34,771 bases of DNA from a virus (taxonomy: Duplodnaviria > Caudoviricetes), in IMG/VR virus record IMGVR_UViG_3300043781_000064, positions 1-34,771 of that record. One strand, given 5' to 3'. Under the pieces are notes generated by a model, which had not been told where the DNA came from, did no database searches, and saw nothing but the letters and a program-made list of their open reading frames with translations. Below are positions 1 through 34,771 of the stretch, piece by piece (position 1 is the stretch's first letter; each line of letters begins with the position of its first letter). Made by a program: the position numbers and the translations under genes.

Positions 1-549
1 TTAGAAGTTAATGTTCATATCATAAGTATGATATTGGTTATCATCGTCAACATTATCGGTATCGTAGTTTGCATCAAATTTAGCGCGAACGGAATTTACG
101 CCTGAAACTTTCTGAACGGGTATCGATACCCAACCACTCTTCTTGACATGAGATGAAATTGATCCGTCCCAGTTTTCAAGACTATCAGCTTGGTGTTGTT
201 CTCCATTGCTAAAAGAGTAAGTACCTTGAGTAGGATAAATATTTACGTCCTTACTTCCGGTCTGAATTACATAGTGCAATCTGATGAAACCGTTAATTTT
301 AAATTTGCCATCATTTGCTGAATTATATTTATATTTTTTTGCTAGCTTAACGACTTGAATTTTGTTGACTTTTACATTTACACCAGACCAACTGCTGTCA
401 GATGCGTTTGTTTTATAAGTCTTAATTGACTTTGCGTTATAGGTATCGTAATCAAGGGTAAATTTTTTTGCAGATGCAGGTGAGACTGTAAAAATAAAAA
501 TTGAAACAAATGCAAGAATTGGTAGTAGAAACTTACCTATTTTTTTCAT
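1..549 (-). CDS. Secreted/surface protein of the lysogeny module (possible superinfection exclusion)
   Basis: GGAGG RBS before ATG at 549; MKKIGK-hydrophobic-ASA signal peptide; beta-rich mature domain. Function inferred from position only. Confidence 0.75.
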   Translation of the reverse strand: MKKIGKFLLPILAFVSIFIFTVSPASAKKFTLDYDTYNAKSIKTYKTNASDSSWSGVNVKVNKIQVVKLAKKYKYNSANDGKFKINGFIRLHYVIQTGSKDVNIYPTQGTYSFSNGEQHQADSLENWDGSISSHVKKSGWVSIPVQKVSGVNSVRAKFDANYDTDNVDDDNQYHTYDMNINF

Positions 550-570
550 AGTTATTCCTCCCAATGGTAA

Positions 571-598
571 CTTTTAACGTCGATCACGCTTGGACGTA
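571..598 (-). repeat. 28-bp direct repeat, copy 1
   Basis: CTTTTAACGTCGATCACGCTTGGACGTA, identical to 1566-1593; lies just upstream of the RBS of a - strand gene. Confidence 0.95.
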
Positions 599-672
599 AT
601 TCTATAAATAACGCGCATGGTCAGCTGATTTTAAATGCTATAATTAAAGAAACTAATGTTCGAGGTGTAAAA

Positions 673-831
673 ATGTCTGAGAAAAATCCGTTTGAAATTG
701 TTGATGGGCAGGTTATATTACATGACGAATTTCAAGGAATCGATAAGACAATTCTGAATTATGAACAGGTAGCTGCGATTAAGCTGCTCATTCAAAAATG
801 CAGTGGCAAAGAGAAGAGCCAAACGAATTAA
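673..831 (+). CDS. 52-aa hypothetical protein (not in ORF track)
   Basis: TGCTATAAT extended -10 near 636-644, GAGGTG RBS, MSEKNPFEIVDGQVILHDEF... Confidence 0.6.
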   Translation: MSEKNPFEIVDGQVILHDEFQGIDKTILNYEQVAAIKLLIQKCSGKEKSQTN

Positions 832-1190
832 GTTTCAAATAACATTTATTTAGTTTGAAGTTTTCATTTTCGCCTAAACTTATATCAACTTTTTGTTTAA
901 GAATATTTTCTAAGGCTTGATAACGAGATTCATATATAGGTGAAAAAAGCCAACTATCTTGCTTGTCGGGACTCTATGATTCCTAATGAATTAAAGATGT
1001 CAATAGTTTCATCTTTTCCAAACAGATATGATTCATCGTCAGTGCTGCATAAACAATTTGTTATTTTTCTGGTGGTAGCATTCTTATCGTTTTTAATAAC
1101 AAGATATCCGAATGGCATTTGTTGTAGTTGCTGTTGATAGATTATTTTGAGAAATTCAGCTTCTTTTTGGCCAAATTGTGCAACAATTAA
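788..1190 (-). pseudogene. 5'-truncated, frameshifted Abi-alpha (DUF4393)-like remnant
   Basis: IVAQFGQKEAEFLKIIY...TIDIFNSLGII, shift near 970, then ...YESRYQAL...LKLNSFGSSLCHCIFE*; resembles the C-terminal half of Abi-alpha by recalled motif pattern; no own start. Confidence 0.55.
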
Positions 1191-1549
1191 TTGTTGCTTT
1201 TTCGATTGACAATAAAATGCCAAATAAAGAACATTACCCCAATAATCAAAATGAGCCATGCCCATATTTGAAGATCTTTGTAGATTCCAACATTAAAAGC
1301 GCCAAGCATCCATGCAATGATGGCAATTACTAAACCAGCAATATCACCACCCATTTTTGGACTCTTACGAGTTGCTAAATAAACAATTCCGATAACAATA
1401 TATAGAATGGCAACAAAGACTCCAGCAGAGCCGCTGTGCGAATTGCTGTTAGCAAGAGCATTGCCGACACCGGCAAGCATGGATTGAAAGAAAATAATAA
1501 CGCCTAATACAATCATGATGATTCCAGAAACTAATTTTGTGGTTTTCAT
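1187..1549 (-). CDS. 4-TM membrane protein
   Basis: 120 aa, four hydrophobic segments, AGGAGG RBS. Confidence 0.85.
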   Translation of the reverse strand: MKTTKLVSGIIMIVLGVIIFFQSMLAGVGNALANSNSHSGSAGVFVAILYIVIGIVYLATRKSPKMGGDIAGLVIAIIAWMLGAFNVGIYKDLQIWAWLILIIGVMFFIWHFIVNRKSNN

Positions 1550-1565
1550 GATTTCCTCCTAATAG

Positions 1566-1593
1566 CTTTTAACGTCGATCACGCTTGGACGTA
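1566..1593 (-). repeat. 28-bp direct repeat, copy 2
   Basis: Identical to 571-598; between the ImmA stop and the RBS of the membrane gene. Confidence 0.95.
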
Positions 1594-1596
1594 TTA

Positions 1597-2031
1597 TTAG
1601 TATCTGTTTGAAATATAATAGTTGTGCACTTCTTCCCTGACTACATTGTCAAGGTAGCTTGGTACTTCGTATGATTCCATAAAATCATATACGTTTATGG
1701 TTTCTTTTGGCATGCCTTGGCAATAAAAAGGAACCATAAGCTTAACTGCGCCAGTGTTTGCTTTATATTCAACGGAGTGTTTGCCTGTGAAGGTAGCGTG
1801 GTAGAAGCAAATATCAGTTTCATCACCATTTAAGATGTGTGAAATTTCGTGAGCAAGCTGAAACGAAATTTCAGCAGGGCGATGCCAGTTAAGGTTCATG
1901 ACAATGCTGCGGTAATGGAGCGAACAGCCAGGCGGAGTTTCAGGAGCCAACTTATCGGTCCAGACAATATTAATATTATGGTTAAGGGCTACCTTTTCCA
2001 GATAGCTGCTAATCTCGGTCATTTTTACCAC
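1597..2031 (-). CDS. ImmA/IrrE family metallo-endopeptidase
   Basis: FQLAHEISH (HExxH) and downstream E..AN motif; near the repressor. Confidence 0.9.
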   Translation of the reverse strand: MVKMTEISSYLEKVALNHNINIVWTDKLAPETPPGCSLHYRSIVMNLNWHRPAEISFQLAHEISHILNGDETDICFYHATFTGKHSVEYKANTGAVKLMVPFYCQGMPKETINVYDFMESYEVPSYLDNVVREEVHNYYISNRY

Positions 2032-2133
2032 CTCGATTCTGATAGAAGCTTTCGTTTTATTGCTGTCTTGCTTTTCAAAGTGAGATCGTATTAATATAAA
2101 CTTAGGTCAAGAAAATGAGAAGGGGGGAAGACA

Positions 2134-2352
2134 ATGAAAAAAATATTTAGAGCAATTAAAGATAGGTTTGAATTAAGTGCTTTTATTTCTATCATAATTG
2201 CCATGCCAGTAGCGATAGCAGTTAAAGACTTCAACCCTGGCTTTTTCATGTTTTTTGTCTTTCCCTGCTCATTTATTTTTCTTCGGTATGATGATTCTTC
2301 TCATCAGTATTTGAAATATTGGGAGACTCATTTGAAATGGCGTTTCCACTAG
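2134..2352 (+). CDS. Small membrane protein, convergent with and overlapping the 357-aa gene
   Basis: G-rich RBS, two hydrophobic stretches; 3' end overlaps 2273-2352 in antisense. Confidence 0.45.
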   Translation: MKKIFRAIKDRFELSAFISIIIAMPVAIAVKDFNPGFFMFFVFPCSFIFLRYDDSSHQYLKYWETHLKWRFH

Positions 2353-3346
2353 TTTTAATTTCCAAGCCTAGCTTATCAGCTGGGCTATTTTTAATGGCTT
2401 TAAGTTGTTCCCTTTTAAGGGAAATATCGAGATGCTCACTATATCGATCCTGGCACCACTTAACAAGTCCTTGTTTTAGAAAATCAGTGCCTCCAAAAAG
2501 TATTAGAATCACAAAGGGATGACTATTTCCAAAACCCCAAAGTTTATCAATAAAAATACTTAATGTTTTTAAATTAGCAATGTTTGCAATGAAGGTGAAG
2601 AAGCCAGGTGAATGGATATCCGCTGTCATTTGGACGGTTTGTAAAATGGAATCATCTTTTGGAAAAATAGTTGCCCAGTCGCCCAGCGTTAAATTTCCAC
2701 CATGATTTGCATATATTCGAACGTAGATATTATTACTGTAAATGAAAATTGGTGAAATTAGCCCCATAAACTCTGTAAGATGTTGTTTATCATCAATATT
2801 AAAAAGGGCTTGATGAGCATTCAATACCCAAACAAGAGTGGAAGGTAGTTCTTCTCTTCTAATAGTAGAGATCCATTTTACACTCCTGCGTTTAATATAG
2901 TTAGAGATTGCGAAGTCTTTGCCATTGATTGGAGCATTTTTGATTCGTTCTTTGATGTAATCCGTATCTTCATCAAATGCATCGCTGGTAATACATCCAA
3001 TGGCAAAATGTGATGATCTTTTGCTTGGCACTAATACAACATCACCTATATGCATTCCAAACACGAAATGATAGGTCATATTGGATCGACCAGTTAAGCT
3101 TTGTTTGCTGATATCTGGATCATTGCTTTTCTCTTTAAAAATGTCCCTAATGGTTTCTACTGACTGAATACCTTTGATATTCAATACATCATCAACGTGA
3201 ACATTGTTATATCTGATCCCAACATAAGAATCGTCTATAAAATCTTCGAAATACTTTCCACCTTCAGCTCGTAAAAGCCAGAAGTGAGTATTAACATCGA
3301 ATTCTGGAATATGTACTTGTTTACTATTCATAATTTCAGTTTCCAT
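2273..3346 (-). CDS. Hypothetical protein with an N-terminal PUA/EVE-like domain (as at the N-terminus of some Mrr-type proteins); candidate defence gene
   Basis: FWLLRAEGG, MHIGDVVLVPS..FAIG.I, KRRSVKWI pattern; AT-rich; starts 3 nt after the CI stop. Confidence 0.7.
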   Translation of the reverse strand: METEIMNSKQVHIPEFDVNTHFWLLRAEGGKYFEDFIDDSYVGIRYNNVHVDDVLNIKGIQSVETIRDIFKEKSNDPDISKQSLTGRSNMTYHFVFGMHIGDVVLVPSKRSSHFAIGCITSDAFDEDTDYIKERIKNAPINGKDFAISNYIKRRSVKWISTIRREELPSTLVWVLNAHQALFNIDDKQHLTEFMGLISPIFIYSNNIYVRIYANHGGNLTLGDWATIFPKDDSILQTVQMTADIHSPGFFTFIANIANLKTLSIFIDKLWGFGNSHPFVILILFGGTDFLKQGLVKWCQDRYSEHLDISLKREQLKAIKNSPADKLGLEIKTSGNAISNESPNISNTDEKNHHTEEK

Positions 3347-3349
3347 AGT

Positions 3350-3679
3350 TTATTTTCTCCCACCGCGCAGCAGCCGTTTCATGTATTCCAGGTCCTGCTC
3401 AGGGATAGGCTTGCCTTCAAAAGTGAAGATGGTGTCATCATCAGCGAGATCTGCGGTTTTGAGAGCGTCTTCCTTGGGGTCGCGGCCGAGTAGGTAATCA
3501 GTAGAGACGTTAAAATAATTTGCCATTTTAACCAATGTTTCGTTATCAGGATTATTTCTATTATTTTCAAAGTGAGAATATGTGGACCTTTTAATGCCAA
3601 GCGCTTTAGCAGTCTCTTCCTGAGTTTTGTTTGTTTTTTCGCGTAAAAATCTTAGCGTGTCGCCAATCATTTGTTTCAC
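3350..3679 (-). CDS. CI-like XRE repressor
   Basis: HTH TQEETAKALGIKRSTYSHFENN, VSTDYLLG; divergent from Cro. Confidence 0.95.
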   Translation of the reverse strand: MKQMIGDTLRFLREKTNKTQEETAKALGIKRSTYSHFENNRNNPDNETLVKMANYFNVSTDYLLGRDPKEDALKTADLADDDTIFTFEGKPIPEQDLEYMKRLLRGGRK

Positions 3680-3728
3680 CTCTTCATAAATACAGTTTGA
3701 TTTTATAGATATATTATATACCGTAAGT

Positions 3729-3835
3729 GATACTGATTGTATCGTTTAAATAATTTGGTACTAAAAATATCAATAAAACTATTGACGGTACAAAAAGTAT
3801 CATGTAATATAAATACCGTTGGTACGAATGATACC
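3729..3835. promoter_or_regulatory. Genetic switch with four 15-bp operator-like palindromes
   Basis: GATAC-N5-GTATC 3729-3743, GGTAC-N5-ATATC 3757-3771, GGTAC-N5-GTATC 3787-3801, GGTAC-N5-ATACC 3821-3835. Confidence 0.8.
3782..3810 (+). promoter_or_regulatory. Early lytic promoter
   Basis: TTGACG-17 bp-TAATAT with an operator in the spacer. Confidence 0.75.
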
Positions 3836-3862
3836 AACTAGACGAATAAGAGAGGTGAGACG

Positions 3863-4111
3863 ATGAAACGTGCTCGATTGCGTCAAGAACGCTTGGAACG
3901 CGGGATGTCATACCAAGATGTGGCAAATGAACTAGGTATTTCAAGCGTTTACGTTCGAAAAATCGAGTCTGGAGATCGTAACCCGGGGTTTGTTACAGCG
4001 CTTCGCTTTGGAAACCTATTCGGAGTAGGTGCTAAGGAACTGTTCCCGGATATTTTTTTACAGGCTTATGATACAAAACGTACCAAAGAAGGAGACAAAA
4101 ATGGAAAATGA
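3863..4111 (+). CDS. Cro-like HTH regulator
   Basis: MSYQDVANELGISSVYVRKIESGDRNP; GAGGTG RBS. Confidence 0.9.
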   Translation: MKRARLRQERLERGMSYQDVANELGISSVYVRKIESGDRNPGFVTALRFGNLFGVGAKELFPDIFLQAYDTKRTKEGDKNGK

Positions 4112-4913
4112 TATTCAACTGTTCAGTTTCGATAATCAGCAAGTGCGAACTTTAGTCATTAACGACCAACCATATTTCATCGGCAAAGACGTAGCCGAGA
4201 TTCTAGGATACAAGAACACCAAAGATGCTTTAGCTAAGCATGTTAATGACGAAGATAAGCTGAGGTCGCGGATCGCGACCTCAGGTCAAAACCGCGCCAT
4301 GACAGCAATTAACGAATCTGGTCTCTACGATTTAATTTTCGATGCCAGCCGTCAAAGCAAAAACCCAGACATCCAGAGACGAGCTAAGAAGTTTCGGCAT
4401 TGGGTAACATCCGAAGTGCTCCCGTCTATCCGCAAGCACGGAGCTTACATGACGGACGAGAAAATTGAGGAAGTATTACTTAACCCAGACACGATTATCA
4501 AGCTGGCAACGGAGCTTAAGGCTGAGCGGGAGCGTCGATCAATTGCTGAACAGCGAGTCAATGAATTGACACCTAAAGCCAGCTACTACGATCTTGTGCT
4601 GAGCAATAAATCGTTGGTCACAATCACTCAGATTGCCAAAGATTATGGCATGAGTGGTCAGGCAATGAATCATAAGCTACATGATCTAGGCGTTATTTAC
4701 AAGCAGGGCGACACTTGGCTGTTATACAGCAAGTATCAACGGACTGGTTGGACGCATTCAGAGACGATCATGGTGACTAAATCAGACGGCACTCAGAAAG
4801 CCGTCATGCATACCAAATGGACGCAGAAAGGACGGCTTGGGCTGTATGAACTGCTTAAACGGCATGGCATCCTTCCACTAATCGAAACCGCAGACGAAAA
4901 GAAGGGAGCATAG
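4101..4913 (+). CDS. Phage antirepressor (BRO-N plus ANT/KilAC)
   Basis: YFIGKDVAEILGY, INESGLY, FRHWVTSEVLPSIRKHGAY, TKWTQKG; AGGAG RBS before ATG 4101. Confidence 0.93.
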   Translation: MENDIQLFSFDNQQVRTLVINDQPYFIGKDVAEILGYKNTKDALAKHVNDEDKLRSRIATSGQNRAMTAINESGLYDLIFDASRQSKNPDIQRRAKKFRHWVTSEVLPSIRKHGAYMTDEKIEEVLLNPDTIIKLATELKAERERRSIAEQRVNELTPKASYYDLVLSNKSLVTITQIAKDYGMSGQAMNHKLHDLGVIYKQGDTWLLYSKYQRTGWTHSETIMVTKSDGTQKAVMHTKWTQKGRLGLYELLKRHGILPLIETADEKKGA

Positions 4914-4917
4914 CTAT

Positions 4918-5100
4918 ATGAGAACTGTTGAAGAATTTGAGAAGGCAACTGCTAAGTGCCAAAAGCCAATGTCCGATTACTCACGGATCATTGTTGAGAC
5001 AGACGAAAAAAGCCCCAAGACCTTAGCGGTGATCACAGATGACGACTGTGAAACCGTAGAAGGCCTCAGGGTACGGTTTATGCCAATCTATAAGGATTAG
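4918..5100 (+). CDS. Hypothetical protein
   Basis: 60-aa ORF with RBS in the early operon. Confidence 0.7.
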   Translation: MRTVEEFEKATAKCQKPMSDYSRIIVETDEKSPKTLAVITDDDCETVEGLRVRFMPIYKD

Positions 5101-5324
5101 TCCTTATCTTTAGGAGGCATTGGGTCATTACCATACGAGTTCTTTAAGTTAATCTGACCGTTGCGCTTCTGACTAACCAACTCAGCATGATTATTAATAG
5201 CTTGTTGACGACCTGCTTTAATAGCTTCTGATTTGGTGCTGTAGATTTTAGAAGCACGAGTACTTCCGGAACTCTTAACAGCCCAACCGTTTGAACGAGG
5301 ACTGACCCAAATTTGCTTTGGCAT
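5097..5324 (-). CDS. DUF2188-like protein
   Basis: WAVKSSGSTRAS..STKSEAI...RNGQI...SYGNDP; AAAGGAGGTG RBS. Confidence 0.85.
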   Translation of the reverse strand: MPKQIWVSPRSNGWAVKSSGSTRASKIYSTKSEAIKAGRQQAINNHAELVSQKRNGQINLKNSYGNDPMPPKDKD

Positions 5325-5381
5325 TTTGTCACCTCCTTTCACTAGGAGATAAATCAATTGTAGCAGAAAGGAGATGTAGGA

Positions 5382-5636
5382 ATGAGCCCGTATCGGTATC
5401 AGCTGAACAAAGCAGAGTTCATGTCTGAATGGCATGACAGCAATGGTCAGCCAATGTCTGAGTCAACGTATCAGCGAAGGCGGCGGGAAGCCACTGACTA
5501 TCCAGACGGATGGCGTGTTTTCCTGCCAGATGGTCGCGTTGATATTCAAGAGTATCAACGTTTTATGACCTGGTTGGCAAAGAAGAAGCACGATAAGAAG
5601 CAAGACCCTCGCTTAGTCGCATATCAAAAGTATTAG
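5382..5636 (+). CDS. Small DNA-binding protein (possible excisionase)
   Basis: 84 aa, MSESTYQRRRRE helix; usual position after the antirepressor. Confidence 0.6.
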   Translation: MSPYRYQLNKAEFMSEWHDSNGQPMSESTYQRRRREATDYPDGWRVFLPDGRVDIQEYQRFMTWLAKKKHDKKQDPRLVAYQKY

Positions 5637-5715
5637 GAGGAACAGCATGGACTTATAGTGGACCACAGCATCTTAGCTAATCGCATTACGAAACTAGAGA
5701 ATGAGGTGAAACGAT

Positions 5716-5934
5716 ATGAACAACGTTACCCGAATTAACTGGATTGTGCTTGCCTACCTGGCTATCTGGAGCTGGGTAGACGGTTTCACTACGACCGCCT
5801 TTGTGCTGACTGTACTGGTCAGCTTCGAAGCGCTGTGGAAGCCATTTGTTAACTCTAGTCTGGCCGTTAAGCTGTTCGGCACAGAAACGATGGCTATGTT
5901 GCAACAAAAAAACGTTACTGGCCGCCACCAGTAA
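5716..5934 (+). CDS. Small membrane protein
   Basis: GAGGTG RBS, two hydrophobic segments. Confidence 0.7.
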   Translation: MNNVTRINWIVLAYLAIWSWVDGFTTTAFVLTVLVSFEALWKPFVNSSLAVKLFGTETMAMLQQKNVTGRHQ

Positions 5935-5970
5935 CGCTCACAGAAAAATATTCTACAGGAGAAATTATAT

Positions 5971-6189
5971 ATGAGTTTGTCGCCAAACGAAAGGGCATTG
6001 ACAGATGAAGTGCTCCAACAACTATCGGCTGCTACTAAGTGGCTGTTGCGGGCCTACAGAGCTGAGGAAGACAACGATGCATTAACCGATCTGTCAATTG
6101 CGACAAGAATGTTGGAATTGGCTCAGGAACCATTGCTGAACGCAAAACGAATGATTAAAACTCGGAAGGAGCAAGACAACAATGACTAA
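5971..6189 (+). CDS. Hypothetical helical protein
   Basis: AGGAG RBS; overlaps the RecT start. Confidence 0.7.
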   Translation: MSLSPNERALTDEVLQQLSAATKWLLRAYRAEEDNDALTDLSIATRMLELAQEPLLNAKRMIKTRKEQDNND

Positions 6190-7126
6190 TCAATCTAACC
6201 AAATGGCAGTAATGCAGAAGGATATCACAGATCAAGTATCGAATCGTATTAGTCAGCTACAAGACGATGGCTTGGCTTTGCCAAAGGACTATAACCCGCA
6301 GAACGCCTTGAAGGCAGCTTGGTTTAAGTTGCAGCAGACCAAAGACCGGTCTAATCGACCAGCATTGCAAGTCTGCACACGGTCATCAATTGCCAATGCA
6401 CTGCTAGATATGGTGACACAAGGGCTTAGTCCTGCCAAGACGCAATGCTACTTCATTGTGTACGGCAATGAAGTTCAATTACAACGGTCATACTTCGGCA
6501 CGATTGCTGCAGTTAAGCGACTGTCTAGTGTCAAAGATATCGATGCCCAAGTAGTTCATCAAGGCGATGAATTCGCTATTGGTGCTGATGAGCTTGGCCG
6601 AATTAAGGTTACCAAGTTCGTTCCAAAGTTTGAAAACCTTGATAAGCCAATCAAAGGTGCGTTTGCCTTTATCGAATTGGCAGACGGTCGGGTTGACTAC
6701 ACCGTCATGACACAAAAGCAGATTCAGACGAGCTGGGGACAATCACGTCAGCACAACGTACAGCAGAAGTTTGGGGATGAGATGGCCAAACGGACGGTCA
6801 TTAATCGAGCTGCCAAGATGTACATCAATACGTCTGATGATAGTGACCTACTGACTGGCTCGATCAATACGGTTACGGCTAATGAGTATGAAGATGAGCC
6901 TGAGCGTAAAGACGTAACACCAGAAACCCCAAAATCTACCGCAGATAAGCTCGTGCAGGGATTTAAGAAGGAACAGGCGCAAATCCACGAAGAAGAAAAA
7001 CAAGCCGCTGAGAAAGCACCAGAACAAGAATCAGTAAAGGAGAGCGAACAGGATGGCAACCAAGAAGCAGATGGCCAAACCGACATCTTTGACTACATCG
7101 AAGACGATCAAGCTGACGAAAAGTAA
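6182..7126 (+). CDS. recT: RecT-family single-strand annealing protein
   Basis: SIANALLDMVTQGLSPAKTQCYFIVYG, EMAKRTVINRAAK; acidic tail. Confidence 0.92.
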   Translation: MTNQSNQMAVMQKDITDQVSNRISQLQDDGLALPKDYNPQNALKAAWFKLQQTKDRSNRPALQVCTRSSIANALLDMVTQGLSPAKTQCYFIVYGNEVQLQRSYFGTIAAVKRLSSVKDIDAQVVHQGDEFAIGADELGRIKVTKFVPKFENLDKPIKGAFAFIELADGRVDYTVMTQKQIQTSWGQSRQHNVQQKFGDEMAKRTVINRAAKMYINTSDDSDLLTGSINTVTANEYEDEPERKDVTPETPKSTADKLVQGFKKEQAQIHEEEKQAAEKAPEQESVKESEQDGNQEADGQTDIFDYIEDDQADEK

Positions 7127-7925
7127 CTATTACAGTCATGATACCGACTTCCAGTATATGTCGTTTTCGGTGTTCAGAGACTTTGAGCAGTGCGAGGCGG
7201 CTACTCTGGCCAAGCTGAAAGGCGACTGGGAGCCAACAAGCAATCCTGAGCCGTTGCTGGTCGGCAACTATGTTCATTCGTACTTTGAAAGTCCTGAAGC
7301 TCATCAAGAATTTGTTGAAGCCAATAAAAGCGAGATGCTTTCATCTCGTGGCGAAACGAAGGGCCAACTGAAGAGCAGCTATAAAGTTGCTGATGACATG
7401 ATTAAAGCGCTCAGTGAAGATGACTTCTTCAATTACGTGTACGCACCAGGCGACAAAGAGGTCATTGTCACTGGCGAGCTGTTTGGTCATCAATGGAAAG
7501 GTAAAATCGACAGTCTTTGTCTTGATCGTGGGTACTTCTGCGATTTGAAGACAGTCGATGACTTCCACAAAGGACACTGGAACCCAGTACTGCGGCAGAA
7601 AACCAATTTTGTCGAGGATCGTGGCTATCACATGCAGATGGCCATCTATCAGGAACTGATCAAGCAGACGTTTGGTATTGACTGCCAACCATATATCTTT
7701 GGCGTATCAAAACAGGTGCCACCAGACAAGATCGCAATCAGCTTTGATGGCGATGGCGAGTTTCTGATGCAGGAAGCTCTGGAGAAGATCAGCAATGAAC
7801 AAGATCATTTCTGGCGTGTGTTGATGGGTGAGGAACCGCCTAAGGCGTGCGGCAAGTGCGAATACTGTCGGCAAGGCAAACAGCTGGCAGGATTTACAGA
7901 GGTTAGCAGCATCGAGATCTCATAG
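7053..7925 (+). CDS. PD-(D/E)XK exonuclease (DUF3799/RecE-like)
   Basis: KGKID..DLKT, YHMQMAIYQE, C-terminal CGKCEYC; paired with RecT. Confidence 0.85.
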   Translation: MATKKQMAKPTSLTTSKTIKLTKSNYYSHDTDFQYMSFSVFRDFEQCEAATLAKLKGDWEPTSNPEPLLVGNYVHSYFESPEAHQEFVEANKSEMLSSRGETKGQLKSSYKVADDMIKALSEDDFFNYVYAPGDKEVIVTGELFGHQWKGKIDSLCLDRGYFCDLKTVDDFHKGHWNPVLRQKTNFVEDRGYHMQMAIYQELIKQTFGIDCQPYIFGVSKQVPPDKIAISFDGDGEFLMQEALEKISNEQDHFWRVLMGEEPPKACGKCEYCRQGKQLAGFTEVSSIEIS

Positions 7926-7939
7926 AAAGGGTGAGAGTA

Positions 7940-8671
7940 TTGGGCAAGCGAGTCGTCAATGATAATCGGCGCGGATTCAAGGGTGTATGGATCCCCGCTG
8001 AATACTGGCTTGATGCCAATCTGACCATGTCAGAAATTAACATGATCACTGAAATTGATAGCCTGGACAACGGCAACGGCTGCTATGCCAGCAACAAGCA
8101 TTTTGCAGAATTCTTTGGCGTGACAAAGGGCAGAGCATCACAAATCATCGCTAGCCTAAAAGCTAAAGGATATATTTCAATCAGTTATGATCGAGATGGA
8201 AAACAGATCACCAGACGCGTGATTAGGGTAGTTAATAAATTAAATAGGGGTATTAAGAATACTAAACCACCTATTAAGAATACTAAACAGGGGTATTTAG
8301 AAAATTGTGAAGAGAGGAATACAGAATTAGGAATACATCTAGGTGAGAGAGAGAGGATTAAGCAGCCTCTCAACACAAACGCTAAGATCTCTCTCTTATC
8401 ATGGCCAGACAGCTTGGGTGCCATGACTGACCAGATCAGCAAGCTGCTGCTAGATGCATCTGATCAGGGGATGAGCATTGATCTGCTGCAGAAGGCTGTC
8501 GACATCACCAAGTATGCAGATCCTGGAACGCCATATGGCTACTTAAAGTCAGTCGTGAGTGATTGGCTGAGTCAAGGTATCTACACGATGCAGGACTGGC
8601 AACGGCATCAGCAGAAAAAACAAGCTGCTAAGCATCGGGACATCCCTGATATTCCTATCTACAAGATTTAA
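7940..8671 (+). CDS. Phage replication initiator (HTH plus DnaD-like C-terminus)
   Basis: GCYASNKHFAEFFG HTH; YLKSVVSDW..QGI.T motif; internal iterons; likely TTG start at 7940. Confidence 0.85.
   Translation: MGKRVVNDNRRGFKGVWIPAEYWLDANLTMSEINMITEIDSLDNGNGCYASNKHFAEFFGVTKGRASQIIASLKAKGYISISYDRDGKQITRRVIRVVNKLNRGIKNTKPPIKNTKQGYLENCEERNTELGIHLGERERIKQPLNTNAKISLLSWPDSLGAMTDQISKLLLDASDQGMSIDLLQKAVDITKYADPGTPYGYLKSVVSDWLSQGIYTMQDWQRHQQKKQAAKHRDIPDIPIYKI
8247..8300. repeat. Iteron-like repeats (putative replication origin)
   Basis: TATTAAGAATACTAAAC at 8251-8267 and 8272-8288 (21-bp period), flanked by GGGGTATT, in the AT-rich linker of the initiator. Confidence 0.75.
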
Positions 8672-8683
8672 AGGAGAACAGCA

Positions 8684-9013
8684 ATGTTGACTGAACAATT
8701 TTACAAACACTGGAGTGGCGACAAGTTAGACAGTATCCAGTGTGATACTCGATTTGTGGACGATATTAACGATGATCTGCAGTATTTTATCGATGCCGAA
8801 ACGGGGATGTGCTGTGATGATGGCTACACGCGAGACGAGCTTTCGCTTTACGTGGACGACGACAAACTGATTGACGAAATCATGAATGTTGCCTGCCATC
8901 GCTATGGATGTGAGATGTTTGGGGATGAGATACGCGCTGAGCATCCAGAACAGGTCTTGCAAGCCATGATGACTGTCTATGCCTGGATTGTATTTAGTAA
9001 GGAGGTGAAATGA
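8684..9013 (+). CDS. Acidic hypothetical protein
   Basis: AAGGAG RBS, 109 aa. Confidence 0.75.
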   Translation: MLTEQFYKHWSGDKLDSIQCDTRFVDDINDDLQYFIDAETGMCCDDGYTRDELSLYVDDDKLIDEIMNVACHRYGCEMFGDEIRAEHPEQVLQAMMTVYAWIVFSKEVK

Positions 9014-9282
9014 TGCCAGCAAATCAATTGATTACTCAGCCGCGTCAGGAAGTGGATATGGAGATTACTGTGACGGATGGGGATGTCATGCCATACACAT
9101 ATCATCTGCATGATGTCTTCAGCGAAACGGTAGGACGAATCAGCAGTTGCAAGCAGAAAGGCACTATGTTCCGCTTTCGGGCGATCTACGACCCGATTGG
9201 CAGAACGCCCAAGACCGGCATGGTGGCTGTTGATCCTAAGCTGATCATCTCAGTACGAGAAGAGCCGAAGGTGGCAGATTGA
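9010..9282 (+). CDS. Hypothetical protein
   Basis: AAGGAGGTG RBS, ATGA overlap. Confidence 0.75.
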   Translation: MMPANQLITQPRQEVDMEITVTDGDVMPYTYHLHDVFSETVGRISSCKQKGTMFRFRAIYDPIGRTPKTGMVAVDPKLIISVREEPKVAD

Positions 9283-9716
9283 TGCACGAGAATGGTATTA
9301 GCATGTGGTTTCGGTTTGCGGTTGAGCCAGTCGAACAGCAACGGCCTAGAGCTGTGCATCGTAGGAAGGGTATTCGCCTGTACGACCCTGCCAAAGTGAA
9401 GGCGTACAAGGTACAGCTGCATGATCTGGCAAGCCGTGAGTATCATGGCAGTCCTTTTAAGGATGCCATCAAAGTTGAGCTGACCTTCTATCGACGTATT
9501 CAGAAGTCGATCAGCAACGCAGAGTACGAGCGTAGGCTTAAAAATGAGACTCTCCCAACGGTTAAACCGGATACCGATAACTTTATCAAATCGACACTGG
9601 ACGCTCTCACGGGTGTCTTATGGGCCGATGACAACATCATCACCGATATCGTTGCCAGAAAGCGATACAGCGATGATCCGCATATCTTTATCAAAATTAC
9701 GCCAATGAGGAAATGA
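9279..9716 (+). CDS. rusA: RusA-family Holliday junction resolvase
   Basis: KPDTDNFIKSTLDALTGVLWADD catalytic signature. Confidence 0.93.
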   Translation: MMHENGISMWFRFAVEPVEQQRPRAVHRRKGIRLYDPAKVKAYKVQLHDLASREYHGSPFKDAIKVELTFYRRIQKSISNAEYERRLKNETLPTVKPDTDNFIKSTLDALTGVLWADDNIITDIVARKRYSDDPHIFIKITPMRK

Positions 9717-9720
9717 GGAG

Positions 9721-10311
9721 GTGACAGCTGTGGAATCGCCATATCAATCGCTTGACGACAACTGGCAGTGGTATGAGCAGAACTATATGTTTGAGTTTCG
9801 CAATAAGGACCTGCTCGATGGCACAGTTAAACCAGAGGATCAGGAACGCTACGATCTCTTTAAACAGCAGGTAATCAAATATCGAGGCAGTGACGATATT
9901 TTGGAGCATGACAAGCGCACACCACAATGGTACCGAACTGACCGTAAAATCGTTAGGTGGCTAAAAGAAGCCTGGAAGAAGAACAAGGACATTAGATGGG
10001 TCAAGGAACATGCAAAAGTCAGTGAATCAACCTATGACAGACATCTGTTTTTAAGTGAGAATGTAAGCGCGCTGCACAACAAGATAAGGGCACGCAATCG
10101 CCACAAAAAGACATTCGACAAGAAAGTAACTATCTGTATTGATATGCAGACATACAAACGATACGAGTTTGATTCGCGGACTGATTGCGATCATTATTTC
10201 GACTGGCCTACCGGGACAGCATCACAGATGATCAGCACCAAAAAGCATTATCATCATCGCTATTGGATTTTTGATAAGGAAGACGAGGAAAAAGTGCATG
10301 GGAAAGTTTAA
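9721..10311 (+). CDS. Hypothetical protein, possible NUMOD1-like DNA-binding C-terminus
   Basis: KKVTICID...YEFDSRTDCDHYF pattern; start codon uncertain. Confidence 0.65.
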   Translation: MTAVESPYQSLDDNWQWYEQNYMFEFRNKDLLDGTVKPEDQERYDLFKQQVIKYRGSDDILEHDKRTPQWYRTDRKIVRWLKEAWKKNKDIRWVKEHAKVSESTYDRHLFLSENVSALHNKIRARNRHKKTFDKKVTICIDMQTYKRYEFDSRTDCDHYFDWPTGTASQMISTKKHYHHRYWIFDKEDEEKVHGKV

Positions 10312-10395
10312 CGGCTTAGGTACTGCAGTAGTTGTCTGCGTGCTGTTTTGGACGTTTGTAATCGTACTGTTGGCACATGTTTTGGGAGGTTAGGT

Positions 10396-10539
10396 ATGAG
10401 TAAGAAACTAGTACTGGGAACATTGGTAATTGGATTTGAGTATGCAGCTATCGCATCAATTACGATTGCCATGATTATGACGGTCCACAACACCACAGTC
10501 AGGTTCATTTGCTTCATGTTGAGCCTGTTATTTCTTTAG
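10396..10539 (+). CDS. Small membrane protein
   Basis: GGAGG RBS, MSKKLVLGTLVIG..., hydrophobic. Confidence 0.55.
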   Translation: MSKKLVLGTLVIGFEYAAIASITIAMIMTVHNTTVRFICFMLSLLFL

Positions 10540-10635
10540 GCAATCAGCATGGCAGTAAAAAAGAGCCGCACCATGATGGCACGACCCTCTAATGAATCAA
10601 CACCATCAATTATAGCAGAGGAGAGTGGTGTCGTG

Positions 10636-11112
10636 GTGCAAATGGATTTAGGCTTGGAAATCGACAGCAAGGAGACCGCTGCTAATGTGCGACGATTCTG
10701 GACGTATGGGATTAATCGGTATCTATATCAAGCTGGTCTGCATCGCAATCAGCTCAAATCGCCGACACTCAGTCTAGCAGGTGGCGGTGGGTCAACTGGC
10801 AATCATGCTGAGGACAGACTCATTAGTGGGATGCAGGCACAGCGCATGTGCGACTGCATCAGGGATACGCTAGAAAACTGTGAGCCTTTGACGTATCAAA
10901 TCATATCAGCCGTCTATATCGAAGGCCTAAAAGACTGGCAGATGGCCGACAAACTCTGCTATTCATCATCACAGTATCAGTACATCAAGCGGGGATGCAT
11001 GTGTGAGTTCGCTGAGCGATTCGAGGGCTTTGAGCGTCGATATGGATTTGATGAAGATGATCAAGTCAAACTGGTTCAAAAAAATCGGACTTTGACAAGA
11101 CGACGACAATAG
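10636..11112 (+). CDS. ArpU/RinA-family late transcriptional activator
   Basis: IDSKETAANVRRF, LKSP, C-terminal sigma-r4-like HTH (DWQMADKLCYSSSQY), EFAE; last early gene. Confidence 0.88.
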   Translation: MQMDLGLEIDSKETAANVRRFWTYGINRYLYQAGLHRNQLKSPTLSLAGGGGSTGNHAEDRLISGMQAQRMCDCIRDTLENCEPLTYQIISAVYIEGLKDWQMADKLCYSSSQYQYIKRGCMCEFAERFEGFERRYGFDEDDQVKLVQKNRTLTRRRQ

Positions 11113-11219
11113 CAGAAGTGGATTAAACTGGTATCGTGATAGAAATATCACAGGGGCTATTCGGATGCTGCAAACTGTTTTCTTCATCAATGGTTACAGG
11201 CGCTACGGCGTCTGGTTAT

Positions 11220-11371
11220 GCATCGACCGGGCAAAACGGCCAATACCTTAAATAAAATCAATGTTCATGATCTACATGAGTAGTACAGTACCTTCTTTCT
11301 GATTGGATTGGTTAAGCCTGAAATTACGTTTGAAATGCGGCTGTTTAGTGGGTTCGACTCCCACGCGATGC
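11220..11371 (+). ncRNA. tRNA-like unit 1 (acceptor-like stem + T-arm, ~120-nt insert)
   Basis: GCATCG 11220-11225 pairs with CGATGC 11366-11371; T-arm GTGGG-TTCGACT-CCCAC 11348-11364. Confidence 0.6.
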
Positions 11372-11423
11372 TTTCCCGTTAATGCGGGAACCCATTTTAT
11401 TTTTCCAAACCATTACATTAGGC

Positions 11424-11473
11424 ACCGCAAATGGTTAGCTTCAATTGCTGGCGGTTCGAATCCGCCATGCGGT
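11424..11473 (+). ncRNA. tRNA-like unit 2 (50 nt)
   Basis: ACCGCA/TGCGGT stem; T-arm GGCGG-TTCGAAT-CCGCC. Confidence 0.7.
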
Positions 11474-11535
11474 ATTGCGCTGACACACAGCAGCGCATTG
11501 TCAGTATTTAGAGTTTCACTGACTGGAAGGTCCCA

Positions 11536-11600
11536 GGTGGGCACTGCGTTTCTAACCATCATGTCGCAGCGCAAAAAAGGGTGCGAGTCCCTTACCTATC
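11536..11600 (+). ncRNA. tRNA-like unit 3
   Basis: GGTGGG/CCTATC stem (2 G-U); inner CTGCG/CGCAG hairpin; T-arm AAGGG-TGCGAGT-CCCTT. Confidence 0.55.
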
Positions 11601-11674
11601 CTTTTCCTGGCTTTAATTTCTATCAACGACAATATACCTGCCAGGACAACGTGGCGGGCGAATCCCGTCAGCGT

Positions 11675-11765
11675 GGAAGCATGGCTGAGTGGCTTAAAGC
11701 GCCAGTTTGCTAAATTGGTAAAGTCCTTTTATAGACTTTCGCAGGTTCGAATCCTGCTGCTTCCG
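11675..11765 (+). tRNA. tRNA-Ser(GCT)
   Basis: GGAAGCA/TGCTTCC acceptor, D-loop TGG, CCAGT-TTGCTAA-ATTGG anticodon arm, long variable arm, GCAGG-TTCGAAT-CCTGC, G discriminator; CCA not encoded. Confidence 0.95.
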
Positions 11766-11826
11766 TTGAGAGTAGCGCAATTCACTCTCTTGCCTTTCGA
11801 TCGATTTAGGCTTTAGATGAAAGGCA

Positions 11827-11886
11827 GACGGTACGGTCATCCCTATACTTCAGGTGGGGATGTCATGGTTCGATCCATGAGCCGTC
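11827..11886 (+). ncRNA. tRNA-like unit 4 (60 nt, no D-arm)
   Basis: GACGGT/GCCGTC stem; inner CATCCCTAT/GTGGGGATG hairpin; T-arm TCATGG-TTCGAT-CCATGA. Confidence 0.7.
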
Positions 11887-11933
11887 ATTGTCCGAAATGA
11901 CGTTAAACTATATTTCTAACATAGTATTTAGTG

Positions 11934-11963
11934 GGATGACATTGCAGTCATCCTTCTTTTTTC
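11934..11963 (+). terminator. Intrinsic terminator closing the RNA region
   Basis: GGATGAC/GTCATCC stem followed by TTCTTTTTTC. Confidence 0.75.
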
Positions 11964-12003
11964 TTAATATGTTGATATATTACTATGTTAGGAAGTTGTT
12001 CTT

Positions 12004-12918
12004 ATGAGCGAAAAAGAAAATAAGGGTGTTACCGGAAGTCAGACTATGACTTTTAGAGTTTCTGGTAATGAAATGACCAAGAAAACTGGTTATAATTTGG
12101 ACTATGTTATTGAAGCTTTTTCTAATGCCGATAATTTAATAAAGAAAACATATCTAGCATTAAATGATAGAGAAAGATTCATGGAGCATGATGCTGAAAA
12201 GTTAACTGTTAGACTTACGGAAATCAAAGAAGGATCTCTGCTTTCAGAATTATGCATACAGTATCAATCTATAATTGCTCCTGCAATGCCATTTATTATA
12301 AGTAACCAAGACTTTATTATGGAAACCATAAAAGATTCTTATGAATTCCTCAAAGCAAAAATAAGTGCAAAGAAGGAGGGAAAAGCTGTGGATGTTGTCC
12401 AAAAGGCGGGCACAAATGGGATAAACATTAACAACAACAGTGGTACAGTAGTAATTACAACCCCACAAGGTCTCCCGAATGTTGCTGATAGATTAAACCA
12501 GCCACTTACTGAATTGGCACAAAGCGTAGATGGCAAAAAAATAACGGGAATTGAAATGTGGACTCAGAAGACAACATCATCAAATATTCATCTAGATGTA
12601 AAGGATAAAGATATATTTAGTGGAACAACCGTAACTACAGATGATGAATTCCAATTTTCTGGGAAAATAATTTCTGGTAATTACGAAACTAATCGTGGCC
12701 GCATTGAAATTTCTAGTAGTGAGAGTCCTGACCTAGAAGCGGGTCAAGCATATTCAGTAGAAATTAACCCTGAATTACATGCTGAAGAAACTTGGAAAGA
12801 AATGTTTCTTACAGACCGTCCGTATTATGGCAAGTGTACATATCAAAAAAATCAAGAGGGAACTTTCAAGGTCCAAAAGTTAATAATTACTGATTGGGAT
12901 GAAAGTCAATGGAAATAA
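12004..12918 (+). CDS. AT-rich accessory (moron) protein of unknown function
   Basis: 304-aa ORF with its own terminator, between the tRNA region and terS. Confidence 0.85.
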   Translation: MSEKENKGVTGSQTMTFRVSGNEMTKKTGYNLDYVIEAFSNADNLIKKTYLALNDRERFMEHDAEKLTVRLTEIKEGSLLSELCIQYQSIIAPAMPFIISNQDFIMETIKDSYEFLKAKISAKKEGKAVDVVQKAGTNGININNNSGTVVITTPQGLPNVADRLNQPLTELAQSVDGKKITGIEMWTQKTTSSNIHLDVKDKDIFSGTTVTTDDEFQFSGKIISGNYETNRGRIEISSSESPDLEAGQAYSVEINPELHAEETWKEMFLTDRPYYGKCTYQKNQEGTFKVQKLIITDWDESQWK

Positions 12919-12920
12919 TA

Positions 12921-12946
12921 AAAAGTCAGCTTAACGGCTGGCTTTT
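12921..12946 (+). terminator. Intrinsic terminator
   Basis: AAAAGTCAGC-TTAACG-GCTGGCTTTT. Confidence 0.7.
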
Positions 12947-12951
12947 GTATT

Positions 12952-13461
12952 ATGTTTTTGGGTGATTTATTTATGTTAAAAAATTTAATTATAAGTTCTC
13001 TCATACCCTTATTGATTTCTGGTATTAGTACTGTAGGTGGTATATGGGGTGCTACTATTCAAGCAAGAAAATATGAAGATTCAAAACGTTCTAAACTTGA
13101 ATCGTATGAAAAAATATTAGAAATAATTGAGCCTATCAATGCTCTCTATATATTAATTCAAGATAATCGTTGGAACGAAGCAAGAAAATTTTGCTTTGAA
13201 GGAAGGTATGATGATTTAGATAACAAACTAAGATCAGGCGTATATGTGTTATTAATTCCTAAAAATATTCGAAAAAATACAGTAACTATTCTAGACAGGA
13301 TGTTAGAAATAGTAGAATTTCAGGAAAAACTTGAAGAAAAGAAGCCACATTATACAGTGAAGTATAATGTGGATATGCTTGAAGTAAGGAAGCACAGCCT
13401 TCACATTGATTATGGGCAATATATTTCTAAAGTGAAACGCAAATATAGACTGTTTAAGTGA
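12952..13461 (+). CDS. AT-rich accessory protein with an N-terminal TM helix
   Basis: LIISSLIPLLISGISTVGGIWGA followed by a helical soluble domain; start may be 12973. Confidence 0.8.
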   Translation: MFLGDLFMLKNLIISSLIPLLISGISTVGGIWGATIQARKYEDSKRSKLESYEKILEIIEPINALYILIQDNRWNEARKFCFEGRYDDLDNKLRSGVYVLLIPKNIRKNTVTILDRMLEIVEFQEKLEEKKPHYTVKYNVDMLEVRKHSLHIDYGQYISKVKRKYRLFK

Positions 13462-13480
13462 TCTTAGGAGGTGAGTAGTA

Positions 13481-13903
13481 TTGGCAAAGTTAACATTAAA
13501 ACAACAGCGATTTATCGATGAGTACATTATCTCTGGCAATGCTACTCAGGCAGCCATTAAAGCCGGATATGCTCCTAAAAATGCTGGACAAACCGGTGCT
13601 GAAAACCTTAGAAAACCACAAATTCAGGCTGAGTTAAAGCGTCGCAATGATGAACTACAATCACAGAAAACAATGGATATGCGGGAAGTGATGGAACGCT
13701 TGGCATCGTTTGGACGTGGTGAAGTTACTGAAGAACAAGTCACTAATAGTGGTGAAATTGTGCAGGTCAAGACCAAGAATAGCGATCAGATTCGTGCATT
13801 GGAACTGATAGGTAAGCGTTATGGTGCATGGACTGACAAGAAAGAAGTATCAGGTAGTCTTGAGATCGATGTGGGAGTTGGTGAGTACGATGAAGATGAC
13901 TAG
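13481..13903 (+). CDS. terS: Terminase small subunit
   Basis: LTLKQQRFIDEYIISGNATQAAIKAGY; AGGAGGTG RBS, TTG start. Confidence 0.95.
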   Translation: MAKLTLKQQRFIDEYIISGNATQAAIKAGYAPKNAGQTGAENLRKPQIQAELKRRNDELQSQKTMDMREVMERLASFGRGEVTEEQVTNSGEIVQVKTKNSDQIRALELIGKRYGAWTDKKEVSGSLEIDVGVGEYDEDD

Positions 13904-14028
13904 CGCAATGCTGTGCATCCCCGTGATGTTTGTTGCAATGCTTATCTGTCAGCCACACGTGATAGGTATCAAGACGCTTATTTTTTCAATGATTATGGAA
14001 CTGCTAGCTATTTCGATGGTGGTTGCTC

Positions 14029-15294
14029 ATGACAACGATTAAGCTTAACTTTCCAAAACCAGCTCGAGTATTTAACCGCCAGATATACGATAGTCTGTTT
14101 GATTATGAACATTTTGTAGAAGTCTGGTATGGCGGTGCATCGTCGGGCAAGTCGCATGGCGTAGTGCAGAAAGTAGTACTTAAGGCGCTGGGCAAATGGA
14201 AGTATCCACGTAAGGTGCTTTGGCTACGAAAGGTTGACCGTACGATTAAGGACTCGATCTTTACTGACGTATTAGACTGCCTATCAACATGGAAGCTGCT
14301 GCCACTTTGCAGAGTAAACAAATCAGACCGTACGATTAGCTTGCCTAATGGTGCGGTTTTCTTGTTTAAAGGGATGGACGATCCAGAAAAAATCAAGTCT
14401 ATCAAGGGCCTGTCAGATGTCGTCATGGAAGAAGCGTCTGAGTTTAACCAAGACGATTTTACGCAGCTCACTCTGCGACTTCGTGAACCAAAACATAAGC
14501 AACGCCAAATCTTTTGCATGTTCAACCCTGTGTCTAAGCTTAACTGGACCTATAAGCAGTGGTTTGAGCCTGGTGTGCAGATTGATCCTAAGCGTGTGGT
14601 GATCCATCAATCAACATACAAGGACAATCATTTTCTTGACGCGGACAACATCAGAACAATTGAAAACCTTAAGCAGACCAACCCTGCCTACTACAAGATC
14701 TATACGCTTGGTGAATTTGCGACACTTGATAAACTTGTCTTTCCAGATTTTGAAAAGCGACGACTCAATCAGCGTGCTTTGGCTGACTTGCCTAGTTATT
14801 TCGGCTTGGACTTTGGTTATACGAATGACGAGACGGCATTTATGCACGTTAAGGTTGACGAACGTAAGCACATTATCTATGTCATGGAAGAGTATGCCAA
14901 ACGAGGGATGCTTAATGACGAGATCGCCAAAGTAATCACTGATATGGGCTACTCTAAGGAAGTAATTACGGCTGATGCTGCCGAACCCAAATCGATTGCT
15001 GAGATCAAGCGAGACGGTATCTATCGCATTCGGCCAGCCAAGAAGGGCAAGGACAGTATCATTCAAGGCATCTCGTTTATGCAACAGTATCATCTGGTAG
15101 TTGATGATCGGTGCGTGAAGACGATTGAAGAACTCGAGAATTATACGTATAAGAAAGACCGAGCAACCAATGAGTATACAAATGAACCTGTAGATGCGTA
15201 CAACCACGAGATCGATGCAATCAGATACGCGCTGAATGAGATCAATGGAGCTAGCGCACCACACGGTAAACTACTCAAAAATATCTATATCTAA
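14029..15294 (+). CDS. terL: PBSX-family terminase large subunit
   Basis: YGGASSGKS Walker A, VVMEEA Walker B, GLDFGY and NHEIDAIRY nuclease motifs. Confidence 0.96.
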   Translation: MTTIKLNFPKPARVFNRQIYDSLFDYEHFVEVWYGGASSGKSHGVVQKVVLKALGKWKYPRKVLWLRKVDRTIKDSIFTDVLDCLSTWKLLPLCRVNKSDRTISLPNGAVFLFKGMDDPEKIKSIKGLSDVVMEEASEFNQDDFTQLTLRLREPKHKQRQIFCMFNPVSKLNWTYKQWFEPGVQIDPKRVVIHQSTYKDNHFLDADNIRTIENLKQTNPAYYKIYTLGEFATLDKLVFPDFEKRRLNQRALADLPSYFGLDFGYTNDETAFMHVKVDERKHIIYVMEEYAKRGMLNDEIAKVITDMGYSKEVITADAAEPKSIAEIKRDGIYRIRPAKKGKDSIIQGISFMQQYHLVVDDRCVKTIEELENYTYKKDRATNEYTNEPVDAYNHEIDAIRYALNEINGASAPHGKLLKNIYI

Positions 15295-15307
15295 AGGAGT
15301 GAGATCA

Positions 15308-16696
15308 ATGGCGACTATTAATGGCAAAGGGCAAGTGCTTCCTGGCAATGTTTTCATCTATCCACTGGGCGAGAAGTTAACAACGGCTGACCTGCAAGCC
15401 TTCATTCAATACAATCAGCAAGCAAGTACTGGCTATCAAGAAAACATGCGTATGTATGTAGGCGATCATGATGTATTGCATAAACTGGGGCGTGGCTTAG
15501 GACCAGACAATCGCTTGGTGGCTAATTTGCCACACTATATCGTTGATACTTACAATGGCTTTTTCAGTGGTATACCAGCCAAGATTACGCTTGATGATAA
15601 GCCAAAGAATGAATTGCTACAGCAGTGGAATGACACAAATTCCTTCCAAGACAAATTAAGTGAAATCAGCAAGCAAGCGGATATCTACGGACGTTCGCTT
15701 GCTTTTGTATATCAAGATGAAAATAGCGAAACCAAGCTGGCATATGCATCCCCAATTGAAGCGTTCATGATCTACGATGACACGGTTGCACATCAGCCGC
15801 TAGCTTTCGTGCGTTATTGGCGTGATGCCAAGAACAAGCAGATTGCTAAGGTTTACTATGCTGATGATGTCTGGGATTACTACGATGAGGTACTGGCTGT
15901 TAGTGATGACGCTAATCCATTTGGCGTTGTCCCAGCAGTTGAGTTTTACGCGAATGAAGAGCGACAAGGCGTGTTCGACAACGTCAAGACGCTGATCAAT
16001 GCCTTAGACAAGGTTCTGTCGCAGAAAGCCAACCAGGTCGAGTACTTCGACAACGCCTACTTGAAAATCCTTGGCATTAATTTGGATCAAGATGGTGATG
16101 GCAAGCCAGATATTGATATCATCAACAACCAATTGATCTACTCACCAGATGCAGACGCAACGAATGCAACCGTGGACTTTATTACAAAGCCTGACGGGGA
16201 CAACATGCAAGAACACATCATCGATCGGCTCATCTCGATGATTTATCAAATTTCAATGGTGGCAAATCTTAATGATGAAGCATTTGCAGGCAATAGCTCT
16301 GGTGTGGCCTTGCAGTACAAGCTGCTACCGATGAAGAACATGGCTGCGAATAAGGAGCGCAAATTTACCCAAGCCTTGCGACATCTATATCGTGTCGTTT
16401 TTAGTGTTGGTACTGTTTTGCCAGAAAGTGATGCTAATGCATGGCAAGACTTGCGCTTTAAATTCACGCGTAATCTGCCGGTTAACTTAGCCGATGAAGC
16501 ACAGACGGCATCAACGCTCTCTGGCATCGTCAGCAAAGAAACACAGCTGTCAACACTGTCAATTGTGGACGACCCACAAGCCGAGATTGATCGCATGCAT
16601 CAAGAACAGGCTGATGACGTTAAGAACGCACTGCAGAATGCAACATCGGCAGTAGACAGTAGAAAGACTGATGATGTAGATGACGAAGAACAATAA
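15308..16696 (+). CDS. SPP1 gp6-like portal protein
   Basis: NPFGVVPAVEF, FAGNSSGVAL, FTRNLP, SKETQLS. Confidence 0.95.
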   Translation: MATINGKGQVLPGNVFIYPLGEKLTTADLQAFIQYNQQASTGYQENMRMYVGDHDVLHKLGRGLGPDNRLVANLPHYIVDTYNGFFSGIPAKITLDDKPKNELLQQWNDTNSFQDKLSEISKQADIYGRSLAFVYQDENSETKLAYASPIEAFMIYDDTVAHQPLAFVRYWRDAKNKQIAKVYYADDVWDYYDEVLAVSDDANPFGVVPAVEFYANEERQGVFDNVKTLINALDKVLSQKANQVEYFDNAYLKILGINLDQDGDGKPDIDIINNQLIYSPDADATNATVDFITKPDGDNMQEHIIDRLISMIYQISMVANLNDEAFAGNSSGVALQYKLLPMKNMAANKERKFTQALRHLYRVVFSVGTVLPESDANAWQDLRFKFTRNLPVNLADEAQTASTLSGIVSKETQLSTLSIVDDPQAEIDRMHQEQADDVKNALQNATSAVDSRKTDDVDDEEQ

Positions 16697-17651
16697 TGCA
16701 TACTGGCGAGAGCGTGAGTGGCAATTAAAACAGCTGAAGAACGATGACAAGTTCAATCGCCAACTCAAGAGCTATTATGATCAACTGATTGTCGGCATCA
16801 ACAAAGAGATTGACCGAGAAGTTGCATCATTGGCTAGCAGAAATGGGACATCAATCGACAATGCTCGTGCAGCTGTCACTGGTGCAGATATTTCGGCGTA
16901 CGAGTCAGAAGCACAAGCGTTGGTTCGCCAGGCCGATTTGATGCGAGCGGCTGGCCACCATGTTACTTATGACGATTTCAGCGATGAAGTGAATGAGCGT
17001 ATGCGGGTATACAATGCCACCATGCGCATCAATCGTTTGGAACTGCTTAAGTCACAGATTGGCTTGCGCATGATTGAGTGCGGGATGCAAGTTGATCAAG
17101 CAGTGCAAGACAAGGTGTCTAAGGACTACACAGACGAGCTGAAACGGCAAGCTGGTATCCTTAATGTCACCTGCTAAGAACGATCAGCTATGGACGTCTA
17201 GTGATGTTGCTAAGCAGATCATGGTTCAGTTCAATGGTGCAACGTTTAGCCAACGGATCTGGGCGAACCAGGATGCACTGAAAGCTACGTTAGATGCAGT
17301 GATCAGCGTTGGTGTCATACAAGGCAAGAACCCACGCCAGATGGCTAAATTGCTGAAAGATCAAGTTCGTTCTACTATCAACAACCACAGATATGTGACG
17401 GAGCGCATTGCTCGAACCGAGTCAGCTCGTGTCAGCATGCAGCACAGGTTAAGTCGCTAACTGACAACGGCTATCGTTGGTGTAAATGGTATGCAGAGCC
17501 TGGTGCGTGTCGTGTCTGCCGAGAGATTGCTGATAATGATCCTTACGACAAGGGCTTAGGCGTATATCCGGTTGATAAAGCGCCAGAAATTCCAGTACAT
17601 CCCAATTGCCGATGTTCAATCAGCGCTTTTTGGAGTGATAAAGATGTTTAA
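16680..17651 (+). CDS. Minor head protein (SPP1 gp7/MuF-like), two apparent frameshifts
   Basis: YWRERE, RINRLELLK, FSQRIW, ERIARTESAR, HPNCRC recovered across shifts near 17168 and 17433. Confidence 0.85.
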
Positions 17652-17814
17652 AAGAATCTACGCAAAACTGCTAATCAACTATTTGTTTATTAAAACTTAT
17701 TTCTTTGGGCGCTAGTGATAGTGCTCTTTTTTTGTCCGTTTCCTATGTTGTGGACGTTAAATAAAACTTGAGTATGTCTCCCAAGACGTTAAATGCGAGA
17801 AAGGAGTGCCAACT

Positions 17815-18423
17815 ATGGACAATGAACAAAATACGGAGCAACTCACTGATGATCAAGAACAAGCGGGTAAAGGCGCGCCAATTGAGACCCCAGAAGATGG
17901 TGATAAGAAAGTTGACTCCGACAAAATTGTTGAAAAGCTGAAAAAGCGTATCGGCAAGGAGCAAGCATCAAAGCATGAACTTGAAAAACAGCTTAAGGAC
18001 GCTCAGGCAGAGATCGAACGGATCAAATCCGGTAAGTCGGTTAAAAAGCTTTCTGATGAAGACAAGGCCAAGAAAGCATCCGATGAAAAAGATGCTAAGA
18101 TTGCCGAACTGGAAGCCAAACTGGCTCGCAACGAAGCAATCAAACAAACTGCTGAAGTCTTCAAAGAAAGTGGCCTTAACGTAAGCGACAAGGTCTTAGA
18201 CATGGTAGTAGCCAATGATGACGAAAAGACTTACGCCAATGTACAGACGCTGATTGAGTTTGCTCAGTCTATCCAAAGCGACACGAAAAAAGGAATGCTT
18301 AAAGGCCACACGCCACGCCAGAATGGCAATAACAAGATGAGCAAGGCTGATATTATGAAGATTCCTGATCCAGTCAAACGTGTGGAAGCCATTAAGCAGA
18401 ATATGAGCTTATTTGAACATTAG
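17815..18423 (+). CDS. Capsid scaffolding protein (DUF4355-like)
   Basis: Charged coiled coil, acidic N-terminus, directly before the capsid gene; AAGGAG RBS. Confidence 0.88.
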   Translation: MDNEQNTEQLTDDQEQAGKGAPIETPEDGDKKVDSDKIVEKLKKRIGKEQASKHELEKQLKDAQAEIERIKSGKSVKKLSDEDKAKKASDEKDAKIAELEAKLARNEAIKQTAEVFKESGLNVSDKVLDMVVANDDEKTYANVQTLIEFAQSIQSDTKKGMLKGHTPRQNGNNKMSKADIMKIPDPVKRVEAIKQNMSLFEH

Positions 18424-18439
18424 AAAGGAATGAAACATT

Positions 18440-19322
18440 ATGACTGTTCCAGAAAATGAAATTACGAAAGCAGATCTGATTGCACAATCTATCGACTTTA
18501 CGGAACGTTTTAACGAATCCGTAGCAACCCTGCTTAAGATTATGGGTGTATCACGGATGACGCCAATGACGGCTGGCTCTCAGATCAAGATCTACAAGTC
18601 CGAAGTAACTAAGGCTGACGGCAAGCCCGCTGAAGGTGATGTAATTCCGCTGTCCAAAGTTACGCGCAAGCTGTCTAAGACGGAAGAATTGACGTTCTCT
18701 AAGTACCGCAAGCAAGTTACTGCTGAAGGCTATTCAAGGTGCTGGTTTCACGCCGGCAGTTGCTGATACCGGACAGCAAGCTGCTTAAAGAAATTCAGAA
18801 GGACTATCAAGAAGAGCTTCGTTGACTTTGTTATGACTGGTACGACGACTGCTACCGGCACGAACTTCCAGACGGCATTGGCTAACGCTCTGGGGCAATT
18901 GGCGGTCAAGTGGGAAGATGATGACGTGCAATCTGTGTCTGTTCGTCAACCCAATCGACTTCTACGCATATCTGGGTAGCGCAAACGTAACTGTACAGAC
19001 GGCTTTTGGCCTGCAGTACGTGCAAAACTTCCTGGGCTTCAACACCATCATCATGACTGGTTTAGGTGCCACAAGGTAAGGTAGCTGCTACTGCATCCCA
19101 AAACATCAACTATGCTTACGCCTGCAATGTCTGGTTCGCTAGGGTCAAGCATTTAACCTGACGACTGATGAAACGGGTCTGATTGGTATCGTGCACGATG
19201 CTAAGACTGAAAATGCATCTGTAGAAACGATGGCTATGACTGCTAGTGTAGTTTACCCAGAACGTCTGGACGGTATCGTTGTAGCTACGATTTCTGCTCC
19301 ATCTGCTTCCAATGGTAAGTAA
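18440..19322 (+). CDS. Major capsid protein, about 7 apparent single-base insertions
   Basis: AEGDVIPLSKV, KYRK; removing extra bases gives a continuous protein ending ...VYPERLDGIVVATISAPSASNGK*. Confidence 0.88.
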
Positions 19323-19345
19323 CCATACAAGCGTAGGTGATTGGG

Positions 19346-19711
19346 ATGAATAAGACAGCTACTCTGGCTAATCTCAAGACTATGATCCGCTTAAAGGATA
19401 CTGGCCAAGACGATCTATTAAAACTGATCATCGATAATACTGAGCAGGCTCTACGATTTAAGCTGCAACTGACCGAGCAAGATGCTTTTCCTTCAGAACT
19501 CGGATTCATTCTGCTTGAAGTGTGTGTACGCCGTTACAACCGACTGAAGAACGAAGGAATGTCGTCATATACGCAAGAAGGCGAGTCAATCACCTTCAAT
19601 TCATCTGACTTTGACGATTTTCAAGACGATATCAATATCTGGAAACAACGTCATAGCAAGGATGTTCGTTCCAATGGCACTGCTTATTTCGTCAATCCGT
19701 ATCGGAAGTGA
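19346..19711 (+). CDS. Head-tail connector (gp6/gp15-like)
   Basis: QDDLLKLII, RRYNRLKNEGMSSYTQEGES. Confidence 0.9.
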   Translation: MNKTATLANLKTMIRLKDTGQDDLLKLIIDNTEQALRFKLQLTEQDAFPSELGFILLEVCVRRYNRLKNEGMSSYTQEGESITFNSSDFDDFQDDINIWKQRHSKDVRSNGTAYFVNPYRK

Positions 19712-19716
19712 TTGTT

Positions 19717-20025
19717 ATGAGAATGGATCATGTAATTCGTTTTTACACGCAAGGTACGGGCTATAGTCCTGTCACTGGTCGGCATGATAACAGTGCTAAG
19801 TTGGTAGCTACGATATACGGTAATGTAACTGATATGGGCGTTGATCGTGCCGTACAGGTTTTTGGTAACTATAATCATCAATCTAAGATACTGCGGTTGG
19901 AGTCTGCTATGCCTAAGTCATGGTCGTACCTGACGATTGATGATGACACTGCCAAGTATCGTATGCAGACATCCCGTAAGCCACTTAAAGGCAACACACT
20001 GATTGTGGGTGATAGTAATGTCTAG
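19717..20025 (+). CDS. Head closure/stopper protein
   Basis: Position and GYSPVTG motif. Confidence 0.7.
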   Translation: MRMDHVIRFYTQGTGYSPVTGRHDNSAKLVATIYGNVTDMGVDRAVQVFGNYNHQSKILRLESAMPKSWSYLTIDDDTAKYRMQTSRKPLKGNTLIVGDSNV

Positions 20026-20401
20026 AATCGTTAAGATTGAAGGGCTGTCAGAACTGCAAGCCAAGTTTGAAGAGATGAACATCGAATTTCATCCCAAAGT
20101 GCGCAGTATTGTTGCTAAGCATGGTGCAGCTCTTCAGCAACGCACCAAAAGCAATATGAGTGCAGCTTACAGGGGCCATTGGGAAGGCAGACGTTGGGTT
20201 AAACCAACTGGCGCAACCAGTCGTAGTACGACCGTATCACTACAAGATGGTGGTATGACGGCAGTTGTTTCACCACATACTTACTACTTTCCGTACCTTG
20301 AATATGGCACTCGCTTTATGTCAGCTAGACCAACGCTTGGTCCTGCTTTTACGTACCAGTCAATGCAGTTTATCGATGACTTAAAGCACTTAATGGAGTG
20401 A
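20018..20401 (+). CDS. HK97 gp10-like neck protein
   Basis: IEGLSEL, YLEYGTRFMSARP.L.PA. Confidence 0.88.
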   Translation: MSRIVKIEGLSELQAKFEEMNIEFHPKVRSIVAKHGAALQQRTKSNMSAAYRGHWEGRRWVKPTGATSRSTTVSLQDGGMTAVVSPHTYYFPYLEYGTRFMSARPTLGPAFTYQSMQFIDDLKHLME

Positions 20402-20405
20402 TTAT

Positions 20406-20798
20406 ATGAAATCACCAGATCAGGCTTTATATGACTATGTTTTTACACAATCAACATTAAAAGGGTATACAACGTATGATCATCTGCCAATGAGCAGTGA
20501 GAATGCGGCATACCCTTTTGTTGTCGTTGATACGGTACAAACTGCGCCAATTGCCACTAAGACTGGTTATGGTGCACAGCTATCGATCATGATCCATGTG
20601 TGGGCAAGCGGAGATGATCGTATTACCGCATCGACGATGACCAGTAATTTGCTAAAGATGCTAGGTTTTGCTGATTTCGAAACGAATGGCTATGCTTTCG
20701 CACCACGAAATCAGCAAAGCCAAATGATGCAAGATACAAGCGTACCTGATACTGTGCTTTGGCATGGTGTAGATACGCTTGTATTTGATTTGAAATAG
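20406..20798 (+). CDS. Tail terminator
   Basis: YDHLP..AAYPFVVV, IHVW; precedes the tail tube gene. Confidence 0.8.
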   Translation: MKSPDQALYDYVFTQSTLKGYTTYDHLPMSSENAAYPFVVVDTVQTAPIATKTGYGAQLSIMIHVWASGDDRITASTMTSNLLKMLGFADFETNGYAFAPRNQQSQMMQDTSVPDTVLWHGVDTLVFDLK

Positions 20799-20813
20799 AA
20801 AGGATGAAAATCA

Positions 20814-21416
20814 ATGGCTAAAACCGAAATTCCGGCTCTGCAAGGTATTGATGTCGTGCTGTTCGCACGTAAACTTTCTGAAGCAGGCAAAGTAGCCGGG
20901 CAACTGATTCCATATCAAACCAGTCTGTCATTTGATCCACAGCGTGACAGTGACACTAATCCAACCAAGTCTGGCTCAGTGGGTACTTCAAGCTCGATCG
21001 AAACGGATCTGGAAGTGGAATTTATCAACAACTGGTCCAAGATTGCTGACCAACTGCTTGATTCGCTGTTCAATAACGAAAAAATGGAATTCTGGATTGT
21101 TTACCGCAAGCGTCGCAACAAAGCTGGTAAGTACTACGCTATCTACATGCGGGGCACGGTCAACGAAGATGAGACTGATGGCGACCCAGACGACACGTCT
21201 AACCGTGATACGTCGATTACTGTTGATGGTACGCCACAACGGGGATGGACTGATCTGCCAGATGAAGCCCAAGAAGAACTTGACTACGTCTTCCGTGGTG
21301 TTGGTGTTGTTACTGACGCTAAGGACGATGGTACTGATGGCGGTGGTGCAGCATGGACTGATGCTGATGCCGGTACTGGCTCAGAAACTGCTACTGTAAC
21401 GACTGATAGTCACTAA
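20814..21416 (+). CDS. Major tail protein (TP901-1 family)
   Basis: QGIDVVLFARKL, PYQT, TKSG, GTPQRG. Confidence 0.9.
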   Translation: MAKTEIPALQGIDVVLFARKLSEAGKVAGQLIPYQTSLSFDPQRDSDTNPTKSGSVGTSSSIETDLEVEFINNWSKIADQLLDSLFNNEKMEFWIVYRKRRNKAGKYYAIYMRGTVNEDETDGDPDDTSNRDTSITVDGTPQRGWTDLPDEAQEELDYVFRGVGVVTDAKDDGTDGGGAAWTDADAGTGSETATVTTDSH

Positions 21417-21505
21417 TTTAATGTAAGAGAGCGGTCTGCTCTCTCTATAAGGTTTTGAGTCGCTCAAGGCTTTGTAGAGGGAGCAGACTTTTTAGGAGGA
21501 TCGTC

Positions 21506-21829
21506 ATGGAATTAACGATTAACGACAAAAAGGTTGAGTTGAAGTTCGGCGTGCGTTTCCTGCGCGAGTTGGACAAGATTGCCAGCGTGGAGAACAGCGG
21601 TATCAAGTTCGGCATGGGATTAAGCCGTTCAATTCTTGGTCTGCGTGCTTATGATGCTGCTGTCTTAGCAGATGTCATCTATGCTGCGAGCTATGGCAAA
21701 GTGGGCCAAACGACAATCGACAACTTTCTAGATGGCTGCGAAGATCTGGAAAAGGTCTTTGATGACGTTATGAAAGAAATTAGCGAATCTAATGCAGCAA
21801 ATTTAGCGGTAAAAAAGATGAAAGCCTAG
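21506..21829 (+). CDS. Tail assembly chaperone
   Basis: MELTINDKKVELKFGVRFLRELD; AGGAGG RBS. Confidence 0.88.
   Translation: MELTINDKKVELKFGVRFLRELDKIASVENSGIKFGMGLSRSILGLRAYDAAVLADVIYAASYGKVGQTTIDNFLDGCEDLEKVFDDVMKEISESNAANLAVKKMKA
21811..21817 (+). other. -1 ribosomal frameshift heptamer A AAA AAG
   Basis: In phase (GTA AAA AAG) near the chaperone 3' end; the -1 frame continues DESLDTRPQQDSEQ. Confidence 0.75.
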
Positions 21830-22253
21830 ATACACGACCACAACAAGACAGTGAACAGGTCGTATCACGAAATCTTGCTTAATTCACTAGGCATATCTAG
21901 GCTTTAAAAAACTAGAAGATATCTGGGCAATGGGTATGACTGAATACCGGTTGCGAATGGAGGCATTTGAACTGCAACAAGTGCTAACCAGTCAGCACAT
22001 CGCCGAGCAAGCATGGGCTAACCAGACTGTACAAGCAACAACCGGAGAACGCCATCCAAAGCCTAAGTATCGCAAATTTGATCAGTTTTTTGATTATCAA
22101 GAACATGTGGATATGGTCCGTTCATCATACGAACCAGACTACCTAGCGCGTTCTAAGAAAATCAAAAAACAGAATCGAGCAGAAATCTTGCTGGCCAGGT
22201 CGCGCGAGTTCCACCGGCTTAAGAAAGCTGGCAAGATCATCCCGCTGGCCTGA
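21817..22253 (+). CDS. Second tail chaperone ORF (gpT-like), with apparent indels near 21860 and 21890
   Basis: MTEYRLRMEAF, QAWANQTVQAT, KPKYRKFDQFFDY; no separate RBS. Confidence 0.75.
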
Positions 22254-22272
22254 GCGGAAAGGAGAATGACAA

Positions 22273-25200
22273 ATGGGAGAATCTTATAGTGTCAAAGCCA
22301 TTCTCTCGGCAGTTGATACCAGTTTTTCATCCACAATTGCTCGTGCCGGACAGGCTACTGAATCATTCGGCCAGTCAGTTAACAAACATATGCAGGGCGT
22401 TGGTAATGCCATGATTGCGGCTGGTACTGCTACTACGGCAATGGGTGTTAAAGCGGTTAAGGGGTTTGGTAGCTTTCAGTCATCTCTTAACCAAGCTGCG
22501 GTTATCGCCGGTGGGACGGCTAAAGACATTGATGGCTTGTCTGATGTAGCCAATCATATGGGCGCTGTTTTGCCAATCAGTGCTCAAGATGCAGCTGATG
22601 CTATGGTGGCGATGGCCCGTGATGGTGCTTCGATTGGCACGATCAAAAAGGAATTCCCAGCAATTGCGGAAGCGGCGACTGCGGCTGGTGCAAATCTGCA
22701 AACGACTGCCAGCGTTGTTCAACAAGCTATGAACATCTGGGGAGACAGTCTTAAATCGCCACAACAGGCTGCTGCTATCCTGACGCAAACAGCTAACTTA
22801 TCCAACGCGTCAATTGAAGACATGCAACAAGCACTGGCTACGATTGGTTCTGTTGCCAAACTGGCTGGCATGAATATGAGTACAACATCCGAAGCTATCG
22901 GTTTGCTCACCAATCGAGGATTTAGCGCTGCACAAGCGTCAGAAGATCTTAGCTATGCTATACGGCAAATGTTAGCTCCATCTAAGGGTGCCAAAAAGGA
23001 AATGGACGCATTAGGCCTATCATTCGTTGATAGTTCTGGCAAGATGAAGCCATTCCCACAGATTCTGAAAGAAGTTGCTGCGGCAACTGACGGCATGGGT
23101 GATGCTCAGAAGACAGCTGCACTTAAGACCATGTTCGGTGCTGCTGGTATGCAAGCAATCGCTCCATTGTTAGATGCTGTTAAGGATAAGTCTGATAACA
23201 CCACTACATCATGGTCTGCTTACGCTAAAGCCATGAATGGTGCTGCCAAAGACACTCAGACAGCTACTAAGTTTTTGAGCGATCAAGCTAACGAAATGCA
23301 ACAAAACTTAGGTTCTAAAATTGAGCAAGTTGGCGGTAACTGGGAAGCACTGCGTAACAAGGCAATGCAGACTAAAGGCGGCTGTAACAGTGCAATCCTA
23401 GACATGATGAACCAGTCTCTAGAATGGGCAACTACATCTAATAGTAGTACAGCTCAGGTAATCCGTAGTTTCATCGGTATGTCACCAGCGATTGGTGCTG
23501 CTACAACTGCATTAGGTGGTCTCTTTAAAGGTTGGGGTAAACTGATTTCGTTTGGTGGTAGCGTCATTAAAACGATTGGCAATGTTGGCCGTGTCATGAA
23601 GGCATTATCGATGGCTGGCGATTTAACCACTGCTATTGGCAGTCTGCGTAAATTAGCTGCAACATCTCAACTTGCTGCGGGAGCAATGCGGGTTCTACAA
23701 GTAGCACAATTGGCTTTGGCTAATCCCTGGGTCGCAATTGGTGTCGCGATTGCAGCCGTTGTTGCAGCATTGGCAGTATTTTTCACTAAAACTAAGACGG
23801 GCCAGGCGATGTGGAAACAGTTTACGCAAAGCGTTGCGGATTCCGTTGATGGTATCAAGCAAGCCTGGCAGAGCATGACAGACTTTTTCAGCAACCTTTG
23901 GAACAATATCGTTACTACTGCACAGAATGTCTGGAGTAGTTTCGGGCAGTTCTTCAGTCCGGTTGTTCAATCGGTTGAATCAGTATGGCAAGGATTATCT
24001 GATTTCTTTGGCAACTTATGGAACGGCATTGTTACCTTTGCTCAAGGTGTCTGGAGTTCGTTTGCTCAAGGCATGGCACCAATCGTAGACGCCTTTAAAA
24101 ATCTATGGAGTGCGTTGACTGATTTCTTCAGCACATTGTGGCAAGGAATCGTTAATACTGCACAAACTATCTGGCAAGGTCTGTTGCCAATTGTTACTAC
24201 CGTTTGGAATGGCATTAAAACCGTTGTTTCAACGATCATGCAAGCCATCTCGGACGTGATTCAGACAATTGGAACTGCAATTCAAACTGTATGGACGGCA
24301 ATCTGGAACGTTGTTAAAACCGTTGCAATGACGATTTGGGATGCAATCAAGAACTTCATTAGCCTTGAAATGCAAGGAATTCAGACAGTTATCCAAAGCG
24401 TCATGGCTATAATCCAAACTATCTGGCAGACTGCCTGGAATGTTATTGAAACGGTCGTGCAGACAATTTGGTCAATCATATCAACAACTGTATCTACGGC
24501 TATTAATGCCGTGGCAGGCGTTATTAGAGCGGTAACTGATGCAATCAAAGGCGATTGGTCTGGTGCTTGGAATGAGATAGAGAATGTTGCCTCAACTATT
24601 TGGAACGGCATTACATCAATTGTATCTACTGCAATTAACGGCGTACGGAGCATCATTTCCAGCTGTGATGAACGGCATTAGATCAGTGTGGTCGTCAGCC
24701 TGGAATGGCATTAAGAGTGTTACTTCGGGCGCAATGAGTATGGTACGATCGGTCGTTTCAAGGTGGTATGTCAGCAATGCACAGCGTTGTTTCGAGCATG
24801 ATGAGTGCGGTTCAATCAGCTTTCGTTAGTGGTTGGAATGCAGCACGTAATGCTACTGCTAATGGCATTGCACGAGCAGTGAGTGCTGCGCGGTCCATGA
24901 CAGGCGCAATGGTATCTGCCGGTCGTGATTTCGTCATGGGCTTTGTCAATGGTATTGAAGGTGCAATCTGGCGTGCTGCGTCTGCTGCTGCTCGTATGGC
25001 TAGCGCGGCTATGAATGCTGCTAAAGCATGGTTTAACATTGGATCGCCATCAAAAGGTTATGCGCTGATCAAGTTGGTAAGTGGGTACCCGCTGGTCTGG
25101 CAGTTGGTATCGAGCAGAATACCGATCTTGTTGAAAATGCTGCTAAGCGTATGGCGGAAGCTGCTATGCCAGATATTCATATGACTGACATGCAACAGCG

Positions 25201-25384
25201 AATCAACGGGGCACTGTCTCACGGTGCATCATTTGGTGGAACGGTTGACCATGAACTTAATGTGGTACAACAACCGGCTTATATCAACTTGTCATTAGGC
25301 GGTTCCAACTACACGACTTTTGTTTCTGACATTTCTCGTGAACAAGGCAGTCAAGCATCACTGGCACGCAATTATCGTTTCTAG
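22273..25384 (+). CDS. Tape measure protein, apparent frameshifts near 24660, 24765 and 25060
   Basis: ESYSVKAILSAVD, Trp/Phe-spaced 11-aa repeats, IGSPSK; split into four ORFs. Confidence 0.9.
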
Positions 25385-25393
25385 GAGGGCAAA

Positions 25394-26179
25394 ATGTACG
25401 ATTTCCATGATTTAAACATTAATCGCAAAATTGAAACCGAGCCATTGCCCACTGAAGCGCTGAACTATGGTGGCCGTTGGCTTGATAGAGAAATTGACGG
25501 TTACATGACACTATCAACGTCAGGCCGGAATGAGTTTTCCAGGCAGATTAACTCTGCTGATCGCGTAGATGATGGTGCGGTGTATCTATCATCGCGCATT
25601 GAGAGTAAAAAGATCACTGTCACGTTCCAGTTGTTGGCATCGACAATTGAGCAATACAACGAACGGCTGAAGAAACTGAAACAACTCTTGTTCCAGCCTA
25701 ATCAGCCGTTTTATTTTGCCGATTTGCAACAATATCACTTTGTCGGCACTGCATCGGCTTTGACATTGGACAGTGAGACGCTGAATACTACCGGCAAAAT
25801 TGAGCTGTCACTAGCAGATCCGTATCTGCATGGCAATGTTAAAACTATCACTGGTTCTGGTACGCAGATTAAAATTAATGATGGCGATTTGGCATACCCA
25901 CAAACGCCAACCAAGCTGACGTTCACGCCAACTAAGGCGGTAGCTAACTTAACGATCACTTGTGACGGCAAAAAGATCAGTCTATCAGTTGGTGTAGATG
26001 CCGGACAAGCGGTAGTAGTTGATTTTGCCAATTTAAATCTATCGATCAATGCCGTTGATAATCTGATGGGACTAACGCTTGATTCGAATCTAAGTGATTT
26101 CTATATCACTAACGGATCTACAATCATTATTAATGCAACTGGTAGTTATAAGCTTGAATACGAGGTAAAACAGCTATGA
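25394..26179 (+). CDS. Distal tail protein (Dit)
   Basis: MYDFHD, GYMTLSTSGR, ADPY; follows the tape measure. Confidence 0.85.
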   Translation: MYDFHDLNINRKIETEPLPTEALNYGGRWLDREIDGYMTLSTSGRNEFSRQINSADRVDDGAVYLSSRIESKKITVTFQLLASTIEQYNERLKKLKQLLFQPNQPFYFADLQQYHFVGTASALTLDSETLNTTGKIELSLADPYLHGNVKTITGSGTQIKINDGDLAYPQTPTKLTFTPTKAVANLTITCDGKKISLSVGVDAGQAVVVDFANLNLSINAVDNLMGLTLDSNLSDFYITNGSTIIINATGSYKLEYEVKQL

Positions 26180-29100
26180 AAATGTTTCTTTTTGACCGCA
26201 ATCAAAAAGTCAAACGATGGCTGGTTGACCGTGATTTTATCGAAGCAAAGATGGTGGAGCAGATCAACGCAGCTGATCAGCTAACGTTCTCTGTGCCGTT
26301 GAATAAACGACTGCCATCATCTTACTTCTACGCAGCTATCCCACAGCCACGTGGTTCGGGGTATCTGCTTTTTAAGATTGTCACGGAAAAGGTATCGTCT
26401 GACCAGATTGAGTACACGGCTATTGAATCGGCTTATGATGAGCTTAAGTCGTATCACTATATCAAGGACGTTCGACCAGAAAACCGGAAAGCCGGTGAAC
26501 TGTTGCGGACTGCCCTTGAAGGCACACGCTGGCAAGTAGGACAGACGTATGACAGTGGTACGTTTTCGACCAACTTCTACTACATCAGCACACTAGAAGC
26601 GATTCAAAAAATTGTAGAACTGTGCGGTTTAGAAGTTACGTTTGAGATCACTCTGAATCCTAAAACACACCAGATTGAGCATCGATTGGTTAACTTGTAC
26701 GCTCAGCAAGGTCAGCGGACTGGTAAGCGGTTTGAGTACGGATCGAATTTGCTAACGGTTGAACGCGAAGAATCAGCAGAGAACTTAATCACAGCTTTGA
26801 TCGGTCGGGGTAAAGGTGAAGCCGTCTATCATGAAGACAATACAGCAGAAGAAACGCCTGATGGCTATGGTCGGCGCATTAACTTCGCTGATGTGGTCTG
26901 GTCAAAGAAGAATGGTAATCCTGCTGACAAGCCTGTTGGTCAAGAGTATGTAGAAGACGTTGACGCAACAGCTAAGTATGGCTTTGACGATGGCAAGCCA
27001 CGTATCGGTATTGAGATCTTTGAAGACATTACTGATCCGGTAGAACTGTTAAAAGCTACCTGGTCAGCATTACAGACGCTGAAACGACCACAAGCTAGTT
27101 TTAGAGCTAGCGTAATGGACGTTGGCGATCTGGGGCTTGGTGATACAGTAGCTATCGTTCGCCATGACATTAAGATTGAGTACTTCACGCGCGTTTACAA
27201 GGTTACACACAATCTACTAGACGAGCGACAGAATACTATCGAGCTTGGGGATGACTTCTCAGGCAATTCAATCACGAGCACTGTTAATGATCTTGGCAAG
27301 AGTGTGGGCACGGTTGAACGGATTGCCAACTATGCGGCTGTTTCCGCTAATGGAAAGAACGCTAACTACTACGGTCAGGCACAGCCAATTAATCCAATGG
27401 AAGGCGATTTGTGGTACAAAGATCTTGGCAATGGGGAAACTGATATGTATCAGTACCACGCAGGCAATTGGATTCTAATCACGTCTACGCGTGATTTGCA
27501 TAACGTTGAAAAGCAAGTCAAACAAGCGCAAGACGATTTTACGACCGCTTGGAATAAGGCAGTTGCAGCTGATTCATCGGCTGCTAAAGCACAACAACGA
27601 GCTGATAGTGTTGGTCAGCAATTGCAAAGCGCACAAGCTGACTTTGACAGTAAGCTATCTGCCGCAAGCGCTAGCGCTAGTGCTGCAAACGATAAAGCCA
27701 TGCAAGCTGCTAATGCTGCTCAAAACGATGTTAATGCACAAATTAAAGAATTGAACGATTACAAGGATACTGTCGACAAGACATATGTCGCTAAGGGTAC
27801 GGTCATCAGCAACGTTAACACTGAAGCAGACGCGTCAATTTTTAGCACAAACAATAAGCTATATATGGACGTTGCTACCACTGTCTTTAGTGGTAAAGCT
27901 TTTATCCCAGATGCCGCAATCATCGATTTGACTGCTAGCAAACTGACAGCTGGAACGATCGACGCGTCTAAGATCTCAGTAGTTAATCTAAATGCCTCAA
28001 ACATCAATACTGGATCTCTGAATGCCGGATTAATTAAGGTAGGCTCAATGTCAGCAGACCGTATCGTAGGTGGTACGCTCGACTTCAAAAATATTGCCGT
28101 ATCTAATCTTTCTGCCGGTAGCATAGTTTCAGGGACGTTAGATGCCGCTAAAGTTTCAGTCATCAATCTAAATGCGTCTAATATCAAGACTGGAACGCTT
28201 GATGCGAGTCTAATTAAAGCCGGAGCTATGTCTGCTGACAGAATTTCTGGTGGGACGCTTGATTTTTCAAAAGTCAATGCAGCTAGTCTATCTGCGGATA
28301 AGATCACGTCTGGCACGCTAGACGCTGGCAACGTCAATGTCATTAACTTGAATGCCGACAATATCACTTCTGGTACGATTAACGGGCAAAACCTGAAAAT
28401 CAATCTGAACACCGGTGAGATTTTATTTCAAAAAGGTAAAATTGCGTCAACTAACGGCTTGTTAAACATTAATGTTGATGATGGGACAATGTCTGTTACC
28501 AATAGCCTTAATGAGGGTGCATTCTTTAAGAATGGGAACATCGAACTTACTAATTTTGCTCTATGGGACAAGGGCGATATTCCTGCGTATGGAAAGATTG
28601 CATTTGCAGAAAATATGTTTGAACTTGGTAACAATGGTATAGAGATACAAGGTAAAAAAGGTTGGATAATTCATAGTGAAAACTTTGATTATAATAAGTT
28701 CCCACTGCAGTACTTATGGACAATGGAGAAAAACGGAACTTCCATTGGTGCAGACGAAAAATATATGGCACTGCAAGCGTATAGCGGAGTTTCGATAACT
28801 GCAGGCGCTTTTTTGCCAACTCTAGAATCAGCATTATCAACATCGTTTAAAACTGCGCCGTATTTAAACTTAGGCTTTAATCGTGATGCCACGTACCACA
28901 ATCCTGCTTTTGTAGCTAACTCTAATGCGTACGAATTCAGCGTAGACAATACAGGGACACTTATGAAGTATGGTAGGGTTTATCTGAATGATTCAGACTA
29001 TACGTATCAATTCTATGTAGATTTGCCATGGAATTCACATATCAAATTGGCAGACGACATGGGACATGATGGGCGAAATGCCTATTTTGACGTAAGCGTA

Positions 29101-29577
29101 GGTGGTCAAACTGTCATTGCATTTGATAACAATGGGGCATATTCTTTACCAAAGGCAAGAACATACATTCCTAATCTGACAGCAAATTCCTTGACCGTTA
29201 CTGGCTCAAAGAATGCCATTGTACCAACATCAGCTGGTGCAACGCTTGTCAATGCGTACGAAACAGCAGAGTATTACTTTGGCGACATTGGTGAGGGCAC
29301 TACTGATAAAAAATGTGTTGTGCAAGTAACGATTGACCCGCTGTTTTTAGAAACTGTCAATACGTCAGTTCCATATCAAGTCTTTGTAAGCTCATATGAC
29401 AACGCTACGGTTTGGGTGGAATCAAGAACAGCTAATATTTTTGTTGTTCGTTCAAGTAAACCTAATGTATCGTTCTGTTGGGAACTGAAGGCCAAGCGCA
29501 AAGGATATGAACATAGCAGATTGGAAGTTGACGATTCAATTAGTGCAGAAGATTTAAGAAAGGCAGCAAAGAAATGA
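26176..29577 (+). CDS. Tal/tail spike: hub domain, coiled coil, beta-helix repeats, C-terminal chaperone-like domain
   Basis: GKRFEYGSNL, TALIGRG, LGDTV, EGDLWY; SADKITSGTLDA repeats; KNAIVPT..AYETAEYYFGD. Confidence 0.88.
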   Translation: MKMFLFDRNQKVKRWLVDRDFIEAKMVEQINAADQLTFSVPLNKRLPSSYFYAAIPQPRGSGYLLFKIVTEKVSSDQIEYTAIESAYDELKSYHYIKDVRPENRKAGELLRTALEGTRWQVGQTYDSGTFSTNFYYISTLEAIQKIVELCGLEVTFEITLNPKTHQIEHRLVNLYAQQGQRTGKRFEYGSNLLTVEREESAENLITALIGRGKGEAVYHEDNTAEETPDGYGRRINFADVVWSKKNGNPADKPVGQEYVEDVDATAKYGFDDGKPRIGIEIFEDITDPVELLKATWSALQTLKRPQASFRASVMDVGDLGLGDTVAIVRHDIKIEYFTRVYKVTHNLLDERQNTIELGDDFSGNSITSTVNDLGKSVGTVERIANYAAVSANGKNANYYGQAQPINPMEGDLWYKDLGNGETDMYQYHAGNWILITSTRDLHNVEKQVKQAQDDFTTAWNKAVAADSSAAKAQQRADSVGQQLQSAQADFDSKLSAASASASAANDKAMQAANAAQNDVNAQIKELNDYKDTVDKTYVAKGTVISNVNTEADASIFSTNNKLYMDVATTVFSGKAFIPDAAIIDLTASKLTAGTIDASKISVVNLNASNINTGSLNAGLIKVGSMSADRIVGGTLDFKNIAVSNLSAGSIVSGTLDAAKVSVINLNASNIKTGTLDASLIKAGAMSADRISGGTLDFSKVNAASLSADKITSGTLDAGNVNVINLNADNITSGTINGQNLKINLNTGEILFQKGKIASTNGLLNINVDDGTMSVTNSLNEGAFFKNGNIELTNFALWDKGDIPAYGKIAFAENMFELGNNGIEIQGKKGWIIHSENFDYNKFPLQYLWTMEKNGTSIGADEKYMALQAYSGVSITAGAFLPTLESALSTSFKTAPYLNLGFNRDATYHNPAFVANSNAYEFSVDNTGTLMKYGRVYLNDSDYTYQFYVDLPWNSHIKLADDMGHDGRNAYFDVSVGGQTVIAFDNNGAYSLPKARTYIPNLTANSLTVTGSKNAIVPTSAGATLVNAYETAEYYFGDIGEGTTDKKCVVQVTIDPLFLETVNTSVPYQVFVSSYDNATVWVESRTANIFVVRSSKPNVSFCWELKAKRKGYEHSRLEVDDSISAEDLRKAAKK
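27925..28400 (+). repeat. Degenerate 15/20-aa coding repeats (ADxIxSGTLDA..V.NL)
   Basis: Visible in the tail spike translation. Confidence 0.8.
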
Positions 29578-29729
29578 ACGAAAATGCAAATGTAAATGCA
29601 AACGAAGTAATCAAGAGCTTGCTTCAAAAGCTGACATCGGCAGAATACACAAATGCAGTGTTGGAAGCCAAACTGTCAGAAACGATGAAAGAGAACGAAC
29701 AGTTGAAGAAAGGAAAAGGTGACAAATAA
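29574..29729 (+). CDS. 51-aa coiled-coil protein
   Basis: ATGA overlap with the spike; MNENANVNANEVIKSLLQKL... Confidence 0.7.
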   Translation: MNENANVNANEVIKSLLQKLTSAEYTNAVLEAKLSETMKENEQLKKGKGDK

Positions 29730-30010
29730 TGGCACTTACAAAAGAAAAGACGGTCAATCTGTCTGGCCGATCAGTAATCAATAACGTAGAAGTTGCACGG
29801 TTTTCTGCTCAGGTAGCAACTGACATCAATTCAGCTACAACGACCAACACGTATATCAACGATCAGACTGCATATCGCAAGAACATCAAACAAGTACGGG
29901 ATGATTCTGATGCCTTCCGTACTTATGTACGTGCAGAAGAAGATAAGTTGTTTGCTGAGACTACTGACACAGATACCGAGGATTCAGCCAAGGATTCAGC
30001 TACGGAATAA
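29729..30010 (+). CDS. Small tail-associated hypothetical protein
   Basis: MALTKEKTVNLSGRS; TAATG coupling. Confidence 0.75.
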   Translation: MALTKEKTVNLSGRSVINNVEVARFSAQVATDINSATTTNTYINDQTAYRKNIKQVRDDSDAFRTYVRAEEDKLFAETTDTDTEDSAKDSATE

Positions 30011-30048
30011 AAAATACGTGGTCGCCATAGAAATAAACAGTTCAAAAT

Positions 30049-30080
30049 AAAAAAGCGTGTGAAAGATCATACGCTTTTTT
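30049..30080 (+). terminator. Terminator before the lysis genes
   Basis: AAAAAAGCGTGTGA-AAGA-TCATACGCTTTTTT. Confidence 0.75.
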
Positions 30081-30111
30081 GTTTGGGCGGCCTTGAAGGG
30101 AGATTTTAAGC

Positions 30112-30531
30112 GTGCCTTATCATATTTTAATGTTTCGCCAAGTTCAGCAGATGGTTGATGATCCGCTTATCATTGCGTTTACTTGGTGCGTAATTACCGA
30201 CGTAGTTACTGGATATATCAGATCAGCATTTATCCGTAAAACCAACTCAACCAAAGGGCTTTTAGGATTAATTAAACATACATTAGTTCTGGTTAGCATC
30301 ATCAGTATCTATCCATATCTCATTAGTCTAGGTTTTGACTGGTTAGCGCAAACGATGGTGTGGGGCTTTATCATTAACTATTTGACATCGATTGTCGAGA
30401 ACTGGGGAGAGATGGGGTTGTATTTACCGCCGCAGATCAAAAGCTTTTTAGTCAAGTTGCAGTCTGATTACGATGCAACTGATTACAGTGCAATCACGGG
30501 TGCGAAGAAAGGAGATCACAAAAATGGCTAA
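30112..30531 (+). CDS. Holin (phage holin 4 / Dp-1-like)
   Basis: DVVTGY, NSTKGLLGLIKH, SIVENWGEMG; three TM segments. Confidence 0.9.
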   Translation: MPYHILMFRQVQQMVDDPLIIAFTWCVITDVVTGYIRSAFIRKTNSTKGLLGLIKHTLVLVSIISIYPYLISLGFDWLAQTMVWGFIINYLTSIVENWGEMGLYLPPQIKSFLVKLQSDYDATDYSAITGAKKGDHKNG

Positions 30532-31453
30532 TCTTGTTATGGACGTATCCGGGTATCAACCAGATACGATCAGTTTTTTTCAAGCTGCTAAAAACGCAGG
30601 CGTTAAAGCAGTCATCGTTAAGCTAACGCAAGGCTCGGCAGATGGCGATGCGTATGTCAATCCTAAAGCACAAGCCCAAATTAATAACGCGCGGGTGGTG
30701 GGACTGCTCGTACATGGTTATCACTACGCACGTTTTAATGGCGCACAAGACGCACGCAACGAAGCTAAATGGTTTGTTGATCATGCAAAGCAGTTTGGAC
30801 TGGGACCTGATTCTGTTATGGCGCTGGACATTGAGGATAGAGCCAACGCTAAATACGCTACTAATGATGCTAATACGTTTTTGCAAGCCGTTAAAGATTC
30901 TGGTTATCCTAAAGTTGACATCTACTCAATGGCATCTTGGTTTTGGCAAGGACGTCTTAATGCGGCTAATTTGATTGCTAAAAACAAATGGGTTGCGAAC
31001 TACGGTGTATCACAACCAGGTGTTGACAACGTGGGTACGTGGCAGTTCTCCAGTGACTACAACATCGCTGGCAATGGTGTTGATATGTCATATGACTTTA
31101 GCGGTTTTTACACTAATGCTGCTACTACGCCGGAATCTAAAACGGTTACCGACACGCCAACACCTAAACCAGTTGCTGCACCTAAGGCTTGGGTAGACAA
31201 CTTAGGCGACAAGTGGACGGCTGAAGACGGCAAATTTATTGTCGGTCCAAACTACACACTGCATCTGCGTTGGGGTGCTCGACCTAGCGCTTCTGCGATC
31301 GGTATGCTTACTGCTGGTAGTGTAGTTAAGTATGATGCCTGGTCTCGGGGCAAAGAGTTCGTATACGTACGACAGCCACGCGCTAATGGCCAATATGGGT
31401 ATGTAGCTGTCAGAGACTCTAAAACCGGAGAAGCATTTGGCAAGTTTGAATAG
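30524..31453 (+). CDS. Endolysin, GH25 muramidase + PT linker + SH3-like domain
   Basis: DVSGYQ, VKLTQG, GYHYARF, ALDIE, WQFSS; VKYDAW..YVRQPR. Confidence 0.95.
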   Translation: MANLVMDVSGYQPDTISFFQAAKNAGVKAVIVKLTQGSADGDAYVNPKAQAQINNARVVGLLVHGYHYARFNGAQDARNEAKWFVDHAKQFGLGPDSVMALDIEDRANAKYATNDANTFLQAVKDSGYPKVDIYSMASWFWQGRLNAANLIAKNKWVANYGVSQPGVDNVGTWQFSSDYNIAGNGVDMSYDFSGFYTNAATTPESKTVTDTPTPKPVAAPKAWVDNLGDKWTAEDGKFIVGPNYTLHLRWGARPSASAIGMLTAGSVVKYDAWSRGKEFVYVRQPRANGQYGYVAVRDSKTGEAFGKFE

Positions 31454-31463
31454 GAGTGATTAG

Positions 31464-33206
31464 ATGACACTATTTGACATCGCGTATGATGATTTCAAAC
31501 GTGAAGATACGACTAACGTTATCACTATTACTCTGTATACTGATGACAGACAGCCGATCACACCTGATGCCAGCCACACGTGGAAGGCAAAAGTATCTAA
31601 GGAAGACAAATATGTCGGCGAGTACCCGGTAACAATCTCTGGTGACACAATCAAGTTATCATCGAGTAACTTAACTCGGTTGCCGAACGGTGACTATGGT
31701 CTAGAACTGTGGGAAACATATAGCGGATCTACCACTATCTATCCATCAGCCGGAGTGATGGAGTTTCGAGTACACAGAAATGCCAATGATACACTGGGGA
31801 CAATTGATCCGACTACTGATATCAACGCCATCATTGATGACCTGCATAAAGCCGGACAAAACATCAAAGTAGTTGCCACTAATACGTTGCCTGCTGGAAG
31901 CAAGGCGTCAGTAACGCAGTCTATCGCTAATGGTGAAAACCAACTAACGTTTAACATTCCACAAGGTATTCAAGGCGAGCAGGGTAATGTCGGCCCAGCA
32001 CCTACGTTAAAAGTCGGGACGGTAACTAAGCTGAATCCCGACCAGGCACCAACAGCAAATCTAAGTGGTGGTAATGGTAGTTACACGCTTAATCTGGGTA
32101 TTCCGCAGGGGGTACAGGGAGAAACAAACGCTACTGCTATTAATGCTTTGAATGCCACCAACGCAATTCGTGAACAAATCACAGCTGTTTTAAATGCGCT
32201 TGGTGATGTATCAGTACCTAGTGTTGCTATGCAAAGCAACAGCTACATTACACCAAGTGGTGAACTTGCTACCTATGGCAGTAGTCTATCAGCTAGTGAC
32301 TATGTACCAGTCAAAGTGGGCCAGCTGGTTATCTTACAAAACGTAAGCGGAAACGATAATCGTTCTGCTGCTTTATATGATGCTAATAAGCATCTACTAA
32401 AGTCTTATAAGTATGACAGCCAACCCGTTCGGCAGATCCCAGTATCACAAGATGGATATATCAGATATACCAATAACAACGGCGAAACAACGATTACGAT
32501 TTTCACGCCGCGTTTCGCAATTAAAGATAATGTGGTCGCCAATCCCTACGCAGATATGTCACTTTTTCAAAAAGTCGGAGTGATCGGCGATTCTTATGCG
32601 TCTGGGGAGCTAGTTACTTACAATGATACAGTACCAACGTTTACCGACCACTATGAAATTTCTTGGGGACAAATTCTAGCCCGCAAGCATGGCTTTAAGT
32701 GCATCAACTATTCGGCAGGTGGCAAAACCACCGCTAGTTGGCTTGCAGACGCCAATCACGGTTTGCAAAAACTATTGTCAGATGATCCTTGCGAGTTGTA
32801 CATTCTGGCGCTTGGCATCAACGATCGTGATCACTTTGAGCTAGGGACTACTGATGATATCTCGACCGATGGTACAGGTACCGCTCAAAGCTTTTACGGA
32901 TGTTATAGCAGAATCATCTATAATATCATCGCTCATGCGCCAAAAGCTAAGCTGATCTTGTCAACGCTTGCCGCAACGGATGATAAATCTGAAAAATTTA
33001 ACCAAGCAATTATTGATTTGGCTACTGCTTTTAAGATTGCATATATCAAGCAGTCTGATGATGCATACTTTACTAGCGCCGCATATAAAAATATGCAGGG
33101 TGGTCACCCGCGTGCTGTGGGGTACTCAGGCATGGCAGCTGCACTTGATCGTTTAATTGTAAAACGTATGGTTAACGACAGTTACTTTAACGACCTGTTT
33201 ATGTAG
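31464..33206 (+). CDS. BppU-like/collagen-motif protein with a C-terminal SGNH esterase
   Basis: IYPS N-domain, IPQGIQGEQG motifs, IGDSY / SAGG / LGIND / GHP blocks. Confidence 0.8.
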   Translation: MTLFDIAYDDFKREDTTNVITITLYTDDRQPITPDASHTWKAKVSKEDKYVGEYPVTISGDTIKLSSSNLTRLPNGDYGLELWETYSGSTTIYPSAGVMEFRVHRNANDTLGTIDPTTDINAIIDDLHKAGQNIKVVATNTLPAGSKASVTQSIANGENQLTFNIPQGIQGEQGNVGPAPTLKVGTVTKLNPDQAPTANLSGGNGSYTLNLGIPQGVQGETNATAINALNATNAIREQITAVLNALGDVSVPSVAMQSNSYITPSGELATYGSSLSASDYVPVKVGQLVILQNVSGNDNRSAALYDANKHLLKSYKYDSQPVRQIPVSQDGYIRYTNNNGETTITIFTPRFAIKDNVVANPYADMSLFQKVGVIGDSYASGELVTYNDTVPTFTDHYEISWGQILARKHGFKCINYSAGGKTTASWLADANHGLQKLLSDDPCELYILALGINDRDHFELGTTDDISTDGTGTAQSFYGCYSRIIYNIIAHAPKAKLILSTLAATDDKSEKFNQAIIDLATAFKIAYIKQSDDAYFTSAAYKNMQGGHPRAVGYSGMAAALDRLIVKRMVNDSYFNDLFM

Positions 33207-33246
33207 TTTTTTTAAGTCGCCTAAGAAAGATAACAGTACCTTATGT

Positions 33247-33275
33247 AGGCTCGGCTTTGATGCCGGGCCTTTTTT
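33247..33275 (+). terminator. Late operon terminator
   Basis: AGGCTCGGC-TTTGAT-GCCGGGCCT followed by a T run. Confidence 0.8.
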
Positions 33276-33288
33276 ATAACAATTGAAT

Positions 33289-33376
33289 AAGCCCTACACA
33301 TGGCACCCAAAAACATCAAGAAAGAAAAGAGGTGAGTCCTCTCCTTAATTGACACTAGCCGTGTGTAGGGCTTTTT
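33289..33376. other. 16-bp stem with a 53-nt structured loop
   Basis: AAGCCCTACACATGGC / GCCGTGTGTAGGGCTT; inner AGAGG-TGAGT-CCTCT. Confidence 0.7.
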
Positions 33377-33584
33377 CTCTTATTAGGAAAGCATGAGTCG
33401 TTACTACAGAAGGCATGGAAGCTGCAACCAGCGTTAAGGATCTAATAAAAAAATTTGAATTTAAAAAATAGCAATGTTAGAATCTGACTGTAAAGAAAAA
33501 AACACACCACAAACTTGTGGCGTGTTTAAAATAGTTAAGGCTTGTCCTAGACCTTGCTATACTATCTGTACTAGTGTCAGCTTA

Positions 33585-33614
33585 AAAAGCTCTGTTCCCA
33601 GCAGGGCTTTTTTT
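33585..33614. terminator. Bidirectional terminator
   Basis: AAAAAGCTCTGTT-CCC-AGCAGGGCTTTTTTT. Confidence 0.7.
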
Positions 33615-33705
33615 AATGAAAGATAACAGCCATTAAAGCACAAAATGCGATAAATGCAGTTACGAGCAAAACGCCAAACTGCACAGGCTGTGATAATCCA
33701 TGCAT
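33613..33705 (-). CDS. 30-aa single-TM peptide, type I toxin-like
   Basis: MHGLSQPVQFGVLLVTAFIAFCALMAVIFH*; AAAGGT upstream; stop abuts a terminator. Confidence 0.55.
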   Translation of the reverse strand: MHGLSQPVQFGVLLVTAFIAFCALMAVIFH

Positions 33706-34207
33706 AGCTTCAATGACCTTAGCTAATCCGTTGAACATATAGAACAACAGCAGCATGCTCCTTTATAGACTCGAAGCATGCGTTTTAAATAGCACAACTT
33801 CGGCATAAGAACCACCTCACTTTCTGACTCATTCAAAGTGAGCATAGCAAGGTGCATGCCTTAACAGACTGATTATACTATAAAAGAACATAAAATTCAG
33901 ATTGAAAATTCGTCTAGCTTTATTCCTGAAAAGTAATATACTATAAGAGAAAATAGCTAGTCATTCTACGGGATCTAGTTATAGTGCGCACGATAAAAGC
34001 CCTTCTTAGCATATTGCTGAGTGGGGCATTTTTATGGTACTAAAGATAGACTTGTGAAGTGGTTGACTGGAAGCAAAATGGCAACAGAAAATAGAACATT
34101 TAATGATATTGTGATGAATGTTTATAATGCTGTATAATTGTAGCAAATTGAACAGTGGCGTAGGATTAAAACTATTACTGCATAATAGTGAATGCCACCA
34201 TTAATTC

Positions 34208-34264
34208 CGTGAACGTACTGGTAAGTCCGCTCGTATTCCTGAACGCCGTCGCGACGTTAAGTAG
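34208..34264 (+). other. rplS: attP region carrying the 3' end of ribosomal protein L19
   Basis: Translates RERTGKSARIPERRRDVK*, matching the L19 C-terminus after KLYYL; no upstream rplS sequence. Confidence 0.85.
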
Positions 34265-34278
34265 TCGAGTGTCGACCC

Positions 34279-34309
34279 AAACCCTTGCTGTGCAAGGGTT
34301 TTTCTTTTT
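34279..34309 (+). terminator. Terminator between the rplS fragment and the convergent integrase
   Basis: AAACCCTTGC-TGT-GCAAGGGTTT followed by TTCTTTTT. Confidence 0.8.
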
Positions 34310-34378
34310 GCCAGATTTTTAAAATATCGATTGAGTTTGTGAATTTTTGCCAAATATTTGCTTGTGGTAGCAAACTGG

Positions 34379-34771
34379 TCACAAATTTTCCAATTGACCA
34401 CGATTTTTCACAATCGCTTTGTGAGTAACGTGTGTGTAGATTTCTTGAGTAACCCGGCTGTTAGAGTGACCAACCCGCTGCTGGATGACATACATGGGCA
34501 CGCCTAGCTCAGCCAACTTTGAGATGTGCGTGTGGCGAAAGGTGTGTGGGCTGACTGGCTTGTCAATTTTTAGCTTTTTAGCTGCATTACGCAAAAAAGT
34601 ATTGAACGCTGAAATTTGAATCGGTGTATGATGCTTAGTAGTGAATAGATAGCCATGCCCATCAGCATAAGCGTACCGATCACGATATATTTCGACTGCC
34701 CGTCTGGAGAGCGCAACATCGCGCATTCCGGCGGGCGTTTTTGTTTGATCAGTTTTATGCCATTCGTTCAT
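34379..34771 (-). CDS. int: Tyrosine integrase, C-terminal part (cut by window edge)
   Basis: TKT, HTFRHTH, RVGHS, IYTH catalytic motifs. Confidence 0.95.
   Translation of the reverse strand: MNEWHKTDQTKTPAGMRDVALSRRAVEIYRDRYAYADGHGYLFTTKHHTPIQISAFNTFLRNAAKKLKIDKPVSPHTFRHTHISKLAELGVPMYVIQQRVGHSNSRVTQEIYTHVTHKAIVKNRGQLENL

What the first reader, a model, noticed from the sequence alone, without database searches (positions are those of the whole stretch)
11178..11851. Single-stranded inserts of the RNA array read as antisense to translation starts
Seen: reverse complements of several loops resemble RBS/start regions. 11612-11639 gives AGGTATA-TTG TCG TTG ATA GAA ATT AAA. About 11261-11300 gives AGAAAGAAGGT...ATG..ATGAAC. 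11391-11413 gives ATGGTTTGGAAAAATAAA-ATGGG. 11549-11562 gives ATG ATG GTT AGA. 11178-11187 gives ATG AAG AAA. 11836-11851 gives GAAGTATAGGG-ATGAC. 11775-11789 gives GAGAGTGAA-TTGCGC. Inference: each module may display a seed that blocks translation of a different host, defence or rival-phage mRNA, making a multiplexed silencing array. CAT/CAA trinucleotides are common by chance, so this is a hypothesis. I found no convincing long target inside this window.
Basis: inference. Interest (0 to 1): 0.75.

Follow-up and report, generated by a model that had tools for sequence, protein, structure and literature searches.

The report
Phage tRNA-like array gags neighbour gene
A Lactobacillus-group prophage carries an 800-base chain of predicted tRNA-shaped RNA units whose last unpaired stretch is complementary to the ribosome-binding site of the next gene, which in relatives is often an anti-phage defence gene, so the RNA likely switches that gene off when the phage turns lytic; the inner loops that were flagged have no target shown.

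Summary
The quoted reverse complements are correct, but start codons turn up in nearly all shuffles of the same segments. In the window, anti-Shine-Dalgarno (SD) sites are not more numerous than chance (17 vs 16.1). The array itself is real. It is a modular chain of tRNA-like units with covarying stems behind the ArpU late activator, and the same plan occurs across Lactobacillaceae prophages. Inside the flagged span only 11288-11301 is a convincing anti-SD (p about 0.02, kept in 15 of 15 arrays). No inner loop had a target above shuffles among phage, moron or sampled host starts. Those tests have low power, and no host chromosome was available. The well-supported antisense element lies just outside the span. 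The tract 11913-11926 pairs with the ribosome-binding region of the next gene (12004). In relatives this tail changes together with the next gene's leader: 23 of 33 non-core pairs reach p<=0.05, against 1 of 11 core genes. Many of those genes are defence genes (Kiwa, AbiN, PD-T7-4, SieB). Best reading: late, ArpU-driven RNA likely silences the phage's own defence moron, as insertion sequences do against read-through. A multiplexed trans-silencing array remains open (about 0.3).

The parts
10636..11112 (+). ArpU-family late activator gene (longest ORF from 10549)
   Evidence: TIGR01637 61.6 bits, over cut-off; phrog_248; relatives named ArpU of Limosilactobacillus mucosae
11094..11109 (+). two 5-base direct repeats 11 bp apart, candidate activator site
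   Evidence: read from the sequence printed; relatives have 2-5 repeats at about 11-bp spacing at the same place; binding inferred from PMC3753634
11129..11137 (+). candidate extended -10 element of the array promoter
   Evidence: by eye, similar element at the same place in relatives; NOT found by the promoter scan
11140..11213 (+). variable 5' leader with pyrimidine tract (S1) and a covarying hairpin at 11198-11213
11220..11371 (+). tRNA-like unit 1: acceptor-like stem and T-arm around a large insert
   Evidence: fold; pair counts
11288..11301 (+). strong anti-Shine-Dalgarno tract in the unit 1 insert
   Evidence: p 0.02; 15 of 15 arrays
11373..11420 (+). spacer module: hairpin plus unpaired tract S3, laid out like the 3' tail module
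   Evidence: best phage hit is a moron leader, nominal only
11424..11473 (+). tRNA-like unit 2 (minihelix with variable middle arm)
11477..11523 (+). two spacer hairpins
11525..11601 (+). tRNA-like unit 3 with a 16-base loop in the anticodon position
11606..11645 (+). spacer hairpin with 28-base loop (S7)
11649..11674 (+). short hairpin unit 4
11675..11765 (+). tRNA-Ser(GCT); relatives carry tRNA-Tyr instead or a copy cut down to acceptor, variable and T arms
11768..11825 (+). two spacer hairpins
11827..11886 (+). tRNA-like unit 6
11911..11929 (+). anti-RBS tail (core 11913-11926), swapped together with the next gene's leader
   Evidence: joint at 11910 in run X15
11933..11961 (+). intrinsic-terminator-like hairpin and U-run
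11981..12003 (+). leader of the moron with SD at 11990-11995; target of the tail
   Evidence: 17 bp, -18.0 kcal, p 0.005, rank 1 of 33
12004..12918 (+). low-GC moron 1, unknown family, weak likeness to candidate defence protein PDC-M32A
   Evidence: E 0.0024; 6 of 30 homologues hit PDC-M32A at E<=0.001; no Pfam hit
12927..13461 (+). second terminator, leader and moron 2 (ORF from 12952 or 12973); has no matching tail in the window
13481..13903 (+). terminase small subunit, first core late gene
   Evidence: phrog_51

Best explanation
The region is an 800-base chain of predicted tRNA-shaped RNA units at the start of a prophage's late region, and its last unpaired stretch is complementary to the ribosome-binding site of the next gene, which it likely blocks when the phage turns lytic. 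Shown: the modular structure with covarying stems, the position behind arpU, the tail-leader complementarity and its change together with the gene in the slot, and defence annotations for many slot genes. Inferred: ArpU fires the promoter in front of the array on induction. Transcripts that run through the terminator then fold tail onto leader in cis (the released 3' piece might also pair in trans), so the cassette's gene is not translated from late RNA, while a short transcript from its own promoter lacks the tail and is translated in the lysogen. Inferred: RNase P and RNase Z cut at the tRNA-like units and release spacers and inserts as small RNAs. The inner loops may be further antisense seeds, but only one (11288-11301, a generic anti-SD) is statistically distinct and none has a target.
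For: Structure: 1710 of 1772 cells paired, 20 of 122 pairs with changes on both sides in 15 arrays; fold z -5.2. The same plan of T-arm units behind arpU-like genes occurs in gasseri/johnsonii, delbrueckii, reuteri, helveticus and casei-group phages. Tail against cognate leader: window -18.0 kcal, p 0.005; 23 of 33 distinct non-core pairs p<=0.05 and 17 of 33 p<=0.01, vs 1 of 11 core late genes. Cognate mean -17.4 vs permuted -10.0, 0 of 100000 permutations over 24 protein clusters; at least 2 SD bases paired in 29 of 29. Over 8 leader classes the cognate pairing is the best of 40320 permutations. Run X15 holds an allele in which 11911-12939 is replaced by a different tail that matches the leader type of gene 12973. 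Slot genes include Kiwa, PD-T7-4 (2), AbiN, PDC-M11, PDC-M67, TIR-like, SieB, HigB. ArpU activates a late promoter through repeats just behind its gene (PMC3753634, passages), and such repeats precede the arrays. Prophages must switch off their own defence on induction (PMC11087260, passages).
Against: No transcript, processing, read-through or repression was observed; RNA-library contigs cannot show expression. The promoter scan found neither the array promoter nor the moron promoter. ArpU is described as an activator, not an antiterminator, and its model gave no match at E<=0.001 and no Q protein in the listed rows, so how late RNA passes the terminator is unexplained. 10 of 33 pairs are not significant; 5 of these are misfiled or have lost the cognate leader, 5 are not explained. 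The 33 pairs reduce to about 8 leader classes, and I picked the 8 representatives by hand. A -18 kcal duplex is not unusual against a whole shuffled array (33 of 40 shuffles better); the significance rests on fixed position and repetition. G-U bias towards the RNA strand (22 vs 7) is also seen in the core controls (9 vs 1), so it does not exclude a DNA-level repeat. Moron 2 of the window has no tail. The window's own moron is only weakly linked to defence.
Confidence: 0.62

Rival explanations
1. Multiplexed trans-silencing array: RNase P/Z release each spacer or insert as a small RNA that blocks the ribosome-binding site of a different host, defence or rival-phage mRNA. Compatible with the best explanation and adds to it.
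For: A conserved strong anti-SD exists in mucosae (median p 0.01), gasseri (0.03) and helveticus (0.01) arrays; Fisher p 0.005 over 14 families. S3 has the same layout as the tail module, shares 12 bases with one tail class (17 of 500 shuffles as good), and its best hit among 366 phage starts is a moron leader (p 0.027). Stems are conserved (0.90) while most loops vary (0.50-0.82; two loops 0.91 and 0.97).
Against: No excess of anti-SD sites in the window. The opposite strand gives Fisher p 0.058, driven by SD-like strands in reuteri, gasseri and Lj928 arrays. No inner seed beats shuffles against phage pools (mean z 0.1-1.2 in the wrong direction) or 318 host and plasmid starts. 42 clusters of inner tracts: 4 nominal against 29 moron leaders (Fisher 0.27) and 5 against 29 core starts (0.36).
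Confidence: 0.3
2. The inner units are decayed or repurposed tRNAs that act as decoys or structural RNA (for example against tRNA-cutting defence nucleases, or as a mimic of the 16S rRNA 3' end), and their loops do not pair with mRNAs.
For: Real tRNAs come and go in the chain, and one is cut down to acceptor, variable and T arms in L007, L010 and L013. Only the generic SD core is shared between the two unit 1 alleles. The locus type (prophage tRNA islands) also holds GOLLD and ROOL RNAs of unknown function (10.1101/2024.12.08.627333, passages).
Against: It does not explain the tail-leader covariation. None of the T-arm units in the window, the tRNA-Ser included, encodes a CCA end. No decoy test was possible.
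Confidence: 0.3
3. The tail-leader repeat is only a property of portable moron expression cassettes, possibly acting at DNA level (operator or recombination site), and has nothing to do with the array or with lytic switching.
For: The tail travels with the cassette, not with the array core (junction at 11910). It also occurs behind a lone tRNA in Streptococcus phage Javan1. The strand asymmetry test does not discriminate.
Against: The arms are imperfect, contain G-U type pairs, differ wholly between 8 classes and always cover SD bases (29 of 29). This fits RNA pairing better than a protein site, although the search was limited to the leader.
Confidence: 0.15

Closest known systems
RBS sequestration against read-through transcription in insertion sequences (IS10, IS50, IS200); recalled, and named in an earlier scan note; no paper read
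   Same: An upstream tract, present only in transcripts that start outside, pairs with the ribosome-binding site; the gene's own short transcript lacks it.
   Different: Here the stem encloses a terminator, sits at the end of a phage late tRNA-like array, exists in about 8 sequence classes and guards swappable defence-type morons rather than a transposase.
C4 antisense RNA of phages P1/P7 and CI RNA of P4 (RNase P substrates per PMC5499578, passage; their targets and mode of action recalled)
   Same: Small phage RNAs cut out by RNase P that pair with sites further down the same operon.
   Different: No Rfam match. Those RNAs lack a T loop according to the passage, whereas the units here keep it. 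They are single RNAs of immunity regions, not a chain behind a late activator.
Lacto-phage-1 RNA motif (Rfam RF03004; PMC5737381, main-text passages only, supplement unreadable)
   Same: It is one module of the reuteri-type arrays (3 of 15 loci scanned).
   Different: Absent from the window; described as a single motif of unknown function, as far as I could see.
GOLLD and ROOL RNAs (10.1101/2024.12.08.627333, passages)
   Same: Long non-coding RNA of prophages near tRNA genes, function unknown.
   Different: No Rfam hit at E<=1; this RNA is a chain of local modules that are gained and lost, not one conserved ornate fold.
Tha/Ith self-immunity of S. aureus prophages (PMC11087260, passages) and TERi of Listeria (10.1101/2025.02.27.640495, passages)
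   Same: A prophage defence gene has to be turned off on induction.
   Different: Those use inhibitor proteins and overlapping opposite-strand transcription; here a same-strand RNA tract would hide the ribosome-binding site.

Membership tests
tRNA (units 1, 2, 3, 4, 6) | cloverleaf recognised by tRNA models | tested here: not met
   only 11675-11765 is called by ARAGORN and Rfam
tRNA (units 1, 2, 3, 4, 6) | acceptor-like stem plus T-arm | tested here: met
   units 1, 2, 3, 6 by fold and pair counts; unit 4 is only a short hairpin
tRNA (units 1, 2, 3, 4, 6) | cleavage by RNase P and RNase Z | not testable with these tools
   only contigs, no raw reads
GOLLD / ROOL | match to the family covariance model | tested here: not met
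   none at E<=1 in the window; none at gathering score in 15 related loci
Lacto-phage-1 motif | match to RF03004 | tested here: not met
   absent from the window; present in L233, L240, L252
C4 / CI antisense RNAs | match to family model | tested here: not met
C4 / CI antisense RNAs | unpaired tract complementary to a site downstream in the same operon | tested here: met
   tail only; not for the inner loops
IS-type RBS sequestration | upstream tract pairs with the SD in the long transcript | tested here: met
   predicted fold and covariation
IS-type RBS sequestration | own promoter starts between the two arms | tested here: inconclusive
   -10-like hexamers follow the terminator by eye (printout); the scan found none there in the window
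IS-type RBS sequestration | read-through transcripts exist and are poorly translated | not testable with these tools
   needs RNA-seq and reporters
trans-acting antisense sRNA array | inner seeds with specific mRNA targets above chance | tested here: inconclusive
   negative in low-power tests on phage, moron and partial host pools; host chromosome not available
CRISPR-like repeat-spacer array | direct repeats with unique spacers | tested here: not met
   no repeat family with more than 2 copies in 9500-13500

The most novel reading that the evidence does not exclude
Lactobacillaceae prophages carry a natural polycistronic guide array. tRNA-like punctuation is cut by host RNase P and Z, releasing a set of antisense RNAs that each cover a ribosome-binding site. 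The last silences the phage's own defence moron, and the inner ones (S3 being a captured tail module) silence defence genes of the host or of rival prophages during late infection.
Probability: 0.28. Interest if true: 0.9.

Novelty: new variant of a known kind. Interest (0 to 1): 0.68.

Why it matters
How a prophage avoids being killed by the defence genes it carries is an open question, and the solutions I found in print use proteins or overlapping opposite-strand transcription. A general RNA lock at a defence hotspot, working for many unrelated genes through about 8 swappable leader classes, would be a simple and directly testable answer. It also gives a marker for finding new defence genes: most slot genes are unannotated. 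The array gives a context for the orphan Lacto-phage-1 motif and for non-coding gaps of up to about 1500 bases behind arpU in many dairy and gut phages. If the inner modules are also antisense guides, this would be a natural multiplexed silencing device.

Tried and rejected
Whole-array anti-SD enrichment: none in the window; ratios 0.6-1.8 in the larger families. Long complementarity to the window's own genes: only 15-17-base G-U-rich chance matches (that script's 15-base cut missed the 14-base tail pair). Related-phage targets: 366 starts with RNAduplex, S3 alleles, 37 of 43 thinned anti-SD seeds against pools of 493, 426, 53 and 175 starts with flank shuffles: nothing. ArpU autoregulation: no clean duplex in the 4 loci scored before the script failed. 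Host sample: 318 starts from 37 IS256-flank metagenome loci plus one L. mucosae plasmid, mixed lactobacilli and accessory DNA: no inner seed above shuffles. The tail matched a HipA-like kinase start (0 of 30 shuffles), which I leave as unexplained or chance. Pairing of S7 with the array's 5' end: does not covary, rejected. Minus-strand small genes behind the SD-like words: frames not conserved, rejected. A pattern scan of viral contigs for T-arm units returned mostly unrelated tRNA clusters. The genome-contig scan gave 2 spurious loci. RNA-library contigs in 3 studies cover arpU and/or the array but cannot show transcription, and an RNA run also covers terL: not used as evidence. ArpU model against PDB: only weak sigma region 4 matches. 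ESM Atlas on moron 1: unnamed clusters, DUF7946 lead. Ten literature searches found no description of the array or of the tail; the library lacks most subscription papers.

Full report
Setting. The window is a near-complete provirus record of a siphophage whose ArpU relatives are named from Limosilactobacillus mucosae. The finding lies in an 830-base gap between the arpU-like gene (10636-11112) and a low-GC gene at 12004; terS starts at 13481. Rfam at E<=1 and ARAGORN find only tRNA-Ser(GCT) at 11675-11765 there. The gap folds better than all 20 shuffles (z -5.2).

Observation. The seven reverse complements are quoted correctly. Shuffles of the same segments contain a start codon 99-100% of the time and SD plus start 0-42% of the time. 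Four of seven real segments have both, but they were chosen for that look, and two overlap stems. Anti-SD 7-mers are not enriched in the window array (17 vs 16.1; 4 vs 4.3). One tract, 11288-11301, is a near-perfect complement of the extended SD (p 0.02) and is present in 15 of 15 mucosae-type arrays in two unrelated insert alleles. Similar best sites occur in gasseri (median p 0.03, 32 arrays) and helveticus (0.01) arrays; Fisher p is 0.005 over 14 families. The opposite-strand control is close behind (p 0.058), because several families carry SD-like strands, by eye often paired to the anti-SD.

Anatomy. Fifteen viral loci show the same array with modules gained, lost and swapped. In the window and 14 relatives (L001, identical, left out) 1710 of 1772 stem cells are paired and 20 of 122 pairs change on both sides; these helices were defined by me on the window sequence. 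The units keep an acceptor-like stem and a T-arm, while the D and anticodon parts are replaced by inserts. The real tRNA-Ser is cut down in three relatives and replaced by tRNA-Tyr in two. Between units lie hairpins with unpaired tracts. The same plan stands behind arpU-like genes of gasseri/johnsonii, delbrueckii, reuteri, helveticus, phiadh and Lj928 (70), casei-group phages and a second L. mucosae phage. Rfam's Lacto-phage-1 motif is one module in 3 of 15 loci scanned. Direct repeats about 11 bp apart precede the arrays, where ArpU-type activators bind according to PMC3753634 (passages). Cutting by RNase P and Z is my inference from the tRNA-like shape.

Targets of the inner loops. No host chromosome could be obtained. 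Against 366 starts from 11 L. mucosae-type phage records no seed's best hit beat shuffles; only the anti-SD seed had a lower median (0 of 25). With the SD core fixed and flanks shuffled, 37 of 43 thinned seeds in four families were scored, and real flanks paired no better (mean z +0.1 to +1.2). Against 318 starts from mixed lactobacilli next to IS256 copies and one plasmid, none of ten inner seeds stood out. Against 16 moron leaders, S3 (11389-11420) reached p 0.027 and S5b 0.043 among 13 tests. 42 clusters of inner tracts from all families showed no excess. These tests are weak. The true cognate pair described below ranks first among 366 starts yet is matched by 8 of 25 shuffles, and 33 of 40 whole-array shuffles beat it.

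The tail. The last unpaired tract, 11913-11926, pairs with 11981-11994 across the terminator and covers the SD of gene 12004. I looked at 93 loci; 61 gave a terminator and a downstream ORF, and 44 distinct pairs with a gap of 70 bases or less were scored. Duplicates, longer gaps and loci without a called terminator were dropped. Among 33 non-core pairs 23 reach p<=0.05 and 17 reach p<=0.01 against 200 tail shuffles. The 33 include two misfiled core genes, two with a wrongly called terminator and one with a replaced leader, all kept in the count. Among 11 core late genes 1 reaches 0.05. With one representative for each of 24 protein clusters the cognate mean is -17.4 against -10.0 permuted (0 of 100000); at least two SD bases are paired in 29 of 29 pairs, the four misfiled or miscalled ones left out. 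The leaders fall into about 8 classes across four genera; for 8 hand-picked representatives the cognate pairing is the best of 40320 permutations. Run X15 holds an allele in which 11911-12939 is replaced by a 35-base piece whose tail matches the leader type of gene 12973, so tail and leader are exchanged as a unit at 11910. Slot genes hit Kiwa, PDC-M11, a TIR effector and, weakly, PDC-M32; PD-T7-4, AbiN, Kiwa, PDC-M67 and TIR in 6 of 23; SieB, HigB, DUF4145, DUF6731 and KwaB in 8 of 24. Most remain unannotated, and the window's own moron is only weakly defence-like.

Mechanism. Most likely (0.62), late RNA from the ArpU-controlled promoter carries the tail and hides the moron's ribosome-binding site, in cis on read-through RNA and perhaps in trans, while the moron's own short mRNA is translated in the lysogen. 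This would spare the phage from its own defence gene, a need documented for other prophages (PMC11087260 and 10.1101/2025.02.27.640495, passages). Not shown: transcription, read-through, either promoter, repression. Against it: ArpU is reported as an activator and its model resembles only sigma region 4 weakly. In delbrueckii phages, however, terS follows the terminator by about 30 bases, which suggests read-through. Moron 2 lacks a tail. The strand-bias test does not separate RNA from DNA.

Comparison and novelty. It is not a member of GOLLD, ROOL, C4 or Lacto-phage-1 by model match. Ten searches found no description; the library is partial, and the supplement of PMC5737381 could not be read. 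For PMC3714127 and PMC5737381 I saw main-text passages only. Verdict: real array, first reading partly supported, new variant of a known kind, interest 0.68; the multiplexed reading stays open at about 0.28.

Noticed in passing
window 33613-33857 (-): A 47-aa hydrophobic ORF (33756-33613) behind a Cys-rich 27-aa leader ORF with a strong SD: looks like a type I toxin locus. Its leader RBS is the second-best site in the window for the 11288-11301 tract (16 bp with a bulge) and the best in G007, without a significance test.
   Followed up: partly
window 33190-33400 (+): Two small structured RNA-like cassettes after the last gene: one ends in a terminator and shares a 10-base word with the unit 1 insert; the other is a long stem enclosing an SD/anti-SD hairpin like the reuteri array modules.
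   Followed up: no
L233, L235, L240, L252, L253, arrays behind arpU: Reuteri-type arrays hold strong SD-like words without conserved ORFs, paired to anti-SD tracts in hairpins; a toehold-like layout.
   Followed up: partly
window 2273-3346 (-): Candidate defence gene PDC-S02 (E 5e-16) in the immunity region.
   Followed up: no
L025, L027, L235, L244, L250: A tail of a known class is kept although the next gene (SocA/Panacea-type antitoxin gene by its annotation in L020) has another leader: orphan tails.
   Followed up: partly
L296 1204-2001 (-): The start of a HipA-like kinase gene forms an 18-bp duplex with the window's tail (0 of 30 shuffles); chance or a related cassette.
   Followed up: partly
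window 17164-17460, 18440-18766, 22273-25184: Minor capsid, major capsid and tape-measure frames look interrupted (short or split ORFs), possibly assembly errors or decay.
   Followed up: no
L063, L068, L084, L106, L113: Freshwater-type phage contigs with tRNAs followed by what looks like a two-piece tmRNA with a tag ending in MAA.
   Followed up: no
L258 (NZ_CP058957.1) 24590-25260 (-): A record filed as an L. mucosae plasmid is a phage with a second array type sharing unit 3 and the conserved core of the S7 loop.
   Followed up: partly
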